This document shows positions 1 through 64,000 of a stretch of 64,000 bases of DNA, one piece after another (position 1 is the stretch's first letter; every line of letters begins with the position of its first letter). The notes beneath the pieces were generated by a model. That model ran no database searches. It was not told where the DNA came from and saw only the letters and a program-made list of their open reading frames with translations. The translations under genes were made by a program, and so were the position numbers. The stretch is from Alphaproteobacteria bacterium (GTDB lineage: Bacteria > Pseudomonadota > Alphaproteobacteria > RF32 > CAG-239), in NCBI GenBank assembly GCA_017471705.1, contig JAFUSH010000023.1, forward strand, positions 2,649 through 66,648, in the 5' to 3' direction.

Positions 1-1467
1 AGAAATGCTGGATAAGGCGATTCCCAACTTTGTTAGATATTCCAAGGATTTTTCCGTTCTATCAACCCTTTCTTGATTTTCTTTTTCAATATTTCTCATA
101 TGATAAAGCGGAGCCGTGTATTGGTCTATTTTGCGGAATCCGGCATAAAAATGCATATGCGGATCGGTAAAAGAGGTAATTAAAAAAGCTTTTTGTGCAC
201 TTTCATCCGGCTTATCTGCATTTGCCAACTTATCATCAGGTGATTTGACGTTAGGATTAATATATAATGTATCCATTGGTGTATCGCGGCGATGAAACGA
301 TTTATGAGGATCAAGGAGAAGCGTATCTTTATTAAAAGTATTACCATATTTCTCATAATATCTGGGAACGCCGACAAAATTACTCTTATCATCATTCCCA
401 CCATATTGAATTGCTTCTGCGTGATGTAAAGTTGCTGAAAGCAAACGCCAATCTTTACGGCTACCGACACCAGGAGTGCCATAACCGGCGGCTTCCATAA
501 AACCGGAAATTGCTTCGTCTTCTCTACCATGGCGTGCGAATGACTCACTTATATACTTCACAGCTTTAGGATTATGGTCTGCTAAGTTTTCCCACCAAGT
601 ATCACGAGCAGCAGGTTCCTCGTTACTTGCTTCTGAATAGCTATTCGTAATTGGTATGATTTCGAAACCTTCTTCATCATATTGTTTTTCACCGACGGAA
701 TTTTCAGATTCGGTATCATTATAATCATTTTCATCATAATCTTCGTTATCATCTTCGTCATACCAATCTTCATCTTCGTCATCATCATGCTGATACCAAT
801 AATAAGGAGCACGCCAATTTCCGTCTAATTCATCGGTATGCGGACTTTTTGTAAACATATATTCCGCATAATAATCTCGAGTATAGACTTTTCTATCTTC
901 CAGCGTATTGTGGGAATTTACCACCATATCGCTTAAATCTTTTAAGTTAAACTGAGTGGCAATTTCCGGCTCTACCTGTAGTTCTTCCAATGTATCGCAA
1001 ATGATCTTCATATCATTATATAAACCGTGTTTTCGCAAAGCCTTAAATGGTGATTTATCAATCAGTGAATCAAAATAATTCTGTGCCGAATATTGTTTAT
1101 CTTCATCATTCTTATGGCTATTATATATTTCATAAATATTATGTTCTTCAAAATATTTTCTATAAGCCGGACTGACTGCATTTTCATAATATCGATTATT
1201 TTCGACAGGGTCTTTTTCTCCTTTTTCTTTAGCCTCTTTTCTTGCCGTTGCCATCTCTGCTTCACTATAATATGGTTCTCCTGTTTCAGCATTTGTTCCT
1301 CTTTCGTAAGAACTCCAAGTCCGGTCAAATACTTTTCTGACGGCTGTACGCTCATCTATATCCACTGCATTTCCGGTTTTCAGTTCTACTTTTAAGCCGT
1401 AAAAAGAACGCAAAGCATTGACCTTATCTAAATTATTCTGCGTGCAATTGTGCCATAAATAATCCAT
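1..1467 (-). CDS. hypothetical protein, 3' end cut by window edge (489 codons open)
   Basis: Manual translation of the minus strand from ATG 1467..1465 (MDYLWHNCTQNNLDKVNALRSFYGLKVELK...) stays open to position 1. It is absent from the ORF track because no stop lies in the window. It contains the acidic run DDDEDEDWYDEDDNEDYDENDYND. The track ORFs at 180..1395 are in other frames and look non-coding. Confidence 0.6.
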   Translation of the reverse strand, partial: MDYLWHNCTQNNLDKVNALRSFYGLKVELKTGNAVDIDERTAVRKVFDRTWSSYERGTNAETGEPYYSEAEMATARKEAKEKGEKDPVENNRYYENAVSPAYRKYFEEHNIYEIYNSHKNDEDKQYSAQNYFDSLIDKSPFKALRKHGLYNDMKIICDTLEELQVEPEIATQFNLKDLSDMVVNSHNTLEDRKVYTRDYYAEYMFTKSPHTDELDGNWRAPYYWYQHDDDEDEDWYDEDDNEDYDENDYNDTESENSVGEKQYDEEGFEIIPITNSYSEASNEEPAARDTWWENLADHNPKAVKYISESFARHGREDEAISGFMEAAGYGTPGVGSRKDWRLLSATLHHAEAIQYGGNDDKSNFVGVPRYYEKYGNTFNKDTLLLDPHKSFHRRDTPMDTLYINPNVKSPDDKLANADKPDESAQKAFLITSFTDPHMHFYAGFRKIDQYTAPLYHMRNIEKENQERVDRTEKSLEYLTKLGIALSSIS

Positions 1468-1478
1468 AACTTTTTCAT

Positions 1479-2345
1479 CTATCTTAGATATAGAGCACTA
1501 TATCTCACCTTTTGCAATTTGTCGTATATCACTTCTAAAGATTCTGTATTGTTTTTATCAGAGTTTAATTGCTCCCTGATAAGCCCGATATATTCTTGAT
1601 TGCGCTCCGGATGAATATCCATCATCTTAAATACATTGCTATAAAAATCGCTCAAATTTTCATAGGATTCGGCCTTGGTAAAATTATTGACAATTTCTTG
1701 AATTGTATCTGTTTTTTCAGGATAATAATTTTGGATACTCTGTAATGCCTCGAAAATATTGAATGATTTTATAGATGTTCCTTCTTTTACAATATGTGAA
1801 ATAATTTCATCCAGATTTTGTGATTGATAAATGATATCTTCAAAGCTGTTTATTTTATCTTTTGCTTGAAAATCATTATAAATGTGTTGTTTAACCAATA
1901 ATTTTGGCAAAATCAAATCTATTTTCTCAGCTTTATCCAATCGTTGTTCCTTGATATAAGCTAAAGCTTTAGTCTTATTTCTTGAATCCATTTTCGATAA
2001 TACATCAATGATTTTATCGACATCATCAAGTTCCTGTATTTCATTGACATCATTCCTATCGCCATAATAATCAGGACTTATGATTTTTGCAATTTCACGC
2101 TTGAATGATATCTTATCTATTCTTTCTCTTGTTTCCGGATAATCTGTCGCAATTTGGGCAAAAATTTCTTTTAAATTAACCTTATAACTATATGCATATT
2201 TTGTCGTATCAAGTGCGGTAATCAACTCTTCAACATTTTTGGCATTATCAATATTATCCCGTATTATTGATGTATATACGTTATAATCGTAATTTTTTTC
2301 TTGCAACTTCCACAAATCGTAAATTTCTTGAAACTCTTCTTTCAT
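1479..2345 (-). CDS. hypothetical protein (288 aa)
   Basis: Long ORF with coding-like composition, directly upstream and co-directional with the 1..1467 ORF. No family motif recognised. Confidence 0.6.
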   Translation of the reverse strand: MKEEFQEIYDLWKLQEKNYDYNVYTSIIRDNIDNAKNVEELITALDTTKYAYSYKVNLKEIFAQIATDYPETRERIDKISFKREIAKIISPDYYGDRNDVNEIQELDDVDKIIDVLSKMDSRNKTKALAYIKEQRLDKAEKIDLILPKLLVKQHIYNDFQAKDKINSFEDIIYQSQNLDEIISHIVKEGTSIKSFNIFEALQSIQNYYPEKTDTIQEIVNNFTKAESYENLSDFYSNVFKMMDIHPERNQEYIGLIREQLNSDKNNTESLEVIYDKLQKVRYSALYLR

Positions 2346-2384
2346 ACCAAAACTCCCTTATCGGCAAATCTTGTTTTTAGTTTA

Positions 2385-2395
2385 CCCCCCCCCCC
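2385..2395. repeat. homopolymeric C11 (G11 on minus strand) tract in a divergent intergenic region
   Basis: The sequence reads tttaCCCCCCCCCCCgtttt. The tract lies 40 nt upstream of the start of the 288-aa gene and upstream of the putative efp -35. Confidence 0.9.
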
Positions 2396-2436
2396 GTTTT
2401 TTGTCAAGTATTTTCTGCAAACACCTTTATTTTTCG

Positions 2437-2466
2437 CTTGCCAAATAATTTTTTTTTGAGTATAAA
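2437..2466 (+). promoter_or_regulatory. putative sigma70-type promoter of efp (CTTGCC-N18-TATAAA)
   Basis: Same CTTGCN / TATAAA-like pattern recurs upstream of rpmE, rpsF and tRNA-Ser. Confidence 0.4.
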
Positions 2467-2510
2467 ACCCTCATCAATCACTTTTAACATTGTAAATAGG
2501 AGAACTAAAA

Positions 2511-3074
2511 ATGAAACAACTCGCAGGTGCTATCAGAATCGGTTGGGTTATTGAATACAAAGGCAAACCTTGGACTATTACTAAAGCTGTTCATATTAAA
2601 CCGGGTAAAGGCGGTGCTTTTATGCAAGTGGAAATGAAAGAAGTTGAAGCCGGAACCAAAACCAATGAACGTTTCAGAACTGAAGATACGGTTGAAAAAT
2701 TAATGGTAGAAGACAGAGATTGTCAATTTTTGTTTGAAGATTCCACTGGTTTGACCTTTATGGAAAACGACACCTTTGAACAATTTTCTATGCCGTCCGA
2801 TATTTTGGGAGATTCTCGTCCGTTCTTGACCGACGGTATGCAAGTTCGTGTTTCATACATTGACGGCAGACCTATTTCGGTTGATTTACCGTTGCAGGTA
2901 ATTTGCGAAGTAGTTGAAACCGAGCCTGCTCTTAAAGGACAAACGGTTTCTTCCTCGTATAAACCGGCTATTTTGGATAATGGTGTTCGCACTACCGTTC
3001 CGCCGTTTATCAACGTTGGTGATAAAATCGTGGTCGGCACTTCCGAAGCTAACTATGTAGAAAGAGCAAAATAA
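2511..3074 (+). CDS. efp: elongation factor P
   Basis: 187 aa; the KPGKGGAFMQVEMK loop and overall EF-P-like sequence; AGGAG Shine-Dalgarno upstream. Confidence 0.95.
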   Translation: MKQLAGAIRIGWVIEYKGKPWTITKAVHIKPGKGGAFMQVEMKEVEAGTKTNERFRTEDTVEKLMVEDRDCQFLFEDSTGLTFMENDTFEQFSMPSDILGDSRPFLTDGMQVRVSYIDGRPISVDLPLQVICEVVETEPALKGQTVSSSYKPAILDNGVRTTVPPFINVGDKIVVGTSEANYVERAK

Positions 3075-3856
3075 TGGCATACCTTTCTCCAGTTTTAACC
3101 CTGATAATAAGCGCCGTTAAAAAAACTTCAGGTGCTTTGGCTCGTGATTTTAACGAGTTGGAACACTTGCAAAACGGCGTACACGGGGATTCTTCTTTTG
3201 CTTTGCGTTCTTTTGAAAGAACCGAGCGCATCTTGAAGGAAGAATTGAGTAAAATCAAAGCCGGATATCCGGTAATTGTCAAAAACGATGAGACAATTCC
3301 GGCATCAGGCAATTATTTCTTGCTCAGTCCGATTGACGGTTACGTTAATTTTGCTCACGCCAACGGTAATTTTGCCATTTCCGTTGCTTTGATTGAAAAA
3401 AACAACATTGTTGACGCGGTTATCTACAACCCCATCAGCGATGAAATGTTCTTCGCCGAAAAAGGTAACGGCGCATTTAAAGAAGGTTTCCGCAATCACG
3501 AAAGACTTCGCATTGCCGGTGGTAAAAATTTGGAAAAATCCCTGATTTCTTGCAATGCCGATACTGATTTGTTGCAAAAAGTATGCAAAACAAGTCAAAA
3601 TATATTAATCAGCGGCGCTGTATCACTTGATTTAGCTTATTTGGCAGCAGGAAAATCCGATGCGGTAATTTCTACAAACAATACTCCGTCTGCGTTAGCT
3701 GCCGGAATTTTACTCGTAAAGGAATCCGGAGGGTATGTTTTTGCAATCGGAGAAACCGATGTCAGAAGCGAAAATCTGAGCAAGGTACTTTTCGGAGGTA
3801 ATATTTTTGCCACCAATGAGAATTTGCGACAAAAAATTGCCGATATAACGGCGTAG
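3074..3856 (+). CDS. suhB: inositol monophosphatase family protein (SuhB-like)
   Basis: 260 aa; LSPIDGYVNFAHANGNFAISVAL and later LDLAYLAAGKSDAV resemble IMPase family motifs; start overlaps the efp stop. Confidence 0.8.
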   Translation: MAYLSPVLTLIISAVKKTSGALARDFNELEHLQNGVHGDSSFALRSFERTERILKEELSKIKAGYPVIVKNDETIPASGNYFLLSPIDGYVNFAHANGNFAISVALIEKNNIVDAVIYNPISDEMFFAEKGNGAFKEGFRNHERLRIAGGKNLEKSLISCNADTDLLQKVCKTSQNILISGAVSLDLAYLAAGKSDAVISTNNTPSALAAGILLVKESGGYVFAIGETDVRSENLSKVLFGGNIFATNENLRQKIADITA

Positions 3857-3889
3857 ATAAAAAAAATTTAAAAAACAGTAAAAATAATG

Positions 3890-3919
3890 CTTGCGTATTT
3901 TTTTTGCTTAATGTATAAA
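3890..3919 (+). promoter_or_regulatory. putative promoter of rpmE (CTTGCG-N18-TATAAA)
   Basis: Hexamers read directly from the sequence; consistent with the recurring promoter pattern in this window. Confidence 0.4.
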
Positions 3920-3957
3920 GGCGTAAAACTTATCAAGTATTAAATGTGGAGATTAAA

Positions 3958-4185
3958 ATGAAAAAAGGTATTCATCCTGATTATCACGAGATTACTTATG
4001 TGATGACAGACGGAACAGAAGTTAAAACAAAATCGACTTGGGGTAAAGCCGGTGACAAGATGATGCTTGAAATCGATCCGAAGTCTCATCCGGCTTGGAC
4101 CGGTGTTCGCCGTATTGTTGATAACGGCGGTCAAGTCGGCAAGTTTAACAGCAAGTTCGCAGCTTTCGGTTTAAAATCTAACTAA
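3958..4185 (+). CDS. rpmE: 50S ribosomal protein L31
   Basis: [22 protein letters not shown]... matches the L31 N-terminus. ATG at 3958 is preceded by GGAG; the track start at 3946 is a GTG lying over the SD. Confidence 0.93.
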
Positions 4186-4319
4186 TCGAAATGTACGTCG
4201 GCAATTTAAGCCTGCGATAAAGCGGGCTTTTTGCGTTTATAACATATAAATTTTGCTTGTATAATGAATAAAGCGTGTTTATTGTTATTATATCAAATTT
4301 AATATGAAAGGATAAAAAT

Positions 4320-5387
4320 ATGACAGCTCCTTTAATGCCGAAAGCCACGGCTGTTTGGCTCGTTGAAAACACGGCTCTTACTTTTCGCCAAATTTCCAAA
4401 TTCTGCGAAATACACGAATTAGAAATTCAAGCAATCGCCGACGGTGATATTGCTTTTAATATTGTAGGCAGAAATCCTATTCACAATGGTTTGCTCTCTT
4501 GGGAAGAAATTCACCGTTGCGAGGCAGACCCTGCGACCGACTTGGTGGCAAACGTTTTGGAGAACAACGTCAAAGAACGCAATGCCAAGGCAAAGAAGAT
4601 TTTATCGCCGACTCAGCGCAGTGAAAAACCTTTTGCAATTTTATGGATTTTGAAAAATTGTCCGGAAATTATGGATTCGCAAATTTGCAAACTTATCGGC
4701 ACAACTAAACCGACTATCAACAAAATTCGTAACGGAGAATATGATACGGAAACAGAGTTAAAACCGAAAAATCCGGTGACCATCGGTCTATGTGATGAAA
4801 AAGATTTGGAAAATGCTCTGGCAATTTCCAAAATTCACAATCAACCGAAAAAGAAAAAGACAAAAGCTAAAAAGAAAATGACTAAAACAGCTACCGTAAA
4901 GAAAACTGCTAAAGATAAAACCAAGAAAACCACTGCTAAGAAAGCAGTTAAAGCTACTGCCAAAAAAACAGCAACCGTAAAAAAGACAGCAGCAAAAAAA
5001 GCTCCGGCTAAAAAAGCTGTTGCCAAGAAAACTACGGCCAAGAAAGCAGTTAAGGCTACTGCAAAAAAAGCGGCAACCGTAAAAAAGACGGCGGCAAAAA
5101 AGGCTCCGGCTAAAAAGGCTGTTGCCAAGAAAACCACTGCTAAGAAAGCAGTTAAGGCTACTGCCAAAAAAACAGCAACCGTAAAAAAGACGGCGGCAAA
5201 AAAAGCTCCGGCTAAAAAAGCTGTTGCCAAGAAAACCGCGGCTAAGAAAGCAGTTAAAGATACTGCCAAAAAAACAGCAACCGTAAAAAAGACAGCGGCA
5301 AAAAAAGCTCCGGCTAAAAAAGCTGTTGCCAAGAAAACTACGGCTAAGAAAGCAGTTAAGGCTACTGCCAAAAAAACGGCAAAATAA
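4320..5387 (+). CDS. DUF1013-family protein fused to a Lys/Ala-rich histone-H1-like repeat tail
   Basis: N-terminus [40 protein letters not shown] matches my recollection of alphaproteobacterial DUF1013. The C-terminal ~190 aa are AKKA/KKTA repeats. Confidence 0.85.
4927..5387 (+). repeat. about 4.5 tandem copies of a 102-bp (34-aa) repeat, [34 protein letters not shown]
   Basis: The period was measured between identical gc(t/c)aagaaagcagttaa(a/g)gc strings at about 4933 and 5035, and the pattern recurs to the stop codon. Confidence 0.9.
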
Positions 5388-5406
5388 TATTTGATATTCT
5401 GATAAG

Positions 5407-5446
5407 AAAAAACAGCGGCTTCCATTTTCAGGAAGTCGCTGTTTTA
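5407..5446. terminator. bidirectional intrinsic terminator between convergent genes
   Basis: Hairpin acagcggcttcc-attttca-ggaagtcgctgt flanked by an A-run and a T-run. Confidence 0.7.
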
Positions 5447-5469
5447 TTATAGTATTTCGCCTGTTTTTT

Positions 5470-8400
5470 TTATTTTGCTGCCTTATAGGTAGCAAAGACA
5501 GAGCTGCCTTTGTAGATAGTCAGTACATAACCGTCATTGCTGATGGTAGCGCTGAACTTATCTGTTGTTACAGAGGGGTGTCCGCTGACGGTGTAGCCGT
5601 AGTCCCATCCCCAAGCCGTAGCTGTAGGATAGGCCATATTGTCGGCATTGGCACCCTCGGTGGTATCCCACTGCATCAGGTCAGGACTGTCGGTGGCAAT
5701 GGTATTAATCCACTTACCCCACGACGGAATCCACGTACCCGAATTCAGGCGGCTGTCGGTATTCGTCTCGAAGTAGGCCTCGTTAACCTCCGGTGCATTC
5801 GCATTCTGGCGAATCACAACGGGGAGAGTACCCTGCTCGAAATGAATACTTGCGATATAAACCCAAGTATTGCGCTGTTCGTTGCGTGCTGTTGTAAACA
5901 CGCAACCGGTGAACTTACCGTGGTCAAAATCAGGGTTCCAAGGTGCGGAAACCTTTACTTTAATCTGACCGGGAGCAGAAGAAGCAAAGCTGTTGCTACC
6001 GAATGATACGCTGATGTTATCAGTGTAATCGTATACGGTCTCTTCAGTTGTTTCGCTCTTCTTGTTCACACTGGCGCCGGTCTCATTAGCGCTGAAGCTA
6101 ATGGTTCCGAAACTATGTGTTTTACCGTTACGGGTAAAGGTGATGTTGTTGGGGTCAATTGACTCCCAACCGTTATTCTGCGTTGAGCCGTTCAGAGTGG
6201 CTGTGGTGCTGATACCGCGGGTTTCGCGGGCATAGCTCCAATCACCGTCTGTCTTGCTCTCCGTGTTCTTCAGAGTTACGCTGGCAGAACCTGTGTTCTG
6301 GTCGGCGTTATCCTCATTTGAACTCCAGTTCGTCAGAACCGAGAAGTTACGAGCAAATACCTTGCTGATATTCTCGCTGTCCTCGCTACCGTCACTCCAC
6401 TTTGTTATGAAGGTCAGGCTGGCGGTTACATCATTCTGATTTACTGTCAGAGTCTGGTTGGTTATCTCATAACCTACAATCTCCTTTGCCTTGGCAACAT
6501 TAATCGTACCGGGGGCAGATATTGTCTGCACATTGTCACCGAAAGTTACGGTGATGTCGTCGGTATAACTATATGTTACCAATGTAGCGGTCTCGCTTGC
6601 TACGTTGACAGACTGTCCGGCTTCTGCTGCATTGAAATTAATGCTTCCGAAATCACAAGTCTCACCGTTGCGGGTGTACTTAATGTTGTTCGGATCCAGA
6701 GCGTTCCAACCATTAATCTGGTTAGAGTTCTGGAGCTGAGCCGTGGTCGTAATATTACGCTTCTCAGCGGTATATGACCAATCGCCGTCGGTCTTGGCAT
6801 CGCTGCTCTGAAGGCTTACGTTTGCCGAATTGGTCAACACGCTGGCATTGGTCTCATTGACCGTCCAGTTAGTATAGCAATTCAGTGTACGCGGGAAGCT
6901 CTTTGACACGTTTTCCGTATCTTCAGAACCGTCGTTATACATTGTCACGTAGACCAGACTTGCTGTTACGTCACTTGAAGTAATAACTAAGCTCTTATTA
7001 CGGAATTCGTGACCGGTCACTTCCTTAGCCTTGTTCACAACGATTGTACCGGGGGCAGTTGTGCTCTGCATATTGTCACCAAACGATACGCTGATAGTAT
7101 TACTGTAGTCATAGGTCTCGGTAAGACCCTCGGTAGACTTCAGCGTTACGTTATCAGTAACCTTTGCAGTGCTGTGGCTGATAGTTCCGAAATCAGCAGT
7201 TACACCATTGCGGGTGAACTTGATGTTATTCGGATCCACAGCCGTCCACCCGTTGTACTGAGTGCTGCCGTTCAGAGTTACGCTGGCGTTGATTGAGCGG
7301 GTCTGCTCAACCCAATTCCACTCATCGTCACTCTTATTCTGGCTGGCGCTCAGCTGTGCCGTCGGCTGGGCAGTCGTCTCATTGGCATTTTCCTCCGTGC
7401 TCTTCCAGTCTGTCGTGCAGACCAAAGAGCGAGGAAAATCGTGGCTGACTTTGTCTGTGCTTTCGTTACCGCTCTTGAAAATGGTAACGAAATCGCAAGA
7501 TGCGTTGACATTGTCGTTAGTGATAGTTAGAACCTTGTTACGGATCTCATAACCTACGACTGCGTCAGCAGCAATCTTCAAGACACCGGGAGCGGTAGAA
7601 TTTTGTACATAACCGCCAAAGTTTTCCTCAATGAGGTCTTTGTAGTCATATACAGTAATACCATTCTCATCACCACGAAGGCTAAGGCTTGCGCCCTGCT
7701 CCTTTATATTGTAAGGCAATACATCGAAGATATAGCTCTTGCCCTCACGGACATAGCTTACCTTGTTGGGAACAACACTCGTCCAGTTGTTCAGCTTAGA
7801 CTCACCATTGTATAGGTGAGCGTAGGTGCTGATGGTACGTGTTTCGTTGTTGTACTTCCAGTAGCCCTTTGTCTTCTCCTCACTGCCGCTCATATTTACT
7901 ACAGCGGTTGTGTCGGTGAACTGACTCAGGATTTCCTGAACGGATTCCCAATTGGTATTGCACTTCAGAGAGCGCGGACCATTGAAGTGGTCGTGCACTT
8001 TGCTCTCTGTGCCGTCCTCATACTTCGTCACGAAGTCCAGATCGGCAACAACGGAGTCCTTCAGGACAACAATCTTCGGATTGATAATATCATATCCGAT
8101 GATGTCCTTGGACTTCATATAAAGGTTCACCAGCTCGTTCAAGCCTTGGGTACCACCAAGGTAGCTCGTGCTGATGAAATTCTTCACCTGAGCCTTCTTG
8201 TAGGTAGCCTTATCGCTCTGAGCTGCGCTCACTGATGTCTGAATTTCAGACACCTCGGGAGCTATGAATGGGAACTCCACGGTGATGCTGTCATCCTGAT
8301 AAACAGCTTTCTCGTGATACAGGCTGTAATCGGTGACAATCTTGTCAGCCGACACGCCGTTCTCAACGTTTGCGTTGTATTTATCGGTCTTACCCCAGAC

Positions 8401-9393
8401 GCTCCAATTCTCGAGTCCGCTCTCACGAGCAGCCTCAGAACCATTGGCGATGCCGTTGCTGCCGGTCAAAGAATAATCAAATGAACTTACATACTTGTCG
8501 TAAGGCTCGATGCCCTTGAACAAGTGGTTCAAGATGATCTCCTTATTCTCCACAACACGCTCTCCGCTCTTGTAGATACCTACGCGGTCGAAAGAACAAC
8601 GCTCGGTGAGCGTGTCAATCCAAACGCGGTTCTGGTTCTCGACCAGAACTTTCTCGAGGTCATCCTCAGACATCACGTAGCGGTCAGTGTATGCATACAC
8701 CGGAACCACGAAAGTCTTAGGATTCTCGATATTGGTCTCTTTGAGCGTCAGCCACGCCTTGTACTCAGTTTGGTACTCAGCGGACTTATAGAGAGCTCTG
8801 GTCATCGCACCCTTTGGGGTGTTAATCAGGTGAGCGAACTCACCCTTGACCAGCGTCAGGCTCGGGAAGTCGAAGATAGCATTGTCACCAAGTTTCACCT
8901 GCTTATTGGTGATGGTGACGGGAACAGAAAATATCTGTCCGTCTTCGAACCAGAAACGAAGCGTATCAAGCTCCGTTGTGGTGCGATCTTCCTCAAGCTT
9001 CTGCCCACGGATGAGCGTAGACGAAGTCGGCTTGATGTCGACCTGAGCGGGTGTGATGGCGTAGTCCTCACGAGCAAGCTCGCTATGGGCTTCCATCAAC
9101 GGACGCTCCTGATTGTCGTACAAAGCCGGCTCTATCTTATTGCCGCCCTCAGTTCTGTAGATCGTCAGTCCGCTGATCATATTGTCAGTGACCTTGATCT
9201 TATACACAGAGTCAAACTGATGGGTTAGACTGCTTTCATAGAGATAGCCCTTCACGATCCTGATTGTATCGGACTGCTGTACAGCCTGATCGGCTACTCT
9301 TTCATTGTCGCAGGAAATGGTTAATACACTTGCCACAACCAGCATAAGCACGGTCACGACGTTAACTAACACGTTAAACTTCTTAGTCTTCAT
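5470..9393 (-). CDS. large putative surface lipoprotein (1307 aa) with four tandem ~180-aa modules; higher G+C than its surroundings
   Basis: Start chosen at MKTKKFNVLVNVVTVLMLVVASVLTISC|DNE (signal peptide plus lipobox-like Cys). The track start at 9504 would add 37 aa. The repeat modules are at 5944..8097. Confidence 0.8.
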   Translation of the reverse strand: MKTKKFNVLVNVVTVLMLVVASVLTISCDNERVADQAVQQSDTIRIVKGYLYESSLTHQFDSVYKIKVTDNMISGLTIYRTEGGNKIEPALYDNQERPLMEAHSELAREDYAITPAQVDIKPTSSTLIRGQKLEEDRTTTELDTLRFWFEDGQIFSVPVTITNKQVKLGDNAIFDFPSLTLVKGEFAHLINTPKGAMTRALYKSAEYQTEYKAWLTLKETNIENPKTFVVPVYAYTDRYVMSEDDLEKVLVENQNRVWIDTLTERCSFDRVGIYKSGERVVENKEIILNHLFKGIEPYDKYVSSFDYSLTGSNGIANGSEAARESGLENWSVWGKTDKYNANVENGVSADKIVTDYSLYHEKAVYQDDSITVEFPFIAPEVSEIQTSVSAAQSDKATYKKAQVKNFISTSYLGGTQGLNELVNLYMKSKDIIGYDIINPKIVVLKDSVVADLDFVTKYEDGTESKVHDHFNGPRSLKCNTNWESVQEILSQFTDTTAVVNMSGSEEKTKGYWKYNNETRTISTYAHLYNGESKLNNWTSVVPNKVSYVREGKSYIFDVLPYNIKEQGASLSLRGDENGITVYDYKDLIEENFGGYVQNSTAPGVLKIAADAVVGYEIRNKVLTITNDNVNASCDFVTIFKSGNESTDKVSHDFPRSLVCTTDWKSTEENANETTAQPTAQLSASQNKSDDEWNWVEQTRSINASVTLNGSTQYNGWTAVDPNNIKFTRNGVTADFGTISHSTAKVTDNVTLKSTEGLTETYDYSNTISVSFGDNMQSTTAPGTIVVNKAKEVTGHEFRNKSLVITSSDVTASLVYVTMYNDGSEDTENVSKSFPRTLNCYTNWTVNETNASVLTNSANVSLQSSDAKTDGDWSYTAEKRNITTTAQLQNSNQINGWNALDPNNIKYTRNGETCDFGSINFNAAEAGQSVNVASETATLVTYSYTDDITVTFGDNVQTISAPGTINVAKAKEIVGYEITNQTLTVNQNDVTASLTFITKWSDGSEDSENISKVFARNFSVLTNWSSNEDNADQNTGSASVTLKNTESKTDGDWSYARETRGISTTATLNGSTQNNGWESIDPNNITFTRNGKTHSFGTISFSANETGASVNKKSETTEETVYDYTDNISVSFGSNSFASSAPGQIKVKVSAPWNPDFDHGKFTGCVFTTARNEQRNTWVYIASIHFEQGTLPVVIRQNANAPEVNEAYFETNTDSRLNSGTWIPSWGKWINTIATDSPDLMQWDTTEGANADNMAYPTATAWGWDYGYTVSGHPSVTTDKFSATISNDGYVLTIYKGSSVFATYKAAK
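5944..8097 (-). repeat. four tandem in-frame ~540-bp (177-181 aa) divergent repeats inside the lipoprotein gene
   Basis: Modules start with GY(D/E)I / GHEF and share FPR(S/T)L.C.T(N/D)W, NGW..(V/L/I)DPNNI.(F/Y)TRNG and APG(T/Q)I. Boundaries were verified at codons 8097, 7554, 7014 and 6474. Confidence 0.85.
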
Positions 9394-9631
9394 ATTCTTG
9401 AGTTTTAATTTATTATCTATGTAATATTTTGTCTTTGTTACCAGAGAATCCGCAAGGAACTTACACTTGAGAAAGTGAGTTATCCAAGCGGCAGCACAAT
9501 ACAAAAAATCACCTGCGAAATACGTTGTCTATAACGCATTTCTTAATAATTATTTTAATCCTTAGTGATTTCAGCTAATAAGTTAACACATCTTTTACCC
9601 TTTTGCAAGTAAAAAATGAACAAAATCGGAC

Positions 9632-9669
9632 AAAAAAACGGACCTTGAAATATTGTTTCAAAGTCCGTT
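9632..9669 (-). terminator. intrinsic terminator after the 584-aa gene
   Basis: Minus strand reads acggacTTTGAAacaatatTTCAAggtccgt followed by TTTTTTT. Confidence 0.7.
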
Positions 9670-9687
9670 CATCATTATATTTGAAAA

Positions 9688-11442
9688 TTATTCGTAGCGT
9701 CTGCTGGCCGTACTGTTATATTCGTTCAGCGAATTTTTAAGAGTAGGCTCAACCGCGGTTCTATCCGCATTTGAAGACGGAATCGGGAATACCTTCACTC
9801 CTCCGAAATCAACAGCCTGCGCCTCGATTTCTTTTTTCTTCTTTTCTACCTTGCGCTGACGCTCCGCTTCTGCAGCCGCTTCAGCCTTTGCCTTTTCATA
9901 CTCTTGCGCCGGATGATTGTACTTAATAATCGTACTTACATTCGGAGCTTGCGGTTCGCGCACTTCCGGTTTTACCGGTGTATACGGACTCTGCATAACC
10001 TTGTCCGCCGGAAGCATACTGAGCGGTACATACTGTCCGGTCGCCGGATTAAATTGATATTGCCCGTAAAGCGGAACGTACTGTCCGCGGTTAGCATCAT
10101 AAAAATACTGACCATACACCGGAATCTGATTCTGCGGCAGCATCGTTTGATTTGCCTGCGGCATCGGCGTCAGCAACGGAACCGTGGTTTGCGGCTGCGT
10201 TTGCGCCAACATAGCTGACATCAATTCATTATCCGTCGGCATAGTATCACTGACCGCAGAACCATAACTTCTGCGAGCAGTCGCCGCATATTGGAACGGT
10301 TCCTGATTAACAACGTTTTGCATAACCGTAACAGGTTGCGGAGCTGAAATTTGAGGTTGTTGAATCGGCTGAACCGCCATCGGTTGTGGCTGAGGCTGAG
10401 GTTGCGGTTGAAGTTGCGGCTGCACCCCGTTTTCCAAAACTTTTAACGGAACATATTGACCGGTATTGGAATCATATAAGTATTGACCGTATGTATTAAA
10501 ACCGCTTTGCATTGCCGGAGCCGTAAGATGCACCGGCTCAACCTTTTTAACATCTTCTTCAATCTTTTTCAACACCGGTTCGCTTTCCTTTGCTTCGGTT
10601 ACAACGGCTTCACTTTTCTGTATCTCTGTAACAATCGGCTTCGGCTGTTCCACCGGAATTTCCTCTATGGTTTCTTCTACCGTTTCTTCTATTTTCGGTT
10701 CTAACGGCTTAATTTCAAAATCTTTAGCCTCAATAGATATGTCATTCGGAAGGCGCAAAATCATATATCCGGAACCGCCGCCAAACGCCGGTCCCGATAA
10801 ACCGATAGAATAATATCCGCCGATATAACCGTAATCCAAATCAATGTAGTCAATGGCAAACATTGTAGAAATCGTGGTATTGCCGACAGTGGTCATTTTG
10901 CAGCTGTAACCGTTGTCTTCCATAATTACATTATTGACATTTTTAACATACAACAGATTTTTACTCGGGCGGCATACCGGAGTCTGCCCATTATACGAAA
11001 CGCCCCAATTAAGTAACAAATTAAGCGCCATAGTATTTTGCTGACTGATTGAAACATCGGCGATTTTGACATCATCAATATACAAGTAAGCCGGAGTTAC
11101 GCCAACCTTAATCGGAACCGTCACAAACTCTTCGGTGCAAGCGTGTGTATTGGCATTTCCCTGACAAACCAACGCTTTTTGACGGGCATTACTGTCAAAC
11201 ATATGCAATAACGTATTGTAAATATACTCTTTTGCCATCGACAAACGCGCCGGCGCACATTGTTTTGCGCGGCATACTATAATAGATTGCGGCATTTTCA
11301 ACCGAGGGCGAATTGCATCCGTAGGACGTGCCTGACGCTGTGCCTTATATTGTTCTTCAGGCGACATTTCCTGCGCGTTCACAGGCAGACTATGCAGCCC
11401 GATTAAACAAATTGCGGTAAATATTCCTAATTTTTTTATCAT
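9688..11442 (-). CDS. secreted protein with Pro/Gln-rich linker and GQYVPL repeats
   Basis: 584 aa with signal peptide MIKKLGIFTAICLIGLHSLPVNAQE. Contains a (QP)n run and three G/YGQY.(Y/F)..(N/A).GQYVPL motifs. No family recognised. Confidence 0.7.
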   Translation of the reverse strand: MIKKLGIFTAICLIGLHSLPVNAQEMSPEEQYKAQRQARPTDAIRPRLKMPQSIIVCRAKQCAPARLSMAKEYIYNTLLHMFDSNARQKALVCQGNANTHACTEEFVTVPIKVGVTPAYLYIDDVKIADVSISQQNTMALNLLLNWGVSYNGQTPVCRPSKNLLYVKNVNNVIMEDNGYSCKMTTVGNTTISTMFAIDYIDLDYGYIGGYYSIGLSGPAFGGGSGYMILRLPNDISIEAKDFEIKPLEPKIEETVEETIEEIPVEQPKPIVTEIQKSEAVVTEAKESEPVLKKIEEDVKKVEPVHLTAPAMQSGFNTYGQYLYDSNTGQYVPLKVLENGVQPQLQPQPQPQPQPMAVQPIQQPQISAPQPVTVMQNVVNQEPFQYAATARRSYGSAVSDTMPTDNELMSAMLAQTQPQTTVPLLTPMPQANQTMLPQNQIPVYGQYFYDANRGQYVPLYGQYQFNPATGQYVPLSMLPADKVMQSPYTPVKPEVREPQAPNVSTIIKYNHPAQEYEKAKAEAAAEAERQRKVEKKKKEIEAQAVDFGGVKVFPIPSSNADRTAVEPTLKNSLNEYNSTASRRYE

Positions 11443-11569
11443 CGCGATACCTTCAAAAATTAACTATAGTTCTTTAGGCTACAATAACAATATTGTATGA
11501 ATGAAAAGTAAATAAATTTATGATTGCGCAATTTTTTTTTAAACGCTACATTAAAAACAGGTGAAAAAT

Positions 11570-12058
11570 ATGAAATTAAATTTATGTTTTGGCATTATAT
11601 CCGTTGTTTTATATGCTTTATCCGTTCAAGCCGAAACGGTTAGAGTAGCCGACGGCGATTCGCTTGAAATAGGAGAACGCCGCATTCGCTTAGACGGTAT
11701 AGATGCTCCGGAATTTACCCAAATCTGCCAAACATCGGACGGAAAAAATTATAACTGCGGCATAGAGGCTTTGCATTATTTGGAAAGTCTGACAGCCGGC
11801 AAAGATATAAATTGCCGTTGTTTGCCGGAAAAAGACCGTTATCATCGGGAACTTTGCGAATGTTTTGCCGATAATTTATCTTTAAACAAAGCAATGACGG
11901 AAGCCGGTTGGGCGGTAGCTTACCGTGATAAAACCTACTTGCCGGCAGAAAAAAGCGCAAAACAAAATAAACGGGGAATTTGGCAAGGAAAAAATATGCG
12001 TCCGGCGATATACCGCATTTTGCACGAGGCAGAACAACAAACTAAAACTGCTCCTTAA
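11570..12058 (+). CDS. thermonuclease (staphylococcal nuclease-like) family protein
   Basis: Signal peptide followed by VRVADGDSLEIGERRIRLDGIDAPE, which resembles the SNase motif. ATG 11570 preferred over GTG 11561. Confidence 0.7.
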   Translation: MKLNLCFGIISVVLYALSVQAETVRVADGDSLEIGERRIRLDGIDAPEFTQICQTSDGKNYNCGIEALHYLESLTAGKDINCRCLPEKDRYHRELCECFADNLSLNKAMTEAGWAVAYRDKTYLPAEKSAKQNKRGIWQGKNMRPAIYRILHEAEQQTKTAP

Positions 12059-13283
12059 TCCATTCGGAAATATCCGGATTTTTATTTAAGGCAAACACTT
12101 CATTTAAATAAGCATCCACCAGAATTTTACGCGCCTCATCTTCACTTATCCCCCGCGCTTGCATATAAAAAATCTGCTCTTTATCCAAATCTCCGCTTGA
12201 AGCTCCGTGCGAACATTTCACATCATCGGCAAAAACTTCCAATTCCGGCTTACAGTCAATTTCCGCGCCGTCATTCAAAAGCAATGCGCGGTGAAGCTGA
12301 TGACCTTCGCATTGCTGAGCGTCGGGAGCAATATGAATCTGCCCTTGAAACACCCCTTTAGCCCGAACCTTTGCCACTCCTTTAACCAACTGATTCGAAT
12401 ACGTGTGCGGAGACAAATGGCGGATATTAGTGGTTATATCGCAAACCTGTTCCGTTTCGCTTAATTTATAAACTCCGTTGATTTCTGCCGCAGCACCGCT
12501 TTGCAGCAAACGGACATAACTTTCGTAACGTGAAAATTTACAGGTTCCGTTAGCGCAAAATGCCGAATAATTTCCGCCTGATTTAACCTGAACGCTGTTC
12601 AGAGATATATGATGAGCTGATTTTGCCTCGTTCTGCCAAACATAATGATTCAGTTCGGCATTATTGCCGACAAATATTTCATTAACGACATTTTGCGTAT
12701 ATACGGCATTTTCCTCCGCGCAAAAATGTTCAATTACCGTTGCTTTTGCCCCGTTTTCCGCAACTACCGTATTGCGTATATTGCATAAACGATTTTTGTC
12801 GGCTGAATTATGATACTTAATATATAATGGTTCCGATAAAACCGTTCCGCGTTCTATCAGTATGAATAAACCCTGCTCCAGATAGGCGCCGTTTAAAGCC
12901 GCAAACGGAAAGTCATCCGGATTGAATGACTTATTCAGATAAGATTTTATATCTCCGTCGTAAACAGCTTCGATTAAAGATTTAATCACCACACCATTCG
13001 GCAAATTCCAATCTTCAATATGTAATTTTCCGTTGCAATACCTTATCTGCAGAGCATTAAACGGCAATTTATCATTGCTGTGACAGTGACCTTCGCATTT
13101 TATAGGTTCGTTGTCAATTACGGGATTTTGCATATCATCTTGTTTAAAATACGAAAATCGCCAATCTTCGGTTTTAGAATCGGGCAAACCTCTTTTTTCA
13201 AAAGAAATCCGATTTTTTTCGCGCAGACCGCTTAAATAAGGAATGTCATCGCCCCACAGATTTATGTTTTGCAGCAAACTCAT
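12042..13283 (-). CDS. sufD: Fe-S cluster assembly protein SufD
   Basis: 413 aa; the C-terminal part (LLLNDGAEIDCKPELEVFADDVKCSHGASSGDLDKEQIFYMQARGI) is SufB/D-like; directly follows sufC. Confidence 0.9.
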   Translation of the reverse strand: MSLLQNINLWGDDIPYLSGLREKNRISFEKRGLPDSKTEDWRFSYFKQDDMQNPVIDNEPIKCEGHCHSNDKLPFNALQIRYCNGKLHIEDWNLPNGVVIKSLIEAVYDGDIKSYLNKSFNPDDFPFAALNGAYLEQGLFILIERGTVLSEPLYIKYHNSADKNRLCNIRNTVVAENGAKATVIEHFCAEENAVYTQNVVNEIFVGNNAELNHYVWQNEAKSAHHISLNSVQVKSGGNYSAFCANGTCKFSRYESYVRLLQSGAAAEINGVYKLSETEQVCDITTNIRHLSPHTYSNQLVKGVAKVRAKGVFQGQIHIAPDAQQCEGHQLHRALLLNDGAEIDCKPELEVFADDVKCSHGASSGDLDKEQIFYMQARGISEDEARKILVDAYLNEVFALNKNPDISEWIKEQF

Positions 13284-13286
13284 ATC

Positions 13287-14048
13287 TCATTCTTCCAAGT
13301 AATTTTTATAACCGTTTGCCTCCAAATCTTCGGCCAGTTGCATTGAGCCGGACTTAACTATATGACCGTCCGCATAAATATGAACAAAATCCGGTCTGAT
13401 ATAATTCAGCAAATCTAAATGATGAGTGATGATGAGCAACGCATTATTCTGATTATGCCATTTATTAACGCCCTCAGCCACCGTGCGTAAAGCATCAATA
13501 TCCAAACCGGAATCCGCTTCGTCCAGAATTGCCAACTTTGGTTGCAGCAAACTCAGTTGCAGAATCTCCAAACGCTTTTTTTCGCCGCCGGAAAAGCCGA
13601 CATTTATCTCGCGCTTTAACATTTCCGAGCTTATGTTAAATTCCTTTGCCGCACCGCGTATAAGCTTTAAAAATTCCGCAGCGTCAAGTTCCGGCAAACC
13701 TTTATATTTGCGCTGAGCATTTATTGCGTGTTTTAAAAAATTGTTAGTGGTAACTCCGGTAATTGCCACCGGATATTGCATACTTAAAAACAAACCTTCG
13801 CAAGCGCGTTCATTAGGGGCAAGCCGTAACAAATCTTTATCGTTAAAAAACACTTCTCCCGATGTAACTTCATAATCAGGCTTACCGGTCAAAACGTAAG
13901 AAAGCGTAGATTTTCCGGCACCGTTCGGCCCCATTACGGCGTGAATTTCTCCGGCTTTAATTTCTAAATTCAGACCTTTAATAATTTCCTTTTCATCTTC
14001 AGCTATGCCGGCATATAAATTCTTTATTTGCAACAAAACATCTGACAT
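13287..14048 (-). CDS. sufC: Fe-S cluster assembly ATPase SufC
   Basis: 253 aa; Walker A GPNGAGKST, ABC signature FSGGEKKR, Walker B LAILDEADSGLD. Confidence 0.95.
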   Translation of the reverse strand: MSDVLLQIKNLYAGIAEDEKEIIKGLNLEIKAGEIHAVMGPNGAGKSTLSYVLTGKPDYEVTSGEVFFNDKDLLRLAPNERACEGLFLSMQYPVAITGVTTNNFLKHAINAQRKYKGLPELDAAEFLKLIRGAAKEFNISSEMLKREINVGFSGGEKKRLEILQLSLLQPKLAILDEADSGLDIDALRTVAEGVNKWHNQNNALLIITHHLDLLNYIRPDFVHIYADGHIVKSGSMQLAEDLEANGYKNYLEE

Positions 14049-14345
14049 TTATTTTTCCTTTTTTTCCCATTCATCCAAACGCTTGGCAATCATTTTTAAC
14101 TTTTCCGCCTTATACTCATTGACCTGCTTTTCTATATCATAGCAATATTTGAGTTGACCGAGCATAATTTCCACATCGGCGGTTTCTTCGATAATTTCCG
14201 CAACATTATCTTTTTTACGATTAACATTTTTGAGTATTTCCTTAATCAATTCGCTCATTTCCTCAATAACCTGCAGCATTTGCGGCTCTTTACCCCAAAC
14301 TCTGATTGTGCGTTCATACAATTTCTGCTCATCTATATCACTCAT
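14049..14345 (-). CDS. MazG-like nucleotide pyrophosphohydrolase domain protein (98 aa)
   Basis: EEMSELIKE ... EETADVEIML resembles the EExxE...ExxD all-alpha NTP-PPase pattern. Its stop abuts the sufC start. Confidence 0.6.
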   Translation of the reverse strand: MSDIDEQKLYERTIRVWGKEPQMLQVIEEMSELIKEILKNVNRKKDNVAEIIEETADVEIMLGQLKYCYDIEKQVNEYKAEKLKMIAKRLDEWEKKEK

Positions 14346-14450
14346 CCTACGTTTCCTCCCCAGACATCATTCTGAACCCCGAATTTATGACGATGTCAAC
14401 ATTCATCCTACGCTTCCTTCCCAGACGTCATTCTGAACCCCGAATTTATG
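14342..14450. repeat. two tandem 61-bp-period repeats carrying copies of the sufB 3' end / RBS-ATGA junction plus an element end
   Basis: The string tcatcctacg(t/c)ttcct(c/t)cccagac(a/g)tcattctgaaccccgaatttatg occurs at 14342..14389 and 14403..14450. Confidence 0.9.
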
Positions 14451-14814
14451 TGAGGGGGGAAGAATCCAGTTCTAATATTCAAAACAAATCCCAATATAAA
14501 TCACTCCATTCTTTATTATCTGATTCTATCAATTTAATTTTTCTTTCTCGTCTCCAGCCTTTTAAGATTTTTTCTCGTTTAATAGCTTCTGTTATATCAT
14601 CAAAAATTTCATAGTAAACCAACATTTTAACATTATATTTCTTAGTAAATCCCTCGTATAATTCCATTTTATGTTCATACACTCTCTTAGTCAAATTTGA
14701 AGTTACACCCACATAAAGAGTACCGTTTCGTCTACTTGCCAATATATAAACATATCCCGCCATTTACATCTCTTTTATTTTATGGATTCTTCGGGCAAAT
14801 GCCCTCAGAATGAC
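14427..14814 (-). mobile_element. small GIY-YIG gene cassette bounded by imperfect terminal inverted repeats
   Basis: Left end is GTCATTCTGAaccccgaatttatgtgaggggGGAAGAATCC (14427..14467). Right end is GGATTCTTCgggcaaatgcccTCAGAATGAC (14784..14814). Flanked by a direct repeat aacattcatcc(t/c)acgcttccttcc at 14398..14421 and 14821..14844. Confidence 0.65.
14479..14763 (-). CDS. GIY-YIG nuclease family protein (94 aa, COG2827-like)
   Basis: YVYILASRRNGTLYVGVTSNLTKRVYEHK is a GIY-YIG signature. Confidence 0.9.
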   Translation of the reverse strand: MAGYVYILASRRNGTLYVGVTSNLTKRVYEHKMELYEGFTKKYNVKMLVYYEIFDDITEAIKREKILKGWRRERKIKLIESDNKEWSDLYWDLF

Positions 14815-14825
14815 AATATTAACAT

Positions 14826-16271
14826 TCATCCCACGCTTCCTTCCAAGCTTATATTTATCAATTTAGCAGCTTCTATGGCAAATTCCATCGGCAATTTTTG
14901 CATAACTTCTTTGCAAAATCCGTTTACAATCAATCCCACCGCTTCTTCGGCGCTTAAACCGCGTTGCATACAGTAAAACAATTGCTCTTCGCTAATTTTG
15001 GAAGTTGTCGCCTCGTGTTCCAAAATCGCTGATTTGTTACGATTTCTGATATACGGAACCGTATGCGAACCGCAGGTCGAACCTATAAGCAAACTGTCGC
15101 ACTGCGAATAGTTACGCGCCTTATCGGCATTTGAAGCAACATCTACCAAACCGCGGTATGTCTGGTTGGAAAATCCGGCGGAAATACCTTTGGATATTAT
15201 TTTAGAACGGGTATTTTTACCCAAATGAACCATTTTTGTGCCGGTATCGGCCTGTTGTTTATTATTGGTTATCGCCACCGAATAAAATTCGCCCGACGAA
15301 TTATCGCCTTGCAACACACAAGACGGATATTTCCAAGTTACCGCCGAACCGGTTTCCACTTGCGTCCACGAAATTTTAGAATTAACACCTCGGCAAACCG
15401 CTCGTTTGGTCACAAAATTGTAAACCCCGCCTTTACCGTCCTTATCCCCCGGATACCAATTCTGCACTGTCGAATATTTAACTTCGGCATTATTCATAAC
15501 CACAATCTCGACGATTGCCGCGTGAAGCTGATTTTCATCTCGCTGCGGTGCCGTGCAGCCTTCTAAATAAGAAACATAACTGTCATCTTCCGCCACAATC
15601 AAAGTGCGCTCGAACTGTCCGGTATTTTTGGCATTAATCCGGAAATAAGTGGAAAGCTCCAAAGGAGATTTTACACCTTTTGGAATATACACAAAAGACC
15701 CGTCGGTAAACACTGCCGAGTTAAGACAGGCGTAAAAATTATCGGTATACGGCACCACCGAACCCAAATATTTCTGCACCAAGTCAGGATGCTTCTGCAC
15801 AGCCTCCGATATAGAGCAGAATATAATTCCCTGCTCTGCCAATTTTGCGCGATAGGTAGTTGCCACCGAAACACTGTCAAACACGGCATCAACCGCAACC
15901 ACACCGGCAAGAGCTTCCTGTTCTTTAAGAGGTATCCCCAATTTATTGTAAGTTTCAAGCAAATTTTTATCTACTTCTTCAAGACTTTTCGGTTTAACTT
16001 TTTGCACCGGTGCCGAATAATAGCGCAAAGCCTGAAAATCAACCTCATCATACTTAAGCTTTGCCCAATGCGGCTCACTCATCGTTAACCAATGGCGATA
16101 TGCTTTTAAACGCCTGTCCAACAACCATTGAGGTTCATTTTTCTTGGCTGAAATCAAGCGGATAATATCTTCATTTAAGCCGCAAGGAGCCGCATCGGAT
16201 TCGATATCGGTCACAAATCCGTATTTATACTTATCACCGCTGAAATCTGCTATTTGAGGTTTTTCCGCCAT
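14826..16271 (-). CDS. sufB: Fe-S cluster assembly protein SufB
   Basis: 481 aa; typical SufB sequence ending ...ISLEGSVG. Confidence 0.95.
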
Positions 16272-16358
16272 ATTTATTTCCCGTTTTATTCTGGCGGTAT
16301 CATAACAATTTAAAGCAAAAAATCAAGTCGATTATTATAATATAACAGAGAACTCTGC

Positions 16359-16583
16359 TTATTTAATTATTACATTAACCTTTTTACCGTAAAAATCCAT
16401 AAGCTTACGCAAAGAATCATATTCCATAAATTTACCGAGTTCCATCCCATCGATGATTTTGCTCGGAATACCCGTGCTTGAGGCAACATTATTTATGTAT
16501 AAATGTTTTTCGTGACGAGCCTGCCATAATGCCTGCCCGATTTCTGATTTTGTTTGTGCATCAAATAAATAACTTTTTACCAT
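16359..16583 (-). CDS. small XRE-type helix-turn-helix protein (74 aa), paralogue of 58706..58930
   Basis: IGQALWQARHEKHLYINNVASSTGIPSKIIDGMELGK fits an HTH_XRE pattern. It is 67/74 identical to the second copy. SD is GGGAG. Confidence 0.8.
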   Translation of the reverse strand: MVKSYLFDAQTKSEIGQALWQARHEKHLYINNVASSTGIPSKIIDGMELGKFMEYDSLRKLMDFYGKKVNVIIK

Positions 16584-16606
16584 AGTTTTAAACTCCCTGA
16601 TTTGTT

Positions 16607-16765
16607 AAATAAAACAAAAACCACCTCAAATCTCTTCAAGGTGGGGAGTTCACAACTGTCGCATAAGCAGTCTTGCTTATTCAATATATTCAGCAAGCTC
16701 CCCGTTATGAGGAGTTATTTTATACGAGGAGCTGTGACACTCCGCAGACGACCTCTCGCCTGCAG
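16607..16765 (-). ncRNA. candidate ~160-nt structured RNA (sRNA or leader) with its own promoter and intrinsic terminator, copy 1
   Basis: Minus strand runs GCAGGCGAGAGGUCGUCUGC...GGGGAGCUUGCU-GAAUAUAUUGAAUA-AGCAAG...CUCCCC. It ends in a 10-bp stem CCACCUUGAA-GAGA-UUUGAGGUGG followed by UUUUUGUUUU. It is conserved with compensatory changes at 58954..59112. Confidence 0.6.
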
Positions 16766-16770
16766 AAACC

Positions 16771-16798
16771 ATATTAGACCAACGAGTGTAATTTGCAA
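16771..16798 (-). promoter_or_regulatory. putative promoter of the structured RNA (TTGCAA-N16-TAATAT)
   Basis: Identical hexamers with identical 16-nt spacing are found at 59118..59145, although the spacer sequences differ. Confidence 0.55.
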
Positions 16799-16870
16799 GA
16801 GAAAAAATTGTGTCACCCCTATTTTTTGCCGACAGGCGAAAAATTCAAGTGGTACCCAAGTTAATTTTAA

Positions 16871-17464
16871 TTAATCGGAAGATACTCTGATTTTGCCTTG
16901 CGGCAAAAAGGTATGACCTGACTTACTCAAATTTTGATATATCTCATCTGTTGTCATTACACTCAGACTTTGCGGCGTCAAATCCAAACTTTGCCACATT
17001 TCCGGCGGCACTTCCGGTTTATTTATTACCTGTACGGTAAAATTCTCTTTAAGCATTTCTTCTTTGTTTTCGGCAGTGAGCAAGCAAATTTCTCCCGTTC
17101 CCAAAAACGGAAGTCCCAGTTTTTCGACTACCGGCAAATGAGTGACAAAATGATAATATTTTATGTCGTCTTCGGTATTTTCCAACAGATTATTGATAAA
17201 TTTGCGGATTGTAAAAGCAGACGCACTCTCCTCCAGTGCCTCAATTTCCAAAATATGCGGACACCCCATACCCAAAGCTTCAAAACGAGCAGTCACCGTG
17301 GCTCTTGCCAACGGCGAATGATACACCGTTTCACATTCCGGCAACCATTCTTTAAGCTGCGCTCCGCTCAAATAAGCGCAAAGCATATCTTCACGCTGTA
17401 TGGCGGTATCCGTTCCGTAACGCTCGTGGCGCCCGATGCTTAAATAAAACCTATTTTCCGCCAT
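16871..17464 (-). CDS. histidine phosphatase family protein (SixA/PhoE-like)
   Basis: 197 aa; LSIGRHERYG (RHG-like motif) and YHSPLARATVTA resemble branch-1 histidine phosphatases. Confidence 0.5.
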   Translation of the reverse strand: MAENRFYLSIGRHERYGTDTAIQREDMLCAYLSGAQLKEWLPECETVYHSPLARATVTARFEALGMGCPHILEIEALEESASAFTIRKFINNLLENTEDDIKYYHFVTHLPVVEKLGLPFLGTGEICLLTAENKEEMLKENFTVQVINKPEVPPEMWQSLDLTPQSLSVMTTDEIYQNLSKSGHTFLPQGKIRVSSD

Positions 17465-18419
17465 TTTCTTTCGGCTTTTTAATAAGTGAAAGTAAAATAC
17501 CTCCGGTCAAAAGTCCCAATGTTACGCTCAGTGATTGCCATTCCTGCACGGTTATTCCGATTTTAGGCAAGAATATCTTCAGACCTATAAAAATTAAAAT
17601 AATGGAGATAGCCGGTTTTAAATAGGCAAATTTATTGATAATCGCCGCCAATAAAAAGTATAAAGCGCGCAATCCCAATATTGCAAAAATATTACTGGTA
17701 TACACCACATAAACATCGGTAGTAACCAAAAAAATCGCCGGAATGCTGTCAAGCGCGAAAACCACGTCCATAGTTTCAATAATCAGCAAGGCAAAAAACA
17801 GCGGGGTGATATAGTGTTTTCCGTTTTCCTTTACAAAAAAATGCTCTCCTCTGATTTCGTGGGTAACGTGAAAATATTTAGCCAGTATCTTATAAATTTT
17901 GGTATCTTTAATGTTACCCTGTTCTTCATCTTCGGTAACCAGCATTTTCACGCCGGTATAGATAAGAAATGCCGAAAACAGATATAAAATCCAATGAAAT
18001 TTAACCACCAAAGCGTCGCCTACGCCGATTAATACTCCGCGCATCACCAAAGCGCCCAAGATTCCCCAAAATAAAACGCGGTGCTGATATATACGGGGCA
18101 CTCCCAATGCGGCAAAAATCATCGACATCACAAAAATATTATCCATAGACAGGCTTTTTTCCAGAAGGTATCCGGTAAAATAATCCATACCTTTTTCGGC
18201 ACCGTCTTCAATCCACACGAAAACTCCGAATGCCAAAGCGGCAATGATATAGGCTATGCAAATCCATAATGTATGCCAAAAATGCGGTTCTTCATTTTTG
18301 CGGTTAAACCAAAATAAATCGGCAGCCAACAACACTACCACCGCAATCCCGAAACAAGTCCACAGCCAAAATTGTGAAAGATGTTCGTGCATTCCGAATA
18401 TTGAATTAAGTATTTCCAT
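17451..18419 (-). CDS. TerC family integral membrane protein
   Basis: 322 aa, multi-pass; LEKSLSMDNIFV and VFALDSIPAI resemble the duplicated TerC motifs. Confidence 0.85.
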   Translation of the reverse strand: MEILNSIFGMHEHLSQFWLWTCFGIAVVVLLAADLFWFNRKNEEPHFWHTLWICIAYIIAALAFGVFVWIEDGAEKGMDYFTGYLLEKSLSMDNIFVMSMIFAALGVPRIYQHRVLFWGILGALVMRGVLIGVGDALVVKFHWILYLFSAFLIYTGVKMLVTEDEEQGNIKDTKIYKILAKYFHVTHEIRGEHFFVKENGKHYITPLFFALLIIETMDVVFALDSIPAIFLVTTDVYVVYTSNIFAILGLRALYFLLAAIINKFAYLKPAISIILIFIGLKIFLPKIGITVQEWQSLSVTLGLLTGGILLSLIKKPKENGGK

Positions 18420-19387
18420 TATTTAATTTCCAAATTCCAAGTGGTTTTCACTATATCATCAATATTTGTATATTTCGGTTCCCAACCCAAAATCTCTTTG
18501 GCATAACCATTGGTTGCCACTACTGTCGACGGATCACCGGCACGCCGCGGAGCCATTTCATAATTAATTTTGCGTCCGGTTACTCTTTCGGCGGATTGTA
18601 TCATTTCCAAAACGGAAGTTCCGGTATTGGTACCGAGATTTATCGCGTATGATTTATGTTCCGTCAATAACTTTTTGATAGCCGATACGTGAGCGCTTGC
18701 CAAGTCTTCGACGTGAATATAATCGCGTATGCAAGTGCCATCCGGAGTATCGTAATCATTGCCGAACACATACAATTTTTCGCGAACACCGGTTGCAACT
18801 TCCATAATTATCGGCAGCAAATTCTGCGGATTCTTCTCGCGTCCGGTAATTGAACCGTCCGCCGCATATCCCACCGCATTGAAATAACGTAAAGCAATAT
18901 AATTAAAGTCTTTTAAGCGCGCATACCATTCCATAACCCGTTCAATTTCATACTTGGTAAAACCGTAAAAACTCATCGGATTAATCGGGTGTTTCTCGTC
19001 AATCGGCAAATACTGCGGCATACCGTAAACCGCCGAGGTTGATGAAAACACGATATTTTTTACTCCGGTATCGACCATTGCGTTAAAAATATTGACCGAA
19101 CCGTTGATATTGTTACGGGCATAAAGTTGCGGATTTTCCATCGATTCGCCGACTGCTTTTTTGGCAGCCAAATGCACTACCGCATCAAAACCGCCGCGCA
19201 TAGTTCCTTCCAAAAGTTCATAATCAGATATATCTCCTTCAACAAAATCGGCATCTGCAAACAAATTACACCGATGACCTGTAGACAGATTATCGTAGAC
19301 AGTGACTCCGAATCCGTCGGCGAGTAAGGCCTTTACTACGTGACTTCCTATATATCCGGCACCGCCGATGACCAAAACTTTTTTCAT
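18419..19387 (-). CDS. galE: UDP-glucose 4-epimerase
   Basis: 322 aa; GGAGYIGSH Rossmann motif and YGFTKYEIE (YxxxK). Confidence 0.9.
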   Translation of the reverse strand: MKKVLVIGGAGYIGSHVVKALLADGFGVTVYDNLSTGHRCNLFADADFVEGDISDYELLEGTMRGGFDAVVHLAAKKAVGESMENPQLYARNNINGSVNIFNAMVDTGVKNIVFSSTSAVYGMPQYLPIDEKHPINPMSFYGFTKYEIERVMEWYARLKDFNYIALRYFNAVGYAADGSITGREKNPQNLLPIIMEVATGVREKLYVFGNDYDTPDGTCIRDYIHVEDLASAHVSAIKKLLTEHKSYAINLGTNTGTSVLEMIQSAERVTGRKINYEMAPRRAGDPSTVVATNGYAKEILGWEPKYTNIDDIVKTTWNLEIK

Positions 19388-19461
19388 ATCAAAATCCTTT
19401 CAAATTTTACATCTGATTGTAAAATATACGCATTTTCATCATTTGTATTTTTTTATACCCG

Positions 19462-19470
19462 TTATCCACA
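19462..19470 (+). promoter_or_regulatory. perfect consensus DnaA box TTATCCACA upstream of dnaB
   Basis: Read directly (cccgTTATCCACAagat), 83 nt upstream of the dnaB ATG. Confidence 0.5.
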
Positions 19471-19552
19471 AGATAAAAAATATTTAGCTATAAATTTACA
19501 CCGAAATAAATATAACGAAATAATTAAAACTTCTCTACCAAAGGCTCTGACT

Positions 19553-21028
19553 ATGGAAAAAATCGACGTTAATAAATTGCCTAAAAATATTGAGGCAGAA
19601 CAAGCTCTCATCGGTGCATTGCTTGCCAACAACAAAGCGTATGAAAAAGTCGCCGACATTTTAAAACCGGCATATTTTGCCGATTCCACGCATCAAAAAA
19701 TATTTGAAGTAATGTCTAAACTTTTGACCAGAGAGCACACGGCCGACATTATTACTTTGAAAAACTATTTTGAACAGGAAGGAACTTTGGAACAAGTCGG
19801 CGGATTCCCGTATTTGGTAAAGTTGGTTGAAAGCGCCTCGCCGCTGACTAATGTAGAGTATTATGCGCAGTTTATTTATGATAAATATTTACGCCGTGAA
19901 CTGATTAATACCGGTTTTGAAATCGTCAACAACGCAATGCAGGAAAGCGTTGACGTTTCGGCAACGGAACAAATCAGCGAAGCCGAGCGCGCTCTGTACA
20001 CCCTTTCCGATAAGGGAGATACACAAGGCGGATTTATAGATTTTGCCAAAGCGTTATCTTCATCACTTGCCAATATTGAAAAAGCTTATCAAAAAGAAGG
20101 GCGTATTTCCGGCGTGCCTACCGGATTGAACCAATTGGATTATAAAATCGGCGGCTTAAACGACTCCGATTTGATAATTCTGGCCGGACGTCCGGCAATG
20201 GGTAAAACCGCACTCGCCACCAATATCGCCTATAATGTGGCGGAATTTTTCTCCCGCGACAAAGAAACTCCGCCCGATAAACGCGGTGTTGCGTTCTTTT
20301 CATTGGAAATGTCTGCCGAAGAACTGGGAGCGCGTATTCTATCCACCGTCACCCAAACATCGAGTCATAAAATGCGTGTCGGAGATTTGCAAGCCGCGGA
20401 ATTTACCCGCATTACCGCAGCGGCTCGCGAACTTGAAAATATACCGTTATACATTGACGATACTCCCGGAGTGAGCATAAATGCCATCCGCACCCGCGCC
20501 CGTCGCCTGAAACGCAGTAAAGGTCTGGGATTGGTGGTCATCGACTATATCCAACTTATCGGCGGAACCGGTGATAAAAAAAGCGAGGGTAATCGCGTGC
20601 AGGAAGTTTCGGAAATTTCCCGCGGTTTAAAGATTTTAGCCAAAGAATTAAAAATTCCGGTGATTGCTCTTTCGCAATTAAACCGCAGCGTGGAATCGCG
20701 CGAAGACCGCAAGCCGCAAATGTCTGATTTGCGCGAGTCGGGTTCCATAGAGCAAGACGCTGATATTGTAATGTTTGTATTCCGCGAAAATTACTACATT
20801 CACAACTCGGAGCCTAAGCGCAAAGAAGATGAACCGGAAGATAAATTCATCAAACGCCATACCGAATGGGAAATTAAAGACCGTCAAACCGCAAATTTGG
20901 CAGAGGTAATCGTCGGCAAACAGCGTCACGGTCCGACCGGTCCGGTAAAACTTTATTGGAACGGCGAATTTACGCAATTCGGCAATTTAGCCGAAGAAGA
21001 AAAACTTCCGGAGCAGCACGGTGGCTGA
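19553..21028 (+). CDS. dnaB: replicative DNA helicase DnaB
   Basis: Start set at MEKIDVNKLPKNIEAEQALIGALL; Walker A GRPAMGKTALA. The track start at 19340 would overlap galE and the intergenic region. Confidence 0.93.
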   Translation: MEKIDVNKLPKNIEAEQALIGALLANNKAYEKVADILKPAYFADSTHQKIFEVMSKLLTREHTADIITLKNYFEQEGTLEQVGGFPYLVKLVESASPLTNVEYYAQFIYDKYLRRELINTGFEIVNNAMQESVDVSATEQISEAERALYTLSDKGDTQGGFIDFAKALSSSLANIEKAYQKEGRISGVPTGLNQLDYKIGGLNDSDLIILAGRPAMGKTALATNIAYNVAEFFSRDKETPPDKRGVAFFSLEMSAEELGARILSTVTQTSSHKMRVGDLQAAEFTRITAAARELENIPLYIDDTPGVSINAIRTRARRLKRSKGLGLVVIDYIQLIGGTGDKKSEGNRVQEVSEISRGLKILAKELKIPVIALSQLNRSVESREDRKPQMSDLRESGSIEQDADIVMFVFRENYYIHNSEPKRKEDEPEDKFIKRHTEWEIKDRQTANLAEVIVGKQRHGPTGPVKLYWNGEFTQFGNLAEEEKLPEQHGG

Positions 21029-21407
21029 GCAAGATTGGGATAATTTAAGCGAACAACAATGGGAAGAGTTGTGCGACCGTTGCGGCAAATGCTGTCTGGT
21101 AAGCCTGCAGGATATTGATAGCGGCGAGATATATCATACCAATATTTTGTGCCGCTACTATGACATTGAAAACAAACTTTGCACCGTCTATGACAAACGC
21201 TGTCAATTAGTGCCGAACTGCCTTAAGCTTGATAAAAACAATGTCGACAAACTGCCTTTTATGCCCAAAACCTGCGCATATCGTGCCTTGTTTGATAAAA
21301 ATTTCAAACCGCAGCCGTTAAAAAGTTTACAAGGACGCGTTGTGAGCGAAACCGATATTGATGAAACCGATTTGGAAAGCTATATTGTAGATTGGGACGA
21401 TATATAA
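21021..21407 (+). CDS. YcgN/UPF0260-like Cys-rich protein, short paralogue
   Basis: 128 aa; WEELCDRCGKCCL ... PKTCAYRAL ... YIVDWDDI parallels the downstream YcgN homologue. The GTG start overlaps the dnaB stop. Confidence 0.7.
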   Translation: MAEQDWDNLSEQQWEELCDRCGKCCLVSLQDIDSGEIYHTNILCRYYDIENKLCTVYDKRCQLVPNCLKLDKNNVDKLPFMPKTCAYRALFDKNFKPQPLKSLQGRVVSETDIDETDLESYIVDWDDI

Positions 21408-21907
21408 TGGCTTACGAAGATTTGCAAGAAGAATACAATCCGCAGGAAAGAGTTGATGAGTTTTCAAAATTAGAACCGCAATTTTGGAAACATAAAAAGC
21501 TTGAGCAAATGAGCAAAGCCGAATGGGAGGCGCTTTGCGACGGTTGCGGTAAATGCTGTTTGAATAAAATAGAAATTAAAGGCAAAGTGCATTTTACCAA
21601 TGCTTATTGCCGATTTCTGGATTGCAAAAGCTGTTTGTGCAAAATTTATAACCATCGCTTTGAGGTAGTAAAAGACTGCCGAGATATCAACCTCGAAGCC
21701 GTCAGAGAAAAGCCGCGTTGGCTACCTAAAACTTGCGCTTACTGGCTTTTGGATAACGGATACGATTTACCGACTTGGCATCCGCTCATAACCAAACGGG
21801 CGGCAAGTGTGCAAGAGGCACAGATGTCCTTAAGAGGACGCGAACTGATTAATGAAACAAAGGTTAAAGACTATGAAGATTACATTGTTGACTGGCAAGA
21901 CCTTTGA
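21392..21907 (+). CDS. ycgN: YcgN/UPF0260 family protein
   Basis: 171 aa; FWKHKKLEQMSKAEWEALCDGCGKCCLNK...LPKTCAYWLL...LPTWHPL closely resembles my recollection of E. coli YcgN. Confidence 0.8.
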   Translation: MGRYIMAYEDLQEEYNPQERVDEFSKLEPQFWKHKKLEQMSKAEWEALCDGCGKCCLNKIEIKGKVHFTNAYCRFLDCKSCLCKIYNHRFEVVKDCRDINLEAVREKPRWLPKTCAYWLLDNGYDLPTWHPLITKRAASVQEAQMSLRGRELINETKVKDYEDYIVDWQDL

Positions 21908-21926
21908 TATTTCCGCCGAAGTCGGT

Positions 21927-22583
21927 ATGGATATAAAAGTCATTCGTTCAGATAAGTCCGGCAAATTGATTTTGCGTATCGATTCCAAAGAGAGAATTCC
22001 CGTTTTATCGATTCCCCGCTTCTGTTCGCAACGCCGTGCCGTTAAATTTGTTAACGAGAATATGGATTGGATTCTTAAATCTTTAGCCAATCTTCCGGAA
22101 ATAAAAAAATTTTCCGACGGCGAAACCATATCGCTTTTCGGAAAAAATGTTATTATATCGCATCGTCCGCAGGATAAAGGCGGTGTATGGCTTGAAAATA
22201 ATCTGCTTTGCGTATCCGGTGAAGCGGAATTCATACACCGCCGTGTGCGTGACTATATCCGCCGCCGCGCCGGTGATGAATTTTATGTTCGCTCCAAAAA
22301 ATTGGCGGAAAAAATCGGTTGCCGATTAAACGGAGTAGTGATTAAAGACACGAAATCACGCTGGGGCAGTTGTTCTTCCTTAAATAACATAAATTACAGC
22401 TGGCGAATTGCTTTGGCTCCCGATTTTGTAATTGATTATTTATTGGCGCACGAAGTATCGCATCTCAAGCATCACGACCACTCCGCCGCCTTTTGGGAAT
22501 GTGTGGCAGAGCTTTGTCCCGAATGGTCGCGCGGCAACAGCTGGCTTAGGCGCAACGGCAAATCTTTATACGCTTATTTGTAA
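21927..22583 (+). CDS. M48-family / YgjP-like (DUF45) metal-dependent hydrolase
   Basis: HEVSHLKHHDH (HExxH). Start is uncertain: ATG 21927 avoids an overlap, and the alternatives 21873 and 21852 would overlap ycgN. Confidence 0.75.
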   Translation: MDIKVIRSDKSGKLILRIDSKERIPVLSIPRFCSQRRAVKFVNENMDWILKSLANLPEIKKFSDGETISLFGKNVIISHRPQDKGGVWLENNLLCVSGEAEFIHRRVRDYIRRRAGDEFYVRSKKLAEKIGCRLNGVVIKDTKSRWGSCSSLNNINYSWRIALAPDFVIDYLLAHEVSHLKHHDHSAAFWECVAELCPEWSRGNSWLRRNGKSLYAYL

Positions 22584-22726
22584 TAAGATGTAACATTTTG
22601 TTTAGACTTTATATCGGCATAATATTTAATTTTGAATTGACTCTTATGATATTTCGGATATATTTGAGGCAAATATTTGTTGTTTTCAAATATTTTGTTA
22701 GTACTAATAAACTAAGGAGATTACTT

Positions 22727-23356
22727 ATGAAAAAAATTTTGTTGATGGCCGGTGTTGCCGCTTTTGCTTTTGCTTCTAACGCTAACGCTTTGGAAGTTAA
22801 TCCGTATGTTTCGGCTAAATTGTCCTATGACTGGGCTAAAAATGATGTTATTCACGATTCCAACTATGTCAGTGACAAAATAAAGTTCCACAAAAATATT
22901 TGGGGCGGACATTATGCTGCCGGTGTAAAGGCAAGAGCCATCCGCGCTGAGGTTGAATGGAATCATTATCAAGATGCTAAAAGAAAAGATTTTGAGGCAG
23001 ATATGAGATTCCGTTTGCAAAACAACACATTAATGTTGAACGGCTACTATGATATCAATACTTGCACCAAATGGACACCGTATGTTGGCGCCGGTGTTGG
23101 TGTTGCTATGTTGAAGTTCACGGCAAAAGATATGGGCGACGGTTTCAAGATGAATGAAAAAACATATAATGTAGCTTGGCAGGTTGGCGCCGGTGTAACT
23201 TATGACCTGACTAAGAATGTTGCTTTGGATGCCGGTTACAGATATATTGATGCCGGTGCAGCTGTTGCTCAAAAGGTAATTGATGATGGTTATGAAAAGG
23301 TGAAGGCTGACACGGCTGCTCACGAAGTATACTTCGGCGCTCGTTATACTTTCTAA
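22727..23356 (+). CDS. outer-membrane beta-barrel protein (Omp25/OMP_b-brl-like)
   Basis: Start at MKKILLMAGVAAFAFASNANA after AAGGAG. Alternating beta-strand pattern and C-terminal GARYTF. Confidence 0.8.
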   Translation: MKKILLMAGVAAFAFASNANALEVNPYVSAKLSYDWAKNDVIHDSNYVSDKIKFHKNIWGGHYAAGVKARAIRAEVEWNHYQDAKRKDFEADMRFRLQNNTLMLNGYYDINTCTKWTPYVGAGVGVAMLKFTAKDMGDGFKMNEKTYNVAWQVGAGVTYDLTKNVALDAGYRYIDAGAAVAQKVIDDGYEKVKADTAAHEVYFGARYTF

Positions 23357-23551
23357 TCATAACAGGTTAAAAGTTTAGATTTTTTTCATTAAGGACTCCG
23401 CTGTAATCAAGCGGAGTTCTTTTTGTTACAAGGCTTCATTAACATTTTGTTTACAAAAAAATGCTTGACGATTTAATTAATTTAGCTTACATTGCAACCG
23501 TTCTTAAACAAAAGTTTATTGTTGATCAACAAATAACAAAAGGAATAGATT

Positions 23552-24193
23552 ATGAAAAAATTTTTACTTTTAGCCGGTGTTGCTTGCTTGTTTACAGCAA
23601 ATGCTCAAGCTGCCGGTGTACAGTTAAATCAATATGTTTCCGGTAAAGTTTCTTATGACTGGAACAGAGATAAGATTAAAAATGTATTTGACGGTGTTTC
23701 TCATCATACAAAATTAACTGATGAAAATTATGCTTCTCACGTTGCATACGGTGTTCAAGCCGGTTTTGTTCGCGGTGAATTGGAAGTTAATAATTCTATG
23801 CCGTTAAGCGCAAAATCTACAGCAACCGACGGTACGGATCTTAAAATGAAGGTTTATAAGTATTCTGCTATGGCTAATGCTTATTTCGACTTCTTGAACT
23901 GCACTTCTTGGACTCCGTATGTTGGTGCCGGTTTAGGTACTTCTTGGTTGAAAGCTAAACAATTTGCGTATGCAGATGGTGCAAAGACCAAAAATTTTGA
24001 TAAGTCTGTTTACAACTTAGCTTATCAGGCTATGGCCGGTGTTGCTTACAAAATCAACAGCCACTGGACAGTTGATGCCGGTTATCGTTTTGCTGACTTA
24101 GGTCGCATTCGTAAGCACGAAGTAACTGGTCAGAACGTAAAATTGAAAGTTCGTGATCATTCTGCTTTGCTCGGCGTAAGATATACTTTCTAA
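23552..24193 (+). CDS. outer-membrane beta-barrel protein, paralogue of 22727..23356
   Basis: Signal peptide MKKFLLLAGVACLFTANAQA; shared motifs C(T)(K/S)WTPYVGAG(V/L)G and a C-terminal RYTF. Confidence 0.8.
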   Translation: MKKFLLLAGVACLFTANAQAAGVQLNQYVSGKVSYDWNRDKIKNVFDGVSHHTKLTDENYASHVAYGVQAGFVRGELEVNNSMPLSAKSTATDGTDLKMKVYKYSAMANAYFDFLNCTSWTPYVGAGLGTSWLKAKQFAYADGAKTKNFDKSVYNLAYQAMAGVAYKINSHWTVDAGYRFADLGRIRKHEVTGQNVKLKVRDHSALLGVRYTF

Positions 24194-24341
24194 TTATCTG
24201 AAAGCTTAATGAATAAAAACAACGTCTCCTTCAGGCGTTGTTTTTTTGTTACAAAAACGTAACTTTTTGTGTGTTGCAAGCAAGCATAAATAATTGTATT
24301 TTGCTATCAGTTGAAACTTTTTAATTATAAGGAATTTTAAT

Positions 24342-25502
24342 ATGACCAATAAACCAGCTCAACCGATTAATCTGTTTGATTGTGCCACCACTCAAAAAGT
24401 TATCGGACAAGAAAAATTTTTAGAATCTTTTAAAACTATTCTTAATCACGGGGCTTATTGCCAAGGTCCGGAAACAAAGGAATTAGATACCAAATTAGCC
24501 GAATATGCCGGTTCAAAATACTGTTCCACCTGCGGTTCGGGTACAGACGCCCTAACCTTAGCTTTAATGGCTTGGGATGTTAAACCGGGTGATGCGGTAT
24601 TTGTTTCATCATTCACTTTCGTTGCTTCGGCAGAAGCTCCGGTTTTGCTCGGCGCAACTCCTATTTTTGTTGATTCCGATCCTAATACCTACAATATGGA
24701 TGTAGAAGATTTGAAACGCGCTATTGCCGAGGTTAAAGCAGAAGGGAAATTAAAATTAAAGGCTGTTATTCCGGTTGATATTTTCGGTTCTCCTTGCGAT
24801 TATGACGCTATTATGAAAATTGCCCACGAAAACGGAATGAAAGTTTTAGCCGATTCTTGTCAGGGTTTCGGTTCGGTATATCACGGCAAAAATGCCGGCT
24901 CAATTGCTGATATGACAGCCACTTCGTTCTATCCGACCAAACCTCTCGGCGGTTATGGCGACGGAGGTGCAACTTTCACAAACAGCAATGAAGAAAATGA
25001 GTTGATTAAATCTTGCCGTGTTCACGGTATGAGTCCTGAAGATCACTACGATAATGTTCGTTTGGGAATGACCGGTCGTATGAACTCGTTCCAAGGCGCT
25101 GTTTTATTACTTAAATTGAGCGTTTTCAAAGAAGAATTGAAATCTCGCTATAAAATAGCAAAACGCTATGATGAAGAATTGAGTTCTTATTACGGTAAAC
25201 AAAAGATTTTAGATAATTGCCAATCAGCTTATGCTTTGTATACTATTCATTGCGAAGACAGAGATGAATTGATGACTTACTTAAAGGCTAACGGAATTCC
25301 GTGCGGCGCATATTATCCGCGTCCGGTTAATACGCAGACTGCTTATGCCAAGTGGAATACTCGTTCATTGCCGGTTTGCGAAAAGCTGTCTAAAACCGTA
25401 TGCAGCATTCCGATGACACCATATTTGACCGATGAACAGATGTCATACATTATTGAAAAAATGAATGAATTTGCCGCTTCCAAAATGAAAAAAGCAGCTT
25501 AA
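24342..25502 (+). CDS. DegT/DnrJ/EryC1/StrS family PLP-dependent aminotransferase
   Basis: 386 aa; CSTCGSGTDALTLAL and SFYPTKPLG (PLP lysine region) are typical of the family. Confidence 0.85.
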   Translation: MTNKPAQPINLFDCATTQKVIGQEKFLESFKTILNHGAYCQGPETKELDTKLAEYAGSKYCSTCGSGTDALTLALMAWDVKPGDAVFVSSFTFVASAEAPVLLGATPIFVDSDPNTYNMDVEDLKRAIAEVKAEGKLKLKAVIPVDIFGSPCDYDAIMKIAHENGMKVLADSCQGFGSVYHGKNAGSIADMTATSFYPTKPLGGYGDGGATFTNSNEENELIKSCRVHGMSPEDHYDNVRLGMTGRMNSFQGAVLLLKLSVFKEELKSRYKIAKRYDEELSSYYGKQKILDNCQSAYALYTIHCEDRDELMTYLKANGIPCGAYYPRPVNTQTAYAKWNTRSLPVCEKLSKTVCSIPMTPYLTDEQMSYIIEKMNEFAASKMKKAA

Positions 25503-25554
25503 TCGTTGGTTGAATTACCGAGAGAGCCTGAATAAAGGCTCTCTTTTTTATGGC

Positions 25555-26130
25555 TTACTTATAAAAGTAATTGGGCAGGCGTTCAAATTTTTCTTTAAGA
25601 TTGTGATACGCTTCTGATATAGACTTGAATTTTTCTTCAGCTTTTCCGTCATCCTTATTTACATCCGGATGATATTTCTTTGCCATTTTTTTATACTGAT
25701 TTTTCAAAGTTTCCGGATTGATATCGCGTATATTCATTTCCAGAACTTTGATATATTCACGCTCTTCCACCGTAAAATAAATACCGTCGCGTGAATATTG
25801 AGCGCTGTTGTCAAATTCATTTTCATAATCATCGGCAAAAAATTGACTTTCTTCCCATAAATCATATCCGAACTGATATCGAACCTTTGATTTGAAGCGG
25901 CGATAAAATCTCGTTTTTTGTTTATCTTTATCTTCGGGAATTTCACCTTCATAATAATTCCATTTTTTATTGTATTCCTGTACGTGTTCTAAGCAAAACC
26001 AATAATATTCCTTAAGTTTCTTATCCTTCGGAGCTTTATATTCACCCGCTTTTTCACATCCTTCGTGGTCGCATTTATGCGGAGTATCTTCATTTTGCGG
26101 AACATAATATTTTTTGGAACGTTTTTGCAT
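25555..26130 (-). CDS. J-domain protein (C-terminal DnaJ domain)
   Basis: YKKMAKKYHPDVNKDD (HPD motif) near the C-terminus; Cys/His-rich N-terminal part. Confidence 0.75.
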   Translation of the reverse strand: MQKRSKKYYVPQNEDTPHKCDHEGCEKAGEYKAPKDKKLKEYYWFCLEHVQEYNKKWNYYEGEIPEDKDKQKTRFYRRFKSKVRYQFGYDLWEESQFFADDYENEFDNSAQYSRDGIYFTVEEREYIKVLEMNIRDINPETLKNQYKKMAKKYHPDVNKDDGKAEEKFKSISEAYHNLKEKFERLPNYFYK

Positions 26131-26243
26131 AATTTCCCTTTGCCTGTACTGAACTTTTTTAATTTAACCCTGTTTATAAATAATGGCAAGAAGTTTGCAA
26201 TATTATTTTGAAAATATATTATATTCGAAAGGAGGTTCGCAAT

Positions 26244-27083
26244 ATGCCGGAATTACCAGAAGTAGAAACCATAAAAAATGCCGTTGAGAAATTTGCCTGT
26301 AATGCACGTATATTATCGGCACAGGTACGGCAACCGCGATTGCGTGAGCTTGTACCCGCTGATTTTGCCGAGCGCATAAACGGCACCCGAATTACCGGTT
26401 TAACACGAATCGCCAAATATATGATTATCAATTTGAATAACGGTTTAAGCATTATTTGGCACTTTGGAATGAGCGGAAAAATAAAAACCGAAGCTTTAAT
26501 GCCGAAAACCTTGGATAAACACGACCATATCATCATAACCACTGATAAAGGCATCATTATTTATAATGACACTCGCCGATTCGGATTGGTAACGTTATGC
26601 GAATCGGAAAAATTAAGACAGCACCGCTGTTTTGCCCGAATCGGATTGGACCCGTGGGATGAAAATTTAACCGCGGACTACCTGCTGAACAAATTCAAAA
26701 ATCGCAAGACCGCCGTCAAAACGGCACTGCTTGATCAGGAAATAATTTGCGGTATCGGTAACATATATGCTTCGGAAATTCTTTATAAAGCACGGATTCT
26801 TCCGCAACGAAAAGCCGAATCCGTTACCGCCGAAGAAGCAACTGAAATAATCTCTTATACCCGTGAGATATTAAGCGATTCGATTAAGGCCGGAGGCTCA
26901 ACAATTCACGACTACAAAAGACCGGACGGTGATATAGGTTATTTCCAGCAAAAACACTGCGTATACAACAAAACCGGACAGCGCTGTCCCGATTGCAAAT
27001 GCAACATTCAAAAAAGCGGCGGCATTCAAAAAGACATTCAGGGGGGCAGATCAACTTTTTATTGCCCTGTCCTGCAAAAATAG
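26244..27083 (+). CDS. mutM: formamidopyrimidine-DNA glycosylase
   Basis: MPELPEVETI N-terminus and a C-terminal zinc finger CPDC...GRSTFYCP. Confidence 0.93.
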   Translation: MPELPEVETIKNAVEKFACNARILSAQVRQPRLRELVPADFAERINGTRITGLTRIAKYMIINLNNGLSIIWHFGMSGKIKTEALMPKTLDKHDHIIITTDKGIIIYNDTRRFGLVTLCESEKLRQHRCFARIGLDPWDENLTADYLLNKFKNRKTAVKTALLDQEIICGIGNIYASEILYKARILPQRKAESVTAEEATEIISYTREILSDSIKAGGSTIHDYKRPDGDIGYFQQKHCVYNKTGQRCPDCKCNIQKSGGIQKDIQGGRSTFYCPVLQK

Positions 27084-27093
27084 GAGTTTATCG

Positions 27094-27459
27094 ATGAAAT
27101 ACATACAACTTTTTTCCTTTTTAACTTTTTTATTTTTTTCCGTCAGCGCAAGTTCCGCACAGTTTGTTGAAGGAATGGACGATGTCCCGTTACCGGACGG
27201 CTTAAGCCAAATCACTCAAGATGATATTTCTTTCGGTAACGAAGAAACCCGACTTTTGGAGGCTTACTTATCGTCTCCGAAAATGAAATTCAACAAAGTA
27301 GCCGAGTTTTATAAAGATTCGTTACCGCAATTAGGTTGGATATATCAAGGAAATCGCGGAAATAATTTGGTATTTTACCGCGAAGGAGAAAATTTGGAAG
27401 TGGTTCGCGAATCGGTTTCTCCGCTGATTGTACGCATAACCGTAAAAACCAAGCCTTAA
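27094..27459 (+). CDS. hypothetical secreted protein (121 aa)
   Basis: Signal-peptide-like N-terminus FLTFLFFSVSASSAQ; no motif recognised. Confidence 0.55.
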   Translation: MKYIQLFSFLTFLFFSVSASSAQFVEGMDDVPLPDGLSQITQDDISFGNEETRLLEAYLSSPKMKFNKVAEFYKDSLPQLGWIYQGNRGNNLVFYREGENLEVVRESVSPLIVRITVKTKP

Positions 27460-27484
27460 AAATGAAAAAAATATAAAAAATTAG

Positions 27485-27514
27485 TTGACTTTAGCTTTAT
27501 GTCGTGGTTATAAA
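27485..27514 (+). promoter_or_regulatory. putative rpsT promoter (TTGACT-N18-TATAAA)
   Basis: Hexamers read directly, about 48 nt upstream of the rpsT ATG. Confidence 0.45.
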
Positions 27515-27561
27515 GTGTACCAGAGTAAATTTTGTATTAACAATTTTATAGGAAGAAAAAT

Positions 27562-27822
27562 ATGGCCAATCATAAGTCGGCAAAAACAAGAATAGTACAT
27601 AACCAGAAACGCGCTCAAATCAACGGTGCGCGCAGAAGTCGTGTCAGAACTTTCGTTAAAGCTGTTTTAGCTTTGATTAATGCTAATGATAAAGAAGGCG
27701 CAACCGTTGCTTTCAAAAAAGCTGAAAGTGAAATGATGAGAGCTTCTCAAAAGGGCGTATTCAAAAAAAATACCGCTTCTCGTACGATTTCTCGTTTAGC
27801 ACAAAAAATTAAAGCTCTTTAG
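27562..27822 (+). CDS. rpsT: 30S ribosomal protein S20
   Basis: MANHKSAKTRIVHNQKRAQINGARRSRVRTFVK matches S20. Confidence 0.93.
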   Translation: MANHKSAKTRIVHNQKRAQINGARRSRVRTFVKAVLALINANDKEGATVAFKKAESEMMRASQKGVFKKNTASRTISRLAQKIKAL

Positions 27823-27841
27823 TTTATAAAAAACATTAAAA

Positions 27842-27881
27842 ACGCGAATTGGTGTCCCGCGATATCGATTCGTGTTTTTTT
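27842..27881 (+). terminator. intrinsic terminator after rpsT
   Basis: 8-bp stem acgcgaat/attcgtgt followed by a T7 run. Confidence 0.6.
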
Positions 27882-28211
27882 GTTTATAATCATATACTTA
27901 CGCTCCGACTCTATAAAAAAACGTTGTCAAGAAATTTAATTACAATGTTCTTAAAAAGTTCTCTTGAATTTTATTTTTTTAACTGTTAACTATTTATTTA
28001 CATTCTCACTATGAGAGAGTCAAAATAAGTCTGGTGCAAAATCAAAACAAAATAAAAAATCATCGCACCTTGTACAGTTGACTGTTTTAGTGAAACGGGG
28101 CGGATTGGTTTGAAAAAATGAATCCGTACGCAAGCGACAATAATTAATAATAAGCAAAGTCGATTGCAAACCTGTTTTTGAGGTTAATTAATTTTTGATG
28201 GACGAGGAAAA

Positions 28212-29642
28212 ATGGCCGAAGAAGCAATTTATAATGATGATATATCTATTAATAACCAATGGGATGAAATATGCAATCAATTAAAAATGGAGTTCGGAGA
28301 AACGGCTTTTGACAGTTGGTTAAAACCTTTAAGCGTCAGTTCTTTTGACAACGGAGTTATGAGTATATGCGCTCCGACCGCTTTTATGAAAAACTGGGTT
28401 ATTGCTCATTATTCCGAGCGCATTCACCGTATTTGGGAAAGAAAAAATCCTGAAATAAAAGAAGTTCAGTTTGTAGTACAGAATTTATCTGCCGGACAGT
28501 CGTCGGGAAATTCGCACGGTGACACTTCACTGATTAAAAAGATTAAGTTATCCCCTACTCCGCAAGGCGTGTACGGTTTAAATACCGTGGCCAACAGTTA
28601 TGCTGATTACGATTCTTATTCATCAAAACTGAATCCGGCTTTCACATTTGAGAATTTTGTTGTGGGAAAGACCAACGAATTTGCTTATGCGGCTGCTCGT
28701 AAAGTTGCAGAATCTAAAAATGTTTCTTTTAATCCGTTATTCTTATATTCCGGAGTCGGTCTCGGTAAAACGCACCTGATGCACGCCATTGCCCAATACA
28801 TCAAAAACAGTGATCCGAAACGCACGGTTGTTTATATTTCGGCGGAACAATTTCTTTATAAATTTGTGAACGCATTGCGCTATAAAGACACCGACGCATT
28901 TAAGGAACAATTCCGTTCTGTCGATGTTTTAATGATAGATGACGTACAGTTTTTAGCTAACAAAACCAAAACGCAGGATGAATTCTTTTATACATTTACC
29001 TCACTGATTGAAAGCGGTAAGCAAATCATCTTATCTGCCGATAAATCACCTACCGATTTGGACGGTATAGAAAACCGCCTTAAATCTCGCTTAAACAGCG
29101 GATTGGTTGCTGATATAATGCCGACCGATTTTGATTTAAGACTCGGTATATTACATAAAAAAGCCGAACAGATGGGTATTATTTTACCGGAAAATGTAGC
29201 TGAATTTTTGGCTCAGAAAATATCATCAAGCATTCGTGAATTGGAAGGTTCTCTGAAAAGAATAGCCGCTCACTCGTTATTAATGTCTTCCGGAAATGAA
29301 ATTACTTTGGATATGACGCAGGACATCTTAAAAGATATGTTGCGCTCTATCGACAGAAAAACAACTATTGATGAGATTCAGAAGAAAGTTGCCGAATATT
29401 TCAACATTTCGGTAAAAGAGATGCAATCTTCCCGTCGCGCCCGCAATGTCGCCAGACCGCGCCAAATAGCTATGTATCTTGCCAAACAGCTTACTTCGCG
29501 TTCCTTACCGGAAATCGGTCGTAAATTTGATCGTGACCATACCACGGTTATGCACGCAGTAAGAAAAGTTGAGGAATTGATTGTGGAGGATACATCAATG
29601 GCCGAAAGCATTGATGATTTACGTCACGCTTTAGAGTATTAA
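28212..29642 (+). CDS. dnaA: chromosomal replication initiator DnaA
   Basis: 476 aa; GVGLGKTHLMHAI Walker A, and a C-terminal DNA-binding region with HTTVMHA. Confidence 0.96.
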   Translation: MAEEAIYNDDISINNQWDEICNQLKMEFGETAFDSWLKPLSVSSFDNGVMSICAPTAFMKNWVIAHYSERIHRIWERKNPEIKEVQFVVQNLSAGQSSGNSHGDTSLIKKIKLSPTPQGVYGLNTVANSYADYDSYSSKLNPAFTFENFVVGKTNEFAYAAARKVAESKNVSFNPLFLYSGVGLGKTHLMHAIAQYIKNSDPKRTVVYISAEQFLYKFVNALRYKDTDAFKEQFRSVDVLMIDDVQFLANKTKTQDEFFYTFTSLIESGKQIILSADKSPTDLDGIENRLKSRLNSGLVADIMPTDFDLRLGILHKKAEQMGIILPENVAEFLAQKISSSIRELEGSLKRIAAHSLLMSSGNEITLDMTQDILKDMLRSIDRKTTIDEIQKKVAEYFNISVKEMQSSRRARNVARPRQIAMYLAKQLTSRSLPEIGRKFDRDHTTVMHAVRKVEELIVEDTSMAESIDDLRHALEY

Positions 29643-29735
29643 AAAATCTGTTGAAGACTCGCTCTTTTAGCTTCTTATTGTAACTAAAATTTGCTACTTT
29701 GGCAGTAGTTAAAATAAACAAGGTTGATAAAAAAT

Positions 29736-30854
29736 ATGAAATTTGCAATAGAAAAAGCCGTATTACTTAAGACATTGGGACACGTTCAAAATATAGTGGA
29801 AAGACGCAACACGGTTCCGGTACTGTCCAATGTTCGTATTGAAGCTGACAATAACGGCATCAGCTTTAAGGCAACCGATATGGATACCGAAATTACCGAA
29901 ATTGTTGATGCTAAAATTTTGGAAAACGGCGCCATCACCGCTCCGGCTCATATGATGTATGACATTGTGCGTAAATTGTCGGACGGCGCTGAAATTGAGC
30001 TGGTTCACCCTGATGAAAAGGAACAATTATCAATTATTTCGGGGCGTTCAAAGTTCTCTCTGCCGACTATCGGAGTTGAGGACTTTCCGGCAATTTCCGC
30101 AGACAGTTTGCCTACCAATTTTTCAATTAAACGCGATGAATTGAAAGATATTATAGATCGTACGCAATTTGCTGCTTCCACGGAAGAAACCAGATATTAT
30201 TTAAACGGTTTATATATTCATCCGAAAGATGAGGGAGAAACCAAAGTTCTGCGTATTGTCGCCACCGACGGTCACAGATTGGCCTGCGTGGAGAGTCCCT
30301 TGCCGGCAGGTGCGGAAAATATGCAAGGCGTAATTTTACCGCGTAAAACCGTAGGAGAAATCAGAAAGCTATTGGATGACACCTCAGCCGAATCGATACA
30401 GATTGCCCTTTCAGACAGCAAAGTTCGCTTTACTTTAGACGATATTGCTCTCGCTTCTAAATTGATTGACGGTACTTATCCGGACTATGAAAGAGTAATA
30501 CCGACCGGTAATAATAAAATATTAGAAATGAGTGTTAAAACATTGGCTACCGCGGTTGACCGTGTTTCGGTTGTTGCCGAAAAAACACGTGCAATCAAAA
30601 TGATTGCCAACAAAAATCACGTTATTGTAACCACATCAAGCCCTGATTTAGGCAGTGCTATTGAAGAAATTGAAGCCAGTTACGATAATGAGTCATTAGA
30701 GATAGGATACAATTTCAGATACTTACTGGATATTTTGGCGGAAATCAAAGGAGATACGGTTCGTTTCAGTTTCAGTGACAGTTCTTCTCCGTCGCTTATT
30801 CACGATACTTCTGATGCCAGTGCCATTTACGTTCTGATGCCGATGAGAGTTTAG
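29736..30854 (+). CDS. dnaN: DNA polymerase III beta sliding clamp
   Basis: MKFAIEKAVLLKTLGHVQNIVERRNTVPVLSNVRIEA is typical of DnaN; ATG 29736 preferred over TTG 29724. Confidence 0.95.
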   Translation: MKFAIEKAVLLKTLGHVQNIVERRNTVPVLSNVRIEADNNGISFKATDMDTEITEIVDAKILENGAITAPAHMMYDIVRKLSDGAEIELVHPDEKEQLSIISGRSKFSLPTIGVEDFPAISADSLPTNFSIKRDELKDIIDRTQFAASTEETRYYLNGLYIHPKDEGETKVLRIVATDGHRLACVESPLPAGAENMQGVILPRKTVGEIRKLLDDTSAESIQIALSDSKVRFTLDDIALASKLIDGTYPDYERVIPTGNNKILEMSVKTLATAVDRVSVVAEKTRAIKMIANKNHVIVTTSSPDLGSAIEEIEASYDNESLEIGYNFRYLLDILAEIKGDTVRFSFSDSSSPSLIHDTSDASAIYVLMPMRV

Positions 30855-30855
30855 C

Positions 30856-32064
30856 GTGAATTTTTTAAACAAAAAATTGCAGGAAATCAGTAAATTAAAG
30901 TCAGGTGTCAAACGCCTGACTTTAACTGATTACAGAAATTATAAAAGTCTGCGCATAAATGCGGAAATATCTCCGATTATAATTACCGGAGAAAACGGCA
31001 GCGGAAAAACCAATATATTGGAAGCGATTTCATTTTTAACCCCCGGACGGGGTCTCAGAAGTTCAAAACTATCTGATATAAAACGGATTCGTTCTTCAGA
31101 AGAAATTAATGGCTTAAATACCGAAAATGCTTGGAGTGTAGCTGCAGATATTTTGAAAAATGATGAGGAAATAAGTATCGGAACCGCGGTGCAAAGAGTT
31201 GTGCGCGAAAATACGGAAGATGATGATTTTCATAAATTTGACCGCCGCATCGTTAAAATAAATCAGCAAAAAATAACTCAACAAAGCGAACTAGGGAAAT
31301 ATATTTCAGCTATATGGATAACCCCGCAGATGGACCGTCTGTTTTCCGGAGGTCCGCAACCGCGCCGCAGTTTTTTGGACCGATTAGTATACGCTTTTGA
31401 TTTGGAACACGCTAAGCGGACTGCCAATTTTGAACATTTATACCGCCAATGGTTCCAATTGTTGAAAAGCGGAAATCGTGATGTGCATTGGTTACAATCA
31501 ATCGAAAGCGATATGGCTTCTCTGGGCGTTGCCATCGCTGCCGCCAGACGCGAGCAAATTGCCCGTTTGAATACTTTTATTGAAAATGAACCCGATGATA
31601 TTTTTCCAGACATCCGCATAGAATTGGACGGAACCGTTGAAAAAATGCTGGATACCGAACCGGCTATAAAAGCTGAAGATTTTTATGCAGAAAATTTAGC
31701 CGGACAACGCAATAACGTATTATATAATGACTCCGTAGACGGCGTAAACCGCACTGATTTCAAAGTTTTTTTGAAAAAGAAAAATATGCCGGCGGAATTA
31801 TGTTCCACCGGAGAACAAAAAGCCCTTTTAATCAGCATTATATTAGCCCAAACCAAATGTCAGATATTGAATAAAGGCTTTACTCCGGTTCTGCTTTTAG
31901 ATGAGGTAACCACACATTTGGACGACCAAAAACGAGATGCCTTGTTACAAAAAATATACGATTTGCAACTGCAGGCTTGGATTACTTCAACCGAAGAAAG
32001 CAACTTTTCTTTACTTCAAAACAAAGCGCAATATTTCAAAATAAAAGACGGCAAATTATTTTAA
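30856..32064 (+). CDS. recF: DNA replication/repair protein RecF
   Basis: Walker A GENGSGKTNILEAI and later STGEQKALLISIILAQ; the N-terminal start (GTG 30856) is uncertain. Confidence 0.9.
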   Translation: MNFLNKKLQEISKLKSGVKRLTLTDYRNYKSLRINAEISPIIITGENGSGKTNILEAISFLTPGRGLRSSKLSDIKRIRSSEEINGLNTENAWSVAADILKNDEEISIGTAVQRVVRENTEDDDFHKFDRRIVKINQQKITQQSELGKYISAIWITPQMDRLFSGGPQPRRSFLDRLVYAFDLEHAKRTANFEHLYRQWFQLLKSGNRDVHWLQSIESDMASLGVAIAAARREQIARLNTFIENEPDDIFPDIRIELDGTVEKMLDTEPAIKAEDFYAENLAGQRNNVLYNDSVDGVNRTDFKVFLKKKNMPAELCSTGEQKALLISIILAQTKCQILNKGFTPVLLLDEVTTHLDDQKRDALLQKIYDLQLQAWITSTEESNFSLLQNKAQYFKIKDGKLF

Positions 32065-32130
32065 GCTTGTCAAAAAAAATAAAATAATCTAAACTGACGG
32101 TAAAAGTTATAATAATTAATCCCAACAATT

Positions 32131-32529
32131 ATGGAAAAAATTGATATTCTTCTGATGATTGCGGTTGTAGAATGTGCAGAGCTTACCGGTTTTAATACCG
32201 AAGAACTCTTTGAATTCTGGATAAACCTTTCTAATTGTGCGGCAGATGAGGACTTCTTCGATGAATTTGAAGACAAGGAGCAACACAGTATCAAAAACTG
32301 TATTTCTTTGTTAGAGAAAGAATTTAAACGTCGCGGATTTCGACCTATCAATCTGTTCCAAATGATGAGGGACAACCCTAATGATGTGGCAAGAGTTTTG
32401 AGACATTCCAACTTAGAGCAGCTTATGAATTTGGAAGCAAATTTGAAAGAGTTCGAACAGAATGATACAATCGAAAATCTCTTGCGTTTGATTCGTGAAA
32501 GGATGATGCAAATTATCCCTATGGCCTGA
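32131..32529 (+). CDS. hypothetical acidic protein (132 aa)
   Basis: ORF followed by the terminator hairpin agaagaactt-aaagttcttct; no motif recognised. Confidence 0.5.
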   Translation: MEKIDILLMIAVVECAELTGFNTEELFEFWINLSNCAADEDFFDEFEDKEQHSIKNCISLLEKEFKRRGFRPINLFQMMRDNPNDVARVLRHSNLEQLMNLEANLKEFEQNDTIENLLRLIRERMMQIIPMA

Positions 32530-32643
32530 AATAGAAGAACTTAAAGTTCTTCTATTTTTTTGTTTTATATGATAAATCTTCTTAATAATTGACGCGCCCG
32601 CATTTGTTTGTTATTATACCCCCAATATTGGGAGGTAAAAAAA

Positions 32644-33189
32644 ATGAAAATTAACGAATCCGGTCGTTCTATGATTGAGATGTTAGGCGTATTAGCCATT
32701 ATAGGCGTGCTGTCCATAGGTGGTATTTCCGGCTATTCAAAAGCAATGAGTAAACACCGTGTAAATAAAAGTATTGATCAAATAACGCAGATTGTATCAA
32801 TGGTGCGTTCCATCTTTTACGGACACAAAACTTATGTTGCTTTAGACGATGCTACTGCCGATTTGGTTAATAAAGCTCACCTGTTCCCTGATGAACTGGG
32901 TAATGGCAGCGGAACCAATCCTTTCGGAGGAAACGTAACCATTAAAAGTGCAAAAAAGAATTCATCAGATTTAAAAAACAAAGCTTTCACCATTACTTAC
33001 ACAATGATTCCGCAAGAATCGTGCATTGATTTGGTGACTCAAGATTGGGGAAAGGGATCTCGTTCCGGTTTTGTAAGTTTGAAAGTGGGCAGCAAGACAT
33101 TTACGTCTTCTCCGGTATCTATTGCTGATGCCACGAGTAATGCCGCCTGTGACGGACAAAACAATACAGTTGAATTGACTTTTTATTAA
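32644..33189 (+). CDS. prepilin-type N-terminal domain protein (type IV pilin / pseudopilin-like), paralogue 1
   Basis: MKINESG|RSMIEMLGVLAIIGVLSIGG has Gly at -1, Glu at +5 and a hydrophobic helix. SD is GGGAGG. Confidence 0.75.
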   Translation: MKINESGRSMIEMLGVLAIIGVLSIGGISGYSKAMSKHRVNKSIDQITQIVSMVRSIFYGHKTYVALDDATADLVNKAHLFPDELGNGSGTNPFGGNVTIKSAKKNSSDLKNKAFTITYTMIPQESCIDLVTQDWGKGSRSGFVSLKVGSKTFTSSPVSIADATSNAACDGQNNTVELTFY

Positions 33190-33203
33190 ATTTTATGTTC
33201 AAG

Positions 33204-33233
33204 AAAAAACGGGAAGCAAAACTTCCCGTTTTT
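33204..33233. terminator. bidirectional terminator between convergent pilin-like genes
   Basis: aaaaaaCGGGAAGcaaaaCTTCCCGttttt. Confidence 0.7.
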
Positions 33234-33250
33234 CATTTTTTAAATCTGCA

Positions 33251-33811
33251 TTATCTGAATTTCAATGTAAGGCTGTTGTCATCGCCGCTGCAATATTTTG
33301 CCGCATCCGCTATGGCATCACCGGAAGAAGCCGGTGATGAGGTATCTCCGACAAATCCCATAAAACCGGTACTTGCCTCGGAACCCCAGTTGGTTGTCAA
33401 CAAAGTCATACACATTTCCTCGGTCAAATCACTCGCTGTAAGCGTAAATAATGCCGGATACGATGCACTGGCCACCGTATAAGCTACGTCGGCATTTCCG
33501 ATGAAAGAGCTGCAATTACAGGCATCAGTATCTTCGGAGTTTGCATCAACATCACACTCCAAAACATCGGGATATGCTTTACCTTTGCAGACATACTTCA
33601 TAAAACTCCCGTCGCTTGAAGAATAATCTCTGGCAACCGTTCTGACTTTTGCCGCAAGGCTGCTGATTTCATCAATCACATTATTAGTCTGATTACTGTT
33701 ATTCACTTTGCTCACCAAGCTGAAACCTCCAACCGTCAAAACCCCGACAATTGCCAATACTCCCAGCATTTCAAGCATAGAACGTCCCGTTTGCAAATCT
33801 TTCATCATCAT
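33251..33811 (-). CDS. prepilin-type N-terminal domain protein, paralogue 2
   Basis: MMMKDLQTG|RSMLEMLGVLAIVGVLTVGG; Cys-containing C-terminal part ending LTLKFR. Confidence 0.75.
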   Translation of the reverse strand: MMMKDLQTGRSMLEMLGVLAIVGVLTVGGFSLVSKVNNSNQTNNVIDEISSLAAKVRTVARDYSSSDGSFMKYVCKGKAYPDVLECDVDANSEDTDACNCSSFIGNADVAYTVASASYPALFTLTASDLTEEMCMTLLTTNWGSEASTGFMGFVGDTSSPASSGDAIADAAKYCSGDDNSLTLKFR

Positions 33812-33817
33812 TTCTCC

Positions 33818-34351
33818 TTATTCATTGGTGCAAGCTTTAAATTTTAATTTTACGGTAGAATCGTCAGAACACGAACTTGAAGCTGCAGACAGCTCCATTT
33901 GTTCATCTGATGACGGAGAGCATTCTCCGGCACCGACGCAAACTCCCATAAAACCGTTTGTACCTTTTTTACCCCAATCATTACCGGCCAACTGAATACA
34001 CGCGTCGGAATTAAGACCGGCTACGCTTACTTCAAAAGTACTTAAATCACCGTTGATTGTTATTTCACTATCCATCGGACCGATAAATTTTCCGTTTTCA
34101 TAATCAAGTTCATCGGAATATGCTTCCGATTTATACAAAAACATTGTGTACGAACCGTAAGCACTGTCATAATCACAGGCCATTTTCTTAGCCGTCATTG
34201 CAACTTTAGATACCTCGGCCGTAAGCTGACCTAATTCGTGCATTTGTCTTGAACGTCCTATAACATTCAATCCTCCTACCGTCATAACACCTATAATAGC
34301 AAGCACACCCAACATTTCTATCATAGAGCGCCCGCTTTCATTAGTAAACAT
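33818..34351 (-). CDS. prepilin-type N-terminal domain protein, paralogue 3
   Basis: MFTNESG|RSMIEMLGVLAIIGVMTVGG; C-terminus ...STVKLKFKACTNE. Confidence 0.75.
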   Translation of the reverse strand: MFTNESGRSMIEMLGVLAIIGVMTVGGLNVIGRSRQMHELGQLTAEVSKVAMTAKKMACDYDSAYGSYTMFLYKSEAYSDELDYENGKFIGPMDSEITINGDLSTFEVSVAGLNSDACIQLAGNDWGKKGTNGFMGVCVGAGECSPSSDEQMELSAASSSCSDDSTVKLKFKACTNE

Positions 34352-34374
34352 CTGTTTTTACCTCCGTTATTTGA

Positions 34375-34397
34375 AGAAAAACAGCCCCCGAAGGGGC
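34375..34397 (-). terminator. intrinsic terminator after the 690-aa gene
   Basis: Minus strand reads AGCCCCttcgGGGGCT followed by gttttt, 6 nt after the stop codon. Confidence 0.65.
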
Positions 34398-34403
34398 TAT
34401 TTT

Positions 34404-36476
34404 CTATTTTCTATCCTTCACACTCATTTCTTCCGGAGCCTGCTGAATAATTTCAATCTGCTCGGTAACCGGTTTATATATTGTCTGTTGCCAAGGACTC
34501 TCTTCAATATATTCGTGACCGCATATACTTATGCCCAAACTGCGAAGAGCAATTTCAGTCGGAACATAAACATCCAATCCGTCATCGGTTCTGATTCCGG
34601 AATGTGCCATACCGCCAACCGTACAAGTCTTGTGGAACAATGCTCCGCCCACGGTAACATTTTGAATAAAGGTATTAACCAAGATTTCAGCACCTTTTTC
34701 TTTGGTATAGCGGTAACCTTCAATACGAGCGCTGTTTTCTAAATAATCCTGTCCTTCTTTGAAATTAGGAACATCCAACACGCCCATTGTCAAGAAACCG
34801 TCTGTTCCTACTTCAGGCAAACTCAAATTCAAAGCTAACGGAGTATATTCCGTAGGCTTATCCAACATCAACAGCGCCGTATTTTTACTCGGATTGACTC
34901 TAACTGCACGAGCGCCCATTTCAGCTCCGCGAATAGTCTTAACAGTATAATAATTATTATTGCTGTCAATCAAATCTCCCGAAGTCAAAATAAACTGATC
35001 GGAAATTAACAAACCGGCGCCTTTACGACCGTTTGAGCCATTAATTTCGACAACCGAAGAGCGCATACGATACATTGTTTCCGGTGTTAAAGCTTTACAC
35101 GGATCCGTAGCTATAATGCACAAGTTTTCAAGAGATTTGACATCACCGGTATCAATCCAAGTATCATCAACAACTTGACAAGCACCGTTTTCTATAATCT
35201 GTCCGTTTTCATCAACACAAGATTCGATAACCGGAGCTTTTTCGGTCACGCAATCACCCGTTTCACAAGCAGGAGCGCAATCACAACATTGATTGAGCAT
35301 AGCTCCCGGACGACCGATTTCGCAACTCTTTACGCATTCATACTGTTTGCGATAGCCGCATTTAAGCGGATTGATTGCTCTTTCTTCTTCAATCAAAGCA
35401 TAACGCTCGGCAGCCATTTCCTGCATAGTTTTTCTTTGCATCAATTGTTCTTCAAATCCGGTCAGACCGCGCAAATTGCTGCTGGCATCGGAGAAAGCCC
35501 TTTCAATCAACTTAACTTCGCCGTTTTTCTCACCGTAATAAAGTTCACCGTAACCGGTGCTTTCGCCCTTCCAGTAAATTTTATTCTTGGTTAAATCCAT
35601 CAAACGCCATACAACCGTAATTTCGGAACTGCCGGTTCTGGTTTCTTTTTTCTCTGATTTATTCCAATCATATTCGTCGCATACATTCATAAAGTAATCG
35701 GTAATTTCCGCCGTCAAAACGTATTCCGGAGTTTCTGCCGGAACGGTCTGCAAGCATAAATCTTTAGGCATAGGCAATACTTTGTAGCAATCATCAACAG
35801 CTTCTTCAAACACGGATTGGAAATTAATATTCTTTTCCATTATACGTCCGCTGTTAAGAGAAGCCTCTTTATTAAAACGGCGGCAACCGAAAATGCGGAA
35901 ACGATAATTACCCAGTTTGGAAGAATAAGGACCGTCAACACCATTGTTTTTAATACGGAAATCCACGTGATCTAATGCAATTGTTCCCATCTGGCAGCAA
36001 TTCTTTTGAACTGCTTCGTAAACAACCGGCGTATACGGCACATAATCACGCAAAGCTACCATTTCGGCCTGACGGGCTTCACACTGATAGCACGGTCCTG
36101 GAACCATAGCATTTTCTTTAGAACAACCGTGGCACGGTTTTCCGCCGAATAAACTTCCGTCCTTATCTTTGGCGCAGCTGGAGCAAGAACCTCCCGGAAA
36201 CAAACTTCCATCCTTATCTTTCGGTGGAACTCCATTATCCTCTTCTTGAGCGACAACAATAGGTTGCTGTTCGTATGCGACGGCTGTTGCCGGCATAACC
36301 GTTTCTTCTTCATAAACTACTTGCGGCATCTGAACTCCCGATTGTTCAACAATCACTTGTTCCGATACCGTTCCGTAATCATAATATTCATTATCGGCTA
36401 CGGCGATACCGGCAGCAAGCGAACTTGTCGCCAGAGCTGCAGTCAGCACATATAATACATTTTTGTTCTTACTCAT
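34404..36476 (-). CDS. secreted Cys-rich protein with a C-terminal trypsin/HtrA-like domain that appears catalytically inactive
   Basis: 690 aa; signal peptide MSKNKNVLYVLTAALATSSLAAGIAVA. The C-terminal GAGLLISDQFILTSGDLI...NTALLML...NVTVGGALF aligns by eye to GSG..I...TNNHV...SD(I/L)AL...GNSGGAL. Confidence 0.6.
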   Translation of the reverse strand: MSKNKNVLYVLTAALATSSLAAGIAVADNEYYDYGTVSEQVIVEQSGVQMPQVVYEEETVMPATAVAYEQQPIVVAQEEDNGVPPKDKDGSLFPGGSCSSCAKDKDGSLFGGKPCHGCSKENAMVPGPCYQCEARQAEMVALRDYVPYTPVVYEAVQKNCCQMGTIALDHVDFRIKNNGVDGPYSSKLGNYRFRIFGCRRFNKEASLNSGRIMEKNINFQSVFEEAVDDCYKVLPMPKDLCLQTVPAETPEYVLTAEITDYFMNVCDEYDWNKSEKKETRTGSSEITVVWRLMDLTKNKIYWKGESTGYGELYYGEKNGEVKLIERAFSDASSNLRGLTGFEEQLMQRKTMQEMAAERYALIEEERAINPLKCGYRKQYECVKSCEIGRPGAMLNQCCDCAPACETGDCVTEKAPVIESCVDENGQIIENGACQVVDDTWIDTGDVKSLENLCIIATDPCKALTPETMYRMRSSVVEINGSNGRKGAGLLISDQFILTSGDLIDSNNNYYTVKTIRGAEMGARAVRVNPSKNTALLMLDKPTEYTPLALNLSLPEVGTDGFLTMGVLDVPNFKEGQDYLENSARIEGYRYTKEKGAEILVNTFIQNVTVGGALFHKTCTVGGMAHSGIRTDDGLDVYVPTEIALRSLGISICGHEYIEESPWQQTIYKPVTEQIEIIQQAPEEMSVKDRK

Positions 36477-36486
36477 TTATTTTCTC

Positions 36487-38019
36487 CTATACCTGTTTCG
36501 ACGGCATAACATATCTGTATGACAACGCCTCTGCTACGTGTACTTTAGACACATTTTTTTTATTTTGCAAGTCTGCAATTGTTCTTGCCAGTTTTAAAAT
36601 ACGATGATACGCTCGCGCTGAAAGTTTCATCTTATCGGCAAAACCGACTAAAAGCCCTTTGGCATCACTATCCAACTGCACTGCAGCATCAAGTAAATCT
36701 CCTTTAAGCTGCGAATTGGTATGCAATTCGGGATGTCCAAACTCATTAAATCTTTGTTGCTGTATTTGACGAGCCGCAACCACTCTTTGCCTGATAGTCG
36801 CAGAATTTTCACCTTTTTTCACATCGGATATATCCCACGGACTTACCGGCGGAACTTGAATATGAATATCAAACCTGTCCATCAACGGACCCGATATTTT
36901 TGATTGATACTCTTCCGCACACTTGGGTGCTCGTGAACACTCGTGTCCGTTAATTCCCAAATAACCGCAGCGACAAGGATTCATTGCCGCTACTAACTGA
37001 AAACTAGCCGGATACTGCGTATGGCAATGAACACGCGATATACTGACGTAACCGGTTTCAATCGGCTGACGTAAAGCCTCCAGTGTCGATTTATTAAATT
37101 CCGGTAATTCATCCAAAAACAAGACTCCGTTATGCGCGAGTGAAATTTCTCCCGGAATTCCTTTTCTGCCGCCGCCGATTAAAGCGGGAGTAGAAGCATT
37201 GTGGTGCGGGTCACGGTACGGACGTTCAAAACTGATTTCTCCGTTTTTAAGTTCACCGGCAACTGAATGAATCATACAGGTTTCCAAAGCCTCTTCAGTC
37301 GTAAGCGGCGGCAAAATGGTGGTTAATCTTGAAGCAAGCATTGATTTTCCGGCTCCGGGAGTTCCCACCATAAGCAAATTATGCGCTCCGGCGGCGGCAA
37401 TTTCCAAAGCACGTTTAGCCGTTTCCTGTCCGCGGACATCCGACATATCCAAATCGGATATTTTTGTTTTTTTGCTTCTGGCTGTCGGTTGCGGCAATTG
37501 TTGCACTCCCTTAAAGTGATTTATAAGTGAAAGTAATGTCGGAGCTGCAACAATATCTTTTAATCCCGACCATACGGCCTCACTGCCCTGAACTTCGGGG
37601 CAAATAAGCCCTTTATCGATTCGATTTGCGTGAATGGCAACCGGCAAAACACCGTTTATCGGCATAATCACACCATCAAGTCCCAATTCACCGACTATAA
37701 TGTAGTTGTCAATTTCCTCAGCCGGAACAATATTTAATCCGGCAAGAAGCGCCATTGCTATAGGCAAATCAAAATGAGAGCCTTCTTTTAACAAATCGGC
37801 CGGAGCTAAATTAATCGTAATGCGCTTGGCGGGAATTTCGACGCCCATAGTATTCAGAGCCGCACGCACACGCTCTTTGCTTTCTGCCACGGTTTTATCC
37901 GGTAAACCGACAATGGTAAACGCCGGCATACCGGAAGTAATCTGCAACTGCAAATCAACATCCAACGTGGATAAACCGTTAAAAGCTATGGTATGAACGT
38001 GCGCCAACATTTTTACCAC
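36487..38019 (-). CDS. comM: YifB/ComM family Mg-chelatase-like ATPase
   Basis: 510 aa; GTPGAGKSMLASRL Walker A and GVLFLDELPEF Walker B; typical family length. Confidence 0.9.
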   Translation of the reverse strand: MVKMLAHVHTIAFNGLSTLDVDLQLQITSGMPAFTIVGLPDKTVAESKERVRAALNTMGVEIPAKRITINLAPADLLKEGSHFDLPIAMALLAGLNIVPAEEIDNYIIVGELGLDGVIMPINGVLPVAIHANRIDKGLICPEVQGSEAVWSGLKDIVAAPTLLSLINHFKGVQQLPQPTARSKKTKISDLDMSDVRGQETAKRALEIAAAGAHNLLMVGTPGAGKSMLASRLTTILPPLTTEEALETCMIHSVAGELKNGEISFERPYRDPHHNASTPALIGGGRKGIPGEISLAHNGVLFLDELPEFNKSTLEALRQPIETGYVSISRVHCHTQYPASFQLVAAMNPCRCGYLGINGHECSRAPKCAEEYQSKISGPLMDRFDIHIQVPPVSPWDISDVKKGENSATIRQRVVAARQIQQQRFNEFGHPELHTNSQLKGDLLDAAVQLDSDAKGLLVGFADKMKLSARAYHRILKLARTIADLQNKKNVSKVHVAEALSYRYVMPSKQV

Positions 38020-38651
38020 CTCGGGAAGTACTCCCCTTCACGCCAACGGCGAGTAGGATAAGTTCCGGTTTTCAGTCTGTCGTATTTCGCGGCGAACCTT
38101 GGAATATCCTCTATTCTGACATAGCAGGAATTTTCAAGTCTGGATACGCAAATTTCGATTTCTTCCTCGGTTCCGCGGCAATATGCCAATACGTGCGTAT
38201 TCTGATTTTCCAGAATCACTTCATCAACATACTTATTGCGTTCAACGTCCGGAAACTTACCTTCTACGGCATCAACATCTATTTCTTTTTCGAACTGCGG
38301 AATAGTCTTTTTGATTCTTTTAACCGTACGTTTGATTTTTCTGACAGACGGTGTTTGCGGAACTTCTTCAGTTTCTTCAATTTCCGGAGTTTCTTCCGCC
38401 TCTTCGGTTTCCGGCTCCTCTTCAACAATTTCTTCATAAACTTCCGGTTCTTCCGGATAGTAATAATCCACGCACCCCGGAACCTCAAATGTCCCTTGCT
38501 CGTCGTAAACCGCTACCATAGTTTCTTGCTTACATTGCGGAATATATTTTTCAACCAGACGTTTGCGCTCGTAAGGACGATCGGAAATCTCGACACACCC
38601 CGCAAGCAAAATCACCGCCAATACGGATAAAATCGTGTATTTATTTATCAT
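38013..38651 (-). CDS. putative lipoprotein with acidic Glu-rich linker (212 aa)
   Basis: Lipobox ILLAGC; EEPETEEAEETPEIEETEE tract; overlaps the comM start by 7 nt. Confidence 0.6.
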   Translation of the reverse strand: MINKYTILSVLAVILLAGCVEISDRPYERKRLVEKYIPQCKQETMVAVYDEQGTFEVPGCVDYYYPEEPEVYEEIVEEEPETEEAEETPEIEETEEVPQTPSVRKIKRTVKRIKKTIPQFEKEIDVDAVEGKFPDVERNKYVDEVILENQNTHVLAYCRGTEEEIEICVSRLENSCYVRIEDIPRFAAKYDRLKTGTYPTRRWREGEYFPRW

Positions 38652-38764
38652 TTTACACCTTAAATTGACATTACTTTGCCCCCACGATATACCAAAAATG
38701 TTAAAATAATGTTTATATTGAAACCTGCCGCTTAAGTAAAATCGGCTTTATGTCCAAAAAAACG

Positions 38765-38793
38765 CTTGCAATTATCCTCTTTTTGTGTATATT
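38765..38793 (+). promoter_or_regulatory. putative rpsF operon promoter (CTTGCA-N17-TATATT) followed by a leader of about 130 nt
   Basis: Hexamers read directly; the ATG is at 38932. Confidence 0.4.
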
Positions 38794-38931
38794 TACGCTT
38801 GTCCCTTGCCGGATTCGTTAAGATATTCGGCTATACATTAACCGGTCGGCAGTTGTTTTTCGGCGCCTCAAAGTGTTATGAAATACAAATGACGACCATT
38901 TGTTGAGTTATCCATAAGGAGATATTTTAAT

Positions 38932-39273
38932 ATGGCAAATTACGAAAGCGTGCTGATTGCACGTCAAGACTTAGGCGCCTCGCAAGTTAATACTCTCGTT
39001 TCGGAATTGAGCGAAGTTATTAAAAAAGAAGGCGGCGAAGTTGTTAAAGTTGATAATTGGGGGTTGAAAAACCTTGCTTATCGCATTAAAAAGAACCGCA
39101 AAGGTTACTATGTGTTGCTGAACATTACGGCTCCTGCCAAAGCAATTTTTGAATATGAAAGACTTATCCGTTTGAACGAAGATGTCATTCGTTATATGAC
39201 GGTTAAGGTTGATGAATTCTGCAATGAAACCGCTAACACCGATGAAGATGTTGCGGTTGCTCAGGAAGCTTAA
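38932..39273 (+). CDS. rpsF: 30S ribosomal protein S6
   Basis: [13 protein letters not shown]...[22 protein letters not shown] is typical of S6. Confidence 0.94.
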
Positions 39274-39284
39274 GGAGAACGATA

Positions 39285-39509
39285 ATGGCTAAACAAACAT
39301 TTTTCAAAAGAAAATCTTGCCCGTTTTCCGGTGAAAACGCTATAAAGATTGATTACAAAGACGTTAAATTGCTTTCCCGCTATGTTTCCGAGAAAGGCAA
39401 AATCATTCCGTCTCGTATCACTTCTGTTTCGGCTAAAAAGCAAAGAGAATTGGCTAAGGCTATTAAACGCGCCCGCTATATCGCTTTGTTGCCTTATGTT
39501 GCTATGTAG
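39285..39509 (+). CDS. rpsR: 30S ribosomal protein S18
   Basis: [51 protein letters not shown] is typical of S18. Confidence 0.94.
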
Positions 39510-39518
39510 GAGGGTATT

Positions 39519-40004
39519 ATGGAAGTTATTTTACTTGAACACGTAGAAAAATTGGGCAAAATGGGAGATAAAGTAAGCGTTAAAAACGGTTATGCCCGTA
39601 ACTACTTGTTGCCGCAGAAAAAAGCTTTGCGCGCTACTGAAGCTAATATGGCTTACTTTGAAGCCCAAAAAGCTGCTTGGGAATTACATAACCAAGAATT
39701 GCTCGGCAAAGCCGCTGAATTAGCAGGCTCTTTGAACGGATTCAGCGCCGTTTTAATTCGTCAAGCCGCCGAAACCGGTCAATTGTACGGTTCGGTTACC
39801 ATTCGTGACATTGCTTCTGCAATTAAAGAAGCAGGTTATGATGTGGCTCGCCGTTACATTTATTTGGAAAAGCCGATTAAGGACTTGGGTATTTATCAAG
39901 TTAAATTAAACTTGCACCCGGAGGTTTCTCAAACTATTTTGGTTAACGTTGCCAGAAGTTCCGAAGAAGCTAAAAAACAGGCTAAGGCTTATTCTCAAGA
40001 ATAA
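39519..40004 (+). CDS. rplI: 50S ribosomal protein L9
   Basis: MEVILLEHVEKLGKMGDKVSVKNGYARNYLLPQKKA is typical of L9. Confidence 0.94.
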   Translation: MEVILLEHVEKLGKMGDKVSVKNGYARNYLLPQKKALRATEANMAYFEAQKAAWELHNQELLGKAAELAGSLNGFSAVLIRQAAETGQLYGSVTIRDIASAIKEAGYDVARRYIYLEKPIKDLGIYQVKLNLHPEVSQTILVNVARSSEEAKKQAKAYSQE

Positions 40005-40054
40005 TCTTCTTGAAAATCAAAAAAACGCTCACGATAACTTTCGCGAGCGTTTTT

Positions 40055-40480
40055 TTACATAAATTTTTCAGCAAACTCTAATTTATCTATGCTATTGATT
40101 GTCTTTATTTGCTCATTTTTTAAAATCATCGGTAATTCTACAGAAACAAAAGTACTGCGTTTATCGGCGTTATCAACGAAAGCAGTTAGATTTCCGGTTG
40201 CTGCTTTAATAAATCTTTCCGATGCTATTGCCCATACTTTTAAAATTTCCGCATCCGGACTTTCATTACCCGTTTCCAATCCCAGCGCAATCAACTTTTT
40301 TCCGCATTCTGTATCATCTAACATTTTCTTATCGGGATTAAGACGTAAATACTCCATTGCTTTGCGTTTATTATCATCACTAGGCTGATAGCTGATACTG
40401 TAAAGAACAACGCTGTCTTTAGGAGTTAACACGTCGGCAGTTTGTGCAATCGCAAAAGCCTGCCTTAATTTTTCATTCAT
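40055..40480 (-). CDS. hypothetical protein (141 aa)
   Basis: ORF with coding-like composition downstream of the DUF4167 gene; no motif recognised. Confidence 0.5.
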   Translation of the reverse strand: MNEKLRQAFAIAQTADVLTPKDSVVLYSISYQPSDDNKRKAMEYLRLNPDKKMLDDTECGKKLIALGLETGNESPDAEILKVWAIASERFIKAATGNLTAFVDNADKRSTFVSVELPMILKNEQIKTINSIDKLEFAEKFM

Positions 40481-40485
40481 AGCGA

Positions 40486-41019
40486 CTAGGCCTCGGTTCC
40501 GGTAGCTTCGACATTTTTTTTCAAACGAAGCGATGAGCGACGCTTGCGCGGTTCTTTCGGAGTTTCGGCAGCAGCTTCTTCACTGACTTCGACAACTTTC
40601 AAACTGCGGCGTCCTCTGCGCGGTTTATTATCCGCTACCGTTTCCGAAACATTTTCTTCCGGAGCTTTTTCAGTTTCAAGCGTTAATTCGGCAGCTTGAG
40701 TTTCCACTAAATTATTATTATTTGTTTCCGGCACATTTTCTTCCGAGTTTTGCTGATTTTCATTTTGATATTCTCGATGCTGATTTTTACGCTCGTTAAT
40801 TTCCGTAACTATCTTACGATAATGCTCGGCATACTGACGGAACACTTCCATTTCAACATAATTTCCGTTACTCTGAGCCTCTTTAGCAAGTTCATTGTAG
40901 CGCTTAATCAAATCAAGAGCCGTACCGCTGAACTTACCGGCTGCGCTCACGCTGTCAAATTTATAATTGAGAGAATACACCGTATTCCCGCGAAACTTAT
41001 TGTTATTGATTTTTTTCAT
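40486..41019 (-). CDS. DUF4167-like protein
   Basis: GTALDLIKRYNELAKEAQSNGNYVEMEVFRQYAEHY resembles alphaproteobacterial DUF4167. ATG 41019 preferred over TTG 41034. Confidence 0.6.
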   Translation of the reverse strand: MKKINNNKFRGNTVYSLNYKFDSVSAAGKFSGTALDLIKRYNELAKEAQSNGNYVEMEVFRQYAEHYRKIVTEINERKNQHREYQNENQQNSEENVPETNNNNLVETQAAELTLETEKAPEENVSETVADNKPRRGRRSLKVVEVSEEAAAETPKEPRKRRSSLRLKKNVEATGTEA

Positions 41020-41093
41020 ATAATAACCATTCAAAAAAAATTATAAAGTTAAAAAACATCAGGCGACAAAAACTGCCTCACATCTGATATATA

Positions 41094-41960
41094 CTAGCTA
41101 TTTTTATTTTCCGCAACTGCTTTTTGCAGAATTACACAACGGGCAATACCGGATAAATCATTGACAATTTTACGCAATCTCAATCCGTTTGCGATAAAAA
41201 TATCGGCAATTTTTTCGGCTTGCCCAATTCCGGCTTCCAGTAAAACATATCCGCCATCTTGCAAAAGCCGCGGAGCAATTCGGGCTATTTGTGCATAACT
41301 GTCATACCCGTTTTCACCGCCGTCTAAAGCCAAGCGCGGATCATATTCTTTAACTTCAGTGTCCAAAGTATCAATATCGGCAGAAGGAATATACGGAGGG
41401 TTTGACACTATCATATCAAATTTTTCGCCGATTTTTATTATAAAATCCGTATCGAACCAACTGGCATTCAAAAAGCATATCCGCTCGCTTATTTCCAGAT
41501 TATCGGCATTTTCCGCTGCCAGAATCAACGCTTTATCCGATATATCAACCGCACAGCCTCTTGCCGAAGGTAAATCTTTCAGCAGCGATTCGATAATACA
41601 ACCGCTTCCGCATCCCAAATCCAATATATAAGCCTTCGATATGTTTTGCAAAATTTCAAGTGCGCTTTCCACCAAAATTTCCGTATCCTGACGAGGTGAT
41701 AAAACATCTTCTGTCACTTTAAATTCATACTTGTAAAATTCTTTATGCCCTAAAATCTTATCCAAAGGTTTATGTTTCAGACGCTGTTCAAGCATATCCT
41801 CAACCTTTTTCTTTTCTTCTTCGGTTATGGTTATATCCTGAAATATTTCCGACGGTAAACGATGCAAAACTTCCGCAAACATCAACCGAGTTTCCAATCT
41901 GGGACTTTCTATTTGTGCCGCGGCTAACTTTTGTACGACTTGCAGAAAAAAACTTTCCAT
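41094..41960 (-). CDS. prmC: peptide chain release factor N5-glutamine methyltransferase
   Basis: 288 aa; DLGCGSGCI SAM motif and the IVSNPPYI (NPPY) catalytic motif. Confidence 0.92.
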   Translation of the reverse strand: MESFFLQVVQKLAAAQIESPRLETRLMFAEVLHRLPSEIFQDITITEEEKKKVEDMLEQRLKHKPLDKILGHKEFYKYEFKVTEDVLSPRQDTEILVESALEILQNISKAYILDLGCGSGCIIESLLKDLPSARGCAVDISDKALILAAENADNLEISERICFLNASWFDTDFIIKIGEKFDMIVSNPPYIPSADIDTLDTEVKEYDPRLALDGGENGYDSYAQIARIAPRLLQDGGYVLLEAGIGQAEKIADIFIANGLRLRKIVNDLSGIARCVILQKAVAENKNS

Positions 41961-42863
41961 TTATGCAACCATTTTCATCGATTTTTTAACTTCCACCGAT
42001 AGTTTTTCAAAAGCTTTTTTCTCAATTTGACGAACTCTCTCGCGGCTGATGGAAAACTTATTTCCGATTTCATCAAGGGTTTGCGGTTCTTCGGTGAGCA
42101 TTCTGTGTTTAACGATATATTGTTCACGCTCGTTAAGTGTTTCCAACGCTTTTAACAATATTTTGCGTTTTATTTCACTTTCTTCTTTGACCGCATATTT
42201 CATTTCAATATTTTGTGACTTATCTGCCAATAAATCTATGGCTTCAACCGATTCGTCATCGTGATTTACCGGCACGTTTAACGAAGTATCACCGCCGATA
42301 CGACGATTCATTTCAACTACATCTTTTTCATCTACCACTAATTCATTTGCTATTTGCTTAACAATTTGCGGTTCAAGTTCTTTATTGTCATAAAGCCCAA
42401 GTTTTGCCTTAATACGCCCCAAATTATAGAAAAGTTTTTTCTGCGCCGCCACCGTACCGATTTTGACCAACGACCAAGAACGTAAAACAAAATCGTTAAG
42501 TGCTGCCTTTATCCATAAAATAGCGTATGTGGAAAGACGAACCTTTTTATTTATATCAAACTTTTTAACCGCTTGCATCAAACCGATATTGGCTTCCGAT
42601 ATCAAATCTGCGGTAGGTAAACCGTAGCGACGATAGGTAAGTGCTATTTTAACCGCCAAACGCAGATGCGAAGTAATTAAAGTCTGCGCCGCTTGCAAAT
42701 CTCCCTGTTCTTTGAATTGGCGGATTAACTTTTCTTCTTCTTCCAAGCTCAATACCGGAAACTGCTTTATTTGCTGCAAATAGCTGTGTAAACCATCCTC
42801 TTCGACAATGGCCGGTAAATTGGTTTTATTTTCATAAACAACTATGTCCTGACGATTACTCAT
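41961..42863 (-). CDS. rpoH: RNA polymerase sigma-32 factor
   Basis: 300 aa; RpoH-box-like AAQKKLFYNLGRIKAKL and a region 4 SRERVRQIEKKA. Confidence 0.9.
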   Translation of the reverse strand: MSNRQDIVVYENKTNLPAIVEEDGLHSYLQQIKQFPVLSLEEEEKLIRQFKEQGDLQAAQTLITSHLRLAVKIALTYRRYGLPTADLISEANIGLMQAVKKFDINKKVRLSTYAILWIKAALNDFVLRSWSLVKIGTVAAQKKLFYNLGRIKAKLGLYDNKELEPQIVKQIANELVVDEKDVVEMNRRIGGDTSLNVPVNHDDESVEAIDLLADKSQNIEMKYAVKEESEIKRKILLKALETLNEREQYIVKHRMLTEEPQTLDEIGNKFSISRERVRQIEKKAFEKLSVEVKKSMKMVA

Positions 42864-42869
42864 AAAAAA

Positions 42870-43571
42870 CTACCAATTATGCACAAAAGTTGCCTCATCC
42901 ATTTTTTCCGGAATGCTTATCAGATTCGTCACCACCACTTTGTAATACTTCATATACGGATATATAATCAGGTATACATTGCTGTATTTACCGAAAGTAT
43001 TATTTTTACTCTCGCATACTCTGGATATTTCCTGACTCCGGTTAATGCGCAAATACATCAAAGCGGCTTTAGTTTTGAAATTATCTTTACCGCTTAAATC
43101 ACTTTCATTTATTTCATTAAAATTATGCAGATTTTTTATCAATAAAATGCGACTTCGGCGGCTTTTTACCGAATTTTCCTCCACTTCGGTATTATCACGG
43201 ATAAAACGAGCCACTTCTTTGGTTAATTTTTCATTATTGCACGGTAACTCGGGCATTTCATATTCAGAATCTATATAATCGAAATCCGCGCTCGGATCCT
43301 GCTGTTTTTCTTCTTCCGATAATTGAATATTCATCGGAAGTACTTCGGCTCCCGTATATAAATCATCATCTTTTTCATCAAGTTCCTTTATTTCCGGCAT
43401 ATCGGCATAACGAGTGTAATGCACAAACACTTCCGGATTATCGGCATCGGATTCGCCTTGATTTTCTTGCGCAACTTGAGGCTCCTGAGCCACCTCATTT
43501 TCTTCTCCTAAAGCCGAAAACGAAAACAAGCAAAAAGCCAAAACTAGAAAAACAACATTCTTATTCTTCAT
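42870..43571 (-). CDS. hypothetical secreted protein (233 aa)
   Basis: Signal peptide MKNKNVVFLVLAFCLFSFSALG; acidic N-terminal region. Confidence 0.55.
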   Translation of the reverse strand: MKNKNVVFLVLAFCLFSFSALGEENEVAQEPQVAQENQGESDADNPEVFVHYTRYADMPEIKELDEKDDDLYTGAEVLPMNIQLSEEEKQQDPSADFDYIDSEYEMPELPCNNEKLTKEVARFIRDNTEVEENSVKSRRSRILLIKNLHNFNEINESDLSGKDNFKTKAALMYLRINRSQEISRVCESKNNTFGKYSNVYLIIYPYMKYYKVVVTNLISIPEKMDEATFVHNW

Positions 43572-43580
43572 ACTTTTTCC

Positions 43581-44969
43581 TTAAAAACTGACAGATTTAG
43601 GCGTTCTCGGGAACGGAATGGTATCACGAATATTGGCAATTCCGGTAACGAGCATCATCATACGTTCAAATCCCAAACCGAAACCGGCGTGAGGAACGGT
43701 ACCGTATTTACGCGAATCCAAATACCATTCATAGTTTTTAATATCCATCCCCGTTTCTTTAATTTTTTCAACTAAAACATCGTAACGCTCTTCTCTTTGC
43801 GAACCGCCGATAAGTTCGCCGATTCTCGGCACTAATACATCCATTGCCGCCACAGTTTTTCCATCATCATTTAAACGCATATAAAAAGCTTTAATTTCTT
43901 TCGGATAATCACGTACAATTACCGGACGCTTAAAATATTCTTCTGCCAAAAAGCGCTCGTGCTCTGTTTGCATATCAATACCATAGACCGGTTCATATTC
44001 AAATTTATGACCGGATTTTTGCATAATTTCGATTGCTTCGGTATAAGTAATGCGGGCAAAACCGTTATCAACTATATTACTTAAAGTCTGTTTCAATGTA
44101 GGATCCACAAACTTTTCAAACAAATCTAAATCATCGGCACAATTTTCCATAATATCTTTTACCAAATACCGCACCATATCCTCGGCCAAGTCCATATCAT
44201 CATAAATATCGGCAAATGCCATTTCCGGCTCAATCATCCAGAACTCGGCGGCGTGACGTTGGGTATTGGAATTTTCAGCTCTGAAAGTTGGTCCGAAAGT
44301 ATATATATCCCCTAAAGCACAGGAATACATTTCACCGTTTAGCTGACCGGATACCGTAAGTCTGGATTCTTTACCGAAGAAATCTTTAGAATAATCCACT
44401 TCTCCATTAGGCAGCAACGGCGGATTTTTCAAATCCAACGTGGTAATTTGAAACATCTCTCCGGCACCTTCACAATCTGATGCGGTAATAATCGGCGTAT
44501 GCACATAAGCAAAACCCCGTTCTTGAAAAAAATTATGAATAGCGTATGACAAGCGAGAGCGTACTCTAAACGCCGCACCGTACTTGTTTGTGCGCGGACG
44601 CAAATGAGCCACCGTGCGCAAAAATTCATCACTCATACCTTTCTTTTGTAAAGGGTAATCATCGGGAGCAATGCCGTAAATTTCTATGTTTTCAGCCTTA
44701 ATTTCATATTTTTGCTTACCGCCGGCAGATTCTACCAAAGCTCCGGTAACGGCAATCGACGAACCGGTTGTTAATTTTTTGACTTCGTTATAATTATTGA
44801 GGGTATTATTTGCTATAACTTGAATATTCTTCAAACACGAACCGTCGTTTACTTCCACAAACGAAAAATCTTTAGAATCCCGCTTGGTTTTAACCCAGCC
44901 TTTAACAAGCACCTGAGCAATGGTTTGCTCTGATTGCAACAACTTTTTTATTTTAGTTCTCTTTAACAT
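43581..44969 (-). CDS. asnS: asparagine--tRNA ligase
   Basis: 462 aa; class II motifs FRAE...[11 protein letters not shown] and GFGLGFERM. Confidence 0.94.
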
Positions 44970-45102
44970 TTTGTACCCTCTGAACAGTTATGTTATTTTT
45001 AAATCTTATGCACTATATATCATCTATCTTTAATTGTCCAGTCTTGACAATAATTTTCAAATAGATAATTATATACATAGTTTTTACAATAGGAGATTGC
45101 AA

Positions 45103-45558
45103 ATGAACAAGAATTTATTATACATTATCCCGATGTTGGCAGTATTAGCAGGTTGCGCACCTCGTATCGGCAGCAATGATTACAGCTATTCCGGCGTCAG
45201 ACAAGCCAGTAATGCTTTTCCTTGCACTGTTCTGTCAGTTCGCGCGGTTAATGTCAGCAGTGATGATAATTCTGCCGGAACTATCCTCGGCGGTGTTGCC
45301 GGCGGTGTTGCCGGTTCAACCATCGGTCACGGACGCAGTGCCAACACATTAGGCGCCATCGGCGGAGCGGCTGCCGGTATGCTTGCCGGTAACCTGATTC
45401 AAGATAATATGATGAAACAGGGCGGATATGAGTATATTGTTCGTACCGACAGCGGACAAACATACAGCGTAACACAGGGAACCGATACTCTGCTTGCCGC
45501 CGGTCAAAGATGTATGCTTATCAACGGAGCAGAATCAAGAGTAATTCCTTACTATTGA
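45103..45558 (+). CDS. glycine-zipper outer-membrane lipoprotein (17-kDa antigen / SlyB-like)
   Basis: Lipobox LAGC after AGGAG-ATG at 45103; GGVAGGVAGSTIGHG...GAIGGAAAGMLAG glycine zipper. Confidence 0.75.
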   Translation: MNKNLLYIIPMLAVLAGCAPRIGSNDYSYSGVRQASNAFPCTVLSVRAVNVSSDDNSAGTILGGVAGGVAGSTIGHGRSANTLGAIGGAAAGMLAGNLIQDNMMKQGGYEYIVRTDSGQTYSVTQGTDTLLAAGQRCMLINGAESRVIPYY

Positions 45559-45633
45559 TATTGATGTAAAATCAAACTTTTTTGCCGTCGAGTTTTTGCT
45601 CGGCGGTTTTTTATTAAAAAAGCAAAAATAATG

Positions 45634-45661
45634 CTTGCCAAAATAAAAAAAAAGCTATACA
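45634..45661 (+). promoter_or_regulatory. putative tRNA-Ser promoter (CTTGCC-N16-TATACA)
   Basis: Hexamers read directly; the -10 hexamer ends 12 nt before the tRNA 5' end. Confidence 0.45.
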
Positions 45662-45673
45662 TAACGGGGTAAT

Positions 45674-45764
45674 GGATAGATGGCCGAGTGGTCGAAGGCG
45701 CACGATTGGAAATCGTGTGTACCTCCAAAGGGTACCGTGAGTTCGAATCTCACTCTATCCGCCA
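45674..45764 (+). tRNA. tRNA-Ser (anticodon GGA), CCA encoded
   Basis: Hand-folded: acceptor GGATAGA/TCTATCC, anticodon arm CACGA-TTGGAAA-TCGTG, long variable arm, and T-arm GTGAG-TTCGAAT-CTCAC. Confidence 0.9.
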
Positions 45765-46081
45765 TTAAAAACAAAACAGCACCCTTGCGGTGCTTTTTTG
45801 TTTTTAAACGTGATGAGTGGGAGAAGAACTCACGGAGAAGTGAGTTCGACTACAAGCGAAAGGCAGACTTCTGGATGCCGGTCGGCAAAGCCGATGAGCG
45901 CAGTGGAACGAGCATTGCACAAGCAATGTCGAGGACAATCTCACTCTATCCGCCATTAAAAACAAAACAGCACCCTTGCGGTGCTTTTTTGTTTTTAAAC
46001 GTGATAAGTGGGAGAAGAACTCACGGAGAAGTGAGCTCGACTACAAGCGAAAGGCAGACTTCTGGATGCCGGTCGGCAAAG
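45746..46081 (+). repeat. tandem direct repeat: two 145-bp copies (2 mismatches) separated by 46 bp, each starting with the last 19 nt of tRNA-Ser
   Basis: Copy 1 is 45746..45890 and copy 2 is 45937..46081. Both contain aatctcactctatccgcca plus the terminator hairpin. Confidence 0.9.
45778..45805 (+). terminator. terminator after tRNA-Ser (repeated at about 45969)
   Basis: AGCACCcttgcGGTGCT followed by TTTTTGTTTTT. Confidence 0.7.
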
Positions 46082-46122
46082 ACATCTGTTTATTCGAAGA
46101 TATAACACTTTATTTGTACTTA

Positions 46123-47256
46123 TTATCTGTAACGTGACCGACGTTGCGGCGTTGTTCGGCGTTGCGGCTGGCGTCTGGCTCTTGTCTGAGTTTTATTTAC
46201 TTTATTGTCGTGTACTTTTTTATACTCCAACGTATCGGCAAAATTTCTGCCGGATTTACAGTTGTTAATACTGTCACAAATTATTTCCAATTTACTTTGT
46301 GAAAAATCTAAATTATATAAATCAGAAGCTTTAAAGGCACCGTAATGAGCTCCAATATGCGCTTCATCCAAATTAATGGACGTCGGTCCCTCTCCGTTAA
46401 GTTGGATTTCTCCGGTAAATACTTTTATTCTGAAAGCAACACGTTTTTGCAATGCCGGAATAATCCCTTTCTTTTTAGTAGATATAAATTGTCTTGATTT
46501 CATAATATCCGTGACCGCTTTTAAGTTTTCCGGAGTTCTGTTTTCCGCGTACGCATTTAAAGCATTTGCAAATTCCGAAGGCTTAACCGGTTGTTGCTTT
46601 TTTGTTTTCGGATTTCTGGCAGGTGTGTGTAGCTTACCGCTTCCGGCATTCCAGAATAAATCCAATAATGCTAACTTTTCCTGACGATTGAATTTATCCC
46701 AATTGGGCAGATATTTCACAATATTCGGAGCAACTCTGTCAGAAAAAAATGAACGGAAATAATACATTAATTGCTCTTCATTTTCTATTTTATCGCCTTT
46801 TCTCACAGGAGTTCCGTCAGGATGGGTAATATTACCGAAACCGATAGTCCATTTACCGGCTGCCCTGTCATAATATGCGTTCATTTCAATACTTTCGGAC
46901 ATAGCAATCAAACGAACAGCTTCATATTCCAAATCTTGTACAGATTTACAAACTTTATCTATGGCTACGCTGTCTCTGACGTCCGGAACATCATTAATGC
47001 TATCCAAATCATTTGCATCGTCATCATTATCAGGTCTTGCTATTCCTCTGTCGTCAATCTCATTCGGTTTACGACGAACATCTCTCGGTTTAAGCTGATA
47101 TGTGCGTGAATCACTTTGTACACTATCACCATTTTGATCAACAACAATACTTGAATCAGCTTTAACTTTATCGTCCAATGTTGTTCTGCTCTTACCTTTG
47201 CACCAAGCAGCACATACCAGCACCGTTGCTATTAAACATTTATATCCGAAATCCAT
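46123..47256 (-). CDS. membrane-anchored GH24 (phage-type) lysozyme-like protein with an Arg-rich C-terminal tail
   Basis: 377 aa; ESIEMNAYYDRAAGKWTIGFGN fits the E-x8-D-x(5-6)-T lysozyme pattern. Hydrophobic N-terminus; tail RARRQPQRRTTPQRRSRYR. Confidence 0.6.
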   Translation of the reverse strand: MDFGYKCLIATVLVCAAWCKGKSRTTLDDKVKADSSIVVDQNGDSVQSDSRTYQLKPRDVRRKPNEIDDRGIARPDNDDDANDLDSINDVPDVRDSVAIDKVCKSVQDLEYEAVRLIAMSESIEMNAYYDRAAGKWTIGFGNITHPDGTPVRKGDKIENEEQLMYYFRSFFSDRVAPNIVKYLPNWDKFNRQEKLALLDLFWNAGSGKLHTPARNPKTKKQQPVKPSEFANALNAYAENRTPENLKAVTDIMKSRQFISTKKKGIIPALQKRVAFRIKVFTGEIQLNGEGPTSINLDEAHIGAHYGAFKASDLYNLDFSQSKLEIICDSINNCKSGRNFADTLEYKKVHDNKVNKTQTRARRQPQRRTTPQRRSRYR

Positions 47257-47311
47257 ACCAGTTCTCCATATTTTTGTCTATAATACTATAAAAAAAATAC
47301 AATTGCAATAT

Positions 47312-47341
47312 AAAAAATCGACTGTAGTAATTACAGCCGAT
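47312..47341 (-). terminator. terminator after the OmpA-family gene
   Basis: Minus strand reads tcggctgta-attac-tacagtcga followed by tttttt. Confidence 0.6.
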
Positions 47342-47366
47342 TGACAATCCGTATTAAAAATTTTTT

Positions 47367-48005
47367 TTAATTTTGATTGATAAGGAATATCTCAACTCTT
47401 CTGTTTTGCGCTTTTCCTTCTTCGGTTGCATTCGATGCAATAGGCTGAGAAGCTCCAACTCCATAAGCTTGCATACGAGCCATATTAACACCGCGCAAAG
47501 AAAGATAATTCATAACCGAAACCGCACGGCGCTGCGAAAGCGGAATATTGATTTTATCATTGCCCGTACTGTCGGTATGACCCACAATCTGCAATCTGGT
47601 CTTGTCATATTCGTTAGCTATAATTGCCACCGAATCCAATACCTGATTGGCTGTGGTTTTCATAGTATCATCATTTGTATTGAAAGTAATGCTGTTAGGC
47701 ATAATCAGGCGAATATTATCACCATCGCGCATAACCTGAACTCCGGTACCGCGCAATTTTTCTCCCAATTTGGAAGCTTGAACATCCATATAACCTCCGG
47801 TAGCGGCACCTGCGGCACCGCCGATACCTGCTCCGATTAAAGCTCCTTTTTCACCGCCGATTAAAGCGCCGACACCGGCTCCCACCGCGGCACCGATACC
47901 GGTTCCCCAAGCAGTTTTGGCAACTTTGCTTTCTCCGTTGTACGGGTCAGTCGCGCAAGCGCTGAAAAAGCATACCGCAACTAAGCCTAAAATTATTTTT
48001 TTCAT
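47367..48005 (-). CDS. OmpA-family lipoprotein (glycine zipper plus OmpA C-terminal peptidoglycan-binding domain)
   Basis: Lipobox FFSAC; IVGHTDSTGNDKINIPLSQRRA and NRRVEI are OmpA_C motifs. Confidence 0.85.
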   Translation of the reverse strand: MKKIILGLVAVCFFSACATDPYNGESKVAKTAWGTGIGAAVGAGVGALIGGEKGALIGAGIGGAAGAATGGYMDVQASKLGEKLRGTGVQVMRDGDNIRLIMPNSITFNTNDDTMKTTANQVLDSVAIIANEYDKTRLQIVGHTDSTGNDKINIPLSQRRAVSVMNYLSLRGVNMARMQAYGVGASQPIASNATEEGKAQNRRVEIFLINQN

Positions 48006-48016
48006 ATCAAATCTCC

Positions 48017-50653
48017 TTAAAAATTAGCAATACGTGCCAAAGCTTCTTCAACTTTAGCCTTATTTTCCATAGCTTCTGCCTGACGGCGTTTTTCTTCTTC
48101 AACAACTTTCGCCGGAGCTTTGGCAACGAAGCTCTCATTACCTAGCTTACGCGCATAACCGTCAAGATTTTTATTCAACGTTTCGAGTTCTTTATTTAAG
48201 CGTTCACGTTCAGCGGCAAAATCAACCACTCCTTTAAGCGGAATCAAAATCGTTGCATCTCTGCTTACGGTCTGCACCATATCTTTGGTGATTTCCGTAT
48301 TTCCCAACGGCAACAAATTTTCCAAACGAGCCAAAGTGCAAATAAGCCTGTTCTGCTTATTCATAATCTGCAAATCGGCTTCTTTGGTTTTAACGTAAAC
48401 CGTCAATTTTGCACCTGCCGGCAAATTCATTGATGAGCGCAATGAACGAATGGCCGAAATCAAATCTATAGACCAATCTATATCATATTTATCGCTGTCA
48501 GCTATTGTTTCGCCAAGCGGCCATTGAGCCTTTATCAATTTTTGTGAACGCGTTGTCAGATTGTTCCATAATTCAGTGGTAACAAATGGCATAAACGGAT
48601 GAAGAATAGTTAAAATTCTATCAAGTACCCACGATGCAACCGCACGAGTTTCCTTAATATCATCAGCATTTTCTCCGTAAAACACCGGCTTAGTAAGCTC
48701 GATGTACCAATCACAGAAAGTTCCCCAGACAAACTGATAAACCGCATTGGCTGCCTCGGAAAAACGATAACTGTTTAAGCTGTCGGTAACATCCTTGGTT
48801 GCCTCTTTGGCTTTGGCTATAATCCATCTGTTGATTTTAAGTTTTGCCGAAGAAATATCAAAATCTTTCACTGAATAGCATTCGTTCATTTCACAAAAAC
48901 GAGCGGCATTCCACAACTTTGTCGCAAAATTACGATATCCCTGAATGCGTGAATCAGAAAGGTTAATATCACGTCCTTGTGTTTCCGATGAAGCCATAAA
49001 GAAGCGTAATGCATCGGCTCCGTATTTTTCAATTGTTTCCATAGGGTCAACCGTATTACCTTTGGACTTGCTCATTTTGCGGCCTTGCTCATCGCGAACC
49101 AAACCGTGAATATAGCATTTTTTGAACGGAACGCGTTTCATCATATACATACTCATCATCATCATTCTGGCCACCCAGAAGAAAATAATATCAAAGCCTG
49201 TAACCAAAACGCTGGTCGGATAAAATGTTTGCAGATATTCGGTATTTTCCGGCCAACCTAAAGTAGAAAATGCCCATAATCCCGAAGAAAACCAAGTATC
49301 CAAAACATCGGATTCGCGGCGTAACTCAACGTGTTTACCGTAGTGTTTATCAGCGGCTTCCTGAGCCTTTTCCGCAGTTTCTTCGCAGAAAATAGTCTCA
49401 TCAGGTCCATACCAAATCGGCATTTGATGTCCCCACCACAATTGACGCGAAATACACCACGGTTGAATATTATTCATCCACTCAAAATAGGTTTTTTCAT
49501 AAGTTGCCGGAACAAATTCCATTTCTTTATCGTGAACCGCGCGGCGAGCCTCAACTGCCAATTTAGGCGCATCGACAAACCACTGGTCAGTCATATACGG
49601 TTCAATAACCACACCGCTTCTCTCGCCATACGGAATAACCATCGGGTGATCTTCTATTTTTTCCATTAAACCGAGCTCGGTCAATTTTTCAATGGTTTTA
49701 ACACGTGCCTCTTGCGTTGACATACCTTCATAAGGGGTGTTTTCATTGAGCGTGGCATCCGGATTAAGAATATTAATCATCGGTAAATTATGACGTTTAC
49801 CCACTTCAAAGTCGTTAAAATCGTGTGCCGGTGTAATTTTAACCGCACCGGTTCCTTTTTCCGGATCGGCGTGAATATCGTCAATAATCGGAATCACGCG
49901 ATTTACAATCGGCAAAATACAATTTTTACCTATTAAATGTTTCAGTTTAGGATTATCCTTGGAAACTGCAACCGCAGTATCGCCGAACATTGTTTCCGGA
50001 CGCGTGGTAGCAATATGAATAAATTCATTCGGATTATCTTCCAGAGGATATTTGTAGTAGTACATTTTACCGACGGTTTCTTTTTGAATAACCTCCAAAT
50101 CGGAAACCGCCGTTTCCAAAGCCGGATCCCAGTTAACCAATTTTTTTGCCTTATAAATCAGACCGTCTTTATACATAGAAACAAATATTTTGCGAACAGC
50201 GTGCGACAATCCTTCATCCATTGTAAAGCGCTCGCGTGACCAATCACAGGATGCTCCCAAACGGCGAAGCTGTTTACAAATCGTTCCGCCCGAATATTTT
50301 TTCCATTCCCAAACGCGCTCCACAAATTTTTCGCGCCCCAAATCGTGACGGGTAATCCCTTCTTTGGCAAGGTTACGTTCAACCACCATTTGTGTTGCAA
50401 TACCTGCGTGATCAGTCCCCGGTTGCCACAAAACTTTCTTACCGAGCATACGATTATAACGGATAAGAATATCCTGCAAAGTATTATCGAGTGCGTGTCC
50501 CATATGCAAAACACCTGTAACGTTAGGCGGCGGAATAACTATCGAAAATGCTTCTTTATCGGAGCGCATATCCGGTATAAAATCACCGTCATTTTCCCAT
50601 TTTGCATAAATTTTTTCTTCCATTTCTTTTGGATTGTAATTTTTCTCTAACAT
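48017..50653 (-). CDS. valS: valine--tRNA ligase
   Basis: 878 aa; PNVTGVLHMGHAL (HIGH) and KMSKSKGN (KMSKS). Confidence 0.96.
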   Translation of the reverse strand: MLEKNYNPKEMEEKIYAKWENDGDFIPDMRSDKEAFSIVIPPPNVTGVLHMGHALDNTLQDILIRYNRMLGKKVLWQPGTDHAGIATQMVVERNLAKEGITRHDLGREKFVERVWEWKKYSGGTICKQLRRLGASCDWSRERFTMDEGLSHAVRKIFVSMYKDGLIYKAKKLVNWDPALETAVSDLEVIQKETVGKMYYYKYPLEDNPNEFIHIATTRPETMFGDTAVAVSKDNPKLKHLIGKNCILPIVNRVIPIIDDIHADPEKGTGAVKITPAHDFNDFEVGKRHNLPMINILNPDATLNENTPYEGMSTQEARVKTIEKLTELGLMEKIEDHPMVIPYGERSGVVIEPYMTDQWFVDAPKLAVEARRAVHDKEMEFVPATYEKTYFEWMNNIQPWCISRQLWWGHQMPIWYGPDETIFCEETAEKAQEAADKHYGKHVELRRESDVLDTWFSSGLWAFSTLGWPENTEYLQTFYPTSVLVTGFDIIFFWVARMMMMSMYMMKRVPFKKCYIHGLVRDEQGRKMSKSKGNTVDPMETIEKYGADALRFFMASSETQGRDINLSDSRIQGYRNFATKLWNAARFCEMNECYSVKDFDISSAKLKINRWIIAKAKEATKDVTDSLNSYRFSEAANAVYQFVWGTFCDWYIELTKPVFYGENADDIKETRAVASWVLDRILTILHPFMPFVTTELWNNLTTRSQKLIKAQWPLGETIADSDKYDIDWSIDLISAIRSLRSSMNLPAGAKLTVYVKTKEADLQIMNKQNRLICTLARLENLLPLGNTEITKDMVQTVSRDATILIPLKGVVDFAAERERLNKELETLNKNLDGYARKLGNESFVAKAPAKVVEEEKRRQAEAMENKAKVEEALARIANF

Positions 50654-50723
50654 TTCTATTTTTCCATTTTTATCAAATTGTTGCGTATAAAAGACCTTAT
50701 TTAAAATCGAGGAAGAAACCTTT

Positions 50724-51020
50724 TCAGGCTTTATTTTCTTCCTTTACCCGCACTCGAACAACGTCCAAAAAACGGCGGTTAAAATAATTTCTGTACTTTT
50801 TCATCATTTTTTTCGCAACATCATCAAAATTCCATACTCCCAATTGGTATGGAATATCCTCGCGTTTGACCAGCATATTTTTAGAAAGTAAAAATATTTC
50901 GTCCTTTTTACCGTATGGATACGACGAAAATTCGGAATAAGGATTTTTGTCCTTATCCACAATAGATGAACGAATGGATTTTATAATGTCGTCTATTGAT
51001 TCTTCTTTACTTTCTTCCAT
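50724..51020 (-). CDS. small DUF2497/PopZ-N-terminus-like protein (98 aa)
   Basis: SIDDIIKSIRSSIVDKD resembles the MEEILASIRRIISED motif. The position upstream of valS recalls alphaproteobacterial synteny. Confidence 0.45.
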   Translation of the reverse strand: MEESKEESIDDIIKSIRSSIVDKDKNPYSEFSSYPYGKKDEIFLLSKNMLVKREDIPYQLGVWNFDDVAKKMMKKYRNYFNRRFLDVVRVRVKEENKA

Positions 51021-51137
51021 AAGTTATGCCTCTTATAAAAACTCACGGAAAGTATAGTAACAAAACTTATTTTATTTGGCAATAGCTTTCCCAAATAAAA
51101 AAACAGAAAAATCAGTATTTTTTTATTAATTCGGTTC

Positions 51138-52091
51138 CTAAAACATTCCGCGCTTGCGAAAATATATGATAACCAACAATGTGGCGACCATTGAAATGGA
51201 AATTACAATCCAGAAACCGTAAGCCGACGCCGCCACCGGAACTCCTACATTCATTCCCCAAAAACTTGCCAGCATCGTCGGAATGGAAAGCACAATCGTT
51301 ATCGCCGCCAAAAATTTCATAATTTGGTTGACGTTGTTATTGATAATAGAAGCAAAACCGTCCATCATACCTTCCAAAATGGTACGGTGCATATCAACCA
51401 TTTCAATAGCCTGTTTATTTTCCACAATCACATCTTCCAGTAAATCGGTATCATCCTCTGTAAAAGCCAAAATACTTGATGTTGCCGGAGACTTTGTCAT
51501 TCTTAATATTTTTTCCAATACCAACTGATTATCACGCAAAGCCGTGGTAAAATAGACTAATGACTTCTGAATTTCTATCAATTGAAACAACTCCTGATTA
51601 TTTGTCGTCTGTTTCAAAGCATCTTCAATATGCTCGGTTTTGCGGTTAATAATCGCCAAATAGCGCAAATAAAACTGTGTAATTTTATATAAAATCGAAA
51701 GCATAAATTTCGTGCGCTCGCGAGTATCAAATGTTTTAGCGGTATTTTTGTTAAATGAACTTAAAATGCGATTATCTTTTGAGCAAATGGTCAGAAAATT
51801 ACGTACCGTAAAAACCAAGCCGCAAGGCAATGTATCAAAATTACCCTCTTCGTCCAACAACGGCAAGTTTACGATTACCGAGAATATTCCTTCATCAAGC
51901 TCAACACGGGAACGTTCATCAGCATCCAGAGAATTACGCAAAATATCGGCATCAACTTTAGATACCGAAGAAACCTGCTCAATCTCCTTTGCCGAGGGAT
52001 TGACCAAACTTATCCACGCCTGATTTGCTGATTTAAAAGTTTTGAGCTTAACTAATTTACCGCCGTTTTCTGTTTTGTAAATTCTAAGCAT
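51138..52091 (-). CDS. corA: magnesium/cobalt transporter CorA
   Basis: 317 aa; FWGMNVGVP (GMN motif) between two C-terminal TM helices. Confidence 0.9.
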   Translation of the reverse strand: MLRIYKTENGGKLVKLKTFKSANQAWISLVNPSAKEIEQVSSVSKVDADILRNSLDADERSRVELDEGIFSVIVNLPLLDEEGNFDTLPCGLVFTVRNFLTICSKDNRILSSFNKNTAKTFDTRERTKFMLSILYKITQFYLRYLAIINRKTEHIEDALKQTTNNQELFQLIEIQKSLVYFTTALRDNQLVLEKILRMTKSPATSSILAFTEDDTDLLEDVIVENKQAIEMVDMHRTILEGMMDGFASIINNNVNQIMKFLAAITIVLSIPTMLASFWGMNVGVPVAASAYGFWIVISISMVATLLVIIYFRKRGMF

Positions 52092-52136
52092 ATTAAGCTC
52101 TCCTTTGAGTTTGATGATTCAAAGTAAGTTTTGAAA

Positions 52137-52222
52137 TGGTGCGGCCAAGAAGACTTGAACTTCCATGAGCTTAGCTCATAACGACCTCAACGTTACGCGT
52201 CTACCAATTTCGCCATGGCCGC
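52137..52222 (-). tRNA. tRNA-Leu (anticodon GAG), CCA encoded
   Basis: Reverse complement hand-folded: acceptor GCGGCCA/TGGCCGC, anticodon arm TAACG-TTGAGGT-CGTTA, long variable arm, and T-arm GGAAG-TTCAAGT-CTTCT. Confidence 0.88.
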
Positions 52223-52397
52223 TCTTTTCAAAACAAGTTATAACTATTATAATATTTTCAGTAAATCAAGTTTTTTTTGCATAAAAATAATTTTTTTTAC
52301 AAATTTTGCATTTTCTCTTGACAAAATAAACATAAAACAATAGCATTTAGGTCGTTAGCGAGATTATGAAGATTTATTAATTTTAACCTTCAAAACA

Positions 52398-53066
52398 ATG
52401 AAAAGAGTATTATTTTTAGGAATGGTTGTTGCGATAGCAATGGCATTCACATCGTGTGACAAGAAGGCTGAGGTTAAGAAACTCGGCGAGTATGAACTGA
52501 TAGAGAAAGGGGACAAGCTGGGGCTTAAGCTGAACGGATATACCGTGTTGGACCCCGTCTATGACGAGATTACCGAGAACAGCGACTACTCCTGCGTTCT
52601 GGCCAAGAAGGACAAGGAAACGACTTTCGTCGTGGGCGAGCACAGCGTATTTACCGGAGAAGTGATCGGCATCACCTCCGCGGCAACTGCCGGTTACTAT
52701 GTGGTTGCAACGCCTAAAGGTCTTTATCTCTGGAAGAGCGGAACCGCGTATAGCATCGGGGCATTCAACTCCATTGCAATGAGCGGGGAAATCGTATTTT
52801 TCGAGTCTGATGAAGGCTGGGGAGCAACGTTTACCGACCATACTCCCATTGCTCCGCGCCGTTTTGAGAAGGTCTATGTAGTCAGAAACAAAGACACCCA
52901 CGCCGTGCTTGTATACACTAAGAAAAACGGCTGGGCTATGTATGACAAAGGCGGTGTTACCGACGGCGTACGATATGATACCCCGTCCAAAGTGCTTGAA
53001 AAACAGCTTAAAGGCTTTGACACCTCCAAACCTTACGGCGTGCTTGATGTCAATTGGAATCTTTAA
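52398..53066 (+). CDS. putative lipoprotein, possibly WG-repeat-like; higher-G+C islet
   Basis: MKRVLFLGMVVAIAMAFTSC|DKK lipobox-like signal; GWGA.. and NGWAMYD motifs. A long antisense ORF (52416..53231) reflects the compositional shift. Confidence 0.65.
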   Translation: MKRVLFLGMVVAIAMAFTSCDKKAEVKKLGEYELIEKGDKLGLKLNGYTVLDPVYDEITENSDYSCVLAKKDKETTFVVGEHSVFTGEVIGITSAATAGYYVVATPKGLYLWKSGTAYSIGAFNSIAMSGEIVFFESDEGWGATFTDHTPIAPRRFEKVYVVRNKDTHAVLVYTKKNGWAMYDKGGVTDGVRYDTPSKVLEKQLKGFDTSKPYGVLDVNWNL

Positions 53067-53078
53067 CGCTCTCGGCCT

Positions 53079-53225
53079 ATGAAGAAAGCCATCATTCCCG
53101 TGAAACATCCTTCTTATGAAAGGGAGGACTTTCTTGGTAAAAATCCGATGAGGAAAAAAAACAACAATGCGGAAGAACCTTGTCCTAAACGCAAACGCGA
53201 AAAGGATATGGGAGATAACCTTTAA
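53079..53225 (+). CDS. possible small basic ORF (48 aa) inside the islet
   Basis: Manual translation MKKAIIPVKHPSYEREDFLGKNPMRKKNNNAEEPCPKRKREKDMGDNL. It is followed by the hairpin agagactct-aaacggtaaagtt-agagtctct and a T-run. No SD is evident. Confidence 0.2.
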   Translation: MKKAIIPVKHPSYEREDFLGKNPMRKKNNNAEEPCPKRKREKDMGDNL

Positions 53226-53334
53226 CATCAATCATTAAAGAGAGACTCTAAACGGTAAAGTTAGAGTCTCTTTTTTTATGTGAACTGTTTTTTAACTTTG
53301 TGGTATTACTATATCAGTCATTATGGAGAGATAA

Positions 53335-54021
53335 ATGCTTGAATATGTATCATATCAAATCGGCAAACCTCTTAAACTGATTGTTTTTTTGCACGGATAC
53401 AATGGTACTGTTGCCGATCATCAGTATGCCGTCGACTGGATATGCCGAAAATTAAAAGACTCGGTGGTAATCGTTCCGCAAGCACCGCAAGTCAGTGACA
53501 AAAATCCGCAAAAAAAACAATGGTTCGGTATGCTCAAATATGATGCCGCAAATACACGTGCAAATCCCGAAACATCAGTTGAGGAAATTTTCTCGATATA
53601 TAATCAGGCTGCAAACGAGATTAAACATTGCGCGGATTCCGTAAACAAATTTATAGATGAAATGCAAAAAAAATTCAGTATCGCAAATGATAAAACCTAT
53701 CTCCTCGGATTTTCACAAGGAGCAATGTTGACAATATACACCGCTTTAAGCCGCCAAAATCCGCTGGCCGGTGCTTTTTCTCTTTCCGGATTGATAGCCG
53801 GAGCGGATTTACTTGATAAAGATATAAAGTCATATCCGCCGTTGTGGCTTCTTCACGGCGAAAACGATTTAAAAGTGCAATATAAGACCTTACCGCATAG
53901 CATCGAATGGCTGAAAAATCACCGTATTAATCCGCAAGTAATAACCTACGCCGATTTGGCTCATAAAATATGCGAGGCAGAAATTGAAGAAATCGCAAAA
54001 GTTGTAAATTTAAAATTTTAA
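53335..54021 (+). CDS. alpha/beta-hydrolase, phospholipase/carboxylesterase family
   Basis: 228 aa; LIVFLHGYNG and the nucleophile elbow GFSQGA. Confidence 0.8.
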   Translation: MLEYVSYQIGKPLKLIVFLHGYNGTVADHQYAVDWICRKLKDSVVIVPQAPQVSDKNPQKKQWFGMLKYDAANTRANPETSVEEIFSIYNQAANEIKHCADSVNKFIDEMQKKFSIANDKTYLLGFSQGAMLTIYTALSRQNPLAGAFSLSGLIAGADLLDKDIKSYPPLWLLHGENDLKVQYKTLPHSIEWLKNHRINPQVITYADLAHKICEAEIEEIAKVVNLKF

Positions 54022-54112
54022 GTTAAAAAATATTGACAATTCATTTTTTGGTTGTATTGTGTTTACGGCATTACTTAGATGCCGTATTCCGTTATTCAAT
54101 GAGGTAAATACT

Positions 54113-54316
54113 ATGAGCAGAAATACGAAATCAAAAAATAATGATATTCTTGCAAAAGGACTACCCTGCAATCAATGTATGAAATATATGTCGTATGACA
54201 TAAAACAATATAAAGATAAGCTAGAAATATTATATTATTTGCAACACATTTCCGATTCTAAAATTTTACAACAAATAATAAATTTGCTGAAAAATATTAC
54301 CAAGTCTAAAATATAA
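54113..54316 (+). CDS. hypothetical small protein (67 aa)
   Basis: ATG 54113 follows GAGG and a TTGACA-N16-TATTGT promoter-like pair; no motif recognised. Confidence 0.35.
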   Translation: MSRNTKSKNNDILAKGLPCNQCMKYMSYDIKQYKDKLEILYYLQHISDSKILQQIINLLKNITKSKI

Positions 54317-54323
54317 TTTTATA

Positions 54324-54362
54324 CAAAAAAAGGGGGGAACTAAATTACCCCCCTTTTTTTTT
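54324..54362. terminator. bidirectional terminator (G6/C6 hairpin)
   Basis: aaaaaaaGGGGGGaactaaattaCCCCCCttttttttt between convergent genes. Confidence 0.7.
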
Positions 54363-54380
54363 ATCTTTTTTTTCTTCAAA

Positions 54381-54779
54381 TTATTTTGCGGAATTTGCGC
54401 TGTTAACATCTTTAACCGAAACAGACAAATCGTCGGCAATACGAGCTGAACGACCGCGCAAAGCTCTCAAGAAATAAAGTTTTGCTCTGCGAACTTTACC
54501 CACACGAGAAACTTCTATCTTGGCAACATTCGGAGAATACAACGGAAACACACGTTCAACACCTTCACCGAAAGAAATTTTTCTAACCGTGAAAGAAGAG
54601 TTAATACCGTCATTCTTACGAGCAATACAAACGCCTTCATAAACCTGAATACGTTCTCTGTCGCCTTCTTTAACCTTGGTATGAACACGCAAAGTGTCAC
54701 CCGGCTTAAAAATCGGCAGATTTTTACCTTCCATAAGCTTTTCAATCTGCTCTTTTTCAATATTTTCGATAATATTCAT
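54381..54779 (-). CDS. rplS: 50S ribosomal protein L19
   Basis: [12 protein letters not shown]...[30 protein letters not shown] is typical of L19; ATG 54779 preferred over the track start. Confidence 0.93.
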
Positions 54780-54824
54780 TTTTTTTACCTTCTTAATTAA
54801 TTTGTTATCCCTATACAACAGAAT

Positions 54825-55514
54825 CTATTTAGAATCAAGTATTTTTTCCAACAGGTCCGGTCGTCTTTCTTTAGTTATTTGAAGAGCCTGCTCTCTCTGC
54901 CATTTAGCAACATTTTCGTGGTGTCCGCTCATCAAAACATCGGGAACTTTACGTCCCTTCCATTCCGTCGGACGGGTATATTGAGGATATTCCAACAAGT
55001 CACCTTCAAAACTTTCATTTTCGGTAGATGCCGAATTTCCCAATACATTCGGAAGTAATCTGACGATTGCGTCAAGCATAATCATTGCTGCTTGCTCACC
55101 GCCGGTCAAAATATAATCGCCGATACTGATTTCCTCTATGTTATATTCTTCAATAACTCTCTCATCAATACCTTCAAACCGACCGCAAATTATGGTCAAA
55201 TTATCTTCTCGGCTGAGTTCATGAACTTTTTGTTGCGTTAACGGTTTACCTTTAGGACTCATATAAATGATTTTACCGCCGTTATAATTATGCTCTATAG
55301 CCTCTCCCAAAACATCGGGACGCATAATCATACCGGCACCGCCTCCGCACGGAGTATCATCCACCGAGCCGTGCTTATCAAAGGCATAATCACGAATATT
55401 CACGGTTTCAAGCTGCCAAATTCCTTCATTAAGGGCTTTTCCGGTTAAAGAATATCCCAAAAACCCCGGAAATATTTCCGGAAATATAGTCAGAATTTTA
55501 GCCTTGAATGCCAT
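54825..55514 (-). CDS. trmD: tRNA (guanine37-N1)-methyltransferase
   Basis: MAFKAKILTIFPEIFPGFLGYSL... and GRFEGIDERV are typical of TrmD; ATG 55514 overlaps the rimM end. Confidence 0.93.
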   Translation of the reverse strand: MAFKAKILTIFPEIFPGFLGYSLTGKALNEGIWQLETVNIRDYAFDKHGSVDDTPCGGGAGMIMRPDVLGEAIEHNYNGGKIIYMSPKGKPLTQQKVHELSREDNLTIICGRFEGIDERVIEEYNIEEISIGDYILTGGEQAAMIMLDAIVRLLPNVLGNSASTENESFEGDLLEYPQYTRPTEWKGRKVPDVLMSGHHENVAKWQREQALQITKERRPDLLEKILDSK

Positions 55515-56052
55515 CTTCCGCCTCATCGTCCGCTGCATAAATCATCGTTACCGACGAAACCGTCACATAGCCTTGAGCAATATTTATCTCCGGCACATAC
55601 TGCTTTGTAAACGGCAGCATTTCTGTTTCTTTTTGCCCGTCAAGTTTCAATTCTATGATATCACCGGCGCCAAAATTATAAAATCCTGCCACCTTACCGA
55701 TAATTTTGTCAGGAGTTTTCAAACACACTTGCAAACCTATTAAATCTTGCAGGTAGTATTCTTCCTCACCAAGTTCCGGTAATTTATCGCGGCAGACATA
55801 AAATTCCGTGCCTATCAAAGCTTCCGCCTCGTTTCTGGTATCAATTCCTTTTATCTTAACGCGCACATTCGCATTTGCCGAAGATTTTCCCGTAACTTTG
55901 ATTGAAAAGGTACGGCTGGCATCTTCATTTTCGACATCGCCCAGTTTTTTCCAATCCGCCGGATTGGAATTTAGCGGCTGAACCTTAACTTCACCCTTAA
56001 TACCGTGCGCCGCCACAATTTTTCCGATGCAAACCTTCTTTTCCATATTCAA
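55498..56052 (-). CDS. rimM: ribosome maturation factor RimM
   Basis: 184 aa; IGKIVAAHGIKGEVKV N-terminus and the conserved rpsP-rimM-trmD-rplS order. Confidence 0.9.
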   Translation of the reverse strand: MNMEKKVCIGKIVAAHGIKGEVKVQPLNSNPADWKKLGDVENEDASRTFSIKVTGKSSANANVRVKIKGIDTRNEAEALIGTEFYVCRDKLPELGEEEYYLQDLIGLQVCLKTPDKIIGKVAGFYNFGAGDIIELKLDGQKETEMLPFTKQYVPEINIAQGYVTVSSVTMIYAADDEAEDGIQG

Positions 56053-56099
56053 AGTCTTTCAGGCTCAAAATAACTTGCTTAATTTTTATATTACCGAAA

Positions 56100-56465
56100 T
56101 TATTCGGCAGAAGCTTCCGAAGCAGCTTTAGCGGCTTCTTCTTTAGCTTTCATTCTTTCCAAAGCTTTGGCTTTAGGAGCAGATTTTTTCGGCTGTTCGC
56201 GAGTTGCCGGAGCAGCGCATAAACCTAAATTGGAGAACAATTTCTGCAATCTTTCGGTAGGTTGAGCACCTTTAGACAACCAAGCTTTAACCTTTTCCTG
56301 ATCCAAAACCAATCTTTGTTCGTTATCTTGAGGCAACAACGGATTGTATGCACCCAATTTTTCAATATATCTGCCGTCGCGAGGGGATCTGGAATCGGCC
56401 GCTACAATATGATAATACGGACGTTTTTTTGAACCACCGCGAGACAATCTGATACGTACTGACAT
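56100..56465 (-). CDS. rpsP: 30S ribosomal protein S16 (with Ala/Lys/Glu-rich C-terminal extension)
   Basis: [42 protein letters not shown]. Confidence 0.94.
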
Positions 56466-56485
56466 TTTTTATTCCTTTCCATAAA

Positions 56486-57865
56486 TTAAAACGGAAATCG
56501 TTTGTTAAGCCCGCCGGACATTTTACCAAACGGATTCCCTTTAAACATTTTAGACATTGCCGACATTGAGCCGAACCTGCCCATTTTTTTCATCATTGTT
56601 GACATCTGCTCAAAAGATTTAAGCAAAACATTAACATCGTGAACTTCCACTCCGGCGCCTTGTGCGATTCTTCTCTTGCGAGAAGCCTTTATAATATCAG
56701 GATTTGCTCTTTCTTTCTTAGTCATTGAAAGAATAATCGCCTCCTGTTTTTTCATCAGATTGTCGCACACACCGGATTCTTCAATCTGAGATTTAAATTT
56801 AGACATTCCCGGAAGCATTCCCAAAATACTCCCCATACTGCCTATTTTTTGCATCTGACGCATTTGATTTAACATATCGTTCAAATCAAATGATCCTTTC
56901 ATCATTTTATTTGCCATTTTTTCGGCTTCTTCGCGGTCAACATTTTCAATTGCTTTTTCCACCAAAGAAACCACATCGCCCTGCCCCAAAATGCGACCGG
57001 CGATTCTGTCGGCGTGAAATTCTTCTATATCATCGAGCTTTTCACCCGTTCCCAAGAATTTGATTGCGGCTCCCGACACCATTTTCATCGAAAGTGCGGC
57101 ACCTACTCTGGAAGTACCGTCCAATCTGGTTAACACCAAACCGGTTACGCCGATTTTATCATTAAATTCGCGCGCTACATTGCAGGCTTCCTGACCGATT
57201 AAGGCATCGGCAACCAACAACGTCTCGGTCGGATTCGCCAACTTTTTGACTTCCGCCACTTCATCCATCAGTACTTCATCTATCTGCAAACGACCGGCAG
57301 TATCCAAAATAAGCAAATCATAAACGCCGATTTTAGCCTCCGATAAAGCTCTTTTGGTTATTTCCAAAGGCTTTTGCCCCGCAACTGTCGGCAACACGTC
57401 AACTTCAATTTGCTTACCGAGATGAGCCAACTGTTCTTGTGCCGCCGGACGATAAATATCCAGCGAAGCCAATAAAATGCGCTTATTTTTTTTCAGTTTC
57501 TTGGCAATTTTGGCTGCCGTTGTGGTTTTACCCGAACCTTGCAAACCGACAAGCATCATACAAACCGGAGCCGGAGCGTTAAAATTAAGTTCGGTATCCT
57601 CGGCACCCAAAAGTTTTACCAGTTCATCGTGAACAATTTTTATCACCATTTGTCCCGGCTGAACTGACTTAACAACTTTTTCGCCTAAGGCTTCGAGCTT
57701 AACTTTAGCAATAAAATCTTTAACCACCGATAACGAAACATCGGCTTCAAGCAAGGCAATACGAATCTCGCGCATTGCATCGTCAATATCTTTTTCAGAT
57801 AACACACCTCGGGATGTTATCTTGGAAAAAGCCTTGCTTAATTTATCGGTCAAACTTTCAAACAT
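56486..57865 (-). CDS. ffh: signal recognition particle protein Ffh
   Basis: 459 aa; GLQGSGKTTTAAK, DTAGRL and a Met-rich M domain. Confidence 0.96.
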   Translation of the reverse strand: MFESLTDKLSKAFSKITSRGVLSEKDIDDAMREIRIALLEADVSLSVVKDFIAKVKLEALGEKVVKSVQPGQMVIKIVHDELVKLLGAEDTELNFNAPAPVCMMLVGLQGSGKTTTAAKIAKKLKKNKRILLASLDIYRPAAQEQLAHLGKQIEVDVLPTVAGQKPLEITKRALSEAKIGVYDLLILDTAGRLQIDEVLMDEVAEVKKLANPTETLLVADALIGQEACNVAREFNDKIGVTGLVLTRLDGTSRVGAALSMKMVSGAAIKFLGTGEKLDDIEEFHADRIAGRILGQGDVVSLVEKAIENVDREEAEKMANKMMKGSFDLNDMLNQMRQMQKIGSMGSILGMLPGMSKFKSQIEESGVCDNLMKKQEAIILSMTKKERANPDIIKASRKRRIAQGAGVEVHDVNVLLKSFEQMSTMMKKMGRFGSMSAMSKMFKGNPFGKMSGGLNKRFPF

Positions 57866-58130
57866 TAAAGTTCTATTCCCTAAAGTTAATATAAACCAAC
57901 AATCGTCAGTGGGCGAAACATCGCTGACTGACGGACTCCTCAGAGCTTAATTTTTACAATCCTTTCTGGGGTAAAAATCCTCTAAATTCACCCGCTTTAT
58001 ATAAAAAAATTTCAAGCTTGTCAACATTTAATTATTTGCCCGATACAACAAAATCAATACCACTTTATAACTATCAGGCTTGCAAAATAAAAAACAGAAC
58101 ATATATCGCCTCGGAAAAGGAGGATTTATT

Positions 58131-58664
58131 ATGCAAGACAAAAGATGCAGTATATGGCACTTGGTTGCCGGTTTAATTATGTTGTTTTTGGGAGTACTGG
58201 TGTTGGCAAACCCGATGTCATCGCTGTTGGCGATAGCTTTTTATTTAGGATTGGTATTATTTCTGCTCGGCTGCGGATATGTCACGTTTTCCTTAAGCCA
58301 ATACTCAGGCTGGTATATGGTCGTCGGTCTGTTTGACATTTTCATCGGGCTGATATTTATGACTAATCTCGGTTTAACCGTAGAAACTCTGCCGATATTT
58401 TTTGCTCTGTGGATTTTGGCATCAGGCGCCATTCAGATATCCGGCAGTTTTGAAATTCGCAAACTCGGTATGCCTTGGGGCTGGACACTTGCCAGCGGAG
58501 TTATCGGCGTTATTTTGGCATACTTTATATTAACTTCAAGAGCTTTCGGTGATTGGGCATTGGTTTTAACTGTAGGAACTTACGTCATCGCTTACGGAAT
58601 AATCAGTATTGCCGAATATTTTTATTTCAGACATTACTGCCAATTAAGCGGACAAAAAGAATAA
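58131..58664 (+). CDS. HdeD/DUF308-family membrane protein
   Basis: Six predicted TM segments with repeated GxxxxxxG(I/V)xxI patterns; ATG 58131 after AAGGAGG. Confidence 0.55.
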   Translation: MQDKRCSIWHLVAGLIMLFLGVLVLANPMSSLLAIAFYLGLVLFLLGCGYVTFSLSQYSGWYMVVGLFDIFIGLIFMTNLGLTVETLPIFFALWILASGAIQISGSFEIRKLGMPWGWTLASGVIGVILAYFILTSRAFGDWALVLTVGTYVIAYGIISIAEYFYFRHYCQLSGQKE

Positions 58665-58667
58665 GCT

Positions 58668-58696
58668 GAAAGCCGGATTCTTCAATCCGGCTTTTA
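58668..58696. terminator. bidirectional terminator between the hdeD-like gene and HTH copy 2
   Basis: aaAGCCGGATTcttcAATCCGGCTttt. Confidence 0.65.
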
Positions 58697-58705
58697 TTCT
58701 GTAAA

Positions 58706-58930
58706 TTAATCAATAATTACTTTCACCTGTTTACCGTAAAAGTCCATAAGTTTACGCAAAGAACCGTATTTCATAAATTTGCCGAGTTCCATACCATCAA
58801 TGATTTTGCTTGGAACACCGGTGCTTGAGGCAACATTATTTATGTACAAATGTTTTTCGTGACGAGCCTGCCATAATGCCTGCCCGATTTCTGATTTTGT
58901 TTGTTTATCAAATAAATAGCTTTTTACCAT
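58706..58930 (-). CDS. small XRE-type helix-turn-helix protein (74 aa), paralogue of 16359..16583
   Basis: 67/74 residues identical to copy 1; same SD and same start context. Confidence 0.8.
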   Translation of the reverse strand: MVKSYLFDKQTKSEIGQALWQARHEKHLYINNVASSTGVPSKIIDGMELGKFMKYGSLRKLMDFYGKQVKVIID

Positions 58931-58953
58931 AGTTTCAAACTCCCTGATTTGTT

Positions 58954-59112
58954 AAATAAAACAAAAACCACCTCAAATCTCTTCAAGGTGGGGAGTTCGT
59001 AACTGCCAGTGAACAGTCCGATGTATTCAATATATTCCATCAGCTCCCCATTAGAGGAGTTAATTTTCACCGGTGGAGCTACGACACTCCGCAGACAACC
59101 TCTCGCCTGCAA
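58954..59112 (-). ncRNA. candidate ~160-nt structured RNA, copy 2
   Basis: Same architecture as 16607..16765. Stem CUGAUG/CAUCGG replaces CUUGCU/AGCAAG around the identical loop GAAUAUAUUGAAUA, and the terminator hairpin is identical. Confidence 0.6.
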
Positions 59113-59117
59113 AGGTT

Positions 59118-59145
59118 ATATTAAATAAATTACATTAAATTGCAA
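59118..59145 (-). promoter_or_regulatory. putative promoter of RNA copy 2 (TTGCAA-N16-TAATAT)
   Basis: Hexamers and spacing identical to copy 1; the spacer is not conserved. Confidence 0.55.
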
Positions 59146-59171
59146 GTTGTTTTTAGCAATCGCAGCTGAAA

Positions 59172-59861
59172 CTATCCCTTAAATCCGATTGCCACCACGT
59201 AAGTTTCAACCGAATCTTGTCTGCTGGCATCCGGTTTATGATGAACAACTTTGGTAAAATGTTTTTTCATATCATTAAGCAACTCGCCTTCGGTACCGCC
59301 CTGAAAAACTTTAGCAATAAATATTCCGCCTTCGGCTAAAATTTCTTTGGCAAATTCGTATGCCGCTTCCACCAAAGCAATAGTGCGCAAATGGTCTATA
59401 TTCTGTACACCGGTAGTATTAGCCGCCATATCGCTCATCACCACATCGGCCGGACCGTGCAGCAAAGATTTGATTTTATCCGGCGCATCCGCACTCGTAA
59501 AATCCTGTTGCAATAAAACCGCTCCCTCTATCGGTTCGGTAGGCAGCAAGTCCATTCCGACGATTTCTCCGCAGCCTTTGTTATGCGCCGCAGCAATTTG
59601 CGTCCATCCGCCCGGCGCGCACCCTAAATCGACAATTCGCTTACCTCGTCCCAAAAAATGAAATTTTTCATCCAACTGTATAAGCTTAAATGCCGCTCTT
59701 GAACGGTACCCCAATCTCTGCGCTTCCGCCACATACGGATCATTCAATTGCCGCTGCAGCCACCTGTTTGACGAAACGGTATTATACTTGGCATTTTTCA
59801 CCCTAACAGTCAGCATTTTACGACCGCGAACCTGTTTTGCCGATTTCGTTAATTTTGCCAT
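59172..59861 (-). CDS. rlmE: 23S rRNA (uridine2552-2'-O)-methyltransferase RlmE/FtsJ
   Basis: 229 aa; YRSRAAFKLIQLDEKF and DLGCAPGGW. Confidence 0.93.
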   Translation of the reverse strand: MAKLTKSAKQVRGRKMLTVRVKNAKYNTVSSNRWLQRQLNDPYVAEAQRLGYRSRAAFKLIQLDEKFHFLGRGKRIVDLGCAPGGWTQIAAAHNKGCGEIVGMDLLPTEPIEGAVLLQQDFTSADAPDKIKSLLHGPADVVMSDMAANTTGVQNIDHLRTIALVEAAYEFAKEILAEGGIFIAKVFQGGTEGELLNDMKKHFTKVVHHKPDASRQDSVETYVVAIGFKG

Positions 59862-60790
59862 TTTTTCACCAAATCGTTAATCATTGCCTCCTGCGCTCCT
59901 TTAAGCGAGGCAGTCAAGACCTTTATTTGCAAATCATCATATATAGTTTTGAAAATCACGCAAGCCGCCTGAAAAATTGCCGCTCTGTTTTCACCTATAT
60001 ACGGACTTTCAGCAGCTTGTGTGAAATTCATTCTTTGAATTTTTGTAATCTGTTTATCAAGTTGCTCAATAGTTTCGGATACCCCGTCGACATTGTAGCG
60101 ATTATATTCTCCCAAATCACGCGACATACTGACCAAACGCAAAGGCGTGCTTGACGTTGCCATAAATTCGCACTTTTCGCGATATTTTTCCAGATTTGAT
60201 TTTTGCAAAAAATCCTTTGTATATTTTCTTACTTCATTTGCCAATATTGAAGCTTTTTCTTCATCATATTCCAACAAATCAAATGCTTCCGTTGCATTAC
60301 GCGCCCCCCACGGTATTGATACCGTATAAATTATTTCCGGATTGTCATTATTCGTTGCCAGAGTTATCTCGGTAGAACCTCCTCCCAAATCATAAACCAC
60401 AACATATTCTTTATCGGCATTGGCATTCAGCCTCGCACCTTTAACATTCAACAGAGCTTCTTCTTTGGCGTCTATTATATCAAGACGAATTCCGCAAAGC
60501 TCTTCCACCGCTCTGATAAATTCCTCCCCGTTCTTTGCCATTCTGCAAGATGCCGTGGCGATTGCCCTGTATTTTATAACTCCATACTCTCTCATTATAT
60601 CGGCATATTCTGCCAAACATTTCAATCCGCGCTCTATTGCCGCATCAGTGAATTTTCCGTTTGTGTGCAATCCCTCACCAAGTTTGGTGGTTACGGTTTT
60701 TCTGAAAATTACAAAACCATTCAGATTGGTAACCATAAGCCGACAGGAATTAGTTCCCAAATCAATGGCCGCCAGATTTCCTTTCGCCAT
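59849..60790 (-). CDS. Ppx/GppA phosphatase family protein (N-terminal actin-like fold only), paralogue B
   Basis: 313 aa; AAIDLGTNSCRLMV and YDLGGGSTEI. Confidence 0.85.
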   Translation of the reverse strand: MAKGNLAAIDLGTNSCRLMVTNLNGFVIFRKTVTTKLGEGLHTNGKFTDAAIERGLKCLAEYADIMREYGVIKYRAIATASCRMAKNGEEFIRAVEELCGIRLDIIDAKEEALLNVKGARLNANADKEYVVVYDLGGGSTEITLATNNDNPEIIYTVSIPWGARNATEAFDLLEYDEEKASILANEVRKYTKDFLQKSNLEKYREKCEFMATSSTPLRLVSMSRDLGEYNRYNVDGVSETIEQLDKQITKIQRMNFTQAAESPYIGENRAAIFQAACVIFKTIYDDLQIKVLTASLKGAQEAMINDLVKKWQN

Positions 60791-61880
60791 ATTTTTTTCC
60801 TTTCCTGAATATCCGACGGCGTTTACCGTCTTTATGGAAATAATTGTTTTTCTGATGATGCATCATATCAAGTAATATACCTTCGCGAATACCGCGGTCG
60901 GCAATGGTAATTTCCGATACCGGCCAAAAGGTCGTAAGTGCCTCTATAATTGTGCAACCGGCTATAGTCAAATCGGCTTTTTGCTTACCTATGCAAGAAT
61001 GACGGCATCTGCCTTCGTAGCCCAATTTTTTGATTTTTGATATGACTTTGTTTACCTCATCTCCGGACATAGCCAATCCATCGACGGCTGCTCTGTTATA
61101 TCGCGGCAAATTTAAATGCACCGCTCCTAAAACCGTTACCGTTCCCGAAGTGCCTATTATTTGAATTTCTTGTTTGCCTATCGCCTCGCTGATATTGTAT
61201 TTATCTTCAAATTCCTGCAGAATCTTCTGTGTTCTTTCTACAATCGTATTATAGGCTAAATTAGTCATATCTTTACCCGGAAAGGCTTCCGATACCGTAA
61301 CAACGCCGTAAGGCAGCGATACAAACCCTTCTATAAATGTTCTTCCGCTGTCGGTAATGCGCGCCAATGAAATTTCGGTAGAACCTCCGCCTATATCAAA
61401 AACCAATGCCCTCTTAATCATACGATTCAAAAGCGGCATACAACCGACAACCGCCAACCGTGCCTCCTCTTTGGAAGATATAACTTCCATATTCAATCCG
61501 GTATCTCTTGCCACCGCTTGTTCAAATTCTTTGCAGTTTAAGGCTCTGCGACAAGCGGCTGTTGCTACAAAACGCATTCTTATCATCGGAGAATACTCGT
61601 CTATTATACCGCGGCAAACTTTTAAAGCCGATATTGTACGCCTTATTGCCGTTTTAGAAAGCATATTACCGTTAATTATCCCTTCGCCCAATCGGGTTAC
61701 TCTGGAAAAAGTTTCCGCCACGTGGAAAGAACTGGGAGTAGGTTCCGCTATAACCAAACGACAGGAATTGGTTCCCAAATCAATCGCGGCATAATACCCG
61801 TTGTTTTGGTTTTGCCCGCTTTTAACTTCAGAACCGCCGCGCCATTTCGGCATTTTCTTTGCAGACCTTTTTTCCTCCAC
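60762..61880 (-). CDS. Ppx/GppA phosphatase family protein, paralogue A
   Basis: 372 aa; AAIDLGTNSCRLVI and FDIGGGSTEIS; basic N- and C-terminal extensions; overlaps paralogue B by 29 nt. Confidence 0.85.
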   Translation of the reverse strand: MEEKRSAKKMPKWRGGSEVKSGQNQNNGYYAAIDLGTNSCRLVIAEPTPSSFHVAETFSRVTRLGEGIINGNMLSKTAIRRTISALKVCRGIIDEYSPMIRMRFVATAACRRALNCKEFEQAVARDTGLNMEVISSKEEARLAVVGCMPLLNRMIKRALVFDIGGGSTEISLARITDSGRTFIEGFVSLPYGVVTVSEAFPGKDMTNLAYNTIVERTQKILQEFEDKYNISEAIGKQEIQIIGTSGTVTVLGAVHLNLPRYNRAAVDGLAMSGDEVNKVISKIKKLGYEGRCRHSCIGKQKADLTIAGCTIIEALTTFWPVSEITIADRGIREGILLDMMHHQKNNYFHKDGKRRRIFRKGKKYGERKSGGH

Positions 61881-61883
61881 CTC

Positions 61884-62981
<1,098 letters not shown>

Positions 62982-63088
62982 TCATCCATTCATTACTACC
63001 AAGATAAAGTCATAAAGTTATAATTTTATTAATAATTAAATAAAAATATGCCTCAACACCATACCTGCAATAATCGAAATTCACGAAA

Positions 63089-63622
63089 TTACGGATATTG
63101 TTTAAACATTCTGTTAAGCTCTTTTTCTCGAGAAGAAAGCAACAATAATTCATCTGAAGATATTTTTTGCGCTTTTATACGTTTTTTCTGCAAATTAATC
63201 ATCTGCAAAGCCACACTGTCCTCGCGATCCTGCAAATGTTTGATTATACTCTCGGCCTCGCGGCGAACCTTTATTTCATTCAAAAGATGCAGCAAACGGG
63301 AACGAACATAAAAAAATCTTTCGGCATCCCAATGACGATATACAAACCATATACGCATTTTCCAAGTTAAAACATCGGACACCTTTGACTTTGATAAGTC
63401 AATATCATCAAGCAAGCCCAGCTCGTTAAATTCCGGCCATCTTTTGGTAAATTCATCTAATTCCGCAGCCGAAATCTGCGGTCTGTAATGACTGCGTTTT
63501 TCAGCCATAATTCCGCCGGCACGATGCCAAGTGGTTTCCACTACCTGACATTTGGCTACTGCCACAATGGCTAAAATACAAAATCCCAATGTCAAATAAT
63601 GCCTGACATTCTGCTTTACCAT
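63089..63622 (-). CDS. hypothetical membrane-anchored protein (177 aa)
   Basis: One N-terminal TM (LTLGFCILAIVAVA); no motif recognised. Confidence 0.5.
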   Translation of the reverse strand: MVKQNVRHYLTLGFCILAIVAVAKCQVVETTWHRAGGIMAEKRSHYRPQISAAELDEFTKRWPEFNELGLLDDIDLSKSKVSDVLTWKMRIWFVYRHWDAERFFYVRSRLLHLLNEIKVRREAESIIKHLQDREDSVALQMINLQKKRIKAQKISSDELLLLSSREKELNRMFKQYP

Positions 63623-64000
63623 CGCAAGGCCTCCGCGTAATAGTCAATATTCAACCCGTAACTTCCGGACAAGTCCTCCAATTGTTGCTCAACGTTATAT
63701 CCCATCTGATGTACTCCGTTGGTAAGCAATAAACTTTTAACCCCGAAGTTATTTGCCATCCGCATATCGGTAGACATACAATCGCCGACAACCAAACATC
63801 TTTCTTTAGTAAAGGCTGGCATACCTTCAACCAGATACGAAGCAATTTTCACATCAGGTTTACCAAACGGTATAACTTGTTTTCCCCCCATTATGGCATA
63901 ACGTTCCGCCACGGCTCCCACACCGGAAACAACTCCTTTGGAGCCGACCAATGATGTATTATTACCGATACATAACATCGGCAGATTTAAATGCAATGCC
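63616..64000 (-). CDS. HAD-superfamily hydrolase (subfamily IIA-like), 5' end outside the window
   Basis: C-terminal VVGDCMSTDMRMANNFG (HAD motif IV region). The frame is open to the window edge. Confidence 0.65.
   Translation of the reverse strand, partial: ALHLNLPMLCIGNNTSLVGSKGVVSGVGAVAERYAIMGGKQVIPFGKPDVKIASYLVEGMPAFTKERCLVVGDCMSTDMRMANNFGVKSLLLTNGVHQMGYNVEQQLEDLSGSYGLNIDYYAEALRW

Follow-up and report, generated by a model that had tools for sequence, protein, structure and literature searches.

The window, the whole 64-kb stretch of alphaproteobacterial DNA that was analysed and to which all coordinates refer, carries three minus-strand genes in a row at the locus considered here. The first is sufB (14826..16271), which is intact and encodes 481 aa. 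It is followed by a gene for a 94-aa single-domain GIY-YIG nuclease (14479..14763), below termed ssnA, and by a gene for a conserved 98-aa four-helix protein (14049..14345), possibly MazG-like. In relatives, the latter gene forms an ATGA overlap with the sufB stop.

The 19-mer GGAAGGAAGCGTGGGATGA of this junction occurs three times in the window, with 0, 1 and 3 mismatches, and shuffled sequences are expected to contain no copy. The start-to-start spacings of the copies, all on the minus strand, are 423 and 61 nt. Copy A1 (14826-14844, no mismatch) comprises the last five sufB codons, EGSVG, the TGA stop and an overlapping ATG, the former start of the 98-aa gene. Copy A2, GGAAGGAAGCGTAGGATGA (14403-14421, one mismatch), still encodes EGSVG-stop and is the same 19-mer as at the empty site of sister species. 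Copy A3, GGGAGGAAACGTAGGATGA (14342-14360, three mismatches), encodes GGNVG-stop and supplies the 98-aa gene with its ATG start and ribosome-binding site, which is now a strengthened GGAGG. This bears out the first-pass annotation, according to which the junction is triplicated and both flanking genes are intact, the downstream gene having its own junction copy. All five contigs examined contain an identical 540-nt stretch; they come from separate samples (one ENA contig, MEGAHIT-style, and four Logan assemblies), which rules out an assembly artefact.

The 98-aa protein had been labelled MazG-like. This assignment has no Pfam support. A confident four-helix model gave HisE, MazG, iMazG and YpjD as best PDB fold matches, all of them weak (E 0.5-3), and the protein contains a conserved EExxE...ExxD motif. 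From the fold model and this motif, a MazG-like protein is plausible.

The nuclease and its hairpin motifs

The 94-aa protein matches Pfam GIY-YIG with its residues 3-75 (E 8.9e-17) and has no second domain: it consists of the catalytic domain alone, without a DNA-binding module. In total, 5376 homologs were found. A search of PDB sequences with the nuclease and a scan of viral contigs yielded no relative. An alignment of 43 sequences has 21 invariant positions, and the window protein shows every one of them, as it must by construction, since this protein is the first row. Compared to its relatives, ssnA shows dN/dS values of 0.07-0.13 and is thus under strong purifying selection. The gene is the sole ORF of the cassette; transposases of the DDE, HUH, serine or tyrosine type are not encoded in it. 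A promoter and terminator scan within the cassette revealed no signal above chance.

Between A1 and A2, ssnA is bracketed by two motifs in inverted orientation. The left motif, GTCATTCTGAGGGCATTTGCCCGAAGAATCC (14784..14814, minus strand), has the predicted cleavable orientation on the gene strand, and the right motif, GTCATTCTGAACCCCGAATTTATGTGAGGGGGGAAGAATCC (14427..14467), lies on the plus strand. They share exact 10-nt inverted arms, GTCATTCTGA at 14427-36 and 14805-14 and GAAGAATCCA at 14459-68 and 14783-92. The 94-aa ORF is therefore located as first described, between junction copies 1 and 2 and inside inverted repeats. The left spacer ATGTTAATATT (14815..14825, minus strand) separates the sufB stop from the left motif and is the first inserted DNA compared to the empty site. 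The right spacer GTCTG (14422..14426, minus strand) lies between the right motif and A2. As single-stranded DNA, the left motif folds into a two-tier hairpin (-5.5 kcal/mol, z -1.9), while the right one folds weakly (z about 0). A hairpin at each cassette end, as proposed initially, is consequently clear for the left end and weak for the right.

Both motifs belong to a known type. Ssn enzymes are site-specific ssDNA nucleases whose genes are flanked by SRM/NTS hairpin motifs (GTCAT...GAATCC). A 2025 study introduced them as the first endonucleases that are site-specific and act on ssDNA only, with thousands of homologs that have their own flanking hairpins (Chenal et al., 2025; PMC11893778). 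The characterised members cut ssDNA beside their own hairpin and neither bind nor cut dsDNA (Chenal et al., 2025). Among the 80 closest genome homologs of the window gene (56-68% identity), 42 have canonical NTS-type motifs such as TGTCATTCCCGCGAAGGCGGGAATCCAG beside them, compared to 1.7/80 in shuffles. The commonest layout at these 80 loci is a plus motif upstream and a minus motif downstream of the gene, which matches the inverted arrangement in the cassette. Homology and flanking motifs together identify the cassette as part of the Ssn system, with an ssnA-like gene and two inverted cognate motifs; for placement of the protein sequence in the Ssn clade itself (CDD cd10448), the canonical motifs at 42 of 80 homolog loci are indirect support. 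The prediction that the inverted repeats recur at other GIY-YIG loci holds, as hairpins of this type stand beside related genes at many loci. They do not represent terminal inverted repeats of a new element type, as had been suggested, but variants of the SRM/NTS hairpins of a known family (Chenal et al., 2025).

The variant has the form GTCATYCTGA-hairpin-GAAGRATCC. The published SRM pattern, HGTCWYN(0-2)YYVSBRHN(0-5)WNVSBRGN(0-2)RNCYNB, matched canonical NTS as a positive control and had no match in the window, L016, L019, L022 and L024 (L numbers designate the loci compared). Since it missed the window and the loci of its clade, a looser pattern was used. The composite pattern GTCATTCTGA-N(8-35)-GAAGAATCC matched twice in the 64-kb window and never in shuffles. 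Five more GAAGAATCC sites and GTCATTCTGA sites with one mismatch, considered as further ends, proved to be unrelated coding or terminator sequence.

Filled and empty sites in relatives

In sister species, the sufB junction is uninterrupted (...GGAAGGAAGCGTAGGATGAGTGA) and contains no cassette. The context of this junction is ...TTGGAAGGAAGCGTAGGATGAGTGA...; the 98-aa protein is 92-96% identical to that of the window, and sufB has 85-88% nucleotide identity. The empty-site sequence of the suf junction is TTGGAAGGAAGCGTAGGATGAGTGATAT. No Ssn hairpin motif was found in it. Compared to the empty site, the window has 484 extra nt: 423 (404 for the cassette, 19 for a junction copy) and 61. The suf junction is empty in L006-L015 and L187-L189 and filled in the window, L016-L021, L107 and L190-L193. 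Hence, the suf operons of close relatives include an empty site, one of the checks suggested at the outset, and the empty junction of the sister species places the insertion exactly at the overlap of sufB stop and downstream start, as the first-pass annotation had it.

At each locus where the cassette recurs, all in related gut Alphaproteobacteria, the local junction is copied. The repeat is exact over 25/25 nt at the junction of sufB and a 96-aa gene (L019) and over 22/22 nt at the sufB/sufC junction (L190). It comprises 14/15 nt between sufB and the downstream gene in L107, 15/17 nt between sufB and the 98-aa gene in L016 and 15/16 nt at a dnaB operon junction in L024. Cross-locus null repeat scores do not exceed 16; 21-25 were observed for the window and L019. 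As in an IS or transposon, inverted motifs are combined with junction repeats, of 19, 25, 22 and 16 nt in the window, L019, L190 and L024, respectively. In the window the insertion follows TGA, whereas it follows ATGGA in L019 and the ATG of sufC in L190. The right edge lies beyond the outward-facing hairpin: from ...ATGAC to the right repeat there are 5-8 nt in every case, and 5-7 nt where the repeat is well preserved. This is near the predicted Ssn cut and indirectly supports cleavage of ssDNA a few nt 5' of the motif. Unlike in a classical transposase footprint, repeat length (15-25 nt) and left boundary vary between loci.

The second insertion site is a TAATG stop/start overlap of two CxxCxxCC-family genes downstream of dnaB. 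It is empty in the window (21395..21412, plus strand), and related genomes carry an ssnA cassette at this junction. Occupancy is reciprocal: in the window the suf junction is filled and the dnaB site empty, in contig k141_1185066 the suf junction is empty and the dnaB site filled. An element that carries a fixed sufB tail was rejected, because the dnaB and sufB/sufC sites duplicate their own local junctions. In the tree, the ssnA genes of the gut alphaproteobacterial clade form one monophyletic group, in which the dnaB-site genes branch from among the suf-site genes.

The window and L016/L017 share a difference between left and right copy (GTG versus GTA) and a near-identical left motif and therefore descend from one old insertion. 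Between window and L016, ssnA has 83% nucleotide identity and the flanking genes have 82-83%. Recent recombination from an L016-like donor was considered and rejected: sliding-window identity shows no such tract beside the junction.

Outside the clade, none of 33 loci has a long flank duplication, among 37 loci with a plus motif upstream and a minus motif downstream. A scan of 116 loci with masked motifs added only L024, which also belongs to the gut alphaproteobacterial clade. Other high flank-repeat scores were caused by unmasked hairpin variants or arrays. As flank duplications are not found in other phyla, the signature could persist, or arise, only where selection needs both copies. Outside the clade, ssnA adjoins sufB at 0 of 160 loci.

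Between A2 and A3 lies a 42-nt miniature (14361..14402, minus strand) without a gene, an internally deleted copy that has kept both termini. It combines an 11-nt left spacer, ATGTTGACATC, and GTCAT with the final 21 nt of the right motif, joined on directly, and the 5-nt GTCTG spacer. Together with one copy of the 19-mer it makes up the 61-nt unit. The initial description as a solo 61-bp unit was correct in that it is a gene-less derivative of the element; the element part, though, is 42 nt long and holds both termini instead of one end. The miniature is absent in the relatives L016-L019 and L107, and dispersed copies were found neither in the window nor in the 195 loci examined, outside the suf locus of the species itself. 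Two origins are proposed: a miniature element may have been inserted at this target in a later event, or the junction repeats may have undergone unequal exchange, after which an internal stretch was deleted at CAT microhomology.

Probable insertion as a unit and alternative readings

Judged by sequence comparison, the filled and empty sites are direct evidence that the nuclease-plus-hairpin unit inserts as a unit. We assign a probability of about three in four to the reading that the SRM-ssnA-SRM unit was inserted whole into the ATGA overlap of sufB and the 98-aa gene and duplicated 19 nt, with cutting by Ssn and joining by the host as its inferred steps. Due to the duplication, neither the last codons and stop of sufB nor the ribosome-binding site and ATG of the 98-aa gene are lost. 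As no promoter signal above chance belongs to ssnA itself, its transcription would ride on the suf operon. Two short ORFs (14829->14764 and 14406->14347) are candidate bridges for translational coupling.

The following mechanism is inferred. The two strands of the target would be broken 15-25 nt apart and the staggered ends filled in, yielding a long duplication of variable length. The right end would be set where Ssn cuts the bottom strand, as ssDNA, a few nt 5' of the hairpin that faces outward. Neisseria SsnA cuts 3 nt 5' of CGTCAT (Chenal et al., 2025). With this geometry, extrapolated from a distant homolog, the predicted bottom-strand cut is located ~1 nt from the edge of the right spacer. 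The left end of the moved DNA seems to be less fixed than the right. Since a hydrolytic GIY-YIG nuclease is unable to transfer strands, host repair or replication would join them. The flanking direct repeats would permit later precise loss, which would explain why empty sites are nested among filled lineages.

The first-pass annotation favoured a homing-type or site-specific selfish element. In the case of homing, the protein of a free-standing GIY-YIG homing endonuclease gene of the Seg/I-TevI style would cut dsDNA at the empty sufB/98-aa junction, and repair templated by a filled allele would copy the gene in. The polymorphism at one precise, conserved site, the highly conserved 3' end of sufB that is filled in several lineages, would fit, and the protein has a weak sub-threshold NCBIfam match, its only one, to a group I intron endonuclease (21 bits, cutoff 56). 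However, a 94-aa catalytic domain without a DNA-binding module is not what such an enzyme needs, and its close homologs belong to the SRM-flanked Ssn clade, whose tested members require a hairpin, which the empty site lacks, and spare dsDNA (Chenal et al., 2025). Moreover, double-strand-break repair gives no target duplication, whereas 15-25 nt are duplicated at every site, and the same gene lineage is also present at the unrelated dnaB-operon junction. Homing is therefore very improbable. A resident, domesticated host gene is a quite unlikely, if somewhat better, explanation. It would have arrived by one ancient illegitimate recombination, followed by divergence, gene conversion among the repeats, local rearrangement and deletion, and the 61-nt unit would be a local duplication. 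This agrees with the divergence of ssnA, which tracks that of the host (83% versus 82-83% in the flanks to L016), with strong purifying selection, a single copy within 64 kb, the lack of flank duplications in other phyla and of a transposase, and with the domestication and role in transformation control proposed for Ssn (Chenal et al., 2025). Yet lineage-specific repeat boundaries with exact repeats of 22-25 nt are hard to obtain from one event, and a second operon junction has its own local duplication and reciprocal occupancy in two genomes. Nor did the 61-nt unit arise by simple tandem duplication: the 16 nt at its 3' end fit the left end of the element (13/16) and not the expected tandem sequence (4/13).

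It is also unlikely that the mobile unit is just the inverted hairpin doublet, as in REP/REPIN systems, with ssnA as a neighbouring enzyme gene (RAYT analogue) inside or beside it. An analogy of this kind has been raised (Chenal et al., 2025). Inverted doublets (SRM+, about 30-40 nt, SRM-) are located downstream of ssnA in L024, L190, L192 and L194, a solo motif is found 3' of sufD in L190, motif arrays exist in other phyla, and the 42-nt unit of the window resembles a collapsed doublet. At the dnaB site and in L192, by contrast, the junction repeats enclose ssnA together with the doublet and not the doublet alone, and the 64-kb window is free of dispersed doublets.

Insertion of the whole unit remains the preferred reading. 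Against it stand the lack of an encoded strand-transfer enzyme, which bears on autonomous transposition in particular, the single motif locus of the 64-kb window (one full copy and one miniature), the want of long flank duplications at loci from other phyla, the variable repeat length and left boundary, the mismatch to the published SRM pattern, the weak right hairpin and a cut position taken from a distant homolog. It is a more tentative proposal, with the odds against it, that SRM-ssnA-SRM cassettes move autonomously and represent a new mechanistic class of mobile element, in which the nuclease defines the ends and the host pastes the strand into translationally coupled junctions. Targets would be of the type TTGGRAGGA...ATGA, and duplications of 15-25 bp would keep the neighbours working and later allow scar-free excision. 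Clean filled/empty pairs, exact boundaries, junction duplications and the miniature are comparative footprints for the design of a mobility experiment: they bear on which ends matter, how the target looks and which product is to be expected. Furthermore, the locus illustrates that a selfish or semi-domesticated gene which copies the stop/start junction can sit in an essential iron-sulfur operon and cause no polar damage.

Comparison with known systems

The cassette shares with REP/BIME and with REPINs and their RAYTs an enzyme gene between inverted hairpins that are recognised as ssDNA, as well as gene-less doublets and arrays. RAYTs are IS200/IS605-like HUH Y1 transposases, whereas the cassette enzyme is a hydrolytic GIY-YIG nuclease. 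Movement of the IS200/IS605 type is not known to produce a target duplication, in contrast to the 15-25 nt at the cassette loci.

Long target duplications that spare the 3' end of a conserved gene are reminiscent of casposons and Penelope-like elements. Casposon integration by Cas1 proceeds by staggered attack with a duplication of about 14-15 bp at gene 3' ends. Penelope-like elements are target-primed retroelements with a GIY-YIG endonuclease and long or variable target duplications. The variable length in the cassette may point to two separate nicks and not one concerted transposase cut. Unlike these elements, the cassette has no Cas1, reverse transcriptase or other integrase. Integron gene cassettes are similar in that a promoterless ORF depends on upstream host transcription and imperfect inverted repeats act as ssDNA hairpins. 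Here, however, there is neither an integrase nor attI, hairpins are present on both sides and host sequence is duplicated.

With T4 Seg proteins and the I-TevI family, the cassette has in common the GIY-YIG fold, the location of a small selfish-looking gene between conserved genes and a presence/absence polymorphism. It differs by the missing DNA-binding domain, the hairpins at both ends, the target duplication and the ssDNA-only activity of its family (Chenal et al., 2025).

The closest counterpart is SsnA of Neisseria meningitidis, which likewise has a single GIY-YIG domain, a length of about 94 aa and inverted motifs 5' and 3' of its gene that start with GTCAT and end with GAATCC (Chenal et al., 2025). 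Close homologs of the window gene in other phyla have canonical NTS motifs. Compared to Ssn as published, the motifs of the window and its relatives are longer variants whose stem is extended, two-tier or degenerate (GTCATTCTGA...GAAGAATCC), and the 64 kb contain a single locus instead of hundreds of copies. In addition, the cassette sits where the stop and start of two genes of an essential operon overlap, 19 nt of this junction are duplicated, and sister species have empty sites. Chenal et al. remarked on the IS-like look of ssn units without showing mobility, left movement of the gene-plus-hairpin unit and the spread of hairpins as a hypothesis, and mentioned no duplications or empty sites; 'duplication' as a word is absent from their text (PMC11893778). 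The uninterrupted junctions of sister species, the 484-nt insertion, the recurrence at other junctions, the reciprocal occupancy and the right-edge spacing are what is new here.

The suf operon junction and its empty form

The source organism is, according to the source names, an uncultured gut or rumen alphaproteobacterium. On the minus strand of the window, sufB (16271..14826) is followed by a 94-aa ORF with a GIY-YIG domain (14763..14479, E 8.9e-17), a 98-aa ORF (14345..14049), sufC (14048..13287) and sufD (13283..12042). The 19-mer GGAAGGAAGCGTGGGATGA, which closes sufB and encodes EGSVG-stop, is present in three copies in the window (0 expected by chance): A1 (14826-44) without mismatch, A2 (14403-21) with one and A3 (14342-60) with three mismatches. 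The first-pass annotation described this gene cassette and the triplicated junction correctly. The same 540-nt arrangement is identical in five of five contigs examined, each from another sample and together from two assembly sources. Therefore, an assembly artefact is excluded.

The empty site anticipated in suf operons of close relatives is found in L006-L015, where the 98-aa protein is 92-96% and the sufB nucleotide sequence 85-88% identical to the window. Here, the end of sufB and the start of the 98-aa gene share ATGA in the uninterrupted sequence ...TTGGAAGGAAGCGTAGGATGAGTGA..., and neither a nuclease gene nor a hairpin is present at the junction. Compared to this empty site, the window contains 484 additional bases between GGATGA and GTGATAT. 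Unit 1 (423 nt) comprises an 11-nt spacer, the left motif, the ORF (ssnA), the right motif, a 5-nt spacer and A2, which is identical to the relatives' 19-mer. Unit 2 (61 nt) comprises a 42-nt miniature and A3, which is altered to GGGAGGAAAC and so gives the no longer coupled 98-aa gene an improved Shine-Dalgarno sequence. The first 16 nt of the miniature (ATGTTGACATCGTCAT) match the left end of the element at 13 of 16 positions, and its last 26 nt match the right end at 25 of 26. These matches indicate that the miniature is an element that lost internal sequence and kept both termini. They rule out a plain tandem copy.

The 98-aa gene matches no Pfam or NCBIfam family. Its product is confidently predicted to form four helices (pLDDT 92) and has invariant EExxE...ExxD residues; in the PDB, the pyrophosphohydrolases HisE, MazG, iMazG and YpjD are the closest folds, with weak matches throughout (E 0.5-3). 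It seems to represent a small MazG-like gene that is specific to the clade and situated between sufB and sufC. A 408-bp module with a 74-aa helix-turn-helix-like gene (16359-16583, minus) is present at 16359-16765 and 58706-59111, with 88% nucleotide and 92% protein identity between the copies. The sister species L006/L012 lack it upstream of sufB, where the intergenic gap is just 62 bp. Beside the suf operon, this module looks like a second small insertion.

Probable Ssn family assignment and hairpin motifs

Proteins of the Ssn family (CDD cd10448) have a length of about 94 aa and GIY-YIG as their single domain; their cleavage is confined to ssDNA and occurs a few nt on the 5' side of an oriented hairpin motif (Chenal et al. 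2025, PMC11893778). In Neisseria, the motif (NTS) reads CGTCATTCCCGCGMAVGCGGGAATCYRG; SRM is the name of the general form, and motifs are located on both sides of 42% of the Ssn homologs (PMC11893778). In the window, two exact 10-nt inverted arm pairs bracket the 94-aa ORF. Both are parts of larger motifs, the left one (GTCATTCTGAGGGCATTTGCCCGAAGAATCC) upstream on the gene strand and the right one (GTCATTCTGAACCCCGAATTTATGTGAGGGGGGAAGAATCC) downstream on the opposite strand; this larger pattern has two matches in the window and 0 in shuffles. As in NTS/SRM, a GTCAT head and a GAATCC tail are present, but the stem is longer. The published degenerate SRM pattern, run on the window, did not find the cassette motifs. 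Folded as ssDNA, the left motif forms a two-tier hairpin (-5.5 kcal/mol, z -1.9), and the right motif folds poorly. Among the 80 closest homologs (56-68% identity, many phyla, species-representative genomes), 42 carry motifs of the published pattern versus 1.7 in shuffles, some of them near-identical to NTS. The commonest layout, a + motif 30-60 nt upstream and a - motif 3-20 nt downstream, is also that of the window. Because of these motifs and the matching layout, the 94-aa protein can probably be assigned to the Ssn family, despite motifs that the pattern misses.

GAAGAATCC occurs seven times in the window, in excess of the 0.48 expected. Its five minus-strand sites outside the cassette (3187, 18828, 26794, 56774, 58675) fall within coding sequence unrelated to it or, at 58675, within a terminator-like hairpin. 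In L190, a solo hairpin motif (GTCATTCTGAGGGTTTTACCCGAAGAATCC, 4931-4960) is located 8 nt past the sufD stop at the operon end, with no evident flank duplication. In other phyla (L046, L097, L050, L063, L105), ssnA homologs lie within arrays of alternating +/- hairpin motifs with a regular spacing of about 60-115 nt, which resemble BIME arrays.

Recurrence and history of the cassette

Homologs of both the 98-aa protein and ssnA were used to gather further loci. L016-18 have the cassette between sufB and the 98-aa gene, with left motif and spacer as in the window and the repeat GGAAGYGTRGGATAG. In L019-21, it precedes a 96-aa gene; the motifs differ, the repeat is exact (25/25, TTGGAAGGAAGCGTCGGATAATGGA) and the boundary is 3-5 nt further downstream. 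L107 has a 14/15 repeat between sufB and the downstream gene. L190/191 show the order sufB-ssnA-sufC without the 98-aa gene and an exact 22/22 repeat that includes the sufC ATG. In L192/193, the ssnA start overlaps the sufB stop, a hairpin doublet follows downstream and the repeat is weak. In L022-26 and L194/195, the cassette occupies a dnaB-operon junction between two CxxCxxCC-family genes (repeat 15/16 in L024, TTGGGAGGAYTTATGA). Repeat scores are 21 for the window and 25 for L019, compared to at most 16 in cross-locus controls. Since the duplicated sequence is the local junction in each case, the duplication was most probably made at insertion and not brought by the element. The differing boundaries of L019, L190 and the dnaB site point to three or more separate insertions.

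The dnaB-operon junction of the window is empty (GATTGGGACGATATATAATGGCT, about 21395-21412). Contig k141_1185066 shows the opposite state, with a filled dnaB site (L024) and an empty suf site (L188). This reciprocal occupancy indicates that, in two related genomes, the cassette resides at one or the other of two sites separated by about 30 kb. The window genes concerned (21039-21907, +) are adjacent CxxCxxCC-family paralogs downstream of dnaB with the ends ...IVDW(D/E/Q)D(I/L); the TAATG at which they overlap corresponds to the second ssnA site in its empty form. A second GIY-YIG gene (5067-5291, minus), truncated by the end of the locus, is present in L194/L195 some 2.3 kb downstream of their dnaB-site ssnA. 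In L024/L025/L026, a 1-nt deletion adjoining an A-run (about 2986-3030) places the MKKQPCIYILAS N-terminus of the dnaB-site ssnA out of frame with the remainder, and an internal ATG (MYLYFSEQ...) is taken as the start by gene callers. This state, the same in three assemblies, reflects either a pseudogene or an alternative-start gene.

With dN/dS at 0.07-0.13, purifying selection on ssnA is strong. The ssnA copies of this bacterial clade group together, and those from the dnaB site branch from within the suf-site genes; in the sufB tree, lineages with an empty site branch among filled ones. Window and L016/17 have in common the left motif, the spacer and the GTG (left copy)/GTA (right copy) difference, and their ssnA genes (83% nucleotide identity) diverge as much as the flanking genes. 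This argues for descent of both cassettes from one old insertion. As L006/L012 and L011 branch closer to the window, their empty sites are best read as precise losses via the flanking repeats. Independent gains of the cassette are a possible alternative. No recombination tract was found flanking the junction.

Proposed mode of insertion and comparison with known elements

The right boundary is constant: Between ...ATGAC of the motif that faces outwards and the start of the right repeat, there are 5-8 nt (5 in the window, 6 in L019, 7 in L190 and L024, about 7 in L107 and 8 in L022). For the Neisseria enzyme, the cut is placed 3 nt 5' of CGTCAT, i.e. 4 nt from GTCAT, in a non-conserved flank (PMC11893778); the spacers at window-clade loci are also non-conserved. 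The left boundary varies, 6-12 nt ahead of the left motif or right at the ssnA start codon. The targets are purine-rich and share TTGGRAGGA upstream of a stop/start overlap, which, given few independent sites, may simply reflect ribosome-binding sites. Because of this anatomy, we infer a mechanism in which Ssn cutting of ssDNA would define one element end, host functions would join the ends, and breaks staggered by 15-25 nt would be filled in to yield the duplication. Selection would retain solely insertions that keep both genes, which is proposed as the reason why repeats are visible here and not at SRM-flanked loci of other phyla. A promoter/terminator scan of the cassette gave no signal above chance. 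Two short minus-strand ORFs may be translational coupling bridges: One (14764-14829, 21 codons) leads from an ATG within A1 across the sufB-to-ssnA gap to a TAA abutting the ssnA ATG, the other (14347-14406, 19 codons) from an ATG within A2 to a TAG 1 nt before the 98-aa gene ATG. They are not conserved in L016, L019 and L107.

Classical homing is disfavoured by a 94-aa protein without DNA-binding domain from a family that acts on ssDNA only, by an empty site without motif and by the junction duplications. A resident gene that was never mobile accords poorly with insertion boundaries that differ between loci, the second (dnaB) site and the reciprocal occupancy. It is possible that the hairpin doublet is the unit, as in REPINs; this would fit the miniature and the doublets downstream of ssnA at several loci, but the repeats enclose ssnA, too. 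The earlier proposal of a selfish insertion that leaves both neighbours intact was largely right, and the element is most probably of a known kind, an Ssn nuclease with SRM hairpins.

NTS-ssnA-NTS has been likened to an insertion sequence; empty sites or target duplications were not reported, and the paper does not use the word 'duplication' (PMC11893778). New here are a variant motif that the published pattern overlooks, sites in clean empty and filled form, long duplications of junction sequence at no fewer than three operon junctions, and a miniature derivative. Together they support, by comparison between genomes, insertion as a unit and precise loss, which in the original description were put forward as a hypothesis only (PMC11893778).

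Follow-up and report, generated by a model that had tools for sequence, protein, structure and literature searches.

A multicopy structured RNA upstream of a small XRE-type regulator gene in uncultured rumen and gut Alphaproteobacteria

In type III toxin-antitoxin (TA) loci, a terminator placed between the RNA and the protein gene regulates the relative levels of the two transcripts (PMC3401426). In the AbiF/RCd22 system of Clostridioides difficile, a structured, non-repeat ncRNA binds and neutralises the downstream protein, in cis and in trans (10.1101/2025.04.15.648962). Alphaproteobacteria harbor the CcsR or 'cuckoo' sRNAs (alpha-r14), which are multicopy, carry C/U-rich anti-SD-like motifs and are co-transcribed with the gene of the DUF1127 protein CcaF1, a very small protein that is itself an RNA-binding factor (PMC8034643, PMC4615179). 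Moreover, Fremin and Bhatt noted that, in human microbiomes, few genes adjoin unexplained structured RNAs as commonly as HTH-XRE genes do (PMC8040213).

In the present study we analysed a 64-kb stretch of alphaproteobacterial DNA, referred to below as the window, and confirmed at the level of sequence a minus-strand cassette that runs from a promoter through a ~150-nt structured RNA and an intrinsic terminator to a 74-aa XRE-type gene. A preliminary description had read a minus-strand promoter, structured RNA, terminator, SD, ATG and HTH ORF from the letters, and every one of these was found in place. The features of the two copies are as follows.

16771 to 16798, minus strand: promoter of copy 1, with the -35 box TTGCAA at 16798-16793, a 16-nt spacer and the -10 box TAATAT at 16776-16771
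16744 to 16763, minus strand: P1, the 5'-terminal hairpin of copy 1, 8 bp with a GAGG loop, GCAGGCGA-GAGG-UCGUCUGC
16645 to 16743, minus strand: core domain of copy 1, in which P2 closes the three-way junction P3/P4/P5
16743-16730 (5' strand) and 16657-16645 (3' strand), minus strand: P2, the long closing helix, with the invariant base GGAGU:ACUCC
16727-16720 with 16666-16659, minus strand: P3
16714-16698, minus strand: P4, CUCCUC/GGGGAG
16697-16672, minus strand: P5, with the conserved 14-nt loop GAAUAUAUUGAAUA at 16691-16678
16671-16668, minus strand: invariant junction ACUG
16650-16643, minus strand: box III, AACUCCCC, directly adjoining the terminator
16611 to 16644, minus strand: terminator of copy 1, with a 10-bp stem at 16644-16621, CCACCUUGAA-GAGA-UUUGAGGUGG, and the U-run UUUUUGUUUU at 16620-16611
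16581 to 16610, minus strand: spacer, SD GGGAGUU (16597-16591) and ATG (16583-16581) of copy 1
16359 to 16583, minus strand: ORF of the 74-aa XRE-fold HTH gene, copy 1
59118 to 59145, minus strand: promoter of copy 2, with the -35 box TTGCAA at 59145-59140 and the -10 box TAATAT at 59123-59118
58958 to 59110, minus strand: RNA of copy 2, with P1 at 59110-59091, the core, the terminator stem at 58991-58968 and the U-run at 58967-58958
58706 to 58944, minus strand: SD GGGAGUU (58944-58938) and 74-aa XRE-fold gene (58930-58706) of copy 2

The recurrence of a ~440-bp unit at 58706-59145 had been reported in the preliminary description and was verified: homology between the two copies begins exactly at the -35 box and stops at the stop codon, and no third copy was found in the window even with the CM filters off. 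The count of two, however, understated the family, which reaches at least 10 copies in a genome. The RNA of copy 2 scores 167.8 bits against the CM and departs from that of copy 1 in P2, P3 and P5 through compensatory changes, and both share the same predicted architecture with fold z-scores of -6.2 (copy 1) and -6.8 (copy 2).

Set beside the type III TA loci (ToxIN, CptIN, TenpIN), the cassette shares the order of one promoter, an RNA, a terminator and a promoterless protein gene, as well as the multicopy, scattered distribution; it differs in that its RNA is a single complex fold, whereas type III RNAs are arrays of tandem short repeats (Tandem Repeats Finder detected none in 16300-16900 at a minimum score of 30), and in that its protein is a 74-aa XRE HTH protein in place of an endoribonuclease of ~170 aa of the ToxN/CptN/TenpN type. 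Like the AbiF/RCd22 system, it has a structured, non-repeat RNA just upstream of a protein gene, but the two differ in protein family (Abi_2/AbiD/F in C. difficile), in RNA motif and in phylum, and the C. difficile pair has a prophage context. With the CcsR sRNAs it has in common a multicopy RNA with anti-SD-like motifs beside a very small protein gene; in contrast, the protein gene comes first in CcsR loci, the sRNAs arising from its 3' UTR, whereas here the RNA comes first. In addition, CcsR sRNAs expose CCUCCUCCC in hairpin loops, whereas the cassette RNA lacks CCUCCUCCC and holds its CUCC boxes in helix strands, its protein is of the XRE and not the DUF1127 type, and no Rfam alpha-r model matches.

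In predicted fold and size, the cassette protein equals the HipB and HigA antitoxins and the C-proteins of restriction-modification (R-M) systems. As a rule, such small single-domain XRE proteins control the promoter of the small operon that encodes them, and the gene order of higBA likewise puts the partner first; within the window, however, the cassette has no toxin or R-M partner, and a structured RNA takes up the upstream 'partner' position. As for riboswitches and protein-dependent leaders with a terminator, such as those of the BglG/LicT type, the cassette resembles them in that a conserved leader of several helices and then an intrinsic terminator precede the regulated gene, which in BglG-type systems encodes the regulator itself; unlike them, it shows no overlap of terminator and antiterminator, and its RNA also occurs as an ORF-less unit. 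So far, the layout of an sRNA, a terminator and a promoterless regulator is known mainly from type III TA and Abi systems, and to find it joined to a bare XRE DNA-binding domain that recurs as up to ten paralogues in one genome suggests an undescribed regulatory design. As a worked example, the cassette could help to explain the wider association of HTH-XRE genes with structured RNAs.

The preliminary description had recognised no known RNA in the cassette, and our searches agreed. Rfam 15 at gathering thresholds returned two tRNAs only for the whole window, and at E<=10 the cassette region gave only noise (mir-787, 18 bits; CRISPR-DR57, 14 bits). ARAGORN found no tmRNA, and 6S, SRP, tmRNA, RNase P, alpha-r sRNAs and riboswitches were thus all rejected as identities for lack of an Rfam or ARAGORN match. 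No earlier description was found in the literature or in the first 200 of the 408 supplementary files of PMC8040213. Comparison with 113 distinct homologues, all from uncultured rumen or gut Alphaproteobacteria, indicates that the RNA is a real, undescribed structured family. Across these homologues, 96% of cells are paired as opposed to 80.9% in shuffles, double-sided compensatory cells number 753 versus 240 +/- 22, and the covariation score is 0.492, compared with 0.209 for shuffled alignments and 0.04-0.10 for slid controls. The abundance of structure-preserving changes, on which the preliminary description had staked its RNA reading, is thereby evident. Most of the diverse RNAs were found by a pattern fixing P4 and the P5 loop, the bias of which was checked with a CM search and with a set assembled through the protein only; the invariant core positions recurred in this protein-first set.

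The fold is specific to the minus strand, which folds at -65 kcal/mol versus -47 kcal/mol for the plus strand. The earlier observation that G-U pairs fit the minus strand only was borne out by the homologues, with G-U at pair 5 of P1 in 51 of 113 sequences and U-G within P4 in 110 of 113. Double-sided compensatory changes occur in 7 of the 8 pairs of P1 and G-U is common there, so P1 is, on this pattern of change, an RNA hairpin and not a DNA palindrome; its candidacy as an operator palindrome was ruled out on account of the frequent G-U pairs. One proposed element had to be redrawn: instead of a GGGGAG...CUCCCC helix enclosing two hairpins, covariation supports GGAGU...ACUCC (P2) and GGGGAG:CUCCUC (P4). 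No variation is seen in the GGAG:CUCC pairs at the base of P2 or in the two unpaired C residues of box I, although the pairs adjacent to them vary freely, a pattern in keeping with the SD gating proposed below. The invariant nucleotides cluster in the junctions and loops of the multi-stem domain, the P5 loop having the conserved form GAAUA-N4-GAAUA, and this core stays invariant while the family proteins drop to ~20-40% identity. The RNA is more conserved than its partner protein, and ranks among the most conserved elements of this uncultured rumen and gut clade. A hidden small ORF within the RNA was also considered and discarded: copy 2 lacks a start codon for the 31-aa ORF seen at 16677-16772 in copy 1, and covariation runs through the stems.

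A generic promoter scanner omits the cassette promoter (score 8/12), which we nevertheless take as real because 104 of 110 homologues have TTGnnn-N16-18-TAnnnT at a constant spacing from P1, the sequence of the spacer not being conserved. In the same comparison the -10 box ends 7 nt ahead of P1, and transcription is predicted to start at or beside the first base of P1, ~7 nt 3' of the -10 box. At the other end, the terminator of copy 1 was picked up by a terminator scan, and terminator hairpins across the family have dG values of -10 to -16 kcal/mol, with stems whose covariation is independent of the remaining RNA. The XRE gene has its SD and ATG ~20-30 nt past the terminator, a spacer too short for a separate promoter, so that transcription of the HTH gene has to pass through the RNA.

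The linkage of RNA and gene is tight and, as had been supposed, involves a small XRE-type gene, whichever side it is approached from. Every RNA found by pattern or CM has the gene or its remnant downstream; conversely, protein-first sampling recovered the RNA upstream in 11 of 11 protein clusters, the most divergent included, at 133-168 bits. Genomes carry from 1 to at least 10 copies in scattered, unrelated contexts, and in the multicopy genomes (6-10 copies) each RNA precedes a paralogue of the same gene, orthologous modules being stably kept at the same loci across species. As in sRNA genes generally, the RNA has its own promoter and terminator and persists without an adjacent ORF: locus L050 contains an upstream RNA, complete with promoter and terminator, that is followed by no ORF before the next promoter. 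A tandem RNA-RNA-HTH arrangement is present in L050, L094 and L082, and six RNAs scoring 140-160 bits adjoin HTH genes with stops, deletions or truncations, although errors in MAG assembly could account for some of these 'pseudogenes'. An origin from phages, plasmids or viruses was rejected, there being 0 matches in viral contigs and 0 in plasmid and phage collections.

The XRE-type label that the preliminary description gave to the protein holds for the family, by Pfam and fold matches; the window protein alone matches Pfam HTH models only below threshold. Among 35 diverse members, HTH_25 was matched in 30, HTH_31 in 21 (7e-10) and HTH_3 in 16 (1e-10), and it is from the whole family, including PDB profile matches, and from modelling that the XRE assignment derives. 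An initial AF2 model based on 8 sequences reached a pLDDT of only 62 and was set aside; the AF2 model retained has a pLDDT of 78.8 (~79), and Foldseek matched it to HipB, C.AhdI, HigA, DdrO and SinR at TM 0.64-0.85, the modelled fold being closest to HipB and C.AhdI (TM 0.74-0.85), with EDF1/Mbf1 also among the matches. The dN/dS values of 0.03-0.22 across the family genes (copy 1 versus copy 2: dN/dS 0.14, dS 0.36) indicate that the XRE-fold ORF is a real gene.

With slightly better than even confidence, we favour the view that the cassette is an autonomous sRNA gene that also supplies the obligatory leader of a small XRE-fold regulator and gates its translation. From a sigma-70-type promoter, transcription would begin at the first base of P1, and the RNA would fold so that the long P2 closes the three-way junction P3/P4/P5. 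Given a strong terminator without an antiterminator, most transcripts would end there, yielding a discrete ~150-nt RNA with a hairpin at either end; the 74-aa protein would be made solely from read-through transcripts, and the terminator would set a high ratio of RNA to protein. In the read-through mRNA, the SD GGAGUU may pair with AACUCCC of box III, in competition with the 5' GGAGU of P2, and translation would thereby be gated. The protein, probably a HipB- or C-protein-like single-domain XRE dimer, would by analogy most likely autoregulate the cassette promoter, and the released RNA may act in trans through the invariant GGAG/CUCC boxes and the GAAUA-N4-GAAUA loop, with family proteins, SD regions or the ribosome as possible partners. 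Function of the RNA in trans would explain the survival of RNA copies without a working gene. The preliminary description had offered a leader or a stand-alone sRNA co-inherited with its regulator. The latter is the better-fitting alternative, in view of the ORF-less unit and the RNAs beside decayed genes; the leader stands structurally, the gene being read through the RNA, but not as a ligand-responsive attenuator, for the terminator arm has no conserved competitor.

The gating step of the favoured sRNA-leader model draws on the SD itself, and the anti-SD-like motifs pointed out earlier gain support from it. GGAGTT serves as the SD in 75 of 87 family genes (86%) versus 16 of 136 other GGAG-type SDs (12%), and its RNA form, GGAGUU, is complementary to the invariant AACUCCC of box III beside the terminator, with which it is predicted to pair. 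This pairing takes up 30% of the predicted ensemble on average, exceeds 50% in 21 of 94 sequences, approaches ~100% in copy 1 of the window, and falls to 5% with GGAGAA. The pairing is a thermodynamic prediction that dominates in a minority of members, both partners being invariant and hence beyond covariation, and GGAGUU could be conserved for some other reason. Pairing of the SD with box I or box II is essentially zero in the predicted ensembles, box III alone being engaged, and pairing with bases 5' of P1, as suggested by alifold, was dismissed since those bases precede the predicted transcription start. As regards targets in trans, the CUCC boxes would match almost any SD and are hence not specific, and a count of near-complements to the P5 loop showed no enrichment in the window, with 3 outside the cassettes themselves versus 1.6 expected.

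A bolder version, which we regard as rather unlikely, would make the cassettes a new class of RNA-protein regulatory pair, in which excess RNA from the same promoter binds the XRE-fold protein as decoy, antagonist or co-factor, and invariant GGAG/CUCC boxes swap partners, thereby linking the fold of the RNA with the translation of its protein; this would amount to a type III-like module with a regulator replacing the nuclease, in ~10 copies per genome. If true, the protein would be an RNA-binding bacterial XRE, comparable to Mbf1/EDF1 on the eukaryotic ribosome.

It seems quite unlikely that the RNA is a purely cis-acting riboswitch or attenuator, its junction domain being an aptamer for a small molecule or other signal that controls termination or translation of the XRE gene, with the short RNA as a by-product. 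The concentration of invariant nucleotides in junctions and loops, the constant position of the RNA in the 5' leader of a single gene family, with unvarying spacing and a terminator after it, and the alternative GGAG/CUCC pairings, a plausible switch, would all suit such a device; however, the only gene regulated has no metabolic link and encodes a DNA-binding domain of 74 aa, the 6-10 copies in a genome each precede a paralogue of that same gene, and a pure cis element should decay along with its gene, whereas ORF-less RNA units and intact RNAs beside decayed genes are seen. More directly, no conserved antiterminator accompanies the independently covarying terminator stems: comparing the 5' arm of the terminator with any upstream segment gave no complementarity signal, its energy being -6.67 kcal/mol with its own upstream RNA versus -6.90 +/- 0.11 kcal/mol with the RNA of other members (shuffled partners). 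A small excess of 0.7 kcal/mol between the 3' side of P4 and box III plus the terminator arm can be explained by a single 'GACCAC' subclass and shared ancestry. Since no antiterminator is conserved, a classical riboswitch appears unlikely.

Improbable, too, is a type III TA-like or AbiF/RCd22-like pair, in which excess RNA neutralises or sequesters the XRE-fold protein, or the protein binds its own RNA, within a semi-selfish, proliferating module. The order of promoter, RNA, terminator and protein gene does match type III loci (PMC3401426), AbiF/RCd22 provides a precedent for a non-repeat RNA neutralising the downstream protein (10.1101/2025.04.15.648962), and the module is multicopy, scattered and often pseudogenised. 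The closest structural relatives of the protein, HipB and HigA, are TA antitoxins, and XRE-fold domains are able to bind RNA, EDF1/Mbf1 being among the fold matches. Against this, the RNA has no tandem repeats, and the protein is a bare HTH and not a ToxN- or Abi-type nuclease; such a bare fold normally belongs to the antitoxin side and not the toxin side. Orthologous modules are also stable at their loci across species, and plasmid or phage copies were absent from the collections searched. Moreover, the stems do not track the protein subfamilies, a comparison made informally by eye: the same P2 variants occur beside unrelated subfamilies, and stems as determinants of cognate specificity were rejected on this ground. 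In UBA3307, 8 near-identical proteins stand beside very different RNA stems; diversifying selection on these stems was considered and rejected, as stem divergence (0.32) is close to dS (0.27), and the stems are therefore, by this estimate, drifting near-neutrally with pairing retained.

Finally, a MITE-like repeated or mobile DNA element, or a DNA-level operator region whose inverted repeats matter as DNA, is very improbable and largely refuted by the strand-specific covariation: the copies are multiple, in many unrelated insertion contexts, and P1 and P5 do form inverted repeats in the DNA, but strand-specific G-U pairs are frequent, the long-range P2 and P3 covary, for which DNA offers no rationale, folding is much better on the minus than on the plus strand, promoter hexamers and terminator are conserved, and no terminal inverted repeats or conserved 3' end were found, the limits of homology being the -35 box and the stop codon.

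The surroundings of the cassettes consist of unrelated housekeeping genes. No conserved ORF, and hence no adjacent protein toxin gene, was detected between the promoter and the HTH gene, and the PADLOC models produced generic HTH matches only, with no toxin or defence model. Restriction or modification genes do not lie directly downstream in the window (where sufB and DUF308 are found) or at most other loci; the L134-L139 subfamily is the exception, with an N6_N4 MTase gene 88 nt downstream.

On the minus strand of the window, the promoter, stem-rich RNA, terminator, Shine-Dalgarno sequence (SD) and 74-aa ORF announced in the preliminary description were all confirmed, by reading of the sequence and by a terminator scan, and the recurrence of the unit proved genuine, the alignment giving the exact limits of homology as the -35 box and the stop codon.

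Features of the two cassette copies in the window
16798-16793, minus: -35 hexamer TTGCAA, read from sequence
16776-16771, minus: -10 hexamer TAATAT, 16 nt from the -35 hexamer, read from sequence
16763-16744, minus: P1 hairpin GCAGGCGA-GAGG-UCGUCUGC, read from sequence
16644-16611, minus: terminator CCACCUUGAA-GAGA-UUUGAGGUGG plus UUUUUGUUUU, found by terminator scan
16597-16591, minus: SD GGGAGUU, read from sequence
16583-16359, minus: 74-aa ORF with ATG start
58706-59145, minus: second cassette copy, from alignment with copy 1

With z-scores of -6.2 and -6.8, the two RNAs share a common fold architecture; folding of the opposite strand is much weaker, and seven base pairs have already changed on both sides between the copies. 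No Rfam family matched the window RNA, whether the cut-off was the gathering threshold or E<=10, in agreement with the earlier failure to place it; ARAGORN found no tmRNA there, and no prior description of this RNA was found in the literature.

The consensus fold comprises P1, an 8-bp 5' hairpin; P2, of about 12 bp with the invariant base GGAGU:ACUCC; and a three-way junction of P3, P4 (CUCCUC/GGGGAG) and P5, with an invariant junction ACUG, a 14-nt P5 loop (GAAUAUAUUGAAUA) and the terminator adjoining P2. The enclosing GGGGAG:CUCCCC helix proposed previously is not the conserved fold. Structure-preserving changes are abundant: 753 cells changed on both sides, against 240 +/- 22 in shuffled alignments (matched by none of 500 shuffles) and 32-117 in register-slid ones. 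Standard pairs filled 96.0% of cells (80.9% shuffled, 35-49% register-slid), and the covariation score was 0.492 (0.209 and 0.04-0.10, respectively). Covariation is heavy in P1, the middle part of P2, P3 and P5, one P2 pair, for instance, reading GC 48 times, AU 46 times and CG 17 times among the sequences. The search pattern itself fixed P4 and the P5 loop; among 11 distinct RNAs reached through protein searches alone, with proteins down to about 29% identity to the window copy, GGAGU, the three CUCC boxes, GGGGAGC, AAUAUA..GAAUA, GACUG, CAG and AACUCCCC were invariant. Minor variants are known (CUCCCU in P4, GAAUAUAAAGAAUA in the loop). The RNA family is real and statistically strong, and it has no known counterpart.

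In a set of 5.8 billion proteins, close relatives of the 74-aa protein form only 7 clusters, every one of them from uncultured Alphaproteobacteria, and the RNA lies upstream at each of their loci. Together with the window, these occupy at least five contexts (ftsJ/DUF308-ffh, holA/rplY-pth, PHP/gltX, rpmG/radical-SAM and sufB). The RNA-core pattern found 27 metagenome loci, from rumen samples throughout, and, in species-representative genomes, 87 stretches, each in a MAG of rumen or gut Alphaproteobacteria; none was found in viral contigs. One or more copies occur in about 32 MAGs, led by UBA3307 (10), RUG10838 and RGIG4925 (7 each), RGIG5018 and RGIG3536 (6 each), and RGIG5026 and RUG10918 (5 each), counts that are lower bounds because the pattern was exact and the MAGs are incomplete. 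A covariance model, the type of check suggested at the outset, was built from 113 distinct sequences. Switching its filters off still gave exactly two copies in the window, and 660 kb of carrier genomes yielded only a few further ones, which means that the RNA family is homogeneous.

The proposed linkage of RNA and HTH gene holds family-wide. An intact family ORF follows 102 of 136 RNA occurrences, and most others end with the locus; where there was enough room and no intact ORF, a gene remnant was present in every case. A profile made from 35 diverse proteins retrieved only 96 clusters, nearly all of 74-76 aa, and the most divergent sampled ones all had the RNA upstream (133-146 bits). RNAs at loci with damaged genes or repeat insertions keep 140-160 bits, and tandem arrangements also occur.

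Modified loci of the family
L063, L118: HTH gene with in-frame stops
L096, L127: HTH gene with internal deletions
L108: HTH gene truncated
L122: HTH gene almost wholly deleted, last ~12 codons left
L040:1384-1476, L053:7625-7790, L031:9596-9722 and L044 (roughly 60 nt beyond the terminator): repeat insertion, then intact ORF
L050:6501-6885, L094:2057-2440, L082:4349-4731: two RNAs in tandem (228-229-nt period), then HTH gene
L116: two whole cassettes in tandem

Read directly, L050 runs promoter, first RNA, terminator, second promoter, second RNA, gene. The intact RNAs at remnant and tandem loci, and the RNA upstream of all sampled genes, show a one-way dependence: no gene lacks the RNA, whereas an RNA may persist where no working gene is left. 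Both this strict tie to a small XRE gene and the copy number are unusual. For some of the six decayed genes, the damage could be an error of MAG assembly and not true pseudogenisation. The inserted repeats, of about 60-200 nt (e.g., ...GTCATACTGAGGCAAAGCCGAAGTATC...ATTCAGAATGAC...), look MITE-like and lie exactly between the RNA terminator and the HTH gene's SD, both intact; they would alter the gene's leader and leave the RNA untouched. One contig of MAG RGIG3536 holds two of the tandem RNA-RNA-HTH pairs, separated by about 3.5 kb.

A promoter of the form TTGnnn-N16-18-TAnnnT precedes the RNA in 104 of 110 upstream regions, its spacer sequence not conserved. About 7 nt separate the end of the -10 from P1, so that the RNA should begin with the P1 hairpin. 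Terminators are strong throughout (-10 to -16 kcal/mol), with covariation independent of the rest of the RNA; their 5' arm is no more complementary to the RNA upstream of it than to shuffled partners (-6.67 vs -6.90 +/- 0.11 kcal/mol). Termination-type riboswitches are defined by a conserved antiterminator. None is present here, and the earlier option of a ligand-responsive attenuator, read as a terminator/antiterminator switch, is not supported.

Of 87 distinct family genes, 75 have GGAGTT as the SD hexamer, as do only 16 of 136 other genes with a GGAG-type SD in the same genomes. In 94 folded read-through transcripts, the predicted probability of an unpaired SD was 0.30 with the RNA attached and 0.49 without. 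The predicted partner is specifically box III (AACUCCC, adjoining the terminator), with a mean of 0.30 of the ensemble, exceeding 0.5 in 21 of 94 and reaching about 1.0 in window copy 1; changing the SD UU to AA lowers it to 0.05. No pairing with boxes I or II appeared in these transcripts. The anti-SD-like role suspected for the CUCC motifs gains support, for box III. In P2 the GGAG:CUCC base is invariant, as is the unpaired CC in box I, among neighbours that vary freely; this is expected of alternative pairing partners, which is suggestive but not proof.

A dN/dS of 0.03-0.22 marks the 74-aa ORF as a real gene. Its XRE-type assignment stood at family level (Pfam HTH_25 in 30, HTH_31 in 21 and HTH_3 in 16 of 35 members), although the window protein alone fell under Pfam thresholds. 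A PDB profile search returned DdrO, HigA, SinR, C-proteins and CylR2, and weakly MBF1/EDF1; an AlphaFold model built on an alignment of 91 sequences (pLDDT 78.8) matched HipB at TM 0.74-0.85, as well as C.AhdI, HigA, ClgR and ribosome-bound EDF1/Mbf1. These matches point to a bare XRE domain, as modelled, a type whose members normally act as autoregulators of small operons. At L134-L139, the most divergent subfamily, a 260-aa N6_N4 DNA methyltransferase gene begins 88 nt beyond the HTH gene in the same orientation, between pheT and OMP genes (in L134, HTH 2501-2728 and methyltransferase 2816-3598). This order is reminiscent of the controller (C) proteins found in restriction-modification systems and was not seen at other loci.

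The anatomy of the cassette is clear; a trans function of the RNA and the role of the protein are what we infer. The best-supported model, which we hold with slightly better than even confidence, is a two-product cassette: a hairpin-capped, autonomous sRNA, about 150 nt long, which would double as the compulsory leader of an autoregulator-like XRE gene, the latter being expressed only through terminator read-through and its translation probably gated by the predicted SD:box III pairing. A ligand-sensing riboswitch seems unlikely, given the missing antiterminator, the ORF-less RNA copies and the odd gene class. Equally doubtful is an RNA-protein pair akin to type III toxin-antitoxin (TA) systems, in whose loci a terminator sets the RNA-to-protein ratio (PMC3401426); here the RNA has no repeats and the protein is not a nuclease. 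Type III TA loci, AbiF/RCd22 (10.1101/2025.04.15.648962) and the alphaproteobacterial CcsR/CcaF1 unit (PMC8034643) are among the closest known layouts, but the present cassette fails their defining membership tests. In human microbiomes, HTH-XRE genes have been noted as common neighbours of structured RNAs that lack an explanation (PMC8040213). That the cassette acts at the DNA level or as a mobile element is very improbable, as the covariation is strand-specific; neither terminal repeats, a conserved 3' end of the cassette, nor plasmid, phage or viral copies were found.

Paralogues within one genome usually have proteins 24-41% identical and RNAs about 82% identical. UBA3307 shows a lineage-specific expansion of at least 10 cassettes (L052, L057, L065, L079, L088, L091, L099, L105, L107 and L117) with near-identical proteins (89-100% identity) and dissimilar RNA stems and terminators; no transposase or repeat boundary accounted for its spread to new loci. 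Stem divergence there (0.32) is close to dS (about 0.27), with 0.12 for the RNA core and a dN of 0.02, which argues for near-neutral stem drift under pairing constraint; diversifying selection on the stems need not be invoked.

Beside copy 1, the suf operon holds two small minus-strand ORFs (14049-14850) between sufB (14826-16271) and sufC (13287-14048), surrounded by short interspersed direct repeats.

Features within the suf operon
14479-14763, minus: 94-aa GIY-YIG domain protein (Pfam E 9e-17)
14049-14345, minus: 98-aa ORF, no Pfam match
14339-14389 and 14400-14450: 51-nt direct repeat, 92% identical
14387-14424 and 14810-14847: 38-nt direct repeat, 87% identical

The arrangement looks like that of selfish elements inserted in an essential operon. 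Between sufB and the stop codon of the HTH gene there is a further promoter-like site, TTGATT-N16-TATGAT with a TG ahead of the -10 (16299-16326, minus), so that sufB probably has its own promoter, independent of cassette read-through.

Follow-up and report, generated by a model that had tools for sequence, protein, structure and literature searches.

A 440-bp unit occurs twice on the minus strand of the window, the 64-kb stretch of DNA analysed here, and its two copies share a loop of constant sequence closed by a stem that is changed on both sides. This raises the question of what kind of element is conserved in this way ahead of a small HTH gene, and what it could do to that gene.

Organization of the two copies

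Repeat search and pairwise alignment bear out the two-copy RNA and HTH module that had been noticed in a preliminary description of this DNA, with copy 1 at 16359-16799 and copy 2 at 58706-59146; 16359-16658 and 58706-59005 show a 92% match, and 16728-16799 also aligns with 59075-59146. Each copy displays a promoter, an RNA of ~150 nt, an intrinsic terminator and a gene for a 74-aa HTH protein, which is the sole ORF of the module (58706..58930 in copy 2 and 16583-16359 in copy 1; these and all the features given below lie on the minus strand). The promoters of both copies have the form TTGCAA-N16-TAATAT, i.e., the hexamers and their 16-nt spacing are kept and the spacer is divergent, just as first described. 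In copy 2 (59118..59145, read from the sequence) the -35 element TTGCAA occupies 59145-59140 and is followed, after the 16-nt spacer, by the -10 element TAATAT at 59123-59118, from which transcription is predicted to start near 59111; a generic promoter scan leaves this promoter unflagged because only 8/12 positions match. The corresponding hexamers of copy 1 are at 16798-16793 and 16776-16771.

After a common GGGGAGC, the stem reads CUUGCU/AGCAAG in copy 1 and CUGAUG/CAUCGG in copy 2, around a loop (GAAUAUAUUGAAUA) that is identical in the two. From copy 1 to copy 2, one pair is unchanged (C-G), one becomes a wobble (U-A to U-G) and four change on both sides (U-A to G-C, G-C to A-U, C-G to U-A and U-A to G-C), so that the alignment reproduces exactly the four double changes and the single wobble reported earlier. 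Altogether, 9/12 bases of this stem (termed P4 here) differ between the copies, and the P2 helix and the core of P1b (see below) have likewise been replaced. The terminator, CCACCUUGAAGAGAUUUGAGGUGG with its U-run, shows no difference, again as claimed, and the 50-nt stretch from the terminator to the SD is identical in both window copies. The HTH proteins differ at 7/74 residues, also in line with the preliminary description, and their genes show a dS of 0.36 and a dN of 0.05 (dN/dS 0.14), which indicates that the protein is under purifying selection and that the duplication is not recent. A 62-aa ORF of copy 2 is indeed broken by a stop in copy 1; along with the strong covariation and strand-specific G-U pairs presented below, this upholds the view that the conservation is one of RNA structure and not of coding. 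The gene upstream of copy 2 encodes RlmE/FtsJ, and copy 1 is preceded by TerC and a 197-aa ORF; the rlmE and terC assignments stand, and the label 'phosphatase' attached to the neighborhood of copy 1 is tentative, as the 197-aa ORF has only a sub-threshold match to His_Phos_1 (E 0.03). The covariance model of the RNA found no third copy in the window.

A family of structured RNAs from gut and rumen bacteria

A scan of public collections with the pattern GGGGAG-N7-AATATNTTGAATA yielded at least 111 genome loci, 112 metagenome loci and 4 viral loci, at least about 174 of which are true elements, and a non-redundant set of 121 sequences that are less than 92% identical was assembled from these (alignment A2). 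As GGGGAG and most of the loop are fixed by the search pattern, their invariance in this set is partly forced; ten distinct RNAs reached via the HTH protein, plus extra copies found by the covariance model only, carry the same loop, with the exception of L101:804. Most elements come from rumen and gut MAGs labelled Alphaproteobacteria, Rhodospirillaceae or 'proteobacterium RUG…', and several of these MAGs have at least 3-5 loci each. The promoter, as TTGCAW-N16-TAATAT, is kept in 107/121 relatives with a spacer that is mostly 16 nt long, and terminators of varied sequence are found at the same place throughout the family.

Searches of the window and of the phage-type loci (see below) against Rfam 15, both at the gathering score and at permissive E-values, returned tRNAs and noise only. 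Neither RNA type had a blastn match among GenBank phages, and a relaxed scan of viral contigs added one further true member, L249, among 13 chance matches. One large motif survey mentions only the frequent occurrence of HTH-XRE genes near candidate RNAs (PMC8040213), and the main text of another (PMC5737381) features no matching HTH- or antirepressor-linked motif. We hence describe a previously uncatalogued, strongly structured RNA family that occurs before small DNA-binding regulator genes of uncultured gut and rumen Alphaproteobacteria and that is, almost certainly, functional; it adds to the known structured RNAs a family absent from Rfam 15, with its at least about 170 instances and 121 non-redundant members.

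Covarying helices

Support for individual helices was obtained with RNAalifold and by pair counting on the 121-sequence alignment. Paired cells make up 95.4% of the total, as against 79.6% in shuffles and 32-50% with slid partners, a control that retains the relatedness among the sequences, and double changes are seen in 21/29 pairs. This covariation supports five helices. The terminated RNAs of copies 1 and 2 fold into one common rod (z-scores of -6.7 and -6.8), which is made up, in order, of P0, P1 (GGAGU/ACUCC), P1b, P2, a three-way junction with P3 and P4, and the terminator.

The 5' terminal hairpin P0, GCAGGCGA-GAGG-UUGUCUGC in copy 2 (59091..59110; 16763-16744 in copy 1), is present in the MFE structure and has double changes in 8/8 pairs across the family. 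It is followed by b1 (59077..59090; 16743-16730 in copy 1), a segment delineated by folding, covariation and duplex energy, in which GGAGU, a mimic of the SD that constitutes the 5' strand of P1, is succeeded by a bulged G and by UCGUAGCU, the 5' strand of P1b. The GG/CC of P1 is supported by the alignment, and P1b shows double changes in 4/5 pairs. The next segment, a1 (CCGGUGAA, 59066..59073; 16727-16720 in copy 1), provides the 5' strand of P2, as indicated by folding and by a comparison of self and non-self pairings: P2 joins this 5' segment to the stretch between ACUG and CAGU, occurs in 85 sequence variants and has a median of 7 bp with the RNA's own partner versus 3 bp with non-self partners. 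Its 3' strand, a' (UUCACUGG), lies together with the preceding ACUG at 59006..59017 in copy 2 (a' at 16666-16659 in copy 1) and is, in relatives, the loop of P5 (ACUG/CAGU), a helix whose compensations are rare but clean (L045, L093 and L024). Within -300 to +500, the P5 loop has a single specific partner, a1, located at -30 to -20, and a pseudoknot between this loop and the 5' strand is likely. An extension of P1b is favored over P5 in five sequences with CAGC and P5 is favored in L045 and L093; the two are probably alternatives or class-specific.

The P3 hairpin, CUCCUC-UAAU-GGGGAG in copy 2 (59044..59059, by folding; 16714-16698 in copy 1), is an internal anti-SD/SD-like pair, and its CUCC/GGGG shows only C/U-G variation in the alignment. 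Its formation bears on the GGGGAG/CUCCCC pairing, which had been presented as a helix of the window copies; this is not the favored pairing here, as GGGGAG finds its best partner in the upstream CUCCUC, and CUCCCC in the upstream GGAGU. GGGGAG/CUCCCC, the closing helix of the phage-type relatives, is an alternative to these pairings in the window copies. In L101:804, GUGGAG is accompanied by UUCCAC, a compensatory variant that fits P3 and not GGGGAG/CUCCCC. Finally, P4, the swapped stem (59018..59043 with its loop at 59024-59037 in copy 2; 16697-16672 with its loop at 16691-16678 in copy 1), shows double changes in 6/6 pairs with 95% of cells paired among the 121 relatives, i.e., further homologues preserve, beyond what chance would produce, the pairing that was first noticed between the two copies. 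P4 is nevertheless only one of four variable helices, and more is revealed about function by the long-range helices that connect the anti-SD strand with its upstream mimic.

The swapped stem and its invariant loop

The inverted repeat formed by P4 adjoins the HTH gene, and it could be read as a DNA operator for a dimeric HTH protein, whose half-sites changed together with the protein at the 7 residues that distinguish the two copies. Against such an operator, the stem lies about 70 nt inside the transcribed region, and the family alignment of P4 has 57 G-U cells, which would be A-C mismatches on the opposite strand; this argues for an RNA on this strand and not for a DNA palindrome. Moreover, the other covarying helices join distant, non-palindromic segments, the same stem variants are found with different proteins and vice versa, and I39V alone is near the putative recognition helix. 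We consider an operator barely credible.

The loop is 13-14 nt long and the most conserved feature of the RNA, and its sole family-wide variation is A/G at one position (11/121 sequences). It holds a perfect palindrome, AAUAUAUU. A mini-ORF in the loop was considered and dropped. A different class of explanation makes this single-stranded, invariant loop the active part of a stand-alone sRNA acting in trans, with the loop as a seed, a protein site or a kissing interface via AAUAUAUU, and with the HTH gene as a mere neighbor or as a transcriptional regulator. The sRNA would come with its own promoter, 5' hairpin and terminator, and RNA-only copies are known; the A to G variant retains self-pairing of the palindrome as G-U, and L101:804 has a real mini-hairpin in its place. 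However, the loop has no enriched complementary targets in the window (three extra near-matches, two of them with two mismatches, versus about 1.6 expected), the computed self-duplex of the loop is weak at -5 kcal/mol when set beside the -13.9 of HIV DIS, and the constancy of the loop is itself fixed by the search pattern. Furthermore, intact copies precede a regulator gene, which is recognized by tblastn in 94/154 cases and is mostly a divergent HTH ORF in the rest, the exceptions being tandem RNA-only, truncated and decayed copies. A purely trans-acting sRNA therefore strikes us as quite unlikely. We interpret P4 as a scaffold that presents the invariant loop; the compensatory swaps in P4 would then be those of a helix that diverges rapidly or recombines under a requirement to stay paired. 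Across the family, P4 variants recur with differing P1b and P2 variants. Such a mosaic is better explained by recombination between family members, or by diversifying selection with pairing maintained, than by slow neutral drift alone, in view of the replacement of 9/12 stem bases, P2 and the P1b core while the 50 nt at the terminator stayed identical at a dS of 0.36.

An anti-SD strand with two possible partners

The 3' strand of the window copies (…AACUCCCC) is complementary both to the upstream GGAGU mimic and to the SD region of the HTH gene. This strand, b' (AGUUACGA-ACUCCC at 58991..59004 in copy 2, which is also detected in an inverted-repeat search; 16657-16645 in copy 1), has the form AGUU-NNN-AACUCCC and can pair with either of two segments, namely b1, of the form GGAGU-G-UNNNAGCU, or the complementary b2, of the form GGGAGUU-NNN-AACU, which comprises the SD and spacer of the HTH gene (GGGAGUUUGAAACU and AUG at 58928..58944 in copy 2; SD at 16597-16593 in copy 1). 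The intrinsic terminator lies between b' and b2, at 58958..58991 in copy 2, where the stem (58991-58968) is followed by the U-run, and at 16644-16621 in copy 1. The b1:b' duplex has an energy of -17.6 kcal/mol in copy 1 and -17.1 in copy 2, and the duplex of b' with the SD region one of -17.0 and -18.1 kcal/mol, respectively, whereas the cross-copy locks are far weaker (-8.8 and -12.3 kcal/mol for b; -0.5 and -2.5 for a). The MFE structure of the read-through leader has b' paired with the SD and that of the terminated RNA has b1 paired with b'; the b'/SD arms are also reported independently by a repeat finder.

Across the family, b' pairs with its own TIR at -13.1 kcal/mol, versus -5.1 with shuffled TIRs and about -7 with other SD-bearing genes of the window. 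The anti-SD AACUCC goes with GGAGUU in 84 cases, and AGCUCC goes with GGAGC in 9 and, by a wobble, with GGAGUU in 7; likewise, a U/C difference in b' between copy 1 and copy 2 is matched by A/G after the SD. Beyond the SD core, copy-specific pairing is weak (6.2 versus 5.8 of 9 positions), and thus the evidence for the SD pairing is mostly sequence conservation, plus one or two positions that covary. In this chromosomal type the P5 loop has an upstream partner only and no downstream target, and inspection by eye revealed no antiterminator complementary to the terminator.

Phage-type relatives and the comparison with C4

A minority of the relatives are found on phage-like contigs, which include human-gut contigs, one IMG/VR contig, a Desulfuromonadaceae MAG and L249. 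These phage-type RNAs precede Rha, AntA+KilAC or Bro-N genes, which belong to the PHROGs class of antirepressors or Rha-like regulators. In this group, the P5 loop (a') is complementary to a site just after the first leader hairpin (a1) and to 8-9 nt between the SD and the AUG (a2). There are six independent a'/a2 sets, and a1 was read in four of them: a1, a' and a2 are ACAUAUA, UAUAUGU and ACAUAUA in the L168 type, GUUUAAG, CUUAAAC and GUUUAAG in L160 and L221, ACAAAAC, GUUUUGU and ACAAAAC in L167 and L177, and GAAAACAAG, CUUGUUUUC and GAAAACAAG in L249; a' and a2 are UUUUAAGCC and GGCUUAAAA in L157 and UGGUUAUC and GAUAACUA in L053. The junction strand 5' of GCUCCCC is UGUUGAG, UUGUUAG or UUUUCAC in this type and matches a site just before the SD and another in or near the first hairpin, giving matching b1/b'/b2 sets.

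This arrangement recalls the C4-type antisense RNAs, a relation that is absent from the preliminary description. C4 represses the synthesis of Ant (PMC8546580, PMC8201110), and its processing by RNase P is known (PMC11143913). A tRNA-like or RNase P-substrate reading of the present RNAs was dropped, as no conserved CCA follows CUCCCC; a T-box-like reading was likewise considered and discarded. The P1 record has the order promoters, a1, b1, C4 RNA, a2, b2 and icd-ant, and the Rfam structure of C4 has a closing stem ending in GGGG/…CCC, a first hairpin, a second hairpin with the b' loop and a 3' junction strand with a'; both match the plan of the phage-type members, which thus share its topology and logic. 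Specifically, the likeness to P1/P7 C4 (RF01695, RF03163, CL00128) extends to a promoter, two upstream sites, a structured RNA, two RBS sites (in the phage type) and a regulator gene; to a three-way junction with a G-run/C-run closing stem and two hairpins, which holds for the phage type and for the window core GGGGAG-P4-P5-J-CUCCCC, although the window MFE prefers the nested alternative (P3, P1) over the three-way closing stem; to a hairpin-2 loop that is antisense to whichever site lies closest to the start codon, the other site having the 3' junction strand as its antisense partner; to two upstream sites, a1 and b1, that are complementary to the RNA (P2 and P1b covary strongly); and to an antirepressor as the target gene of the phage type. 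Antisense and target sequences also vary together between relatives, as Citron and Schuster are said to have described in 1990 for P1/P7 heteroimmunity.

There are also clear departures from C4. Hairpin 1 carries the invariant 14-nt loop in place of the tetraloop of C4, and an intrinsic terminator separates the RNA from the gene in the window type. A pair of a2 and b2 sites is found at the RBS in the six phage-type variants, whereas the window type lacks a2 and its b2 is the SD region, i.e., the target is the SD itself, with SD/anti-SD mimic pairs (GGAGU, CUCCUC) in addition. Moreover, the window type is chromosomal and multi-copy, and precedes the 74-aa HTH gene, not icd-ant. The models of Rfam clan CL00128 (C4, c4-2 and c4-a1b1) did not match the window copy or the phage-type loci even at E 10, with P1 as a positive control scoring 68.8 bits for C4 and 51 bits for c4-a1b1, and the covariance model of our family (R1) did not match P1 c4. 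Given that there is no C4-clan match in either direction, homology to C4 is unproven, and the claim we make is one of working like C4 and not of membership. In this sense, it is quite probable that the phage-type members repress translation as C4 does. This would add uncultured gut and rumen Alphaproteobacteria and their phages to the P1-like coliphages as carriers of C4-type riboregulation, with a chromosomal, multi-copy derivative tied to small HTH regulators.

Another point of comparison is the CcsR or 'cuckoo' family of alphaproteobacterial sRNAs, which are multi-copy with several paralogues and bear CCUCCUCCC anti-SD motifs in hairpin loops; many of them are located downstream of another gene in the same orientation, and they are not known to have a linked HTH gene. 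The present RNAs resemble them in their occurrence in Alphaproteobacteria, in their paralogous copies, in their C/U-rich anti-SD-like motifs and in their co-oriented position downstream of a gene, but differ in having the CUCC motifs in helices, a linked HTH gene and another architecture, and no Rfam family was matched.

A predicted translation switch

We propose that each module is a small transcription unit, in which a sigma-70-type promoter would drive a structured RNA of ~150 nt that ends at an intrinsic terminator, with the HTH gene transcribed on read-through. The core of this RNA, i.e., GGGGAG, P4 with the invariant loop, P5, the junction strand and CUCCCC, shares the topology of P1/P7 C4, and in the chromosomal type the downstream target is predicted to be reduced to the SD region (GGGAGUU and about 7 nt). 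The anti-SD strand AGUUNNNAACUCCC would be locked in cis by the upstream SD mimic (GGAGU with the copy-specific P1b and P2), leaving the SD free; in the alternative state, it would pair with the SD and block translation of the HTH gene. The balance might be tipped by co-transcriptional folding, by another copy of the RNA that pairs in trans with a1/b1, or by a factor that binds the conserved junction or loop. This model assigns no role to the invariant loop itself. The terminated RNA might work in trans as well, as is suggested by the RNA-only tandem copies that carry a promoter and a terminator of their own (L028, L077 and L105). As b' pairs equally well with the upstream mimic and the SD region, a C4-like anti-SD lock and translation switch is the most likely function, though judged from sequence the use of the lock by the window copies exactly as described is an evenly balanced call. 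Taken as a whole, a C4-like RNA family with a cis anti-SD switch is the best explanation of the data and one that we favor with modest confidence; the sequences show the family, its helices, promoter and terminator and the complementarities, and transcription, the switch and its direction are all predicted. For genes that otherwise count as 'hypothetical' in thousands of MAGs, it would supply a mechanism open to test.

The choice of an anti-SD strand between an upstream competitor and the SD at nearly equal energy is shared with SD-sequestering translational riboswitches and RNA thermometers, and the RNA could accordingly be a riboswitch-like or protein-sensing leader, in which the junction (the A-rich linker, P3, the P4 loop and GACUG) binds a small molecule, an ion or a host protein, so that the rod is stabilized or opened, and thereby sets the translation of, or read-through into, the HTH gene. 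Such a leader would account for the extreme conservation of the junction and loop alone, with helices that are free to vary, for the likely pseudoknot of the P5 loop with the 5' strand, for the terminator and SD downstream and for the two isoenergetic alternative pairings; riboswitches also occur in tandem. Nevertheless, ligand or temperature logic is not evident, the genes under control encode regulators from several unrelated families and suggest no metabolic theme, no antiterminator is evident by eye, and stand-alone copies are equipped with a promoter and followed by no gene. The plain antisense complementarity of the phage-type members to the TIR needs no ligand, and several paralogous copies per genome are unusual for a riboswitch. 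We thus hold a sensing leader to be unlikely and return to the anti-SD switch.

If the switch operates in multiple copies per genome, a more elaborate possibility is a network of self-insulated riboregulators, in which the variable P1b, P2 and perhaps P4 would serve as address labels such that each RNA acts only on its own HTH mRNA, with the palindromic loop AAUAUAUU coupling the copies by kissing or through a shared factor or ligand. We regard this as a speculative proposition that is improbable at present; were it true, the regulatory design would be of a new kind, and the copies would make up a natural library of orthogonal RNA locks. The dozens of natural, mutually non-cross-reacting helix variants are possible orthogonal RNA parts.

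Dispersal of the module and its downstream genes

In the protein collection, the HTH protein falls into no more than nine clusters at 90% identity, every one of which derives from metagenomes or alphaproteobacterial MAGs, and the contigs of these clusters (L001-L020) have the same RNA upstream in all cases. The genes that precede the module on these contigs vary (rlmE, holA, a PHP gene and rpmG), and terC is another unrelated gene in this position. L018 displays a tandem HTH-RNA-HTH arrangement and L019 a hybrid context, and truncated or decayed copies were found at L117, L101:1567 and L135:740. The two 440-bp copies in 64 kb, the many copies per genome and the truncation of some of these are what would be expected of an assembly duplication or a mobile element (MITE/IS-like). 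An assembly duplication is contradicted by the 8% divergence of the copies, their dS of 0.36 and their different flanks, and by the recurrence of the copy 2 context in independent assemblies (L001 and L020). As for mobility, homology between the window copies spans only the region from the -35 box to the stop codon, and neither copy has terminal inverted repeats, target-site duplications or a transposase. An explanation by either is highly improbable. Of the earlier suggestion of a dispersed, possibly mobile or duplicated regulatory cassette, the dispersal and duplication stand, with two copies here, at least 3-5 in several MAGs and unrelated neighbors, and mobility finds no support.

A tblastn-detectable relative of the window HTH protein follows 94/154 elements with enough sequence, at a nearly fixed distance, and the remaining elements mostly precede divergent 74-89-aa ORFs (…FYGKK..I.IE) or a 164-aa HTH_3 protein. 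An AF2 model of the HTH protein, built from a 9-sequence alignment, has a pLDDT of 63 and is hence too poor for a fold search, and a profile search of the PDB had HigA as its best match (E 0.47). The window proteins themselves fall below the Pfam cut-off (HTH_25 at 14.5-16.4 bits versus 24.6), and relatives of the same length behind the same RNA reach both HTH_3 (23.7 versus 23) and HTH_25 (29.1 versus 24.6). From these sequence matches we predict the product of the HTH gene to be a small putative regulator of the Cro/C1 type.

Possible Rearrangement and Tandem Copies of the Module

Among the contigs from public collections that carry relatives of the module RNA, L019 has a copy (3001-3225) that, when compared with L004 and L020, combines the upstream flank of one site (a PHP gene) with the downstream flank of another (DUF308 and SRP54). 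This arrangement suggests a genome rearrangement through recombination between two copies of the module. The module also occurs in tandem forms: three loci (L028, 6502-6857; L077, 4374-4730; L105, 2058-2416) display two complete RNAs ahead of a single HTH gene, with each RNA possessing its own promoter and terminator, and a further contig (L018, 1-702) features the order HTH-RNA-HTH.

Divergent and Phage-Type RNAs

In a divergent member on the minus strand of L101 (804-939), a mini-hairpin, CAUA-AGCC-UAUG, stands in place of the palindromic part of the invariant 14-nt loop of hairpin P4; UCGAAUAA is retained. The strand just 5′ of P4 reads GUGGAG instead of GGGGAG in this RNA and is matched by a compensating UUCCAC upstream. 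The phage-type leaders, which precede Rha/Ant/Bro antirepressor genes (e.g., L168, L157 and L053), feature a short hairpin whose loop, (C)CCGUCAGAU, is conserved; a U-run comes after the hairpin. This element lies between the a1 site, which is complementary to the P5 loop, and the core, about 60-100 nt upstream of GGGGAG, and might serve either to terminate transcription early or to bind a protein. The window-type RNAs lack this hairpin.

Candidate Trans Targets and Other Repeats in the Window

The sole near-perfect candidate target of the invariant loop in the window is TCTTCAATATATTC (34501-34514, plus strand), which is its complement with one mismatch; loop-complementary matches in the window show no enrichment overall. 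The anti-SD strand of the module (b′) pairs at -15 kcal/mol or better with the start regions of one or two other SD-bearing genes in the window, which could be its trans targets.

A long-arm tRNA gene (45674-45761) contains, in its 3′ end, the start of a 145-nt direct repeat with 99% identity (45746-45890 and 45937-46081), a pattern that resembles either attL/attR sites flanking a small insertion or a duplication of the tRNA 3′ end. Elsewhere, five head-to-tail copies with a 102-nt period and 64-93% identity (4819-5430; reference copy, 204 nt) probably constitute a repeat array or a repeat within a gene. Two 51-nt direct repeats that are 92% identical (14339-14450) adjoin an ORF (14479-14763; 94 aa) whose product, by eye, looks like a GIY-YIG-type protein.
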